Below are positions 1 to 64,000 of a stretch of DNA of 64,000 bases, piece by piece. The notes below the pieces were generated by a model. That model searched no databases. It was given only the letters and a program-made list of their open reading frames with translations, and was not told the origin of the DNA. The stretch lies in contig NIVC01000004.1 in NCBI GenBank assembly GCA_002269645.1, positions 186,001-250,000 of the forward strand, in the 5' to 3' direction. The translations under genes were made by a program, and so were the position numbers. Positions within the stretch are counted from its first letter, which is position 1, and every line of letters starts with the position of its first letter. This stretch comes from Macrostomum lignano (Eukaryota).

Positions 1-140
1 GGGTAAAGCAGCTTTATAAGCATACTATTTGTAATAGACTAATAATACTTAACTTGAATGGCGAGGTGCACGAACCCACCCCCGATGTATAAAAGTTATC
101 CGGGCATTTGCTCCGAAACATGCATAAAAACTTGTGTGCT

Positions 141-350
141 TGTCCTGATAAGTGTCAGAGTCTGCGCGCCTGTCCTGATAAGTGTCAGAGTCTGCGCGCC
201 TGTCCTGATAAGTGTCAGAGTCTGCGCGCCTGTCCTGATAAGTGTCAGAGTCTGCGCGCCTGTCCTGATAAGTGTCAGAGTCTGCGCGCCTGTCCTGATA
301 AGTGTCAGAGTCTGCGCGCCTGTCCTGATAAGTGTCAGAGTCTGCGCGCC
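141..350. repeat. 30-bp minisatellite, ~7 copies
   Basis: Unit CTGTCCTGATAAGTGTCAGAGTCTGCGCGC repeated in tandem; explains ORFs 58..366 and 108..476. Confidence 0.95.
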
Positions 351-1099
351 TTTATCCGCAGCTTAGTTTTACTCTTGCAATTCATTTCTAATTGCGTGTT
401 AAAAAGGAACCTGAGAAATTTGCATAAACTGAAGCCACAAAGAAGGGATACATGTAGACACAATAAAGCGAATTAAGACAGGTTCGGGATTCCTGTATAA
501 GTAAGTATTTTGCAATAAAAATTTTTCAATAGCTGATGTGAGAAAAAATGTAAAACTTTTATTTGAGATAATAGCTCATTGTTGCGCATGACTTGCATAA
601 TCTTAAGCAATATTAGGCATTAAAATATTCATGTCATGATAGGCACTGTTGCTTTGAAAACTCTTCTAACCGTAAAATGAGTGAAGTTGTGAAGGCACTA
701 AAAGATCCTTTCACAGTTGTCGATCAGGCGATCAGTTTTCTAAACTTGTTTTTGAAGGCAGCAGCAAGATGCAGAAAAATAAAGAGGGGCATAGTGTGTT
801 GCAAAACAGAGGATGAAGTGAAGCATGTGGATTTCTCATGACGAGAGTTCCATTTATTCAACAGTTGCATCAATTGTTCATTGACTAGATTGACTAGAGC
901 ATCGCTTTAGTAAAGTCATGGCGAGATAGAACTGCTCACTGAGATTCTCTGCAGGGCGAGCCGCACTCAGCAGGCTGATAACTTAATGAACTAAAATTTT
1001 TCCCAGGAAATAGGGCTAAAAATGCGCCACGAAATACGTAAAACCACAGGATTCCTCTTATAAACATTGATTACGCTCGCACCTCAGCATCAACACACT

Positions 1100-2480
1100 G
1101 GATCAGAGGATACCCCAGCATCAAGGATCAGAGGACAACCTCAGACATCAGAGGACGCCCCAGCAGCAAGGATTAGAGGACAACCACAGACATCAGAGGA
1201 CGCCCCAGCATCAAAGATCAGAGGACAACCTCAGACATCAGAGGACGCCCCAGCATCAAGGATCAGAGGACAACCTCAGACATCAGAGGACGCCCCAGCA
1301 TCAAAGATCAGAGGACAACCACATACATCAGAGGACGCCCCAGCATCAAGGATCAGAGGACAACCACAGACATCAGAGGACACCCCAGCAGCATGGATCA
1401 GAGGACAAGCTCAGACATCAGAGGACGCCCCAGAAGCAAGGATCAGAGGACAACCACAGACATCAGAGGACGCCCCAGCATCAAGGATCAGAGGACAACC
1501 ACAGACATCAGAGGACGCCCCAGCAGCAAGGATCAGAGGACAACCACAGACATCAGAGGACGCCCCAGCATCAAGGATCAGAGGACAACCACAGACATCA
1601 GAGGACGCCCCAGCATCAAGGATCAGAGGACAACCACAGACATCAGAGGACGCCCCAGCATCAAGGATCAGAGGACAACCACATACATCAGAGGACGCCC
1701 CAGCATCAAGGATCAGAGGACAACCACAGACATCAGAGGACGCCCCAGCATCAAGGATCAGAGGACAACCACAGACATCAGAGGACGCCCCAGAAGCAAG
1801 GATCAGAGGACAACCACATACATCAGAGGACGCCCCAGCATCAAGGATCAGAGGACAACCACAGACATCAGAGGACACCCCAGCAGCATGGATCAGAGGA
1901 CAACCTCAGACATCAGAGGACGCCCCAGAAGCAAGGATCAGAGGACAACCACAGACATCAGAGGACGCCCCAGCATCAAGGATCAGAGGACAACCACAGA
2001 CATCAGAGGACGCCCCAGCAGCAAGGATCAGAGGACAACCACAGACATCAGAGGACGCCCCAGCATCAAGGATCAGAGGACAACCACAGACATCAGAGGA
2101 CGCCCCAGCAGCAAGGATCAGAGGACAACCACAGACATCAGAGGACGCCCCAGCATCAAGGATCAGAGGACAACCACAGACATCAGAGGACGCCCCAGCA
2201 GCAAGGATCAGAGGACAACCTCAGACATCAGAGGACGCCCCAGCAGCATGGATCAGAGGACAAGCTCAGACATCAGAGGACGCCCCAGCAGCAAGGATCA
2301 GAGGACAACCTCAGACATCAGAGGACGCCCCAGCAGCAAGGATCAGAGGACAACCTCAGACATCAGAGGACGCCCCAGCAGCAAGGATCAGAGGACAACC
2401 TCAGACATCAGAGGACGCCCCAGCAGCAAGGATCAGAGGACAACCTCAGACATCAGAGGACGCCCCAGCAGCATGGATCA
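1100..2480. repeat. 45-bp minisatellite, ~31 copies, ending ~40 bp beyond the stop of the TRIM-NHL gene on -
   Basis: Unit GGATCAGAGGACAACCACAGACATCAGAGGACGCCCCAGCATCAA; gives 15-aa periodic ORFs in several frames. Confidence 0.95.
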
Positions 2481-2521
2481 GCAGTCAGCCCTCGTTTCGC
2501 AGTGGCAGATTTCCCTAACGC

Positions 2522-4990
2522 TCAGGCGTAGGCAAACTGTCGCAGCTGGCCGTCCTGCTGCGCCACCCAGAGGTGCCCGCCGGTGTCGAAGCAGCAGGCC
2601 CTCGGCGCCCGAAGTCCGTCAGCGGCGGTCAGGGCGTATCGGACGAAGCTGCCGCAGGCGTCCAGCAGGTGCACCCGGTGATTGGCAGCATCGGGCACCA
2701 GTACCTGGCCGGCCGGATCGCAGGCGGGTGCGCCCGGCCCGTTGAACTCGCCGAAGCTGTGGCCCTGCCGGCCGTGCTTCTTCATGAAGGCGCCGGTCTC
2801 GCTGAACACAAAGCAGCAGTGCTCGAACGGATCCACGATGAACAGGCAGCCGCTGACTGGGTTCAGCAGGCCGAAGCGCGGCTTCGCCATCAGGCCCATG
2901 TGCTGCAGCTGCACGGACTCCGGCCTCGACCTCTCAAGCCGGCCCTCGGGCGACACCCGCAGCCATTCCACGGTGCGGTAGAGGCTGTCCACTACGCCGA
3001 TTTCGCCGTCGCGGCCGGCGAATGCGCAGTCGCAGCTGTGGCAGGGCAGCAGCGAGCGGCCCATGCCGTTCTCGCTGAACAGCACCGCCTTGTTGTCGCC
3101 TGGTTGGTGTGGGAATTTTAATGAATTTCCTGCATTTTTAACTCCTTTTTGAGGCGTTCTACTTATAGTAGACTACTAGTGCAGGCGCAGTACAATATTT
3201 CAATAGGGAAAATTATCCGATCCGCCTCTCCCTCACTGGGGTCGCAGACTACCACGCAGCCTCCGCCGACAGGCACAACGTCGCCGGGAAACGCCAGCTG
3301 ATAGTGGCCGCCGCCAACGAAGCAACGCACAACTCGTCCGTCGTTCCCGAACACCTTGACCTTGAGGTTGGCAGAGTCTGACACCACCAGGTTGCCGTTG
3401 TCGCAGCAGGCGAGGCCCTCCACGCAGGTTGCCGCTTTGTCCAGCACGTGTCGCGCGGTGAAGGAGACCATGCGCTGGAACGGGTCCATGGCCGGTTCCA
3501 GAGACACTTCGCCGAACTTTTCGAGGTCGGACAGCAAAGCCAGGGTTTTCTCGTTCCATCGAAGCCGAAGGCGAACCTGAAATTGACGTTTAGTTCATTG
3601 GACAGGGACAGGTAAGTGAGCAGCGGAAAGATAAGACAGGTGAGTGAGCAGCGGAGAGATAAGACAGGTGAGTGAGCAGCGGAGAGATAAGACAGGTGAG
3701 TGGGTAGCGGAGAGATAAGACAGGTGAGTGAGTAGCGGAGAGATAAGACAGGTGAGTGAGTAGCGGAGAGATAAGACAGGTGAGTGAGTAGCGGAGAGAT
3801 AAGACAGGTGAGTGAGCAGCGGAGAGATAAGACAGGTGAGTGAGTAGCGGAGAGATAAGACAGGTGAGTGAGTAGCGGAGAGATAAGACAGGTGAGTGAG
3901 TAGCGGAGAGATAAGACAGGTGAGTGAGTAGCGGAGAGATAAGACAGGTGAGTGAGTAGCGGAGAGATAAGACAGGTGAATGAGCAGCGGAGAGATAAGA
4001 CGGACTCAGAGGGGAACACAAAATCAGGCGCGAACCCGGCCAGGCGGGGTGAGGCTGGGAATGTTCCGCTTGGCCTCTATGAGCTTCATCCTGGTCTTCT
4101 CCTCCAGCTTGAACAGATTTTCGGAGCGTAGGCAGGCCGCCAAATCGTTGCGCATCTCGGCCTGCGGGCGCACCATATCCTTGTAGGTGCGCCAGGACTC
4201 CAGGGCGGCGTCGTGCTCGGATAGAACCGGCCGGGCGGCGGCGTCCACACCGGAACAGAGGGCCTCGCGCAGCTCGTCAAGGCGATCGTGCAGCTCCGAC
4301 ACCTTCTGACTAATGGACTCCTTCATGGCGGCGCTCTCCTACAAAGGGTCAAGCATGGATAACTGAAGTTTCTGATAGAAGTAGGCTTTTTTCTTAGAAA
4401 TAACCTGGAGTCCGGAAAGGAACGCATGTTTGTCGCATTGCCAGTGCATTAGAGTAAGTTTTTGCTCCAGGATGGCTCAGATATATCTTGATGATACTTA
4501 TAGACATAAAAAGCGGAAGTTTTTTCTGGACACGGACCGCAACGAGCATCTCCCTCCGACTGGTCGCGGTCTCCATAGCCTTCTCCAGGGAAACCTGGAT
4601 GTCGCCGAACTGCGACACCGCGCCGGCCAGATTGTCGAACTTTTCCTCAACAGCGGCCGCGTGGCTGATGACGTCATGGCCTTCGTGCGCCACCAGGCAA
4701 AGGGTGCATATCTTCGAGGCGCAGTCGCGGCAGTAGAAACGAAAGCTCTCAGTCTCGTGCTCAGGATTGTCGCAGGACAGGTGGTACTGGGCATCCTCCA
4801 GCTTCTGCTCCAGGTACATCTGACGAAGCTTGTAGCCGAGGATGCTGGGAATGCTGCCCGAGAGGATGTCGTTTTGAAATGCATAGTGACTGTCAATGAG
4901 ACGGCAGGAGGCTGAGTTAAAGTCCTCCATCTCCAAGTCCATTGTGTCCAGCGAGGCTTTGTCTTCAACTGTGGCGGCTGGCTTTGCCAT
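2522..4990 (-). CDS. RING-less TRIM-NHL-type protein (B-box, coiled coil, NHL beta-propeller), ~557 aa, 4 exons
   Basis: Exons 4990-4538, 4338-4036, 3576-3237 and 3099-2522 join in frame through GT-AG introns (1674 nt). B-box CDNPEH..FYCRDCASKICTLCLVAHEGH; NHL motifs FNGPGAPACDPAGQVLVPDAANHRVHLLD and GNLVVSDSANLKVKVF. The exon 1 donor could be 6 nt further on. Confidence 0.8.
3606..4000. repeat. 28-bp intronic minisatellite, ~14 copies
   Basis: Unit GACAGGTGAGTGAGTAGCGGAGAGATAA in intron 2 of the - strand TRIM-NHL gene. Confidence 0.95.
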
Positions 4991-6431
4991 TATGAAACTT
5001 AAATTTTATTTTTGCTCCAGTTATAATATCAGCATTAACTTAATATTTTTTGCGGAATACTGATCTGCCTTCTACGCTACTTGTGGAACGCTCATTAGAA
5101 CAATCACTGCACTAATAATAAGTTGTACTAAAAATTTGTACAGTTTATGTCAACTGCACGTATTCTTCGCAGTAAAGAATGTCAGAAACACATTTGGAAT
5201 AAATGAAGCAAATACTAATTCTTTCCTTTATCTACTGAACAATGCTGAAATGATAGTTTGGTTTTTTTAACACTCGTTCTTTATTGAGTAGATCCACATT
5301 GCCTTGACTTTTAAAATAAGCGATAAGTCATTTTTTGACACTGTATTGAAAAATTAATTATAATTGAGCTAACTATTGTATACGCTCGTTTTGTACAATT
5401 AAAAAGTATCTAAAAACATCTAACATAGCTTAATAAGATAATATGGCTTAACATCTCTAAGATAATAGTTTCACCTAGTAAAATCATTGCTAACACCTTT
5501 AAAAAAGATCTAGTTAAAAAAGTTTTCGTGATGATGACTATATTTAAGAGCTACGATACAACATTAAACAAAAATTTAGCTGAATGATGTATCTTGAATA
5601 TTATTAATAAAACGATTTTAGGAGTAAAAAATAACAATTTACTGGGAATTCTATCTATATTTCTATACATTTAAACTTCAACAGAAATTGAGTTAAAGAT
5701 CGACGAAATCTAAATTAACGGCGCTCGAGTTAAGACGCTGCAATGCTGTCTGTTTAGTTTACGAGAAACGAAATTATAATTTGAGCTCAAAGTTTTAAGT
5801 TAAATAAACACCTAGTAGAAAATGAGTCATTCTTTTTATTAATTAGGGTCACAAATTAAAATTTAAAAATCTTAAAAAGACAAATAAAAAGGAAGTCGAT
5901 TTTTTAAACTAAGCAACTGTAAACAGAAAAATTAATCATTTTGTTTTATATGCGCTAAAAACCGTGATTTATCTTTTGATATCTGCACCCACCCACCTGA
6001 TCTGGTCCGAGGATGACTGGTTAATGACATTTCTGCTTCATTTTTGTCACCCATTGGTCAAATTTTGTATGATAATGTTACTCTTTATTTATTTTTACAA
6101 TTCGAAACGGGTTAACGCTGAAAAAGGTTGCTTCATTCTACAACCAACGCCTTAACGATTTTGGCAAACATGGAAAACTTCTTCAGTTGTCTATCATGCT
6201 AAAGAAGTTATTATTTATATTCAACACTTCAAAAAGAATTGATTATTCGTATACTTTTCTGAAAAAGTCAAACTAATACCTTCCGCCTGTTACTCTTGTT
6301 ATATTGTCGGAGGCGTTTACGATCTGCGTCTGGGTAACATTAGCGCGAAATTAAAAACTTTTTCTCAGTTTTAATTTTGAAACAATTTTTATATTGGTAT
6401 TTAGTTCCTTATTAGAAGATTTTCTTGTTTA

Positions 6432-9400
6432 ATGGAAATCGACGAGTTTCAATCCACTGTGACAAAGAGTGCCAGTAGTGGCGCTGATTGCGAAATGAAT
6501 CTTAAAAACTTAATTGCCGAGTGCACATGTCCTGTGTGCCAGGGGTTAATGGAACGTCCTCAAAAGCTACGCTGTTGTCATTCTCTCTGTCAGCGATGTC
6601 TACGCCGTCTTCGTCGTCGCTCCCTTCGTAATGGTGGCCTTTTATGTCCCGTTTGTCGCGAGAAATCTGATCCGGAGCACCCTGCGCAGTCTGATACCAC
6701 TGTAGAAACATTAGTATCGACTCTTCTTCAAGTAAAAGCGGATCTTTGTCAAGAATCCGATTGTTGGCAGAAGCCAGAAACCCGCTGCCCTGCCTGCAGT
6801 ACACTCCGCTGCCGGGAGCACCACAGTAGCCGTTTAGTTGAACTTAGACAAGATTGTATTAAAGTGTGCGAATCGGCTGAATCTTTTTCTAGCAATGGTT
6901 ACATTGATGAGCGACTCAATGCACTGAATTCAGCTGAAACTTCACTGAAGACATTGCAAAATGAAATGCAGGCTAAATTAGAAGCAAAGTTTCTAGTCTG
7001 CAAAAAACAAATAGAGGAGCATCGACTATTGCTAGCAAAACAACAAGCTGAGTTAAATCCAATGCTTAATAATCTTAAATCAACATTGGAAGAATTAAAA
7101 ATGCTACAGGTATGTATTTTCCCATAGCTAATTATGAAGTGATATTGTGTCCTGTCTTACTAGGTCTTAGACTTTTTAGTCTTGTTTTAAATTAAGGCAT
7201 ATATTTTATTATATTGAATATTGTAATTAAAATATAGCCATAGGCCTATTGGTTTACTGAGGACAATCAGTGATTTAGAAATGACCCACAAGAGGAATTG
7301 TAGCTATGCCTATACTATAGTTTATTGTTAGACCTATATTATATATTTTTCAATATACAAGTAAAATATGTTTTGATTTTTGGTAAAAAATTTAATATAA
7401 GATTTAACTTTAGATTTAGACTATTTTTAGTTGGCCTATAGTATAGTATATAGAAAATATATAATAATATAATTTAAAAATGTATAGTTTTTTCAATATA
7501 AATATAATCAAAATAAAAATATATTTAAGTAACTATGATAAAAAACATGGTAGGATATAGCTTCCTTGTATAAGGCAACATATATTACTGAAAAAAATTG
7601 AAAAATATGCTAAAATTTATACCTTAGTTAGAAAATCTAATTTTTTTAGATTTATCACCCTCTTGCATTTGAACAAAAATATTTTAACTTTGAATTAGTA
7701 AAAAATTTTAAAAATAATATATAGAATAGAAACAACTAGATTTGTAAAGTATACACATGTTGTAACATGAATTTTAACAAATGTGGTAACATTGTTACTG
7801 TATAAAACCCTAACTTAAGTTAAAACCTTTATCATAATACTGTATACTATAAATTTATATTCTTGCTAAGTCTTGCTAAGCTTGTTGGTTTGCTATGGCT
7901 GCCTGCTTGCTTTTTACAAATTTATGAGGCTAATGCAATGTAAAAGAGTTCATACTCAAGATTCTATCGAATCCACAAAATCAATCAGGTTTTATGATCC
8001 AATTTCCCTGGTGATTTGCACTCGAATTTACCCTGCCTGTCATCCCAGGTCACAAATAACTTCGCCGCCATGCACGAAGTTGAAGATCGCCTGCGGCAGT
8101 TGCTAAGCAACGCGCGTCGGCTGCATCCTCCGGCGGAGATTCTGCCGCCGCCAGCTGTCAAGGACTGCCTGCCCGGCCTGGATGCAGCTCTGGCCCGAGT
8201 CCGCGTGGACACCGTGGCCCGGCCGTATGGAGTCGGCGACGGCCTCGCCAAGTTGCGCCGCAGGCAAGCGACTCGCCCGCTGCAGCCCTGGGACCTGGCG
8301 CTCATCACCAACTTGGAGGGCGTCTATGTGAAGGGTGAGCCGTGGGTTTTGGGGTGCTAGAATGGGGATTTCGGGGTGCTAGAATGGGGATTTCGGGGGT
8401 GCTAGAATGGGGATTTCGGGGGTGCTAGAATGGGGATTTCGGGGGTTCTAGAATGGGGATTTCAGGTGTTCTAGAATGGGGATTTCGGGTGTGCTAGAAT
8501 GGGGATTTCGGGAGTGCTAGGTTGGGGTTTTGGGGTTGAATTCGGGTGCGCTTTCTCACTGGAGTGCACAGGGCTGCAAGTCCCAGTGGTTGAAGCCCAT
8601 GTTTTGCTCTCCTACCCAGACGACTGCCTCGCAATCGGCGAGATGCCAGCCGGCGGGGGCAGACGGCTGCCTGAGAGATGCACCTGCCTGCTGCTGGTGA
8701 ACTTCAAAGGATTTGCCACGAAGCGTCTGCACGCCTTCAACGGCTCCGACGGCGGCCGCAGCGGCGAGGTGGCCAGCGTCTGCTTGGACCTGCCGTCTGG
8801 CGAGATGGCCGGCAAAATCACCGTGTGCAACAGGCGGCAGCTCATCTTCGCCAGCGAGCCAACGGAGCACTGCGTGTTCGTCTGCAGCCTGGCCGGCAAA
8901 CTGCTCGCCAGATTCGGCAAGCGGGGCAGCGAGACCGGCCAGTTCAACGAGCCAATGAGCCTCTTTGCCTGGTCTGTGCCTTCTGAATGCGCAGCTTTGC
9001 TCACTGATGCGTGCGGTGCTCGCTAGTGAAATATTGAAATAACATTCAGAGAGTTCTTGGGGGTGCACGTCTAGGAGATGGAGGTGGTGGGCTGGGGAGA
9101 TGCAGATACGTGATATTCAGGTGATATGAGAGATGTACAGGAAGACATGATAGGTGTACATGAAGACGCATGAGAGGTGTACAGGTAGACACATGAGACT
9201 GTACAGGTAGACGCATGAGAGGTGTACAGGTAGACACATGAGAAGTGTACAGGTAGACGCATGAGAGGTGTACAAGTAAACACGAGAAGTGTACAGGTAG
9301 ACACATGAGAGGTGTACAAGAAGACACGAGACGTGTACAGGTAGACGCATGAGAGGTGTACAGGTAGACACATGAGAGTTGCAGTCAACAGGATATTTCC

Positions 9401-10075
9401 CCAATCTCACCCGCCCGCAGCGATGAGGGCCTGCTGTACGTGGTGGACAGCGAGAACAAGCGGGTGCAGCTGTTCAATCTGGATGACAACTACAAGTACG
9501 TGGACAAGCTGGAACACCCGAAGTTCACCCGCCACGTGCACGGCGTTTTTGTTGGCGCCGAGTGCGCCGTGGTTGGGGACCGCGAGAGTCACCGGCTGTT
9601 CACTTTCGACAGGCGGACTCGACAGCCGCTGCTGGAGGTGGCGCTCCGCGGCCAGCCGTTCGACATGGTCGGCGACCAGTTCGGCAACGTGCTGGTGAGC
9701 GTGTCGGACCGGCGCTGTGTCTGCGTCTTCAGCCACAGCCTCGCCGCCGCGCTCTACACTGTGCGCCTGCAGACCGACCGTTCCGACGGTGCCGCCGTTG
9801 TCCGCGCCCTGCCGCTTTCGGCAGCCACCGAGCCTGACAATGCCGACGCCACCGCCGACGGCGACGCTGGTGGCAACGGTGGCGGCTCGGACTCCTCCAG
9901 CGACGATGACGACACGGCGCCGCTGCGTCGACTGCTCGGTGGCGTCGCTAGGGCGGCCGGCAAGAAGCCACTGATCCACGGCTTGGCCTTTCACCCCGGC
10001 ACTGGCCGCCTGTTCGTTGCCGACACTTTCCGCTCCGCTGTGCTCACCTTCGACATGCCGACAGCTTCGTCTTGA
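6432..10075 (+). CDS. TRIM-NHL protein (RING, B-box-like, coiled coil, NHL repeats), ~672 aa, 4 exons
   Basis: Exons 6432-7109, 8049-8334, 8572-8971 and 9421-10075 join in frame (2019 nt). C3HC4 RING CPVC..CCHSLCQRC..CPVC; NHL motif GQFNEPMSLFAC|DEGLLYVVDSENKRVQLF is rebuilt across intron 3. Confidence 0.85.
8351..8523. repeat. ~22-bp intronic minisatellite
   Basis: Unit ~GGGTGCTAGAATGGGGATTTCG in intron 2 of the + TRIM-NHL gene. Confidence 0.9.
9128..9376. repeat. ~23-bp intronic minisatellite (degenerate)
   Basis: Unit ~GAGAGGTGTACAGGTAGACACAT in intron 3. Confidence 0.85.
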
Positions 10076-10317
10076 TGGCCTCCTTGGGTTTTTGGCGTCT
10101 AGCCGCGGCTCCCCATTCACAACTTGTTGACTTGCATGTTTGGTATTCTTGGCTTCTGAGTCAGCAGTCAGGATTTAATTTGTGGTCTTTTGTAATCTAC
10201 ATATTTCTGGATAGAATGGAAGATTGAGAAATTCGGTGCTAATCTATCAATTATGAGTATTGTCAAATCCCATGAATTATTGTGTGAAATACTATAAATC
10301 ATGGTCAGACTCTGAGT

Positions 10318-10812
10318 ATCACAGTGAGATTCACTGGAATCATAGTGAGATTCACCGGAATCATAGTGAGATCCGCTGGAATCACAGTGAGATTCACCGG
10401 AATCATAGTGAGATTCACCGGAATCACAGTGAGATTCACCGGAATCACAGTGAGATTCACCGGAATCACAATGAGATTCACCGGAATCACAGTGAGATTC
10501 ACCGGAATCACAGTGAGATCCGTTGGAATCACAGTGAGATTCACCGGAATCACAGTGAGATTCACCGGAATCACAGTGAGATTCACCGGAATCACAGTGA
10601 GATTCACCGAAATCACAGTGAGATTCACCGGAATCATAGTGAGATTCACCGGAATCATAGTGAGATCCGTTGGAATCACAGTGAGATTCACCGGAATCAC
10701 AGTGAGATTCACCGGAATCACAGTGAGATTCACCGGAATCACAGTGAGATTCACCGGAATCACAGTGAGATTCACCGGAATCACAGTGAGATTCACCGGA
10801 ACCACTGCGAGA
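10318..10812. repeat. 21-bp minisatellite, ~23 copies
   Basis: Unit CACAGTGAGATTCACCGGAAT. Confidence 0.95.
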
Positions 10813-12677
10813 TTCTTAAAAATTCGCGAAATTTTCAGTTTTAATATTTATCCCGAAGATTAATTAGCTTTTTTATTTAATCTGTTGAATTGTTCCAATT
10901 GCCGGACGAGACTGAGCTGAAGTTTTCCGGATTGTCGCCTGCATTGAGCGGCAATGAACTGAATGCGTTGGTTTTCAAACACTTTACCCAGATTGGTATC
11001 TCTGCCTTGCTGTCTTGGGCACCAGCCCGTTGTTGTACTGTCTACCCCGCTATCAACGTGCAGCCAAAGCCAATGTCTACTTAACCAGGTTGCTCTTCAA
11101 ACGCGATCTTCTGCTATCCCATTTGCTGTCAGTTTTCAATATATAAACTCCAATGATTTTTTAAAAATCGCGTATTATTGTTCTAAATTTCTTACAAGAG
11201 AATTTTTTCAGTTTTATTTTCTTACCTTCTGCTTACAGTAGTCAGCGGCGAGTATTGGTATCTATTAGCGTCCGTAAGCGCCTGTAGATTATTTTAATTT
11301 ACTTTAAAAAGTTGTCTAACTACCCCAGAGAGTCACTCAACTGTCTAAGAGAATCACTCGACTGCCCCAGAGAATCACTAAACTGCTTCAAAAATCATTC
11401 ATCTACCTCAGCATCACTCAGCTACCCGAGAGAAGCATTCAACTAATCCCAGAGAGTGGCTCATCTAGCTTGAGAATCTGACTTAATTTAAGCGTTTTGA
11501 GGCAAAATCGTGAGCTGAAGAGCAATGTATCTCACTAGCAGCGGTCCTTCATTCTGGCTGCTAAAGGGCTGCTATTACCATTTTGAGCCTTTTGGATGCC
11601 ATGAAACTGGCATTAAGAAGCCAACGTCAATTGTGATTTATGAGTGCCAGCCTACCACTCGGTGTTTTTCAATGAGAATTTTGTAACTGCGGCAAATTGC
11701 ACGAGACTGCAAAAAAGTCTGCTAATGGCCTGCCTTCGACCCATTGAGAAAGAGATTGCATTTTCCAGACTCGGCTCTCATCTCTTCTACTCTTGTCAAG
11801 TGGCAGCCGGGTGCGCTGTCGGGCCCCACCCCGTCCCTCTCTCCGCTTGTCTCTGACAGCTTTGACAAGCGGCTTTGGCGCAGAGTTGCGAGGAGGCGCG
11901 CAGAGGCTTCCGCCTGATTGACGAGGGCTTTTAGAAAGAGAGGGGGGGGGGCGGCGGCACCGCAGCCTGCGGCTGTGTGCTCTTGCCGGTAGCTCAGCTT
12001 TCATAGCAGCGTGCGGCCGTGTCAGTGGGCTTGCGTGACACCTCTTGGCTGGTGTTTGAGTGAGCTGACAGCCTCAGCAGGAGGGCTGCTCGGCTCTCCG
12101 AGAGTTTCGAACAGGGAGGGGGCACAGATAAAGAAGCTGGGCTGCTATTGATGAAGAGCCCATTGTTGAGCCTTGAGTAGGCAGCTTCACCTGTCTGTGG
12201 GGCGCGTCGGGGGGGGGGCGAATGAAACCGAGCGAGAAGCGGGCCGAGGCTGCGGGCTCGGCATTGAGTAGAGAGTTATTAGACTCAAAACTACCGTTCA
12301 ACTGCTGTCAAAAAGGCTCTCCAAACAGTCGAGAGGTGTTCAGCTCGGCCCGCAGATTGGCTGGCTCGCGTCTCCAAGGGCTTGTCGCGAATATTTGAGC
12401 AGCTCTCGTTTGACAGGCCGCTGGGCCAGACTCGAGATTGGCGGCATCGTTTGGGGGGACCGCGGCCGTTCTTCTGTCTATTTTTTGCTGCTTTTTTCTT
12501 ATTTCTGTGTCAACACAGCCAAGCTGCTGCATTTTTCGGCGGCTGTCAAAGAAGCTCTTTTAAGTCTCAAGCGCCGCCATCGAATCGCCCGCCGCAAGAG
12601 GGAAGCTCTCTCTCTCACTCTCTCTCTTTCTCTCTCTAACTGTGGTCTCCCGGCTGATCTCCGAGCTGCTTCAGGAA

Positions 12678-14580
12678 ATGCAGGCCCGTCCCACCGCCAC
12701 TCGACATTTCGGATATGCCCAGCAGTGGGCTCTGCAGTCGCCGGCCAGCGGGGCCGCCTTCTCTGTGAAGAGCCTGCTGGCCCTTGAATCGCCCGCGGCG
12801 GAGCAGCGGAAGGAGGCGGCAATGACGGCCGCCGGACCGCCAGAGCCGCGGCTGGAGACTGCGGCGTCCCAGTGGTGTAGGGGTCCGTGACAGCTGATTT
12901 CTGCTGTAGATAGCTATGTTGAGTCCCACCTTCCCGCCTCCCCATTTCCCTGAGTCCCACCTTCCCGCCTCCCCATTTCCCTGAGTCCCACCTTCCCGCC
13001 TTACTGAGTCCCTGCACCTTCCTGCCTCCCAGTTCCGACACCTTGACTTAGCTGCACGGGGCTCCGTGCATCCGGATGCAGCGAGGAGGCTTTGCCGCCC
13101 ATTTCGCTAACACCTGGCGACCACGGGCAGCTAGTGCATCCTTGCACCTTCCCGCCCGCCTGAGTCTCGGCACCTTCCCGCCCGCCTGAGTCCCGGCACC
13201 TTCCTGCCTCCCTGAGTCTCGGCACCTTCCCGCCCGCCTGAGTCCCGGCACCTTCCTGCCTCCCTGAGTCTCGGCACCTTCCTGCCCGCCTGAGTCCCGG
13301 CACCTTCCTGCCTCCCTGAGTCTCGGCACCTTCCTGCCTCCCTGAGTCCCGGCACCTTCCTGCCTCCCTGAGTCTCGGCACCTTCCTGCCTCCCTGAGTC
13401 CCGGCACCTTCCTACCTCCCTGAGTCCCGGCACCTTCCTACCTTCCTGAGTCTCGGCACCTTCCCGCCCCCTGAGTCCCGGCACCTTCCTGCCTCCCTGA
13501 GTCCCTGCACCTTCCCGCCTCTCTGAGTCCCTACACCTTCCCGCCTCTCTGAGTCCCTGCACCTTCCCGCCTCTCTGAGTCCCTGCACCTTCCCGCCTCT
13601 CTGAGTCCCTGCACCTTCCCGCCTCTCTGAGTCCCTGCACCTTCCCGCCTCTCTGAGTCCCTGCACCTTCCCGCCTCTCTGAGTCCCTGCACCTTCCCGC
13701 CTCTCTGAGTCCCTGCACCTTCCCGCCTCTCTGAGTCCCTGCACCTTCCCGCCTCTCTGAGTCCCGGCACCTTCCTGCCTCCCTGAGTCCCTGCACCTTC
13801 CCGCCTCTCTGAGTCCCAACCTTCAATCAAATCTATCAGCGAATCAATGAGATTAACGCAGGATTAAAGCGCAGTTTTACACCGGCTTTCGCAGGCCCAT
13901 CCTCTCCACCGCCGCCGTCCTTGTCGCCGGAAATCCCCGCTGCCGCACCCGTCGGCGCCGAGTTCGACAGAGCCACCGAAAGCGAAGTCGCCGTGGACTT
14001 CAACAGGGACGACAAGGCAGCAGCCGCTCCAGCGGCCGGACGGCCAGTCAGCGGCGGAGCGGCGGCGTCCGCAGCGCGAAAGCGGAAGCGGCGGGTGCTG
14101 TTCACGAAGCAGCAGACGCTGGAGCTGGAGCGGCGCTTTCACCAGCAGCGCTACCTGTCGGCGCCGGAGCGCGAGCACCTGGCCAGATTTGTGAACTTGT
14201 CGCCCACCCAGGTGAAAATTTGGTTCCAGAATCATCGCTACAAGATGAAGCGCGCCCGACCCGGCGACGGCCCGAGGGAGCCGCAGGGAGCATCCAAGCA
14301 GCTGGACCAGCACCAGCAGCAGTACCAGCAACACCAGCTGTCATACCAATACCAGCCTCAGTACCAGCCGCATTATCAGCACCAGCTGCAGCAACATCTT
14401 CACCATCTGCAGCAGCTTCATCAGCAGGCGCAGCCGCCGCTGCAGCCGCCTGTGCCGCAGCATCAGGAAATTCAGCATCACCAGCCGCCGGTGCCGCAGC
14501 CTCCGCCCTACATGATGGCGCAGCTGGGCATGGCGCCGCCCCCGTTCGCCCCGCTGCTGCCTTCGAGCATGTGGTGCTGA
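12678..14580 (+). CDS. nkx2.2-like: NK2-class homeobox protein, Nkx2.2/vnd-like, ~307 aa, 2 exons
   Basis: Exon 1 (12678-12882) carries the TN/eh1 motif FSVKSLL. Exon 2 (13862-14580) carries the homeodomain [61 protein letters not shown] with the NK2-diagnostic Tyr54. Phase-1 join; 924 nt. Confidence 0.88.
12920..13825. repeat. 26-bp intronic minisatellite filling most of the NK2 intron
   Basis: Unit CTGAGTCCCTGCACCTTCCCGCCTCT and variants, with a short unique interruption near 13030-13135. Confidence 0.92.
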
Positions 14581-14903
14581 ATTCGCACCTGTTGGACCAT
14601 TTTAATGAGCTTTTTTAAACTTCCGAACACATTGAGTTTCCCAATTCCTGTCAGAGCTTTGCTCAACCATCTGCTCAGTCCCTCCTGGTGCCAAAACAAG
14701 GACGGAAAGCAGCACTGACAATGCGGCCCCTCATGCAGCCCATTGGATGTTTCCCGCTCTCTAAAGAAGCCTAGAAATTTATGACAGCTGAGGAGAGGAA
14801 GAGAAAAAATGTTTTTATTTTATGACTTGAGCGCCCCCTCCGCGCCAGCCCACGCAGGCAGACTTTTGGAGTCATGGAGTTCCGAGTGCTCAAGGAGTTC
14901 CGG

Positions 14904-15312
14904 ACTCCGCAAGGATAGATAAGGTGGCTGGGGACTCCGCAAGGATAGATAAGATGGCTGGGGACTCCGCAAGGTTAGATAAGATGGCTGGGGACTCCGC
15001 AAGGATAGATAAGATGGCTGGGGACTCCGCAAGGATAGATAAGATGGCTGGTGACTCCGCAAGGTTAGATAAGATGGCTGGGGACTCCGCAAGGATAGAT
15101 AAGATGGTTGGGGCTCCGCAAGGATAGATAAGATGGCTGGGGACTCCGCAAGGATAGATAAGATGGCTGGGGACCCCGCAAAGATAGATAGGATGGCTGG
15201 GGACTCCGCAAGGATAGATAGGATGTCTGGGGACTCCGCAAGGACAGATAAGATGGCTGGGGACTCCGCAAGGATAGATAAGATGGCTGGGGACTCCGCA
15301 AGGACAGATAAG
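14904..15312. repeat. 30-bp minisatellite
   Basis: Unit GGGACTCCGCAAGGATAGATAAGATGGCTG. Confidence 0.93.
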
Positions 15313-16045
15313 AAGATACAAGGTAAGATAGACAATCATAGATATTATTTTGTATCCGATTCCTCTAATAAATACTTGGATGGCACAGGGTCCACTGGTT
15401 TTACGGTCTGCCATTTTGAGTTCAGTCAGTTACATTCCATTCCAGATATCTGATCCCGGAACTTCATGACCTGCCAACCCCCCCCCCTCCCTAGGGAAGC
15501 TGCTAGAGGAATCTCACTGTCGGACAATGGCCTTTTTATTTTATATGGGATTTTTATTGCTTGAATGTGGGAGGTACAAAAAGGCAAATTGGGATTTGAA
15601 CAGGCCTTAACAGCTCAACGGAGCAAGGACAGAAAATGAGCCTGCAGCTCAGAATGCCCATTCAGGCTGCCGTTTTGAGCATCAAGGATGCAGGATAGCT
15701 GCACCAGAACGAGAAGCTGCTTGCATTATCGAGTTCCCCTGCTATTTTCTCTGCCAGTTGTCATGAAGTTCCGCTGAGTTTCTGACGCCCAGCGAGTCAA
15801 CCTGAAACTTTGCTCAAGAATGTACCGAGATTGTCGCCTTCGCTTCTCCATGTACAGCCACGGGCCTGCGTGCCCTCTCGCTGAAGATTTCCCAGAATTT
15901 TGTTTTTATTCTTTCAACAGACATTGTCGCTCTGGTTTTGTATCGAAAATAAAATTTTGCTTGCTTTCTCGCGTGTTTTCAAGCCATTTTTAGTCACGCA
16001 TCAACTGCTGCCTTTGGTTTTTGGCCATTTTTTATCTGTTGCCCT

Positions 16046-17533
16046 GAGAGAGAATCTCACCCCAGTGTCCCCTTTCCCTGAGAGAATCTCACCCCAGTGT
16101 CCTCTCTCCCTGAGAGAATCTTACCCCAGATTCCCCTCTTCCTGAGAAAATCTCACACCTAGTGTCCTCTCTCCCTGAGAGAATCTTACCCCAGATTCCC
16201 CTCTTCCTGAGAAAATCTCACACCTAGTGTCCTCTCTCCCTGAGAGAATCTCGCCCCTAGTGTCCTCTCTTCTGAGAGAATCTCACCCCAGTGTCCTCTC
16301 TCCCTGAGAGAATCTCACACCTAGTGTCCTCTCTCCCTGAGAGAATCTCACCCCAGTGTCCCCTTTCCCTGAGAGAATCTCGCCCCTAGTGTCCTCTCTC
16401 CCTGAGAGAATCTCACCCCTAGTGTCCTCTCTCCCTGAGAGAATCTCACACCTAGTGTCCTCTCTCCCTGAGAGAATCTCGCCCCTAGTGTCCTCTCTTC
16501 TGAGAGAATCTCACCCCAGTGTCCTCTCTCCCTGAGAGAATCTCACACCTAGTGTCCTCTCTCCCTGAGAGAATCTCACCCCAGTGTCCCCTTTCCCTGA
16601 GAGAATCTCGCCCCTAGTGTCCTCTCTCCCTGAGAGAATCTCGCCCCAGATTCCCCTCTCCCTGAGAGAATCTTACCCCAGTTTCCTCTCTCCCTGAGAG
16701 AATCTCGCCCCTAGTGTCCTCTCTCCCTGAGAGAATCTCACCCCAGTGTCCTCTCTCCCTGAGAGAATCTCGCCCCTAGTGTCCTCTCTCCCTGAGAGAA
16801 TCTCACCCCAGTGTCCTCTCTCCCTGAGAGAATCTCACCCCTTGTGTCCTCTCTCCCTGAGAGAATCTCACCCCTAGTGTCCTCTCTCCCTGAGAGAATC
16901 TCACACCTAGTGTCCTCTCTCCCTGAGAGAATCTCACCCCTAGTGTCCTCTCTCCCTGAGAGAATCTCACACCTAGTGTCCTCTCTCCCTGAGAGAATCT
17001 CACCCCTAGTGTCCTCTCTCCCTGAGATAATCTCGCCCCTAGTGTCCTCTCTCCCTGAGAGAATCTCGCCCCTAGTGTCCTCTCTCCCTGAGAGAATCTC
17101 ACCCCTTGTGTCCTCTCTCCCTGAGATAATCTCGCCCCTAGTGTCCTCTCTCCCTGAGAGAATCTCGCCCCTAGTGTCCTCTCTCCCTGAGAGAATCTCA
17201 CCCCTAGTGTCCTCTCTCCCTGAGAGAATCTCACCCCTAGTGTCCTCTCTCCCTGAGAGAATCTCACCCCTAGTGTCCTCTCTCCCTGAGAGAATCTCGC
17301 CCCTAGTGTCCTCTCTCCCTGAGAGAATCTCACCCCTAGTGTCCTCTCTCCCTGATAGAATCTCGCCCCTAGTGTCCTCTCTCCCTGAGAGAATCTCGCC
17401 CCTAGTGTCCTCTCTCCCTGAGAGAATCTCACCCCAGTGTCCCCTTTCCCTGAGAGAATCTCGCCCCTAGTGTCCTCTCTCCCTGAGAGAATCTCACCCC
17501 TAGTGTCCTCTCTCCCTGATAGAATCTCACCCC
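16046..17533. repeat. 33-bp minisatellite, ~45 copies
   Basis: Unit CCTGAGAGAATCTCACCCCTAGTGTCCTCTCTC. Confidence 0.95.
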
Positions 17534-17942
17534 TGTACATCGCCCCCCCCCCATGAAAAGGCTGGAATGCCAGCGCTGCACTCCAGGTGAACAGCTTTCA
17601 AAATTGCAGCAGACGTGGAGCCAAGGCGAGGCGAGAACCGCAACCAACCATTCAGGAGAAGCAAAATTTCACACAGAGTCAAAGAGCAGCTTCTCGAGGT
17701 CAGGCAGGCCAGGTGGCAGTGTGAGCACTGATCTCAGCTGAGACACCTTATCAGCACTGCATGGAATAGGGACAGGAGAGAAAGAGGCGAGCCTCAGATA
17801 GGGACGCAGAAGTGGCTTGCCGAACTTTGATAAAAACTCACCTGAGAACCCGCTCTCCGGGTTTGAGGCTCTCCTAGAAGAAGACCTGCCGGTGCGCACT
17901 AGAAAATCGAAAGCTTTAATTTGCTTCCCAAATCAACAAACA

Positions 17943-27905
<9,963 letters not shown>

Positions 27906-28690
27906 TGAAATTCTCGGTTTGAATTCGCAAAATGAATAACAAAGTTAACCTAAGCATACTTTAGAATTATGGTTAAATAAAAAATGAAATTGAGCAATAT
28001 TTCAGTTTTATGGCACCTGAAAGATTCATGCAGCAGGTGAATCGAATTCTGCCGTTCTCTATCGTTGCCCGAGTTTCTCAGTGTGCACAGGCGCGGCTCA
28101 GAGTCTGCTTCTGCACATTGTGTAGCCAGTTGGCACAATGGTAGCGGCAGAGCCCCCCCCCCACCTGCCGCTGCTGCTGCTCAGCCAGCTGCACAATAAA
28201 GTCCGCCTCTCCTCTCTCCGTCTGTATCTTCGTCATCTTGAGTAGGCCGTCTCAAGTTGAGCCGCCAACTCGAGCGTGACCATGTGGACCGATGAGGCTT
28301 CTCTCTTTTCGTTTCTGTTCTTGTTCTGCTCTTGAGTCCCCGTCTCTCTCGAGATAGGGGGGGGGGGTGCACGTGCAGCGCGTGGCCAGGGAGCACTGGA
28401 GTCAGCATCTGGAGTGGGCGACTCACCCAGAAGTTTGTCTCACTCCAGACATGGCATGAATCAAATTAGCATAATCTCCAGTGACAACTTTGATTCCTTT
28501 TATTCCTTGGGTCGGATAAATTCTCGATGTTAAGTTAATATAAGAATCGATCCTCTTTTCAGTAATTGAAATCTTTTCTACAATCCACGAAAAAAAGAAA
28601 GATTTTTCACTTCTTTGTTATAAACTCAAGTATAAGGTTTCACCCCCATGGACTGATTTATCTGGCCCACATACAAGACTGAGGACTGCG

Positions 28691-29972
28691 TTGATTGGCC
28701 GAGGCGAGAGCGAAAAAGTACAGCGGCACAAGACTGTTTCCGAGGATAAGTTGCGGCTGAAAATTGACGGAAACTTTCCCGAGTCGACGCGGAGGAAGGC
28801 CGAGTGGATGGTGAAGATCTTCATGGAATGGCATGAGGAAAAGAAGAAAGTATGGGCTACCGGTGGAGGACCCTCATTGATGGTGCTGAAGGAACTGAAG
28901 GAGATGTTAAGGGCTGATCTCAACTATCTTCTAAAGTTCTTTGTACTGGAAGTTAGGAAGAAAGGTGGTGAGAGATATGGAGCCTCTTCATTGAAGGATT
29001 TTGTTTCAATGTTACAATTCCATGTTCAAGTTGTTCTTAGACGTAATTGGAGTATTTGGAAGGACGCCGAATTCATCGAAACGAGACATGCTTTGGATGT
29101 AGCAATGAAGGAATCCACGCAAGACGGCAAGGGTGCGGGGCTACGAAAAGCGGCCGTAATACCGAATGACGCCGAGGAGAGGCTGTGGAGTGAAGGTGTA
29201 CTTGGAGTGTCAACACCCAAGAAGCTACTGAATGCGCTTCTCTGGCTCATTGGACTCCATTTTGCACTACGCTCGTACGTGGAGGTGCTGAATTGCGGGA
29301 CATAGAATTCGAAAAGCAAATTTCTATTGGATTCGTGGACGGAGAGGAATGCCTGGATTACAAGGACAATAGGATTACGAAGAATAATCAAGGAGGCCTA
29401 AAATCGCTGCGAAAGGATCCAAAATTTGTTCGGGCTTTTCATAGCCCGGACCATCAACGTTGCATCGTCTGTGTGTGCAAGGAATTTGTTTCCCATCGTC
29501 CTACTGCAGTTGTTGCACAGCATTGTTCCTTGCAGTCAACAGGAACTGGAAGGCGGAGACTCAGGGCGAGTGGTATACGAAGGGTCCCATTGGACGCCAC
29601 ACACTTTCAACAGTCGTTTCGGATCTGATGAAGGAAGTCGCTCCGAATGACACGGCTCGATCCACCAACCAAAGCTTGAGAAAGACATGCGCCACCCGGC
29701 TGCAGGAATCCGGCATGCAGCTCGCCGATATATGCCGTGTAACGGGGCATAGCAGCACCGCCGTGGAGAAGTACATTGGAGTGTCCGTAAACCAACAGAG
29801 AATGATCAGCGAGACGCTCAGGATGACGTCTGGAGTAGCGACAACAACACCTGCGTCTACAGCTCCGCCTGATGCCGTCTCAACGTCTGCCGTTGACACT
29901 GCGACCCCCAAAAAGAAGATGCGACTAGAAATATGCGGTGAGACTAACAGAATCAGCATCCACTTTGACTGA
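28691..29972 (+). mobile_element. Decayed Crypton/DUF3504-type tyrosine recombinase (DNA transposon relic, two frameshifts)
   Basis: Three consecutive ORFs (28691..29305, 29293..29628, 29460..29972) carry FFVLEVRKKGGERY, LWSEGVLGVSTPKKLLNALLW, HFALRS, KNNQGG, NQSLRKT, VTGHSS and EKY, the ZMYM/KCTD1/QRICH1-related YR signature. Termini were not identified. Confidence 0.8.
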
Positions 29973-30290
29973 TCAATAATTAATTAATTTAATTAACTTC
30001 GATTGACAACAATAAGCGTTTATATGAAATTAGATGTCATTGAAATGTATTTAGATGGTTGGATGGGGGACCTTTATTGGCTTAATTTTAAAAAAATGCT
30101 CCCAGCCTGAACTCGGTTTCTTGTCCAGAATTCTAGGTTTTTAGCCATCCATGGTGCGGCGCTGGGGTGTTGGTTAGAATAGGGGCCACGCAGGCTGCCA
30201 CTGGGTGCTGCAAGAGACGGCATAAAAATTGCCATCCAAGTTGAGAAGACAATTAGTTAGTGAGAAAGCCCAGCTAGCCAGCAGACTCTG

Positions 30291-30782
30291 ACCCGAGCAC
30301 CTGTCGGCCAGCGCAAAGACTCTCTGAAGACCCGAGCACCTGTCAGCCAGCGCAGAGACTCTCTGAAGACCCGAGCACCTGTCGGCAAGCGCAGAGACTC
30401 TCTGAAGACCCGAGCACCTGTCGGCCAGCGCAAAGACTCTCTGAAGACCCGAGCACCTGTCGGCCAGCGCAAAGACTCTCTGAAGACCCGAGCACCTGTC
30501 AGCCAGCGCAGAGACTCTCTGAAGACCCGAGCACCTGTCGGCCAGCGCAGAGACTCTCTGAAGACCCGAGCACCTGTCGGCCAGCGCAGAGACTCTCTGA
30601 AGACCCGAGCACCTGTCAGCCAGCGCAGAGACTCTCTGAAGACCCGAGCACCTGTCGGCAAGCGCAGAGACTCTCTGAAGACCCGAGCACCTGTCGGCAA
30701 GCGCAGAGACTCTCTGAAGACCCGAGCACCTGTCGGCAAGCGCAGAGACTCTCTGAAGACCCGAGCACCTGTCGGCCAGCGC
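30291..30782. repeat. 39-bp minisatellite ending ~20 bp upstream of the TRP start codon
   Basis: Unit GACCCGAGCACCTGTCGGCCAGCGCAGAGACTCTCTGAA. Confidence 0.95.
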
Positions 30783-30802
30783 ATCACACCGAAAGCTCCA
30801 GC

Positions 30803-33800
30803 ATGGCGGAGAGGCGCCGCAAACAGGGCCGGCCGGGCGGCTCCCGGATGGCCGTCATCACCGGTCACAGTCCGGTGCTGAATGCCTACTACGACGGCGA
30901 TCTGGACAAGCTGCGTGAGCTGCTGGTGGCGGACGAAGACAACCTGGTCAACCCCGGCAACACCGGCCAGCCTCTGTGCTTCCTGGCCGCGCGAGAGAAC
31001 CGCAAGGGGGTCCTGCGCGTCATCCACGGCGTCAGCGGCGACCTGCGCTACCTTGGCTACACGGACAACGAGGGCGAAAACTGCCTGTTCACTGCCATCC
31101 GCTCCAGCAGCCTGCGGGCCGCCAAGTTCCTCCTGAGCGTCGGCTTCGACCCGAACCAACAAAACCGACACGGCCAGACGCCGCTGCACATCGCCTGCAT
31201 CGTCGACGACCCGCACTTCGTGCACCTCCTGCTCCATTCTGGCGCGGATCCAAACGTCTGCGACTCCAGTGGCAATTTGCCGCTGCACCGCGCCTGCCAG
31301 GAGAACCAGCCGCGAATGGTGCGGATGCTGCTGCTGCACACCCGCGACATCAACGCCAAGGCCGCGGCGAACCGGACGGCAATGCACTTTGCTGCCCTGT
31401 CGCAGTCGCTGGACCTGCTGACCCTCCTCCTTGCCGCCGGGGCCAGCTGCCACGTCTTTGATTCTGACCGCCGCTCGCCCATGGACATTGTGCTGTCCCT
31501 GGGCAACCTTATCATCATGACGGGCTTGTCTGAGTACTTCACGCACCGCGTGAAGGGCACCATAGACGATCTGGAGACGCTGCAGCACTCTCCAGAATTC
31601 GGCGAAGTGCTCACTACGTTGCAGGCGGTGGACGACGACCTGGAGAACCCGGTTCAGCTCGTGTGCGACTTCCACGGCCTGCAGCCGGTGGAGCTGACGG
31701 AAGACATTCAGGCGGGCATCCTGCAGAAGATCCGCGATCGCGAGCGCCTCGACTTTATGCAGTTTCGCAGTCTGCTCCGTCACGTGATCAGCGGCGACTT
31801 GTCCACCAAGCTGGTAGAAAGAGGCATCCTGCCAGAGTTCGCCGAGATGGTCGCCAAGCAGGTGCTGTACCGCGAAGACGTCGAAATGCTGCGCCTGCTG
31901 ATGTTTGGCACCACGCTGTGGCGGCACCTGTCGGCCGAGCTGGAGAAGCATATCATGACTCTGTACAACGACTGCGGCGAGCTGGGCTCCACCGGCATGC
32001 AGAACATGCGCTGCCGGTTCTTCGGCGACCGAAAGACTGGCCAGGTTTCGGAGGCGCTGATGCTGAAGTTCTTTGCCAAGTTTCTCAACATGTCCAACAT
32101 GCTGCCGTGCGAGCATGAGCACAGCAGCTTCATGCGCAACCCCATCAAGACCCTGCCAGTGTGGTCCGTGCTCACCGGCCGCTTCCTACTCACGGAGGAG
32201 CTGCTGAAGGCCGAGCAATTCGACATGCTGCCCCTGGGCCTGTTCTGCATCCGGCTGCTGCGCCGGCTGGCCAAGAGCCGCCAGATGCCGCGGCCTTCGA
32301 AGAGCCTCATGAACAGCGTCGCTGACAAGATCGAGAGCGTCTGCATGAAGCTGCTGCGGGCTGTGGACAAACTTGACGTAAGCGAGAAGAAGGCCGTGTC
32401 CATAAACTACATCCGGCAGAAGATGCCGGCGTACTCCAACCTCACCTGCATGTCGCTGGCTGCCGGAGGCGAGTGCGAAGCCTTCATGGTGATGAACACC
32501 GTGCAGACCGCTGTGGAGCGCGAGTGGTACCAGAAGCTGTTCCATCTCTCCCATTGGCGCCGGGAGATCATCATCCTCCTGGGGATCGTGCCGTACAACC
32601 CCATTCTCTACTGGGCGCTGCAAATCTCGGCCAGCAAGGACGCGGGCGACACCGTGCTGCACTCGCAAGAAGAGGCTCCCGTCCCAGTGGCGCAAGACAC
32701 GCCCGACTCGAGCGGGCACGGGCACGAAGCCGGGCAGAAGGAGAAGACGATGCCTACCATACAGGAAGAAGGCGCCGCTGAGGATCCCGATCACATCGAC
32801 GAGCATCATGACTTGGTTCACGAGGATCCCATGATTGAGCATCACGATGAGCACCACGGTGACAGCCTGCCCCACGACGAGAGAGATAGAGACCAGGAGC
32901 ACCTGATTGAGCCAGAAGGTCACGGCCACGGTCACGGGCACGAAGAGGCTAAGAGTCAAAGTAACGGTCACGGTCATGGTCACGGTCACGGTCACGGTCA
33001 CGGTCACGGTCACGGTCACGGTCACGCGCATGACAAGCCAGAGGCTGCGCCGAGGTCACGGGTGGTGCAGGCAATCATAAACTACGGGTCCACCTGCACG
33101 GAGTTCTACCTGACGCCTTGTGTTCGATTTCACTACCACATCATCTCGCACTTGGCCTTCATCGTCATGTTCTCCTACGTGATGATTGTGCACTTCAGCT
33201 ACCGACTGCACGTTGTCGAGACCATCGTGTACCTGTTTGTTCTCGGCTTCCTGCTCGAGGAGCTGCACGAGATGAACGTCGCCAGACAGAAGGGCACCAT
33301 GAAGAGCTACTTCCGGGACGGCTGGAACATGATTGACAACTTCGGCATCGCGACCTGCCTGCTGGGCTTCTGCATGCGGTTGGTCCGCCTGCCCCTGGCG
33401 AAGCACACCGACATCCAGCATATTTCCTTCGGTGACGACTACTTCTGGTGGACCCGATTCGTGCTCATAATATCCTGCCTGGTGTTCTGGCTGCGCCTGC
33501 TGTACGTGTCCACCGTGATGGTGACGCTCGGTCCCAAGCTGAAGATGATCTCCGTGATGATCACACGCGACCTCGTGCCGTTCCTCATCATGCTGGCCAT
33601 CATGATGTTCGGCTTCGGGCTCGTCATCCACGGCCTGCTGTTTCCCAACGGGTTCGCCATGGGCAATCCACACAAGAGGTCCGGGCTGCGAATATTCGAG
33701 AGCACCTTCCGCATCACCTTCTACGCCATGGTTGGCGACTACAGCATGGACATCATCACCGGCAACGACTGCGAGAAGGACGCCCGCTGCCCGCACCCGG

Positions 33801-34291
33801 TGGGCAAGGTGGTCGTGCCCAACATCATTATGACGGTCTACATCATCATCGTGACCATCCTGTTGCTGAACCTTATCGTGGCCTCCTTCTCCAAGACTGT
33901 TGACGAGATTCAAAAGAAGTCCTTCGCCATGTGGCAGTTCGAGCGCTACGACCTGCTTGAGGAGTTCCGCGTCCGGTCGCCGGTGCCGCCGCCCTTCAAC
34001 ATCATCGGCGAGCTGCTGCGCGGCCTGGCCGCCCTGGTCACCATGGTGCGCAGGCGCAGCGGCGCCGTCCCCTTCAGCAAGACGAAGTTCAACAAGCACC
34101 GGGTGATCAAGTTCCTCACCCTGCAAGCCTTCGCCCTGCGCGGCCAGCGCAAGCAGCTGGTGGGCGAGCTGGAAATCGAGGACCCGGACAAGTTGCTGCC
34201 AGAGATCGGGCGGCAGCTCAAGCGGGCCGAGCAGCAGCTGCAGTTCCTGCAGAAGATCTCGGGCGAAGAGGAAGCCATCGATGATGATTAG
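30803..34291 (+). CDS. Intronless ankyrin-repeat TRPM-like cation channel, 1162 aa, with a His/Gly-rich insert
   Basis: About 6 ankyrin repeats (GQTPLHIAC, GNLPLHRAC); MHR3/4-like segments (PVWSVLTGR, LTCMSLAA..VQTAVEREW); 6 TM segments (YFRDGWNMID, LGPKLKMISVM); pore YAMVGDY with paired Cys; TRP helix WQFERY followed by PVPPPF. Confidence 0.92.
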   Translation: MAERRRKQGRPGGSRMAVITGHSPVLNAYYDGDLDKLRELLVADEDNLVNPGNTGQPLCFLAARENRKGVLRVIHGVSGDLRYLGYTDNEGENCLFTAIRSSSLRAAKFLLSVGFDPNQQNRHGQTPLHIACIVDDPHFVHLLLHSGADPNVCDSSGNLPLHRACQENQPRMVRMLLLHTRDINAKAAANRTAMHFAALSQSLDLLTLLLAAGASCHVFDSDRRSPMDIVLSLGNLIIMTGLSEYFTHRVKGTIDDLETLQHSPEFGEVLTTLQAVDDDLENPVQLVCDFHGLQPVELTEDIQAGILQKIRDRERLDFMQFRSLLRHVISGDLSTKLVERGILPEFAEMVAKQVLYREDVEMLRLLMFGTTLWRHLSAELEKHIMTLYNDCGELGSTGMQNMRCRFFGDRKTGQVSEALMLKFFAKFLNMSNMLPCEHEHSSFMRNPIKTLPVWSVLTGRFLLTEELLKAEQFDMLPLGLFCIRLLRRLAKSRQMPRPSKSLMNSVADKIESVCMKLLRAVDKLDVSEKKAVSINYIRQKMPAYSNLTCMSLAAGGECEAFMVMNTVQTAVEREWYQKLFHLSHWRREIIILLGIVPYNPILYWALQISASKDAGDTVLHSQEEAPVPVAQDTPDSSGHGHEAGQKEKTMPTIQEEGAAEDPDHIDEHHDLVHEDPMIEHHDEHHGDSLPHDERDRDQEHLIEPEGHGHGHGHEEAKSQSNGHGHGHGHGHGHGHGHGHGHAHDKPEAAPRSRVVQAIINYGSTCTEFYLTPCVRFHYHIISHLAFIVMFSYVMIVHFSYRLHVVETIVYLFVLGFLLEELHEMNVARQKGTMKSYFRDGWNMIDNFGIATCLLGFCMRLVRLPLAKHTDIQHISFGDDYFWWTRFVLIISCLVFWLRLLYVSTVMVTLGPKLKMISVMITRDLVPFLIMLAIMMFGFGLVIHGLLFPNGFAMGNPHKRSGLRIFESTFRITFYAMVGDYSMDIITGNDCEKDARCPHPVGKVVVPNIIMTVYIIIVTILLLNLIVASFSKTVDEIQKKSFAMWQFERYDLLEEFRVRSPVPPPFNIIGELLRGLAALVTMVRRRSGAVPFSKTKFNKHRVIKFLTLQAFALRGQRKQLVGELEIEDPDKLLPEIGRQLKRAEQQLQFLQKISGEEEAIDDD

Positions 34292-34951
34292 GCCGGGGAA
34301 TGCCGGACCGCTGACGAACTAAATTTAGCTGCTTATCTGTTTTAGTAAAAAAGCTAACCCACACGAGCTCATTAGAATACCTGATTAGTTAAAAGTGACG
34401 GAGGGGCCTGCAAAGAGCTGCAAATTTGCGTTCACGGGGGGCGTTCTTGTCTGTCCAGAGCAAAAATTTAACCAACCTGTCAATATCGACTAACCTACTT
34501 CTAAATGTACTTACTGTACTCAACTCCCAGCTGTGTGGGCTGCTTTACTTTCCCAAAGATTAACTAATAGAAACTCAAACGTCTGTTCTGCTAGTGAATG
34601 TTATTTTTTTATTAACCCTTCGTCAGGCTTCAGTTGAATCAAAGTAAAAAAAAAGCTATTAACATCAGCGCTCACGAGCGCGCACGTATCTGGAATTCAA
34701 AAGGTGCTCTTCAGAAACTGATTTCTACATCTACCAGAATACAGTAATTAGCGGCTCATAATACACTAACATTTTATGTAGCTCGTCGATTGCTAAGATA
34801 TTGTATTGGCAACAAAAACGTAACATGTGCTCATCTCTCTACTCACACAGTAAGAAAACGTTAAAAAATTTTTATTCCGGCGGGGATATTTCTAGCCGTT
34901 TCCCCATAAAAAACAAAGGAACTTGCCAGATTGCCACTGCAAAAAATATTT

Positions 34952-35035
34952 TGTCAGAAGTGGGATTCGAACCCACGCCCTCAGAAGAGGACTGCGACCT
35001 GAACGCAGCGCCTTAGACCACTCGGCCATCCTGAC
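34952..35035 (-). tRNA. trnL-CAG: tRNA-Leu(CAG), intronless, long variable arm
   Basis: Minus strand reads GTCAGGATGGCCGAGTGGTCTAAGGCGCTGCGTTCAGGTCGCAG...GGGTTCGAATCCCACTTCTGACA. Anticodon stem CTGCG/CGCAG around TTCAGGT; A and B boxes present; T6 Pol III terminator at 34946-34941. Confidence 0.97.
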
Positions 35036-35668
35036 TTGAGTATTAAGGCTGGAGCTGAGTGCTTATGAAAATTACACTAGAGAATGCTTTGCAAAGATAA
35101 GAGATTGCCGTCAACCAGCCGATAGGCAGCTACCCAAAATTAGGCTAATCGATCTATTTTTAGCTGGCCACACAATTATGTACGCAACTGCATGGAACAT
35201 GTAGTATTTACATGTAGACTTCGAAATTCCACATTTATTAACTATTAACTACTAAATTAACTATTATTTGTGAGTTTAAAAACAACTGTTTTTGAGAACA
35301 CCTAGGTACACGGTAATTAAAAATTAATTTTAAATGACAAATTTTAAGTAAGTTTTGTAGTTCACATGTAGATGTAATTATGCATCATCTAATAATGAAA
35401 TTTTATATATCGTTTAAAAACCAAAAGAGTGACCAATGAAATGTTCAAATAACTACAAGTGTATACAAGGTTACAGTTTACTTTATAAGATTACCAACAG
35501 CATTTTTCGATAGAAAAACAAGCTATAAGTTATAAAAAATAATTGGCTCGGGCACAAAAATGGAATAAAAATCTTGGACGAAAATTCTTTTATATACTTT
35601 ATTTTATATTAATGCTGCAAGTTCTTTCAACTTTGCAATTGAAAAAAAATTTTTTATGCTGCTGAGTC

Positions 35669-36700
35669 ATGTCACACGATTCTCTGACGGTAAGAGAACT
35701 GCGCATGGCATTGCGTGCTAAAGGCTTGCAAACCGTAGGCAACAAGCGCACCCTATTGGAGAGACTTCTGCAGTCTCAAGGCTCAGTGGACACGGGACCC
35801 ATCGATGAATCGGACACCAGCAATCCATCGAGAAGGCGAGGGCCCGACGACGGGACGGCGGCGGTCGGCGGCGGCGAGGCGGCAGGAGGGACCCACGGTA
35901 CTGGCGACCTGGACCGGGACCTGCGGGAGGCAGAGAAGCAGCTGCGCTTGCTGACAATTCGTCGGGACCAAGCGCGCCTGGAAGCCGAGATCCGTCAGCT
36001 GGACCGCCGTGCCGATGAGCCGCAGCGGCGACCTGCAAATGCCTCAGTGCCCGGTGAGTACTCAAGCCTTGAGGATTTAGTGCTGGGACCTACTGTCAGA
36101 GTGCCGGATGAGGTGCAGCAGGCGGGGCAGCAGCACCCGAATGCGTACCGGGTGCCGGAGTTCATCAGCGCTCGCGAGCGGCTGGCGCTGAACAAGTCAA
36201 GTCAAGCCAGCAAGCAGGCCGCCCTGGACAGCCTCTCGGTTGGCGACTGGATCACCGGAAACGCCAACGCGCTGATGCAGATGCTGAAGGACGGCAGACT
36301 CCTCGTCCTCCGTGATGGCGCTATCGACATGTCGGAGCTGCTGGAGTACCTGAAGCACACGGCAAAAATTGGCGACCTCCTCGATCTCGGATTCGACCGC
36401 GGCCGCGTTTTGCGCTATGATGATGAGTACAGAGCGCAGCAGGCTGAGGCCGGCGCCTGGGACAGCTCGGTGACCGACCTGGGTCTGGTGGCGGCACACC
36501 TGATGGCTCCGAATCTTCAACTGCAGGCCGGCTCAGCGGGCAGGTCATCAGCAAAGCGACCGGTCTGCTTCGACTTCAACAAGGTGTCCGGCTGCCAGCG
36601 CAACCCGTGTCGTTTCGCACACAGTTGTAGGCGCTGCGGCCAGGCGCACTCGGAGGCCTCCTTCCACAGAGCGGAGGGCGGCCAGGCGGCAAAAAACTGA
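35669..36700 (+). CDS. gag: Retrotransposon Gag-like protein (SAP domain, coiled coil, C-terminal Cys/His zinc finger), 343 aa
   Basis: SAP consensus LTVRELRMALRAKGLQTVGNKRTLLERL; C-terminal CFDFNKVSGCQRNPCRFAHSCRRCGQAH. Confidence 0.85.
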   Translation: MSHDSLTVRELRMALRAKGLQTVGNKRTLLERLLQSQGSVDTGPIDESDTSNPSRRRGPDDGTAAVGGGEAAGGTHGTGDLDRDLREAEKQLRLLTIRRDQARLEAEIRQLDRRADEPQRRPANASVPGEYSSLEDLVLGPTVRVPDEVQQAGQQHPNAYRVPEFISARERLALNKSSQASKQAALDSLSVGDWITGNANALMQMLKDGRLLVLRDGAIDMSELLEYLKHTAKIGDLLDLGFDRGRVLRYDDEYRAQQAEAGAWDSSVTDLGLVAAHLMAPNLQLQAGSAGRSSAKRPVCFDFNKVSGCQRNPCRFAHSCRRCGQAHSEASFHRAEGGQAAKN

Positions 36701-36772
36701 TGGACGGGGTTCAGCGGCAGGGGTCTCTTAACATCGAGTCGCCCGCCCCTGCCGCTGCTTCTGTCGAACCCC
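36691..36772 (+). promoter_or_regulatory. Putative -1 programmed ribosomal frameshift signal between gag and pol
   Basis: Slippery heptamer A_AAA_AAC (36691-36697) in the gag frame; 8-nt spacer; stems 36706-36712/36766-36772 (7 bp) and 36713-36723/36746-36756 (11 bp). The -1 frame is the RT frame. Confidence 0.75.
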
Positions 36773-38672
36773 AAAAGGAGGGCGACTCAAGCGGGACCCT
36801 CTCCACCGACTTGCGCCTTGAAGCCTGGCGCCTCGAGCTGGCCGACACGGAGATGCCAACGAAGCTCGCGCAGTTCGTTTTGAGCGGTGTGAAGGACGGT
36901 TTCCGCATCAGGAACGTCAGCAGTCCGGTGGACTCTGTCGAGCAGGAGAACTACGGCTCCATCAATCAGCATCGAGTCGAGGTTCAGGCCCAAGTCCGCC
37001 GGGAACTGCAAGCTGGAAGATATCGCGTTAGCGCCAAGCCGACTATTGTGAGCGCGCTGGGCGCCATTCCGAAGTCCGGGGGCGGCATCCGGCTCATCCA
37101 TGACTGCAGCCAGCCCCAGGGTCGGGCCGTCAATGATTTGTTTGCTTGCCAGCAGAAGCTTCGGTTTTCTTCGGCGGCTGCCTTTGCCAGGAAGCTGCGC
37201 CAGGACATGTACATGTGTAAAGTCGACCTGAGCCAGGCCTACCGGTCTTGCGGCATTCACCCGGACGACCACTGCCTCACCGGTCTGAAGTTCACGTTCG
37301 AGGGCGAGGCGGAGCCGACCTACATGGTGGACACCCGGCTGCCGTTCGGAGCGGCAGCATCCGTGAGCAGCTTTTTCCAGATCAGCAACGCCATTCGGTT
37401 TATGATGCTCAAGCGCAGGTTCTTCAACTTCGAGGTCTACATGGACGACTTCGGCTTCGCGGGTTCGCTGACTGAGTGCTGGCGCTTTTACAACAAGCTG
37501 ACGCAGCTGCTGCAGAGCCTGGGCCTGACTGTCAACTGGAAGAAGTGCGTGCAGCCGACGCAGGAGATGTGCTTCCTGGGCATTCAGTTCAACACGCAGT
37601 CGGGGCTGATGAGTCTGCCAGAGACGAAGGTCGAGGAGCTGCAGGCCTGCCTTGACCTCTGCTGCACAAAGCGGCGGATCTCCAAGCACGAGTTGCAGAA
37701 GCTGGTGGGCAGGCTCAACTGGGCCTGTCAGGTGGTCTGCAACGGCCGGCCGTTTCTGCGAGACCTGATCGACCGCGTCAACGACTTGTCGAGCCCGAAG
37801 GATCGGCTGTTGGTGGATGGCCAGTTCAAGAGCGTCCTGAGCTGGTGGAAAGTTGCTCTGCGGCAGCAGCCAGGTCGCGAGCTCTGGCCTGCTGCCAGGA
37901 GGCCGGTTGCCATGGAGACGGACGCCTGTCTGGTGGGGCAGCGGCTGTTCTGAGAGATCCGGCTGGTTCTGACTGGTGCTATCTGCAGTGGGAAGTCGAC
38001 GCTGGGAGCGAGTTCAGCGATTGCTGCATCAACTACAAGGAGGCTGCCGCGGTGCTGCTGGCGTTGCTGCACTGGCGCCGTCAACTGCACAACTGCCGGA
38101 TCGCTGTCTACTGCGACAATGCTGCAGCCTGCGCGATTATCAACAAGGGGTCATCCAGGGAGCCCCGGCTGTTGCGGCTGCTGCAGACTGTTGCTCTGCT
38201 GTGCCTAAAGCAGAACATTGTGGTCACCGCCCACCATGTGCCCGGCCGGTTTCAGCTGTTTGCCGACGCCGCCTCCCGCCTGCATTGTCGGCAGGAGTTG
38301 CTGAATTTTCTGTTGCGAGCCTATGCAACCGCCTCTGTTTGCCCGCATGAATTTGCGGGACATGCGCTTAGCCCTGCCTCCGCCGCCTTTCTTTTTTTAC
38401 AGGTCGCCTCCCTGGGTCTCTCGACGCTGCCGCCGCCAAACTGCTCCAGCAGGCCTACGCATCATCGTCCAAGAGGTCGCTGTCATCTGCTGTCCGCTCC
38501 TGGCAACGCTTCTGCCGAGAGCGGCGGCTCGACCCACTCGGCTGTCGGGCGGAGGATCTCGCAAACTACGTCGGCCAGCTCGTGGACGGCCGGCTCAGCT
38601 CCTTCGGCAGCGTCCGCGTGCATATCAGCGCTCTGTCCGCCAGTTTCCGACTGGCGGGAGTGCCGGACCTGA
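36700..38672 (+). CDS. pol: Reverse transcriptase-RNase H (pol), interrupted by a 1-nt deficit in a G run at 37935-37938
   Basis: RT motifs RLIHDCS, KVDLSQAY, RLPFG and YMDDF in ORF 36700..37953. RNase H TDA is in the RT frame; INYKE, YCDN and ADAASR continue in ORF 37845..38672. One extra G gives METDACLVGAAAVL. Confidence 0.88.
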
Positions 38673-39379
38673 CCAGGCACCCGCTGCTGCACCTGGTTCT
38701 GCGGGGAGCCAAGCGCGAGCTGGGGTCGGAGCCGAGTCGCAAGCTGCCGGTGTCGCCAGACCTTTTGTCGAGACTGCGGCTGCAAGTCGACAGCTCGAAT
38801 CCTGTGCAGGCGGCCTGCTGGGCTGCGGTCATGTGCGCTTGGTGGGGGATGTTCAGGAAGTCCAGCCTGCTGCCGCGAGGGCGCGCCGATCCGCCAGTGC
38901 TGCGACTGAGCTCGCTGGCAAGATGCCCCGAAGGCCTGCTTCTGACGTCCAGCTTCGGGAAGACCAACCAGTACGGTCGGACGCATCGCGTGCTGCTGCC
39001 AGAGTTGACTTCGGGCCACCCGCTCTGTCCAGTGGCGGCACTGCGAGGCCACCTGCGCTGCAACCGGCTGAAGCGGCGGCAGCAGGGCCTGTTTTCATTC
39101 AGCAGTGGATCGTCCGGTCACGCATCTCTGACGTCCCGGAGGCTCGATGTACAGTTCAGGTCGTGGCTCGGCAAGGCGGGAGTGCCGGCGGCCGGGTTTT
39201 CTGTGCATAGCCTGCGGCGAGGCGCCGCCACCTGGGCGGCCCGGTGCGGCCTGTCAGTGCGGGAGATCCAGTGCGTGGGTGACTGGCGCAGCGACGCAGT
39301 GAGCGTCTACCTGTCCCGCGATGACACGGCTCTGCGTGCGGCGCGCAAGCTTGCTGTTGCGGCGCTTGACCAAACCTGA
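38403..39379 (+). CDS. Tyrosine recombinase (integrase) of the retrotransposon; no in-frame ATG for its N-terminal domain, probably expressed by splicing from gag
   Basis: The frame is open from 38372. N-terminal core-binding region AYASSSKRSLSSAVRSWQRFC; catalytic R (FRKSS), K (KTNQ), HSLRRG, GDWRS and VYL all intact. Acceptor TTTCTTTTTTTACAG ends at 38402. Confidence 0.88.
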
Positions 39380-40545
39380 CGTGTTTCGCGGTTTTTTTTG
39401 AAGAAAGGTTTTGGGCTCCTTTTTTGTTTGCTTGTCCGCTTTTGCTTGCCTCTGCTTGGTCTGCTTTTGCTCTAGTCTGTTTTCTTGCTGCTTTTGGTGT
39501 TGGGGGGAGTGCATGGCAGCCTTCCCTGTCCTCCTCGCTGTTCCTGCGCCATTTGCTGCTCTTGAGCTTGCTGCGTTCGTCTTCTGGGGTGGGCAGTGGG
39601 CACTAATGGCTAGTTTGCGCGGGCTGCGCTAACTGGCGTTTGTGTACGCTGCCCACCCCTGCCCCTCCCCCGCGGCTTTCCCCCACCCCGGTGTTGGGGG
39701 GGGGGGGTTGCGTGGCGGGGGTTTTATACCCCGCGGTTGGCTCTTTGGCCTCGCTGTCGCATTGCAATTGAAAAAAAAATTTTTTTTCGTATCCTGTCAC
39801 TCTTTTAATCCTGCTTTGATCCGTTCTAACTGTTGTCAATAATGCTTGAATATTTTCTCGTAATCGGTCTGAAATATACGGGGGGGAGTGCATGGCAGCC
39901 TTCCCTGTCCTCCTCGCTGTTCCTGCGCCATTTGCTGCTCTTGAGCTTGCTGCGTTCGTCTTCTGGGGTGGGCAGTGGGCACTAATGAAATTTTATATAT
40001 CGTTTAAAAACCAAAAGAGTGACCAATGAAATGTTCAAATAACTACAGGTGTATACAAGGTTACAGTTTACTTTATAAGATTACCAACAGCATTTTTCGA
40101 TAGAAAAACAAGCTATAAGTTATAAAAAATAATTGGCTCGGGCACAAAAATGGAATAAAAATCTTGGACGAAAATTCTTTTATATACTTTATTTTATATT
40201 AATGCTGCAAGTTCTTTCCGCATTGACTAGAGGGTTATACGAATTGACTCAACCAGATAAATTCATTAATATCAAAATTATTTGCAAAGGAGCGTAAAAT
40301 GCTTGTTTAGTGAAATAATAACAAAATACTTATTTAATTAACTCATTATATTACTAAATCTGTTTAAGATAACAAATTATTGAACGTTAAATATAGTTAA
40401 TAATAGTTCCACTTCTTTTACAGCCTTTAAAAGCACATTGTCTTTTAGAGTCGTCTACGTTTTTCGAATTCCCCTGAGCAACAAACTTTTATTGCTGCTC
40501 GAATCAAATTGTCACCTTGTCATGTAAATAGTTCCATGCAATAAA

Positions 40546-43500
40546 ATGCCAAAAAGCAAGACGAGCGTATCGACCCGTCAGCTAACGCTGACATCCCAAT
40601 CATTGTGAGTACAGTTTTCTTTCTATCTGTCTTGAACTACTCATATATAACAAAATTTCTGGCTTTTAAATTCTAATATTTACTCTCCTACTAGTCTCCT
40701 AGTCCTATCTATGAATACCTTAAACCATTCTATCTCTTTGACTGTCTGTTTTGGATGAATCGCCTGCGTATAAAAAGGTTTATTTTAAAAAAAATACCTA
40801 TTGTAAAGGAGAAAACTATTTTTGACAATGAAGTTCTATTAGCTTTTGTATTTTAGATTATTATTAAGTTTACTTTACTGTAAGACGCGATATGTCATAT
40901 GATATCAGCCACATGATGTCACATAATTTCCTCAAGTAGAATTTCTAAAATACTATGACACTATGAATTTTATCATTTTTCTTTTTTATCATGGATCCAA
41001 CAAAATACAACAGTCCCGAAATACAGGTTATGGAGTAGTACCAATCAGGTAAGTATATATATTTAAAGCCAAGTTAAAATCAATTTATAAGTTAATTTTG
41101 AGAATTCTGCATAAAAATACATATGTGTTTTTGCATTCAAAATGATCTAATGGTCAAAATATTCTAAATATGATATTTTTGCTAAAAAATACCCTTCATA
41201 CTCAGGGGCTCCCTCGCCGCCGAGGCGCACGATGACGACTGCAGTTCGAACTCGTCCGACACCTGCACGGAGGTGGACGCCGACTACGAGAATCTGATGT
41301 CCCGCATCCGCCAGCAGAACGAGGAGATCCGGCAGCTTCAATCGGAGAACAAGCAGCTGGCGGAGGAGTTGGACCAGGAGCGCAGCCTGGGCTCCAAGCA
41401 GCTGCAGGAACTGGAGGCCGCCTCCAAGCTGGGTCAGTGGCGGATGAGGGGGGCTGAGGACCTCTGAACCCCCAATAGACATATAATGTTGGTTGTTTGA
41501 ATGGGGGGGGGTAACTTTAAAGTGCTACGCGTCCTTTCACTACCAAGTGAAATCAGTTTTTCAATCCAGCAGCTGTGAAATCAAAGCCAATTCATTTTTT
41601 CCATTGGTCCCGACCTTCAATCGCAGACTGCCGGAAGACTTCAAGCGGTCAGACTAACACTTACTAACCACCTGCCCCGGTCTCGTAAGTGAAATTCTGC
41701 TTGCACTAACCAATAACAATGCTGCTTTTTTATTGCTTTTTATGCACACACACCGTAATGAACAGTCACTCAGAACTTTTTAAATACTATTTCTTAGAAT
41801 GCATCGCAGCAGAGATTTCGGCAGCGACTCTCTGCTTATTTGCTTTTGCTCGCTTTCCCATTGCAGCTGAGCGGCAGATCCAGGAGCTGTCGGCCGAGCT
41901 GGTCCGCTCCAGGGAGGCTGGCAAGCGGGCGCAGCACGGCTATGAGACCCGCGCCATCCGCATGCACGAGGAGACGCTGCGCGACCCGTTTGAAGAGCGG
42001 CGTCGGCTGGACATACGGCTGCAGCAGCTCGAGCTGGACGCCGACCGGATGAACTCCGACCTGCGCAGCTCGGCCGAGGAGCGGGCAAAGCAGCGGGAGG
42101 TCATCAGGCAGGCTGAGGCCGACCGGGACGCTGCGCAGGTGAGCTGGCCTGTCTTCTGTGTGTCACTGCCTGTCTTCTGTGTGTCACTGCCTGTCTTCTG
42201 TGTGTCACTGCCTGTCTTCTGTGTGTCACTGCCTGTCTTCTGTGTCACTGCCTGTTTTCTGTGTGTCACTGCCTGTTTTCTTTGTGTGCTGTCACTGTCG
42301 CATTTCACCGTTGCCATGGGGACGCCCAGCAAGAGCCGCAGTCCCACTTGTGTGCAGTTAATCCATCACCTCTCAAGCCTGAGCCTCTCTGCCCAAGATT
42401 AGGCTTTGAGAATGTTTACCAAAAATAGCCACCGGAATGCGGGCAGGCGATGAATCAAATGCGAGTTTAAATTCCTGCTGCGGCCACGGCTTTGTTGCTC
42501 AGAAATGAAGTCTTCTCCCGGCTAAGCAGATTTCCCTGCTAGATTGGAAAGGAGATTCCAATAAAAATATTTAAATGGCCGCCTTGAGTTTCTCCAAGAT
42601 TTTCAAGAAGTCAACTTCATTTGGCTTTGAGGATTGGCTGTCCTTTCGCAATTTTTTATTGCCTTCCTGGATATTCCAGGACTGCACTGGCTGTCCTGGG
42701 TATCTCAGACTCTGTCCTGGGTATCTCAGACTCTGTCCTGGGTATCTCAGACTCTGTCCTGGGTATCTCAGACTCTGTCCTGTGTATCTCAGACTCTGTC
42801 CTGTGTATCTCAGGCTCTATCCTGGGTATCTCAGGCTCTATCCTGAGTATCTCAGACTCTATCCTGGGCATCTCAGATTCTATCCTGGGTATCTCAGACT
42901 GCACTGGCTGTCCTGGGTATCTCAGACTCTATCCTGGGTATCTCAGACTCTATCCTGGGTATCTTAGACTCTATCCTGGGTATCTCAGACTCTATCCTGG
43001 GTATCTCAGACTCTATCCTGGGTATCTCAGACTCTATCCTGGGCATCTCAGATTCTATCCTGGATATCTCAGACTGCACTGGCTGTCCAGGGTATCTCAG
43101 ACTCTATCCTAGGTATCTCAGACTCTATCCTAGGTATCTCAGACTCTATCCTAGGTATCTCAGACTCTTTCCTGGGTATTTCCGACTCTATTCTATCCTG
43201 GGTATCTCTAACTGTCATAGGTATCTCAGACTGCACTGAGATCCTGGGTGTCTCAAACTGCACTGGCTGTCCAGGGTATCTCAGACTCTATCCTGGATAT
43301 CTCAAACTGCACTGGCTGTCCAGGGTATCTCAGACTATCCTTCTGGGTATCTCAGACTCAGGTTTAGGTAGTCTGGAATGCAATTCCACTAAGACAAGGA
43401 CTAGCGGGATTAAACAAAAAGTACATTTCACTAATTCGCACACTTCCAGTTCAATCAGCTTAACTTTGCTTCCCCTACCAGGTGGCTCCAGGATTTGAAA

Positions 43501-44911
43501 GCGGCAAGGAATTCTTGTGAGTGCGAAATTGCCAACAGCCTGGTCTGCAGGCTCCCCAGCTGCCAGCAATTCCGGGTGTTGGGAATGAAAAGCGGGGACT
43601 GCGGCTCTCCTTGGTTTTTATGGCTTTGTAGGAAATCAGAAAATTCAACCAGAATCACGTGACAGTCAAAATTTACCGCAATACTTTTTAGGTACTGACA
43701 GCTGCCCAGGACTCTCATTTCCTCACTTAACACAAAAGATAAAAAAGTTAAAAGTCTAGCAAAAACGGCCCTTTTCAGATATCATGCACAGCTGTGCATG
43801 TCCAAAACTGCTACTTGCAGTAGTTCGCACTCACCCCTACTGCATTGACCTCCTCCTCCAGAAGCTGTACGTGGCCAGCGAGCGCGACCGCACCAAGCTC
43901 AAGCAGCGCATCGGGGAGCTGAGCCGGCGGACCCGGCAGCAGGAGACTCAGTTGAGCGCGGCGGCACAGGACTGGCTGAAGAAGAACCGCCAGCTGGGCG
44001 TCATGCGGGAGGACGTGCGCTGGAAGAAGGTTGGAAAATTTCCGGGATGCAATTTCGGATGCTTTGGTGGGCGAGCGTGAGGATGCGGAGTGTCTGTGGG
44101 AAAGGATGCGGAGTGTCTGTGGGAAAGGATGCGGAGTGTCTGTGGGAAAGGATGCGGAGTGTCTGTGGGTGAGGATGCGGAGTGTCTGTGGGTGAGGATG
44201 CGGAGTGTCTGTGGGTGAGGATGCGGAGTGTCTGTGGGTGAGGATGCGGAGTGTCTGTGGGTGAGGATGCGGAGTGTCTGTGGGTGAGGATGCGGAGTGT
44301 CTGTGGGTGAGGATGCGGAGTGTCTGTGGGAAAGGATGCAGAGTGTCTGTGGGTGAGGATGCGGAGTGTCTGTGGGTGAGGATGCGGAGTGTCTGTGGGT
44401 GAGGATGCGGAATGTCTGTGGGTGAGGATGCGGAGTATCTGTAGGTGTCTGTGGGAAAGGATGCGGAGTGTTTGTGGGTGTCTGTGGAAAAGGATGCGGA
44501 GTGTTTGTGGGTGTCTGTGGAAAAGGATGCGGAGTGTTTGTGGGTGTCTGTGGGAAAGGATACGGAGTGTTCAAAGGAAAGAGTTTTCTATTGCCCTGCT
44601 CTGAGCCCGAAGGTCCCAGTGCGCGTGTTTTCTCCGCACCTACAGCCACCCACAAATCCCATCTTGATGCTTTCCCTCTTGCTCAGATTGAGTCCCGCGT
44701 GACCCACAAGCTGGACATGGGCAGCACGGCCACCTACGAGCTGCCGAAGGCGGCCTACCTGCCCAAGCGGCTCGCCCAGTCGCTGAAAGAAGACGGTGGA
44801 GGCGGAGGCGGGGGCAGCGGCTCGCAGAAGCGGAGCGATTCTCCTCAGCGATCCCCGCCAAAGTCGAGCAGCGGCGCCAGGAAGGACGGCCGGAAAAGCA
44901 CGGCAGCATAG
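40546..44911 (+). CDS. Coiled-coil protein of unknown identity (~316 aa model)
   Basis: Exons 41206-41432, 41867-42138, 43862-44029 and 44687-44911 join in frame and are heptad-rich. The first exon 40546-40604 is only a phase-compatible candidate, and extra exons in 42139-43861 cannot be excluded. Confidence 0.55.
42147..42297. repeat. 21-bp intronic minisatellite
   Basis: Unit CTGCCTGTCTTCTGTGTGTCA, starting ~8 bp after the donor at 42139. Confidence 0.9.
42680..43350. repeat. 21-bp intronic minisatellite with recurring variant blocks
   Basis: Unit TATCTCAGACTCTATCCTGGG; the variant CTGCACTGGCTGTCC recurs periodically. Confidence 0.92.
44077..44570. repeat. 23-bp intronic minisatellite (same family as 46776-47047)
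   Basis: Unit GTGAGGATGCGGAGTGTCTGTGG. Confidence 0.93.
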
Positions 44912-45208
44912 CGGATGGTCTGGTTACTGAAGACTGACTGTTTGACAGGACTGCACCTGAAACCATGTACATACCTGCTCGCATGATTGTTTTTTAAGTA
45001 CACTGACGCACCAAATTATCGACTTCCGCTCCGTATAAAAGTATTGACTGAATTTTGTGACCGGCAATGATTAGGCGATTAAAAATTAGAAGAATTTTTT
45101 TGCCTTAAGTTTATTTTATTAAATTTATTTAAAATTAATATTTATTGCAGAGTGGAGGAGGCAAGTGGGGACCGAAAATTGACAGATTTTTTAAGCACAT
45201 TAGCTGAT

Positions 45209-45209
<1 letters not shown>

Positions 45210-45252
<43 letters not shown>

Positions 45253-45290
45253 AAATTATTATTATTATTATTAGTAGTAGTAGTAGTAGC
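45210..45290. repeat. (TAG)n/(TAT)n trinucleotide microsatellite
   Basis: Direct reading; lies just beyond the stop of the secreted-protein gene. Confidence 0.9.
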
Positions 45291-45295
45291 AGTGC

Positions 45296-46234
45296 TCAGC
45301 GCAGAATCACGGCCAGTCTATCGGCCAGCTGGCCGCTCGAACTCCAGGCCACATCTGGCTGCGTGCTGTACAGCAGTTTCGGTGGGGAGGTCACCTCGCC
45401 GGCCCAGCTGCAGCTGTCGGTGGTCTCGAGAGCCAGCATGAGGCCGCGGTCATTCGGGCAGGTGTTGTACAGGTAGCTGATGAAGAAGCTGCGGTTATTA
45501 AAAGTATCTCCGGGAATGCCGAAGAAGTTGAAGGTGCGGCTGGCGAGGTCGGTGACGGGCCAGCTGGCCTTCAGCCGGTCCCGAGAGAACCAGTTGGTCC
45601 CGTTCAGCTCGTGAGGCGACACCGCGAGGTCGAAGGTGACCTTTACGACAACAGAGTCGGCGACGGAGAGCTGGACGACGGCCTCCTTGAAGGTGAGCTT
45701 CGGCGCCACTGCGGGCAGCTGGTCGATGGCGCTGGCGCGGAACAGGTCGGGCAGGAGGCTGGCGGAGTTGGGCGCGCCCCGGACGGCGGAGCCGTTGCTG
45801 CGGCTCGGCGAGTCAACCAGGTCGAACGACTTGACGCCGACGCCCGCTCGGATGCTCAGCGCGAGGAAGCCGCGCTCGGCGACGTCGCAGGACACGAGGC
45901 AGCGGCCCCCTGCCGAGACCGAGATGGGGCAGGCGGCGAAGTCGCCGCAGTCGGTCGAACGACGCTCGCAGACGTCGGAGGCGGCGTCCCACGTCACCGA
46001 CTCGCCCGCGGCGGCTCCCGTCGGCTGCGGCAGGTCCGGCCGGAAGCAGCCGCGGACGCCTCGGCTGCCGCTGGCGACTCGAACCAGCGGCTCGCAGGTC
46101 GAGGCGAACTGCGACTCCGTGAAGCAGCCGGGCTGTCCGGCGCCGGCGCCGGCGGCCAGCAACAGCCCCAGGAACGTCAGCAGAGGCGCCAACTTCAGGG
46201 GCGCGCTTACTCGGGTCGCGAGCTGAGCAGCCAT
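45296..46234 (-). CDS. Intronless secreted protein of unknown function, 312 aa
   Basis: N-terminal hydrophobic signal peptide (PLLTFLGLLLAAGAGAG), Cys-rich N-terminal half, GC3-rich codons and a globular aromatic-rich C-terminal ~110 aa. Confidence 0.75.
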   Translation of the reverse strand: MAAQLATRVSAPLKLAPLLTFLGLLLAAGAGAGQPGCFTESQFASTCEPLVRVASGSRGVRGCFRPDLPQPTGAAAGESVTWDAASDVCERRSTDCGDFAACPISVSAGGRCLVSCDVAERGFLALSIRAGVGVKSFDLVDSPSRSNGSAVRGAPNSASLLPDLFRASAIDQLPAVAPKLTFKEAVVQLSVADSVVVKVTFDLAVSPHELNGTNWFSRDRLKASWPVTDLASRTFNFFGIPGDTFNNRSFFISYLYNTCPNDRGLMLALETTDSCSWAGEVTSPPKLLYSTQPDVAWSSSGQLADRLAVILR

Positions 46235-46775
46235 TCAGTTTGCTTTGATAGACGAGAAGGCAGCGACTCCTACAGACAGATGCGAAGGGGGGAACCTGGG
46301 CAAGCTGAGGGTCTGGCCTGGGCTGATTAAAAAGCCTTTAGAATGTACTTCAGTATTCTGCTGCTTCAATGGGCAGCCTTAGCAACCATTGTTGTGGGGA
46401 TTCTGCAGCTCAACCAGGGTATTGGGACTTCTGGCCTCCACTCCAGCTCTGCAAGCTGCTAAAATGACTGCAAAGCTGTGAATAGCTGATGAAGAGATGC
46501 TTGTTGCGTGTGATGCAAGTCCCGGAGATCCGCAGAATGAAGCTGAGTTGGGTTGTTTGCATTGGCAAATAAAGGCACTACTTCACTACAGTCTTCGTTG
46601 TGGCAGCATTTATTTTTAGAAGCTTCTCCTTATGTCAAGACAAAACAGTCTGAATGCAAATCATTTTGTCACAAACTGAATTATGGCTCCTGAATTATGG
46701 AATGGCCAGCTGCAGGTGATTGACAGGTTGAAAGGCTTGGGTTTTATTAAGAGGGCTTATACGTGTATGTCTGCA

Positions 46776-47047
46776 GAGTGTCTGTGGGAGAGGATGCGGG
46801 AGTGTCTGTGGGAGAGGATGCGGAGTGTCTGTGGGAGAGGATGCGGAGTGTCTGTGGGAGAGGATGCGGAGTGTCTGTGGGAGAGGATGCGGAGTGTCCG
46901 TGGGTGAGGATGCGGAGTGTCTGTGGGTGAGGATGCGGAGTGTCTGTGGGAGAGGATGCGGAGTGTCTGTGGGAGAGGATGCGGAGTGTCTGTGGGAGAG
47001 GATGCGGAGTGTCCGTGGGTGAGGATGCGGAGTGTCTGTGGGTGAGG
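46776..47047. repeat. 23-bp minisatellite, second locus of the 44077-44570 family
   Basis: Unit GAGAGGATGCGGAGTGTCTGTGG. Confidence 0.92.
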
Positions 47048-47361
47048 GTATCCTAATACAGACGCACCTATTGTTACGTACTTCTTGAAGAGCAGAATTT
47101 TACTGTGACTAGGTCACACGTTGGAACTTCAAAATTAATTATTGAATTTTGCTCAAGATGCACACGAACCTGGGGTCCCGCCCGCTCGCTTGCACCAGCA
47201 TTTCGTGCTAATTTGGCAGCAAAAGCACTTACTGAAAATTATTAATAACATGAGTAACGAGCTGCGCTACTCATAGTAGCAAGTCTGAGGTTGGAAAGGG
47301 GCGTTTTTATTTTATGAGCCATGCTTCTGTTTTCGCTACTGACTTTTCTATTTCTATGACA

Positions 47362-48097
47362 CAACTCAGAGACACTGAGCACTCTCTGGAACCTCATGAC
47401 ACCACTCAGAGACACTGAGCACTCTCTGGAACCTCATGACACCACTCAGAGACACTGAGCACTCTCTGGAACCTCATGACACCACTCAGAGACACTGAGC
47501 ACTCTCTGGAACCTCATGACACCACTCAGAGACACTGAGCACTCTCTGGAACCTCATGACACCACTCAGAGACACTGAGCACTCTCTGGAACCTCATGAC
47601 ACCACTCAGAGACACTGAGCACTCTCTGGAACCTCATAACACCACTCAGAGACACTGAGCACTCTCTGGAACCTCATGACACCACTCAGAGACACTGAGC
47701 ACTCTCTGGAACCTCATGACACCACTCAGAGACACTGAGCACTCTCTGGAACCTCATGACACCACTCAGAGACACTGAGCACTCTCTGGAACCTCATGAC
47801 ACCACTCAGAGACACTGAGCACTCTCTGGAACCTCATGACACCACTCAGAGACACTGAGCACTCTCTGGAACCTCATAACACCACTCAGAGACACTGAGC
47901 ACTCTCTGGAACCTCATGACACCACTCAGAGACACTGAGCACTCTCTGGAACCTCATAACACCACTCAGAGACACTGAGCACTCTCTGGAACCTCATGAC
48001 ACCACTCAGAGACACTGAGCACTCTCTGGAACCTCATAACACCACTCAGAGACACTGAGCACTCTCTGGAACCTCATAACACCACTCAGAGACACTG
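47362..48097. repeat. 40-bp minisatellite, ~18 copies
   Basis: Unit ACCACTCAGAGACACTGAGCACTCTCTGGAACCTCATGAC, no spacers. Confidence 0.96.
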
Positions 48098-48411
48098 ATA
48101 AACTCTATCAGGCGACACTCCTGTCTGTTATGGACCCTAATCGCAGCCAATGTACATTGGAGAGCGAATTCCATGGGTGCATTGCGGGACAAGGCAAGTG
48201 AAGCGCTGCTCATTGGCTGCCCGAACGCGCCCAGCGGCAGCTGAAGCGGTTTAAATCGGCAGATCTCTTGGGCATTGGCTGGCTGTGGGTAGGCGGAACG
48301 GCTCGGAGAGCAAGCAGACTTAAGCACTGGCTGAACCGGCATGGCGCAGATGGCCAGTCGGATCGGCTCCCAGATGCGCAGGCGATGAATGGCTGCCGCA
48401 GGCCAGTTGCA

Positions 48412-59523
<11,112 letters not shown>

Positions 59524-59537
59524 CTGCACAAGTCAAA

Positions 59538-59690
59538 GATGGGTTGCGGAGATCCCAGCCGAGAAAACTATGGGTTGCGGAGATCCCAGCCGAGAAAACT
59601 ATGGGTTGCGGAGATCCCAGCCGAGAAAACTATGGGTTGCGGAGATCCCAGCCGAGAAAACTATGGGTTGCGGAGATCCCAGCTGAGAAA
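59538..59690. repeat. 31-bp minisatellite ~15 bp after the nAChR stop
   Basis: Unit TATGGGTTGCGGAGATCCCAGCCGAGAAAAC. Confidence 0.92.
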
Positions 59691-60349
59691 TCTATGGACT
59701 GCAGGGATCTTAGCAGGTAGCAGGATTTACCTTTCTAGATTAGCTCCTCGCGCATAGGAAAGCGAGTACTTTATACCGGCTGGCACAGTTTCACGCAGCT
59801 CAGTCGCACACCTCATTGCTCTCCTGACTGCATGCTTGCATGCAGAACTCTGTGCCGCTCTTAATTAGTTAATTACAGATGCACAAATACATAATGAATA
59901 TTTTGACAGTCGAGGAATAATCCAAAATAAATTTCACTTCTACCTACTAATAGTAACAGTACGCAGATTTGTGCACGCCGATTAAAAAGTCAACAAGGAC
60001 AAGAAATAAAATTTATTTTGTCAAACTCGAAAGAATCTCTCAGGTCAAGTCAGAGCGCCAACTTCATGCTGTCGCAATGCTCCACCGAGTGCTGCATAGG
60101 CAAAGCAGAATTGAAATGGAAAATTTATTTAAATAGAAAAAGAATCAAATAAAATCCGGTCAGTAAGCAAATGGAAATCAAATGCTTATACGATAAAAAT
60201 ACTGCACTGCAATGCGGTAACAACATTGGCAAATGCCTACAAAATTAACGGACTGCTTGATAGGAAATCAATTAAAATAGCTCTACGAGTAAAAGCAATT
60301 CAAAAAGATGACAGGTGTCTGACTTTTGTCATCTTCGAGTCAATGAGTC

Positions 60350-63300
60350 TCAGATGGCGCTGGGAGGCTGGGAGACCAGGCGGACCAGGCCCTCCTGGAA
60401 GACGGTGGCCACCAGGGCTCCGTCGCGGCGCCACATGTTGCCCTTGTTGGTGGTCCGGCCGCGCCCGCCGAACAGGCAGTGCGCCTCGTACAGCACGAAC
60501 TCGTGCGGCAGCAGCGGCTCGTGGAAATAAACCGAGTGATCCAGCGAGGTCACGAAGGCCGCCTGCAGGGACAGGTCGCTGACCAGGCCGCCGCGCAGGA
60601 TGCCCATGTCTGCCATGTAGGTCGTCAGCACGTGGCTCTGCCGCACCGCGGTCGGCGACATCGCAGGCGAGCTGCCAGAGGCTGCAGCGGTCCCGACAGA
60701 AGAGGCGTCGGCAGGCTCTGGCGGCGGCGCGTCCCGGGCCCGCAGCCACATGTGCACCTTGGGCTCGTCGGCCGGGCGGACGCGGTAGTAAACCAGCGGG
60801 TCGGTGGGCTGAATCTCCAGGCTGAGCCGGCTGTACATGTCCAGCTGCGACTGCGCGTTGCTGCGCAGCTCTGAGCTCAGCTCCTCGTTCCTGCGGGGAG
60901 GCCGCTCGCTTGACGACTAAACTGCACCTGGATGCGCGCTTGGGCCGCTGGTCCCCGACCCGGTGTGCTCAGCCATGAGTACAGTTGGGAGCCGCTAGTC
61001 CCCGACCCGGTGTGCTCAGCCATGAGTACAGTTGGGAGCCGCTGGTCCCCGACCCGGCATGCTAAGCCATGAGTACAGTTGGGAGCCGCTAGTCCCCGAC
61101 CCGGCATGCTAAGCCATGAGTACAGTTGGGAGCCGCTAGTCCCCGACCCGGTGTGCTCAGCCATGAGTACAGTTGGGAGCCGCTGGTCCCCGACCCGGTG
61201 TGCTCAGCCATGAGTACAGTTGGGAGCCGCTGGTCCCCGACCCGGCATGCTAAGCCATGAGTACAGTTGGGAGCCGCTGGTCCCCGACCCGGTGTGCTCA
61301 GCCATGAGTACAGTTGGCGGCCGGTAGTCCCCGACCCGGTGAGCTCAGCCAGAAAAGAAAAACTCCAAAAGGATAAATTCCAGTATTGGGAAACAAAGAA
61401 ATAAACAGTAAACGGGTAGCCTATTAAATATAACAAAATCGAAATTTGAGAATCGAAATAAATTAAAACAAATGATTTCTAAGAAACGAACTTGCGCAGA
61501 TGCGGCAACACAAACTGCCTGTAGAGGTCCGGTTCCGACTCTCGTTTATCAGCACTGGACGATTGGTCCAATGCTGGCAAGCTTTCGATTAATAAAGCAT
61601 AAATATTGGAATATTAGGCCTCGATTGCAGTTATCCTGGACTAGAAAGTTGGGCTAGGACTGTTTGGGTGAGAAATTCATACCTAGATTGTCTATGTTAG
61701 TGTGAGTTGCGCAAATTAGCGAATAATTCTCGCAACGTAATCAGATGCATAGCTTTAATAATAACACTATCTAAAAATGATATTTTGCCCTAAGAACCGC
61801 TGTTCGATGACACAGAATCTTTTTGCATGTAGAGAATATGAATAGTCTCAAAGGATTTTGGTAAAAAGCTGGTGTAAACTATACTTCTTATGCCTCGTCA
61901 GCTAATTAGTACTGGGCTATTGGAATTCCAGACACAAAACCCAGATCCGCAGGCAAAAAGATAAGCCAAAACTCACTTGGCCGCCGCGGTGAGGAAGCCA
62001 ATGACATCCAGCGACTCGGCTGGTGGCACCTTCGGCATGGGGTGGTTGATGTGCACAACGTCGCCCTCCGGCAGGGAGAACGAGGCGATCATGGTGAAGA
62101 TGGCGCGGTCATCCTGCACGCCTTCGATGCTGCGGCTACTGTAGGAGCGGCCGTCTCGGACTCGTCTGACCCGAAACTCGACGGGCTTCGTCTTGTCACC
62201 TGTGGCAGGGGGTGCGCGACCGTGATTGTAGGTAGCTAATTGAGGGTCTGAGAGGAGCTTCAGTCTTATTAATATAGGTGATCGATGCTCCCAACTGTCA
62301 CTGGGTCCCCTCCCAACTGTCACTGGGTCCCCTCCACACTGTCTGAATTAAGGTCAAGACAGAACTTTATTGTGGCATAAAAGCACGAAAAACATTACAG
62401 GCTACAAACCTGCCTTATATTGAAACTATTTGTTATCGATCGACTGACCCACCGCAACCCCCAACCCGCGCTAGCAAAGTACATGCAGCGAGAGAGAGAG
62501 AGAGAGAGAGAGACACCAAAACAACTTAACCTAGCCCCCGGCCCCGCTCCCGGCGCGCACGCAGGCCAAGCTACCACATCCTGCTTGCGACGCCATGGTC
62601 AAGTCGCGCCCAGTAAACGATGACAAGACCGCCCGTAGGCTTGGTTTGAGTCAAGTACAAAGTTGTATATTTGAGAAGAGCGAAATATTGCAAAGATTGT
62701 GAGATACGAGGTGGTAGGTGGCGAGACTTAAAACTCAGGATCGATCACTACTGAATATTATCATGTCAAGGGGGAGAGAGAGAAAGTACACAGAGCAGCG
62801 TACACCGGGGTAGGCCGGTTTAGCTAGTTAAGGCTGGTTGGCTAGTTAGAGTTACTCATTATTGAACTCAGGTGAGTCAGGTGCAGTGCAGTACATCAAA
62901 ACACGCCCGGAACCTCATCTCCCCCCTTCGAATCGCAACGGGGACACGCCTCGATTCGCTCGGAGGTTGTAGCTCGGTCTCTGAGCCGTAGTCGCCTTGT
63001 CAGTTCCGGCTATGCCCTCCGCTAAGCGGTCGTGGCCACCGGGCTCGGGGTTACTCGGGACTGAGCTCGCCGCCGGCTTGTTCTCCGCCTGCTCTGACGT
63101 GGCCGAGACCGGAGGTCCGTCGCTGCCGGGCGTCACCGTTGGTAGGTCGGCGGGCTCGCCGTTCAGGTCGGTTGTCGCAGTCGCGCCGCCTTCATTGTTG
63201 TCAGGCTCGTGTCGCCGAAGTTGGTCCAGGTGGGCGAGTGTGACCGTGACCCAAAGCTACCACGTTGGGAGGACTGGATCCCTCCCAACTGTCACAGGGC

Positions 63301-63665
63301 CGCCGCTATCCCTTCCCCACCCGCAGGGCTCCAGACACTCACCGGCAGCGATGAAGTAGCTATGGAGGCTGTGGCAGAACCTGTCCTGCGGCACGGTGCG
63401 ATAGGCGGCCGAGAGGCACTGGGCAGCCACCTGACCGCCAAAGATGGCCCGCTTCGTGCCCTGCCACATCTGCGAGTCGCTGGGGAAATAAAATTATGCT
63501 CAGCGGATAAAACTCGATCCCGAAAAAATGCGATTAGAAAATAATGCCTCCAGCTGCTTACCTGGGCAGCAGCACGGACCGGAATACGTCCTGGCCGAGC
63601 GGCTCCAGCTCGAACAGCAGTCGGGCCAGACTGGCGAAGTAAGAGACTCGAGACGCCGTAGACTC
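60350..63665 (-). CDS. ACOT8: Acyl-CoA thioesterase 8 (TesB family), 5'-partial, 4 exons visible
   Basis: Exons 63665-63562 (or 63580), 63479-63343, 62199-61977 and 60890-60350 join in frame. Motifs ELEPLGQDVFR, IFGGQVAAQCL, HSLHSYF, RVRDGRSYSSR, YMADM, SLDHSVYFH and QEGLVR. Confidence 0.9.
60942..61350. repeat. 47-bp intronic minisatellite
   Basis: Unit GCCGCTGGTCCCCGACCCGGTGTGCTCAGCCATGAGTACAGTTGGGA. Confidence 0.94.
62340..63280 (-). mobile_element. Truncated Gypsy-type LTR retrotransposon: 3' LTR (62340-62917), polypurine tract and end of pol
   Basis: Minus strand: HLDQLRR...RPSYNLRANRGVSPLRF (typical integrase C-terminal tail), then PPT GAAGGGGGGAGA abutting TG, a 578-bp TG...CA LTR and AATAAA near its 3' end. 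Confidence 0.75.
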
Positions 63666-63753
63666 CTGAAGATTAACAGGATTTGTTTTGATGGAGCAGT
63701 AAATTCTACTGTGCCTCTGATTGTTGCCCTACTAGATCATGCCCTAACCGTTT

Positions 63754-64000
63754 GAGGACACGGGGAAGAGCGGAGTGGGATTCAAGCAAGAGTGAAGTGG
63801 GACACAGGGAAGAGCGGAGTGGGTCAGGTGTGGGACACAGGGAAGAGCGGAGTGGGTCAGGTGTGGGACACTGGGAAGGGCGGAGTGGGACAGGTGTGGG
63901 ACACTGAGAAGGGCGGAGTGGGACAGGTGTGGGACACTGAGAAGGGCGGAGTGGGACAGGTGTGGGACACTGAGAAGGGCGGAGTGGGACAGGTCTGGGA
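63754..64000. repeat. 33-bp minisatellite running off the window end
   Basis: Unit GGGACACTGAGAAGGGCGGAGTGGGACAGGTGT. Confidence 0.9.

What the first reader, a model, noticed from the sequence alone, without database searches (positions are those of the whole stretch)
36691..36772. Canonical -1 ribosomal frameshift cassette at the gag/pol boundary
Seen: GCA AAA AAC TGA gives A_AAA_AAC in the correct register, and the -1 frame reads AAA AAA CTG ATG GAC into RT with no stop. Eight nt downstream, GGGGTTC pairs with GAACCCC and AGCGGCAGGGG pairs perfectly with CCCCTGCCGCT. Established: heptamer plus a 5-9-nt spacer plus a stable structure is the standard -1 PRF layout. The overlapping TGATG also allows termination-reinitiation as an alternative.
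Basis: partly seen in the sequence, partly recalled or inferred. Interest (0 to 1): 0.75.

Follow-up and report, generated by a model that had tools for sequence, protein, structure and literature searches.

The report
Retrotransposon pseudoknot spans frameshift and readthrough
A jumping gene of the Ngaro type carries a slippery run and a predicted RNA pseudoknot that likely shift ribosomes one base back into its reverse transcriptase, and a related family keeps the same predicted pseudoknot behind an in-frame stop codon that is likely read through instead, which would make a natural test of how one RNA fold serves two kinds of recoding.

Summary
Observation confirmed and extended. The site is the gag/RT junction of an Ngaro-type tyrosine-recombinase retrotransposon (35,633-39,987). 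A_AAA_AAC sits in register before gag's UGA; the stem folds at -38.3 kcal/mol (z -4.2).

Of 20 family representatives from this genome (RT 40-100% identical), 15 have RT in the -1 frame. 14 of those have a slippery heptamer, but only 2 have the UGAUG overlap, so reinitiation is unlikely. The other 5 have gag and RT in frame across a single UGA-CUN, a readthrough context. One of them keeps the same pseudoknot, with compensatory changes across three lineages. Seven of the -1 representatives have no detectable 3' structure.

The recombinase is probably made by splicing from gag: phase-matched sites, plus one thin GT..AG junction contig. This scan noted that splice, and a gag readthrough, before in another genome (e1-7561852). 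No translation was measured. This copy's RT/RNase H frame is broken. The cassette alone is ordinary; the shared pseudoknot across a frameshift/readthrough switch is the new part.

The parts
35633..39987 (+). Ngaro-type tyrosine-recombinase retrotransposon (gag, RT/RNase H, YR; split direct repeats)
35633..35655 (+). remnant of terminal repeat A1 (matches 39,762-39,784; about 190 nt long in copy L193)
35666..36700 (+). gag-like ORF, 344 codons, first AUG 35,669; N-terminal SAP domain (PF02037, E 5.8e-7)
36051..36059 (+). predicted 5' splice site, cut 36,053|36,054, phase 1 in gag
   Evidence: same site in L193, phase 1 in 17 of 20 families
36566..36649 (+). Cys/His (zinc-knuckle-like) end of gag, used as the anchor across families
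36691..36697 (+). slippery heptamer A_AAA_AAC, in register
36698..36702 (+). gag stop UGA overlapping an RT-frame AUG; first 5 nt of the 8-nt spacer (36,698-36,705)
36706..36712 (+). lower stem S1a, 5' strand (pairs 36,766-36,772)
36713..36723 (+). stem S1, 5' strand (11 bp with 36,746-36,756)
36746..36756 (+). stem S1, 3' strand
36766..36772 (+). lower stem S1a, 3' strand
36780..36788 (+). pseudoknot stem S2, 3' strand (9 bp)
36631..37953 (+). RT frame (-1 to gag); RVT_1; ends early in this copy at a frame break near 37,930-37,950
37656..38672 (+). frame holding the RNase H-like part after the break
   Evidence: RT_RNaseH E 5e-4; one frame with RT in L193
38385..38405 (+). predicted 3' splice site (pyrimidine tract, cut 38,402|38,403, phase 1 to YR); contains U_UUU_UUA at 38,393-38,399
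38372..39379 (+). tyrosine recombinase ORF, no AUG before the catalytic region starts (PF00589 E 2.6e-4, below Pfam's cut-off; HSLRRG motif)
39502..39608 (+). terminal repeat B1
39762..39784 (+). part of repeat A2 that matches the A1 remnant
39881..39987 (+). terminal repeat B2 (100% identical to B1)

Best explanation
This is the gag/RT junction of an Ngaro-type retrotransposon, where a share of ribosomes likely slip one base back on A_AAA_AAC, helped by a predicted pseudoknot 8 nt downstream, and would make a Gag-RT/RNase H fusion while the rest stop at UGA. Shown here: the element's identity, the frames, the heptamer's register, its conservation, and the pairings. Inferred: (1) ribosomes with tRNA-Lys/tRNA-Asn on AAA AAC pause when the lower stem (8 nt on) and the S1/S2 pseudoknot reach the mRNA entry channel, and re-pair in the -1 frame; (2) this sets a Gag:Gag-RT ratio; (3) sister families reach the same fusion by reading through an in-frame UGA-CUN, one of them (L079 family) with the homologous pseudoknot 15 nt after the first base of the stop; (4) the recombinase is made separately, by splicing gag's SAP-containing start onto the YR frame.
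For: Heptamer: 13 A_AAA_AAC and 1 A_AAA_AAU among 15 representatives with RT in the -1 frame; RT identities to the window 40-100%. Genome-wide, a zinc-knuckle-to-heptamer pattern gave 40 matches against 0 for the reversed control (a few are unrelated). A_AAA_AAC is among the most shift-prone eukaryotic heptamers, and 5-9 nt is the usual spacer (PMC5009743 passages).

Structure: pseudoknot score exceeded all 100 shuffles for L025, L031 and L039, and was reached by 1 of 100 for L079. Across three lineages the 10-bp S1 core shows three two-sided changes (G-C/A-U, G-C/C-G, C-G/G-C), and the 7-bp S2 core two (A-U/G-C; G-C/G-U/A-U). The lower stem is kept and longer in the 84%-identical family while its neighbours changed.

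Outside this genome: 1 of 5 metagenome loci (L201) has A_AAA_AAC in register one codon before gag's stop; the other 4 have an in-frame UGA.
Against: No translation product, ribosome profile or reporter was available.

Seven of 15 -1 representatives (L071, L073, L076, L081, L082, L083, L084; z -1.2 to +1.7) show no 3' fold beyond shuffles, and L064 is borderline (z 0.16; pseudoknot score reached by 9 of 100 shuffles). A folded stimulator is therefore not general. One representative (L082) has a non-slippery A_AAA_GAC. K-N at gag's end could in part be protein conservation.

The pseudoknot scanner is my own crude score, written after seeing this site. The helix comparison was anchored by hand and covers only three lineages. 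In L039 and L079 the lower stem is absent and the structure starts 11-15 nt downstream, beyond the usual spacer. Four of 7 L079-family copies carry a C.A mismatch in S1.

This copy's own RT/RNase H frame is broken.
Confidence: 0.8

Rival explanations
1. RT is made by termination-reinitiation at the overlapping UGAUG, with the downstream structure acting as in the SART1 retrotransposon.
For: UGAUG is kept in the window's family and its 84% sister, and as UAAUG in decayed 74% copies. SART1 needs a structure downstream of its stop (PMC10275272 passages). An overlapping -1 frame AUG can give low reinitiation in reporters (PMC9841425 passage).
Against: Only 2 of 15 -1 representatives have the overlap; the first RT-frame Met lies at codon 30-276, or is missing in 330 codons, in 11 of 15. 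The L039 Met at codon 11 is lost in its sister L185. No UGGGA lies in the 140 nt upstream. The heptamer is kept where the AUG is not.
Confidence: 0.08
2. Frameshifting happens on heptamer plus stop alone, and the pseudoknot is kept for another job such as packaging, dimerisation or reverse transcription. This would also explain why it survives in a readthrough family.
For: Seven of 15 -1 representatives have no fold beyond shuffles. Four of 5 in-frame-UGA representatives have no pseudoknot. The S1 core starts 14-16 nt after the first base of the stop.
Against: The structure stays at nearly the same distance from the stop in three lineages. The window's lower stem is at the canonical 8 nt. Most related families lack the fold, which fits an optional recoding enhancer better than an essential packaging signal.
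Confidence: 0.2
3. RT comes from its own mRNA (internal promoter, cis-splicing or leader trans-splicing), and the heptamer is incidental.
For: [quoted passage not shown] U-rich runs follow the stop in many families. Splice signals are in use elsewhere in these elements.
Against: No AUG near the start of the RT frame in most families. The one acceptor-like site upstream of the heptamer (36,669) is out of frame with the gag donor and is lost in part of the 84% family. Heptamer or UGA-CU is kept in 19 of 20 representatives.
Confidence: 0.07
4. In the in-frame families the UGA is an inactivating mutation or a true stop, not a readthrough signal.
For: Readthrough was not measured. All fetched L079-family copies are damaged elsewhere. 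Tca2 shows that UGA plus a predicted pseudoknot need not give readthrough.
Against: The UGA is at the homologous place right after the gag zinc knuckle, followed by CU in 5 of 5 representatives. Their RTs are 46-53% identical to the window's and well diverged from each other. Many near-identical copies exist (55 pattern matches against 1 control, some unrelated). UGA_C is a weak stop and UGA_CUA favours readthrough (PMC9841425). In-frame UGA recurs in 4 of 5 metagenome loci from two sources, UGA-C in 3 of them from one source.
Confidence: 0.12

Closest known systems
Ngaro superfamily of tyrosine-recombinase retrotransposons (order DIRS)
   Same: gag-like ORF, RT/RNase H, YR, A1-ORFs-B1-A2-B2 split direct repeats, no methyltransferase hit, overlapping ORFs (definitions from PMC8547959 passages; PMC3783388 introduction).
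   Different: The papers I could read do not describe the gag/RT signal. The only statement on frameshifting I found (Poulter and Butler 2015, quoted in PMC13003380) concerns the RT/YR overlap, where these data favour splicing. Gag here carries a SAP domain.
Retroviral and LTR-retrotransposon -1 frameshift cassettes (heptamer, spacer, pseudoknot; PEG10, PNMA3; MMTV A_AAA_AAC recalled)
   Same: Same layout: shift-prone heptamer, 8-nt spacer, H-type pseudoknot (PMC5009743 passages).
   Different: It occurs in a YR element with no protease or integrase. The stop follows the heptamer directly. There is a two-tier first stem with a 9-nt bulge, and relatives swap to readthrough.
MuLV gag-pol readthrough pseudoknot; alphavirus UGA plus 3' structure; UGA_CUA(G) readthrough motif
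   Same: In-frame stop between gag and pol with a leaky context and, in one family, a 3' pseudoknot (PMC8310308 passages; PMC9841425).
   Different: UGA-CUN rather than UAG. The spacer is longer (12 nt after the stop, against 8 in MuLV). The pseudoknot is homologous to one used behind a -1 heptamer in sister families.
SART1 and caliciviral stop-start reinitiation
   Same: Overlapping stop and start with a nearby RNA structure.
   Different: The overlap is not conserved beyond two sister families, and there is no TURBS-like motif.
Candida Tca2 (gag-UGA-pol with predicted pseudoknot)
   Same: In-frame UGA and predicted pseudoknot in a retrotransposon.
   Different: Tca2 is an LTR element (abstract), and its flanks did not direct readthrough in yeast: a caution for the inferred readthrough here.

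Membership tests
Ngaro retrotransposons | RT and RNase H in one pol ORF | tested here: met
   RVT_1 E 1e-13 and RT_RNaseH E 2e-5 in one 680-codon frame of near-identical copy L193; split by a break in the window's copy
Ngaro retrotransposons | tyrosine recombinase ORF 3' of pol, no DDE integrase or protease | tested here: met
   PF00589 E 2.3-2.6e-4 (below the gathering cut-off) with the H-x-x-R motif; no integrase or protease family hit
Ngaro retrotransposons | split direct repeats A1-ORFs-B1-A2-B2 | tested here: met
   Full pattern in L193 and L189; in the window B1/B2 are 107 nt and identical, A1 is cut to 23 nt
Ngaro retrotransposons | no adenine methyltransferase domain (which marks DIRS1-like elements) | tested here: met
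   No methyltransferase family at E 0.1 on the 680-codon pol of L193; absence of a hit is weak evidence
Ngaro retrotransposons | RT groups with reference Ngaro rather than PAT elements, which also have split repeats (recalled) | not tested
   No reference Ngaro or PAT sequences were fetched; the tree holds only this genome's families
Canonical -1 PRF signal | X_XXY_YYZ heptamer in register with an open -1 frame | tested here: met
Canonical -1 PRF signal | 5-9 nt spacer to a stable 3' structure | tested here: met
   8 nt to the lower stem; z -4.24. In the L039 family the structure starts at 11 nt
Canonical -1 PRF signal | structure conserved with covariation | tested here: met
   Five pairs with two-sided changes across three lineages, hand-anchored; not present in most more distant families
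Canonical -1 PRF signal | measured frameshifting that depends on heptamer and structure | not testable with these tools
   Needs a reporter or ribosome profiling
TURBS/SART1-type termination-reinitiation | conserved AUG within about 20-30 nt of the stop | tested here: not met
   Overlap in 2 of 15, AUG within about 30 nt in 4 of 15
TURBS/SART1-type termination-reinitiation | upstream 18S-pairing motif (UGGGA, motif recalled) | tested here: not met
   None in 36,560-36,700
Programmed stop-codon readthrough (sister families) | single in-frame stop between open gag and pol with a leaky context | tested here: met
   UGA-CUC/CUG/CUA in 5 of 5 representatives
Programmed stop-codon readthrough (sister families) | measured readthrough | not testable with these tools
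   Needs a reporter

The most novel reading that the evidence does not exclude
Within one clade of Ngaro retrotransposons, the Gag-RT fusion switched from -1 frameshifting (A_AAA_AAC) to UGA-CUN readthrough while keeping the same H-type pseudoknot, which some readthrough families later lost. One RNA fold thus serves as both frameshift and readthrough stimulator in nature. The recombinase, long assumed to come from a second frameshift, is instead a spliced SAP-Gag/YR fusion.
Probability: 0.45. Interest if true: 0.72.

Novelty: new variant of a known kind. Interest (0 to 1): 0.5.

Why it matters
How YR retrotransposons express three overlapping ORFs from one RNA is only guessed at in the papers I could read. 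These data give a concrete and testable scheme: recoding for RT, splicing for YR. For recoding specialists, homologous pseudoknots sitting behind a slippery heptamer in two lineages and behind a leaky UGA in a third are a ready-made swap experiment on what distinguishes frameshift from readthrough stimulators, and they document a gag-pol switch between the two mechanisms among close relatives. The -1 cassette taken alone is ordinary.

Tried and rejected
Rfam at E 1 gave only two weak, unrelated matches far below gathering scores. A genome pattern search for the S2 inverted repeat was swamped by an unrelated repeat (415 matches per strand) and was not used. Viral contigs held no relative (36 pattern hits, none confirmed).

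No run is on record as RNA. Laying assembled contigs on the window's element (runs X1, X4, X7, X17) showed no splice joint; nor did the L039-family element in X3, X6, X7, X11. Contigs drop rare forms, so this is no evidence either way.

U_UUU_UUA at the RNase H/YR overlap was considered as a second frameshift site and rejected as general: it is in register in only 3 of 24 loci, whereas a phase-1 acceptor is in 21 of 24 (my note says 22 and is corrected here). An acceptor-like site at 36,669 was rejected for RT expression (wrong phase, not conserved). An automatic MAFFT alignment misplaced the L079-family helices, so pairs were compared by anchoring. The S1 rows of L095, L099 and L100 were mis-anchored and redone. 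The tree cannot say whether readthrough arose once or twice (p-AU 0.46 for one clade).

Literature: ten searches found no paper describing the gag/RT signal, readthrough or a gag-YR splice in Ngaro elements; one search matched only unrelated words. The primary Ngaro papers (Goodwin and Poulter 2004; Poulter and Butler 2015) and Gao et al. 2003 (not held) could not be read and may already mention the gag/RT frameshift.

Full report
What the site is. The finding lies in a 4.35-kb GC-rich element inserted in AT-rich DNA of an animal-like genome (an ankyrin/TRP channel ORF is nearby). It has a gag-like ORF with a SAP domain (35,666-36,700), an RT frame (RVT_1), an RNase H-like frame and a tyrosine recombinase ORF. 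B1/B2 repeats of 107 nt and a 23-nt A remnant flank the ORFs; copies L193 and L189 show the full A1-ORFs-B1-A2-B2 order. That is the layout given for Ngaro elements (PMC8547959 passages; PMC3783388 introduction). I did not separate Ngaro from PAT by phylogeny. Six copies are 99.7-100% identical over the junction. The window's copy has a frame break near 37,930-37,950: the -1 frame is open 420 codons here and 660 in L193. Contigs of the four runs laid do not carry the break.

Observation. Heptamer, register, open -1 frame, 8-nt spacer, both stems and the UGAUG overlap are as described. The hairpin folds at -38.3 kcal/mol, z -4.24, 0 of 200 shuffles. The motif alone is common (27 of 100 shuffles), but only 1 of 237 long frames in the window ends in a slippery heptamer.

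Frameshift or reinitiation. An RT search of the genome scored 150 of 645 candidates; I fetched 70 of them and further loci later. Junctions were located from the gag zinc knuckle. Copies where the knuckle was not found or where indels broke the register were set aside (marked 'nozf', or with the wrong frame). I then chose 20 representatives, of which L065 and L070 are one family. Fifteen have RT in the -1 frame: 13 with A_AAA_AAC, one with A_AAA_AAU, one (L082) with a non-slippery A_AAA_GAC. The stop follows directly, or after one codon in L065/L070. Only L025 and L031 have the overlapping AUG; L073 and L039 have a Met at codons 5 and 11; the other 11 have it at codon 30-276 or not within 330 codons. 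No UGGGA lies upstream. The heptamer, not the AUG, is what is kept. A_AAA_AAC is listed among the most shift-prone heptamers and 5-9 nt as the usual spacer (PMC5009743 passages).

The structure. With my own crude H-type scan of 100 nt after the stop (19 representatives, 100 dinucleotide shuffles each), L025, L031 and L039 beat all shuffles. L079 was matched by 1, L077 by 2, L064 by 9, and the other 13 were unremarkable. Hand-anchored helices show a homologous 10-bp S1 core and 7-bp S2 core in the window, L039 and L079 lineages, with three two-sided changes in S1 and two in S2. Against this: a C.A mismatch in 4 of 7 L079-family copies and one in S2 of L100; one further S2 change in decayed copies may be CpG loss; only three lineages contribute. 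The lower stem is limited to the window's family and its 84% sister, where it is longer. Seven -1 representatives have no fold beyond shuffles, so the conserved core of the signal is heptamer plus stop, and the pseudoknot is a clade-specific addition.

A switch to readthrough. Five representatives (L051, L055, L059, L063, L079) have gag and RT in one frame, separated by a single UGA followed by CUC, CUG or CUA. UGA_C is a weak stop and UGA_CUA raises readthrough (PMC9841425 passages). In the RT tree (26 rows) these families form, with the window, L031 and L039, a clade supported 100/100 against the 13 other frameshift rows. The root is by midpoint only, but frameshifting lies on both sides of that branch and so is the simplest ancestral state. 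The order inside the clade is unresolved, and one origin of readthrough is not rejected (p-AU 0.46). The L079 family has the in-frame UGA-CUC in all 10 copies listed and the homologous pseudoknot with its core 15 nt from the first base of the stop, against 16 and 14 in the frameshift lineages; three of those copies are truncated before the 3' strand of S2, and all are damaged elsewhere. The other four readthrough representatives lack the fold. In metagenome contigs (5 loci, three sources), one has A_AAA_AAC in register and four have an in-frame UGA, three of them UGA-C from one assembly. Both junction types therefore occur elsewhere. Tca2 is a caution: its UGA and predicted pseudoknot did not direct readthrough in yeast (PMC2194720 abstract).

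The recombinase. A review quoted in PMC13003380 (passage) supposes that YR is reached by frameshifting from RT/RH. Here a slippery heptamer is in register at that overlap in 3 of 24 loci with a YR hit, while 21 of 24 have a pyrimidine tract and CAG|G in phase 1 at the start of the YR frame (26 loci examined). In gag, 21 of 24 G|GTRAG hits are phase 1 (one site counted in two frames), against 3 of 8 in the RT region, and 17 of 20 families have such a donor. Caveats: acceptor phase may be partly fixed by protein conservation, and Gly-Glu codons favour phase 1. One contig of run X7 joins exactly this donor and acceptor in an L081-family element: GT..AG, 2,401 nt skipped, depth 2.4, 26 letters on the short side, which is below the tool's caution limit; the run is only guessed to be RNA. 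The join is in frame and was not found in the assembly. It was not seen in three other runs or for two other families. In the window the predicted intron is 36,054-38,402. After I had formed this reading (notes), the scan's index returned e1-7561852, an unchecked note of the same gag-YR splice and a gag readthrough in a diatom-like genome. It agrees but is not independent proof.

Mechanism and odds. Shown: anatomy, frames, conservation, pairings. Inferred: -1 tandem slippage on A_AAA_AAC giving Gag-RT/RH (about 0.8); the pseudoknot as stimulator (about 0.7); readthrough in the sister families (about 0.8); spliced YR (about 0.7).

Literature seen: passages of PMC3783388 (plus its introduction), PMC8547959, PMC13003380, PMC6681497, PMC9210276, PMC3266345, PMC5009743 (first 300,000 characters searchable), PMC10275272, PMC8310308, PMC9841425 and bioRxiv 10.1101/2021.01.25.428050; abstract of PMC2194720. 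None describes the gag/RT signal, readthrough or the splice in Ngaro elements, and ten searches found no such paper. The primary Ngaro papers were not available and may propose the gag/RT frameshift; no supplements were read. MMTV's use of A_AAA_AAC, the UGGGA motif and PAT's split repeats are recalled, not from calls.

Verdict. The cassette is real and probably functional, and by itself a new member of a well-known kind. The shared pseudoknot across a frameshift/readthrough switch, with a probably spliced recombinase, lifts it to a new variant of a known kind. Interest 0.5.

Noticed in passing
window 36,054-38,402; L197 4,833-7,233: Predicted phase-1 intron joining the SAP-containing start of gag to the recombinase ORF; donor and acceptor kept in most families, one thin GT..AG junction contig in run X7.
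   Followed up: partly
L051, L055, L059, L062, L063, L079 gag/RT junctions; L198-L200, L202: Sister families with a single in-frame UGA (mostly UGA-CU or UGA-C) between gag and RT instead of a frameshift site.
   Followed up: yes
first 120 nt after the gag stop in L051, L055, L059, L063, L065, L070, L071, L073, L077, L081-L084 (also L075, L076): UUUUA runs occur 1-3 times just after the stop in 15 of 20 representatives, mostly those without the pseudoknot (none in L025, L031, L039, L064, L079), and appear in different reading frames. Possibly a nucleotide-level signal such as a protein-binding recoding stimulator; unexplained.
   Followed up: partly
window 35,393-35,635 and 39,983-40,225: A 243-bp, 98% identical direct repeat of AT-rich flank surrounds the element, and A1 is cut to 23 nt. 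A contig of run X17 joins across the element, which would fit an empty allele or mis-laying on the repeat.
   Followed up: no
window 37,930-37,950: Frame break between RT and RNase H in this copy; three of five other near-identical copies have a 680-codon open frame.
   Followed up: partly
window 34,952-35,035 (-): tRNA-Leu(CAG) gene about 600 bp upstream of the element; whether these elements favour tRNA genes was not tested.
   Followed up: no
L039 family, 55-70 nt after the stop: An extra 5-bp hairpin lies in the loop between S1 and the 3' strand of S2, giving a three-stem pseudoknot.
   Followed up: no
L015, L018, L019: Old copies (74% identical) with heavy CG-to-TG/CA change, suggesting past methylation-driven decay.
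   Followed up: no
L197 215-8,815: Two Ngaro-type elements of different families lie head to tail, about 200 bp apart.
   Followed up: no
window 30,278-34,291 (+): A 1,337-codon uninterrupted frame with ankyrin repeats and an ion-transport domain (TRP-like channel) ends 1.3 kb upstream of the element.
   Followed up: no

What the first reader, a model, noticed from the sequence alone, without database searches (positions are those of the whole stretch)
35669..39379. Retrovirus-like three-product expression programme in a tyrosine-recombinase retrotransposon
Seen: one transcription unit carries (1) Gag, (2) a -1 frameshift cassette leading into RT-RNaseH (~1000-aa fusion) and (3) a phase-matched donor/acceptor pair that removes the zinc finger, RT and RNase H and fuses the Gag N-terminus to the ATG-less recombinase. 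Established: retroviruses use this logic for Gag, Gag-Pol and spliced env; how DIRS-order elements express their overlapping ORFs is poorly characterised as far as I know. Inference: both enzymes get a Gag-derived tag for co-assembly into the particle at controlled stoichiometry.
Basis: partly seen in the sequence, partly recalled or inferred. Interest (0 to 1): 0.85.

Follow-up and report, generated by a model that had tools for sequence, protein, structure and literature searches.

The report
Ngaro-like retrotransposon with retrovirus-style expression
A jumping gene that inserts with a tyrosine recombinase seems to make its proteins the way retroviruses do (a coat-like protein, a ribosomal-frameshift fusion to the copying enzyme, and a spliced message that gives the start-codon-less recombinase the front end of the coat protein), and the same signals recur in relatives as distant as amphioxus and acorn worms.

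Summary
The element (about 35633-39987) has the gene order gag, RT/RNase H, tyrosine recombinase (YR) and no methyltransferase, so it is Ngaro-like.

1. **Frameshift site.** A_AAA_AAC (36691-36697) abuts the gag stop, with RT in the -1 frame. A hairpin follows after 8 nt. Heptamer and hairpin are kept in four further contigs representing three other lineages. Three more distant relatives instead have gag and RT in one frame, separated by a single stop.
2. **Splice sites.** A GTGAG donor lies in the disordered gag linker (36054). A pyrimidine tract plus CAG precedes the ATG-less YR (exon 2 starts at 38403). Both are phase 1 and both recur in every related locus that covers them.
3. **Gene models.** Two RefSeq models, from Branchiostoma and Glandiceps, are built exactly this way: gag N-terminus, an intron holding the zinc finger, RT and RNase H, then YR.

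Correction: the window copy's RT/RNase H gene is broken by one frameshift, so this copy does not encode the ~1000-aa fusion.

No RNA or protein evidence was available. The co-assembly purpose remains inference.

The parts
35393..35635 (.). Left copy of a 243-bp AT-rich direct repeat that brackets the element. It is unclear whether it belongs to the element or is duplicated host DNA.
   Evidence: 98-99.6% identical to 39983-40225. The related contig L001 has no counterpart.
35633..35655 (+). Short repeat A1 of the split direct repeats; probable left end of the element proper.
   Evidence: Repeated at 39762-39784 at 96% identity. The order A1-[ORFs]-B1..A2..B2 matches the Ngaro scheme (PMC8547959, PMC4157794).
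35669..36700 (+). gag-like ORF of 343 aa, intact. Layout: SAP domain (aa 5-35), long helix (aa 79-116), disordered linker (aa 120-156), helical domain (aa 160-280), Cys/His knuckle near the C-terminus.
   Evidence: ORF list. Pfam SAP E 5.7e-07. AlphaFold model. Foldseek matches SAP domains only. Third-codon-position substitution bias against L001.
35669..36053 (+). Proposed exon 1: gag codons 1-128 plus the first base of a split Gly codon (SAP domain plus helix).
   Evidence: Pfam finds SAP in this fragment.
36054..36059 (+). Proposed 5' splice site GTGAGT, phase 1.
   Evidence: GTGAG or GTAAG/GTAAT at the same place and phase in L001, L006, L009, L004, L014 and L015, and less surely L005. The first base of the codon varies (Gly/Cys/Ser) while GT-GAG stays fixed.
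36054..38402 (+). Proposed intron of 2349 nt, holding the gag C-terminal domain and zinc knuckle, the frameshift site, RT and RNase H.
   Evidence: Intron lengths in relatives are 2331-3291 nt.
36691..36697 (+). Slippery heptamer A_AAA_AAC in the gag frame, followed directly by the gag stop at 36698-36700.
   Evidence: Identical heptamer plus TGA in L001, L006, L009 and L007. The preceding codon varies (Ala/Pro/Ser) but always ends in A.
36706..36772 (+). Predicted frameshift-stimulating hairpin: a 7-bp lower stem and a 12-bp upper stem, 8 nt after the heptamer.
   Evidence: RNAfold dG -38.3, z -3.17. The 10-bp core helix pairs in 4 of 4 lineages with 2 double-sided changes. The lower stem has two compensatory changes between the window and L001.
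36697..38672 (+). RT/RNase H (pol) gene, entered in the -1 frame. It is broken in this copy by one frameshift, with no other stop.
   Evidence: Pfam RVT_1 E 4.3e-14 and a weak RT_RNaseH match. L001 has a single 661-aa ORF. No methyltransferase domain was found.
38380..38402 (+). Pyrimidine tract plus CAG: the proposed 3' splice site.
   Evidence: The same position and phase 1 in L001, L002, L003, L004, L005, L008, L010, L014 and L015. Window-L001 identity is 0.86 here against 0.68 overall.
38403..39379 (+). Proposed exon 2: the tyrosine recombinase (324 codons plus stop), intact, with no start codon of its own.
   Evidence: Translation. Pfam Phage_integrase E 1.8e-4, below the family cut-off. 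Conserved H, R and Y columns. 7668 relatives at E<=0.001. Selection switches to this frame right at 38403.
39502..39608 (+). Repeat B1 of the split direct repeats.
   Evidence: 100% identical to 39881-39987.
39762..39784 (+). Repeat A2.
39881..39987 (+). Repeat B2; probable right end of the element proper.
39983..40225 (.). Right copy of the 243-bp AT-rich direct repeat.

Best explanation
This is a young copy of a Ngaro-like tyrosine-recombinase retrotransposon, with one frameshift in pol. Its family most likely expresses three products from one genomic RNA.

1. **Gag.** Translated from the unspliced RNA.
2. **Gag-RT/RNase H.** A minority of ribosomes slip -1 on A_AAA_AAC just before the gag stop, helped by a hairpin 7-8 nt downstream. 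More distant relatives reach the same end by reading through a single in-frame stop.
3. **Gag N-terminus fused to YR.** The spliceosome removes a ~2.35-kb phase-1 intron that runs from the disordered gag linker to just before the recombinase. The resulting mRNA would encode about 453 aa: the gag N-terminal module (SAP domain plus long helix) joined through a split Gly codon to the recombinase, which has no start codon of its own.

**Shown:** the signals, their positions and phases, their conservation, where coding constraint switches frame, and matching two-exon gene models in other phyla.

**Inferred:** that slipping and splicing actually occur, their efficiencies, and what the shared N-terminal module is for.
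For: **Frameshift**
- The heptamer and adjoining stop are identical in the window, L001, L006, L009 and L007, although the preceding residue differs.
- Hairpins of -34 to -45 kcal/mol follow in all four lineages.
- The core helix is 100% paired with two double-sided changes. The lower stem reads GGGGTTC/GAACCCC in the window and GGGGCTG/CAGCCCC in L001.
- An ATG overlapping the stop exists only in the window, L001 and L006, so reinitiation is not the conserved feature.
- L004, L005 and L014 have gag and RT in one frame separated by a single stop. In two of them this is TGA followed by CTA. This is the frameshift-or-readthrough alternation seen among retroviruses (own knowledge).

**Splice**
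- Each gag ORF has only 1-3 GTRAG sites. One always lies just after the helix, in phase 1, inside a poorly conserved linker. AlphaFold predicts that linker to be disordered.
- A pyrimidine tract plus CAG in phase 1 precedes YR in 10 of 10 loci that cover the site.
- No lineage has a conserved ATG at the start of YR.
- Between the window and L001, substitutions mark the RNase H frame up to 38402 (6, 4, 11) and the YR frame from 38403 (14, 39, 20).
- The RNase H-frame stop lies a variable 24-267 nt beyond the acceptor.
- RefSeq models XP_019639177.1 (Branchiostoma belcheri) and XP_077986280.1 (Glandiceps talaboti) are two-exon genes. Exon 1 is the gag N-terminus, the intron holds the zinc finger, RT and RNase H, and exon 2 is YR. 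Both are phase 1 with a split Gly codon.
Against: - No RNA-seq, ribosome-profiling or peptide data could be consulted.
- In the window alone both splice motifs are at chance frequency.
- The hairpin covariation rests on four sequences: 46 of 500 shuffles did as well. Hairpin z-scores in the relatives are modest, -1.6 to -1.8.
- The stem lies in coding sequence, which also constrains it.
- The RefSeq models are automated, and their transcript support could not be inspected.
- The M. lignano model P0011 uses the acceptor-equivalent but a donor inside RT.
- In L005 RNase H and YR share a frame, so splicing is not obligatory everywhere. Its donor is also the least certain.
- The promoter and polyadenylation site are unknown.
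Confidence: 0.6

Rival explanations
1. The recombinase is made without splicing. Ribosomes translating RT/RNase H shift -1 into the YR frame near 38393-38403, giving a Gag-RT-RH-YR polyprotein. The pyrimidine tract is a slippery site, not a splice signal.
For: - YR is in the -1 frame relative to RNase H, with an overlap, in the window, L001, L004, L008 and L010.
- The window has T_TTT_TTA in the RNase H frame at 38393-38399.
- Coding constraint switches frame exactly there.
- In L005 RNase H and YR are in the same frame, so a polyprotein exists in at least one relative.
Against: - L001, L002 and L008 have no X_XXY_YYZ heptamer anywhere in the overlap. Those in L004 lie about 100 nt upstream.
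- What is conserved is pyrimidine tract plus CAG.
- This model leaves the conserved phase-1 GTGAG in the gag linker unexplained.
- It also leaves the two-exon RefSeq models unexplained.
Confidence: 0.12
2. The splice-like motifs are by-products of coding constraint and base composition. The gene models are predictor artefacts. YR is translated by some other route, such as an internal transcript, a non-AUG start or an internal Met.
For: - The motifs are at chance frequency in the window.
- The RNase H-frame peptide is itself conserved up to the CAG, which could preserve the tract.
- GT-GAG encodes x-Glu.
- Automated models can invent introns to bridge frames. P0011 appears to skip the frameshift region in that way.
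Against: - The donor codon changes its amino acid (Gly/Cys/Ser) yet keeps GT. It sits in the least conserved, disordered part of gag.
- Phase 1 is kept on both sides in the window, L001, L004 and L005 independently of any gene model. In L014 and L015 the models' junctions fall at the homologous places.
- No conserved start codon exists for YR.
- The conserved YR N-terminal domain begins immediately at the acceptor.
Confidence: 0.15
3. RT/RNase H is made by termination-reinitiation at the overlapping stop and start (TGATG) rather than as a Gag fusion by frameshifting.
For: The window, L001 and L006 have an ATG overlapping the gag stop, and a structured region follows.
Against: - L009 and L007 keep the heptamer, the stop and the hairpin but have no ATG there.
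- The RT frame is open 70-120 nt upstream of the stop.
- Distant relatives use an in-frame stop, which implies a fusion protein.
Confidence: 0.05

Closest known systems
Ngaro retrotransposons (YR retrotransposons without a methyltransferase; for example the Cafeteria burkhardae Ngaros, PMC8547959; scheme in PMC4157794)
   Same: - Gene order gag-like ORF, RT/RNase H, YR on one strand.
- No methyltransferase and no DDE integrase.
- Internal repeats lie downstream of YR in the order A1-[ORFs]-B1..A2..B2.
   Different: - A1/A2 are only 23 bp, and spacers separate B1, A2 and B2.
- An extra 243-bp direct repeat brackets everything.
- gag carries a SAP domain.
- The papers read describe three separate ORFs and say nothing about how they are expressed.
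Retroviral expression programme (Gag; Gag-Pol by -1 frameshift or stop readthrough; spliced subgenomic mRNA for env). Own knowledge.
   Same: - A heptamer of the X_XXY_YYZ type at the end of gag, followed by a structured RNA.
- Frameshift and readthrough alternate among related lineages.
- One donor in or near gag and one acceptor in front of the last gene.
   Different: - The spliced product is the integration enzyme, not an envelope protein.
- It is an in-frame fusion carrying about 128 gag residues.
- In retroviruses the integrase is part of Pol. Here it is taken out of Pol and expressed separately.
Ty1/Copia elements, which make a spliced subgenomic RNA (Arabidopsis survey, PMC5580714)
   Same: Splicing of the genomic RNA is used to set the ratio of products from a compact retroelement.
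   Different: There splicing yields a gag-only message. Here it removes the back half of gag and all of pol to express the recombinase.
DIRS-1 of Dictyostelium (PMC7192593, PMC3266345)
   Same: A YR retrotransposon with overlapping ORFs and terminal or internal repeats thought to rebuild the ends.
   Different: DIRS-1 has inverted terminal repeats, an internal complementary region, a methyltransferase domain, and YR overlapping pol. None of these is seen here.
RefSeq models XP_019639177.1 (Branchiostoma belcheri) and XP_077986280.1 (Glandiceps talaboti, named 'integrase/recombinase xerD homolog')
   Same: Two-exon structure with the gag N-terminus spliced to YR, phase 1, a split Gly codon, and an intron holding the zinc finger, RT and RNase H.
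   Different: - Only 27-31% identical in YR.
- Exon 1 has a helix-rich region but no SAP domain.
- The gag/RT junction is an in-frame stop in L014.
- They are annotated as ordinary host genes, not as parts of a transposon.

Membership tests
Ngaro-like YR retrotransposon | Reverse transcriptase and RNase H domains | tested here: met
   RVT_1 E 4.3e-14. RT_RNaseH is weak in the window (E 3.5e-4) and above the cut-off in L001.
Ngaro-like YR retrotransposon | Tyrosine recombinase instead of a DDE integrase | tested here: met
   Phage_integrase E 1.8e-4, 21.8 bits against a cut-off of 27.1. Invariant H268, R271, R272 and Y302 columns. 1478 relatives at E<=1e-10. No integrase domain in any ORF.
Ngaro-like YR retrotransposon | No methyltransferase domain (this separates Ngaro from DIRS1/PAT; PMC4157794) | tested here: met
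   Pfam finds only RVT_1 and RT_RNaseH in the 661-aa pol of L001, the 559-aa pol of L004 and the window ORFs.
Ngaro-like YR retrotransposon | Split direct repeats A1-[ORFs]-B1A2B2 | tested here: inconclusive
   B1/B2 are 107 bp and 100% identical. A1/A2 are 23 bp and 96% identical. The order is right, but spacers of 153 and 96 bp intervene and an unexpected outer 243-bp repeat is present. Only one copy was available.
Ngaro-like YR retrotransposon | Placement within the Ngaro clade in RT and YR trees | not tested
   No reference Ngaro, DIRS or PAT sequences were retrieved and no tree was built.
DIRS1-like element | Inverted terminal repeats plus an internal complementary region | tested here: not met
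   No inverted repeats in 34800-40800.
PAT-like element | Methyltransferase domain together with split direct repeats | tested here: not met
   No methyltransferase domain.
LTR retrotransposon / retrovirus | LTRs plus a DDE integrase and protease in pol | tested here: not met
   243-bp flanking direct repeats exist, but no integrase or protease domain was found.
Programmed -1 ribosomal frameshift site | X_XXY_YYZ heptamer in the upstream frame within the ORF overlap | tested here: met
   A_AAA_AAC at 36691-36697 in the gag frame, conserved in 5 contigs.
Programmed -1 ribosomal frameshift site | Stable downstream RNA structure after a short spacer | tested here: met
   Hairpins start 8 nt (window) and 7 nt (L001) after the heptamer. 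In L009 and L007 the main stem starts 10-11 nt after it. Pairing is kept with compensatory changes. These are predictions only.
Programmed -1 ribosomal frameshift site | Observed trans-frame product | not testable with these tools
   No ribosome-profiling or proteomic data were available.
Spliced subgenomic retroelement mRNA | Consensus donor and acceptor in compatible phase, conserved among relatives | tested here: met
   8 donors and 10 acceptors, all phase 1.
Spliced subgenomic retroelement mRNA | Junction observed in transcripts | not testable with these tools
   The only evidence is indirect: two-exon RefSeq models in two other phyla, whose transcript support could not be inspected.
Retroviral-type Gag (capsid) | Capsid-like fold | tested here: inconclusive
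   AlphaFold mean pLDDT is 58.8. Foldseek against the PDB matches only SAP domains, with no hit at E<=0.001. The 'gag' label rests on position and a Cys/His knuckle.

The most novel reading that the evidence does not exclude
A phase-1 intron that joins the gag N-terminal module to a start-codon-less recombinase is an old, general feature of animal Ngaro-like retrotransposons. It is seen here in a family whose nearest relatives are in a flatworm, and in cephalochordate and hemichordate elements. On this reading the integration enzyme is deliberately kept out of the Gag-Pol polyprotein. It is made from its own spliced message and shares a DNA-binding or oligomerising head with Gag. That would explain how these overlapping, ATG-less recombinase ORFs are expressed, and why genome annotations list 'uncharacterized' or 'xerD-like' two-exon genes that are really transposon products.
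Probability: 0.5. Interest if true: 0.75.

Novelty: new variant of a known kind. Interest (0 to 1): 0.62.

Why it matters
Tyrosine-recombinase retrotransposons are the least understood order of retroelements. The papers read here list their ORFs and repeats but do not say how the overlapping ORFs, often lacking a start codon, are translated.

A conserved frameshift-or-readthrough junction plus a conserved gag-to-recombinase intron would give a concrete model. Existing transcript, footprint and peptide data could test it.

It would also:
- show that retrovirus-like control of product ratios arose, or was kept, outside the LTR elements;
- suggest that Gag and the recombinase share an N-terminal DNA-binding and helical module;
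- flag a class of mis-annotated 'host' genes in animal genomes.

Tried and rejected
- **Exact look-ups.** The window's gag and the neighbouring channel protein are not on record, so the source genome was not identified. The best YR relatives are Macrostomum lignano gene models at 50% identity or less. This hints at a flatworm-like host but does not prove it.
- **Word-indexed protein searches.** YR and gag gave only 6 and 4 hits. The metagenome scan gave 4 distant loci, of which only L010 was useful.
- **Rfam.** Nothing but the tRNA.
- **L007 as a spliced-and-reinserted copy: rejected.** Its junction joins the RT N-terminus to YR residue ~26, at neither the donor nor the acceptor. It is an internally deleted copy.
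- **P0011 as proof of the splice: not accepted.** It uses the acceptor-equivalent but a donor in RT and skips the frameshift region.
- **T_TTT_TTA at 38393 as an RNase H-to-YR slippery site: rejected.** It is not conserved.
- **TGATG reinitiation: rejected.** The ATG is not conserved.
- **A short RNase H-to-YR intron suggested by GGTGAGT in L008: rejected.** Its length of 57 nt does not change the frame, and the donor is absent elsewhere.
- **Motif enrichment in the window: none**.
- **Capsid fold for gag: not found**.
- **The RT-to-RNase H frame change as a programmed event: rejected.** L001 and L004 have one continuous ORF.


Full report
**What is in the window**

Between about 35633 and 39987 lies one copy of a retroelement. 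It has four consecutive open stretches on the + strand:
- a gag-like ORF, 35669-36700, 343 aa;
- an RT frame at -1 to gag;
- an RNase H frame;
- a tyrosine-recombinase (YR) frame, open from 38372 to the stop at 39377-39379.

Pfam finds four domains:
- SAP at gag residues 5-35;
- RVT_1, E 4.3e-14;
- a weak RT_RNaseH match;
- a weak Phage_integrase match, 21.8 bits, below the 27.1 cut-off.

No ORF of the window or of its relatives has a methyltransferase, protease or DDE integrase. No inverted repeats are present.

The repeats are:
- a 23-bp pair, 35633-35655 and 39762-39784;
- a 107-bp pair, 39502-39608 and 39881-39987, 100% identical.

Their order is A1-[ORFs]-B1..A2..B2, which is the Ngaro arrangement (PMC8547959, PMC4157794). 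The whole is bracketed by an unexpected 243-bp AT-rich direct repeat, 35393-35635 and 39983-40225. The window holds only this one copy.

**Relatives**

All were read as they stand.

| Loci | Source | Similarity to the window |
|---|---|---|
| L001, L002, L006 | Logan contigs | about 70% nucleotide identity |
| L009, L008, L007 | JGI sample 3300040801 | about 53% amino-acid identity |
| L004, L003 | same JGI sample | 41-50% amino-acid identity |
| L005 | ENA | 27-36% amino-acid identity |
| L010 | metagenome contig | 24% in YR |

A full HMMER scan with the YR found 7668 relatives.
- The best hits are Macrostomum lignano gene models, with P0011 at 50% identity.
- Further down are RefSeq models from Branchiostoma, Patella and Glandiceps, in which 140-220 extra N-terminal residues precede the YR.

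**State of this copy**

- In L001 RT and RNase H form one 661-aa ORF, and in L004 one 559-aa ORF.
- In the window they are in different frames, so its pol gene carries one frameshift and no other stop.
- gag and YR are intact, and the repeats are 98-100% identical.
- L003 has about three frameshifts in pol. L005 has one internal stop and two frameshifts. Both are degenerate.
- L007 is an internally deleted copy.

**Signal 1: the gag/pol junction**

- A_AAA_AAC (36691-36697) is in the gag frame and is followed at once by TGA. The RT frame is open for 70 nt upstream.
- The same heptamer plus TGA occurs in L001, L006, L009 and L007. The residue before it differs (Ala, Pro, Ser), but its codon always ends in A.
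- RNAfold predicts a hairpin in all four lineages, -33.7 to -45.2 kcal/mol, with z from -3.2 in the window to about -1.6.
- The hairpin starts 8 nt after the heptamer in the window and 7 nt in L001.
- A 10-bp core helix pairs in 40 of 40 cells, with two pairs changed on both sides. With only four sequences, 46 of 500 shuffles do as well.
- The lower stem differs between the window and L001 by two compensatory changes.
- Window-L001 identity peaks at 0.90 over 36691-36720, against 0.68 overall.
- The ATG overlapping the stop is absent from L009 and L007. This argues against reinitiation as the conserved mechanism.
- In L004, L005 and the amphioxus element L014, gag and pol share one frame and are separated by a single stop. 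In L004 and L014 this is TGA followed by CTA.
- A switch between frameshift and readthrough among relatives is what one expects if a Gag-Pol fusion at low ratio is the selected outcome (own knowledge of retroviruses).

**Signal 2: the donor**

- GTGAGT at 36054 follows the first base of gag codon 129 (phase 1).
- Each gag ORF has only one to three GTRAG sites. One always lies at this place, just after the long helix, in phase 1:

| Locus | Donor coordinate |
|---|---|
| Window | 36054 |
| L001 | 620 |
| L006 | 431 |
| L009 | 242 |
| L004 | 820 |
| L005 (less sure) | 1577 |
| L014 | 8434 |
| L015 | 4515 |

- The surrounding protein is the least conserved part of gag: 0.56 nucleotide identity between the window and L001.
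- The AlphaFold model places it in a disordered linker between the SAP-plus-helix module and the C-terminal helical domain.
- The split codon encodes Gly, Cys or Ser in different lineages while GT-GAG is kept. This points to constraint on the nucleotides rather than the protein.

**Signal 3: the acceptor**

- A pyrimidine tract ending in CAG stops at 38402.
- The conserved YR N-terminal domain begins immediately after it, and no lineage has a conserved ATG there.
- The same tract plus CAG, in phase 1, is present in all ten loci that cover the site, including L010, L014 and L015.
- Window-L001 identity is 0.86 around the acceptor.
- Substitutions between the window and L001 fall on third positions of the RNase H frame up to 38402 (6, 4, 11 by coordinate class). 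From 38403 they fall on third positions of the YR frame (14, 39, 20). Coding constraint therefore changes frame at the acceptor.
- The RNase H frame then runs on for a variable 24-267 nt without constraint.
- The window's tract contains T_TTT_TTA in the RNase H frame. L001, L002 and L008 have no slippery heptamer anywhere in the overlap, so a second frameshift is unlikely.
- Donor and acceptor phases agree in the window, L001, L004 and L005. The predicted product in the window is 128 codons, a split Gly codon and 324 codons.

**Independent gene models**

- XP_019639177.1 (Branchiostoma belcheri, 482 aa) spans 4.3 kb. Exon 1 is the first 144 codons of a gag ORF. The intron holds the gag zinc finger, RT and RNase H. 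Exon 2 is the YR.
- XP_077986280.1 (Glandiceps talaboti, 502 aa, named a xerD homolog) has the same build.
- Both junctions are phase 1 with a split Gly codon and CAG|GT, as in the window.
- These are automated models, and I could not see their transcript support. They nonetheless place splice sites at the homologous spots in elements only 27-31% identical in YR.
- Several identical paralogous models exist in amphioxus, as expected for a transposon product.

**Interpretation**

The best reading is a three-product programme:
- Gag from unspliced RNA;
- Gag-RT/RNase H by a -1 slip, or by readthrough in other lineages;
- a spliced mRNA whose product starts with the gag N-terminal module and continues as the recombinase.

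What that module does is open.
- In the window's lineage it is a SAP domain plus a 38-residue helix.
- In the deuterostome elements exon 1 is helix-rich without SAP.
So are recombinase multimerisation and DNA or chromatin tethering.
- The label 'gag' rests only on position and a Cys/His knuckle, because no capsid fold was recovered.

**What is known**

- Five full-text searches and six papers on DIRS, Ngaro, PAT and VIPER elements gave definitions of the groups. None described native splicing or programmed frameshifting in this order.
- Subscription papers, including the original Ngaro descriptions, were not searchable. Prior mention therefore cannot be excluded.
- Splicing of LTR-retrotransposon RNA to set product ratios is established for Ty1/Copia (PMC5580714) and for retroviral env (own knowledge).
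- The mechanism is therefore a new variant of a known kind, and the element is a new member of the Ngaro-like group.

**Limits**

- There is only one copy in the window.
- The host is unknown.
- The promoter and poly(A) site are unknown.
- No expression data were available.
- The number of lineages is small for covariation statistics.
- The element ends and the 243-bp repeat are unresolved.

Noticed in passing
window 35393-35635 and 39983-40225: A 243-bp AT-rich direct repeat (98-99.6% identical) brackets an element that already has its own split direct repeats. It contains TATATA about 75 nt upstream of the gag ATG. The heptamer cgcattg occurs just before A2 and again just after the right copy. 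It is unclear whether this is part of the element or duplicated target DNA.
   Followed up: partly
window 34952-35035 (minus strand): A tRNA-Leu(CAG) gene lies about 360 bp to the left of the 243-bp repeat. Whether the family targets tRNA genes was not examined.
   Followed up: no
window 30803-34291 (+): An uninterrupted 1162-aa ORF for a TRP-like cation channel (ankyrin repeats, TRPM2-like domain, Ion_trans) with a long His-Gly repeat. This is the host gene next to the element. The exact protein is not on record in the public collection.
   Followed up: partly
whole window (for example 1102-2481, 16048-17534, 18958-20490, 47356-48098): The window is packed with dozens of 13-68-bp minisatellite arrays and several 4-bp microsatellites. 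Many of the long 'ORFs' outside the element are just these repeats.
   Followed up: no
window 38393-38399: T_TTT_TTA sits in the RNase H frame inside the pyrimidine tract, exactly where the coding frame changes. It looks like a second slippery site but is not conserved in relatives.
   Followed up: yes
L004 1533-1541; L014 8997-9005; L005 2263-2265: Distant relatives have gag and pol in one frame separated by a single stop. In two of them this is TGA followed by CTA. This suggests stop-codon readthrough in place of frameshifting.
   Followed up: partly
L007 1-1429: An internally deleted family member. It keeps the end of gag, the heptamer, the hairpin and the RT N-terminus, then joins directly to YR about 26 residues in. 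It may be a non-autonomous derivative.
   Followed up: partly
P0011 (UniRef A0A1I8G0Z6, Macrostomum lignano, 758 aa): A gene model annotated 'SAP domain-containing protein' that is really gag plus the RT N-terminus plus YR of a related element. The join to YR is exactly at the acceptor-equivalent. Other M. lignano models fuse the YR to unrelated host-like proteins, such as ones named methionine synthase or PH domain protein.
   Followed up: partly
L005 3613-4884: In the most distant flatworm-type relative, the RNase H C-terminus and the YR lie in one open frame, so a pol-YR polyprotein is possible there.
   Followed up: no
L001 1-37 and 4141-4177: The Logan contig's ends overlap by 37 nt, giving a 4140-bp unit. 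This fits a collapsed repeat, a tandem array or a circular form of the element. It also implies a longer A repeat than the window copy shows.
   Followed up: partly
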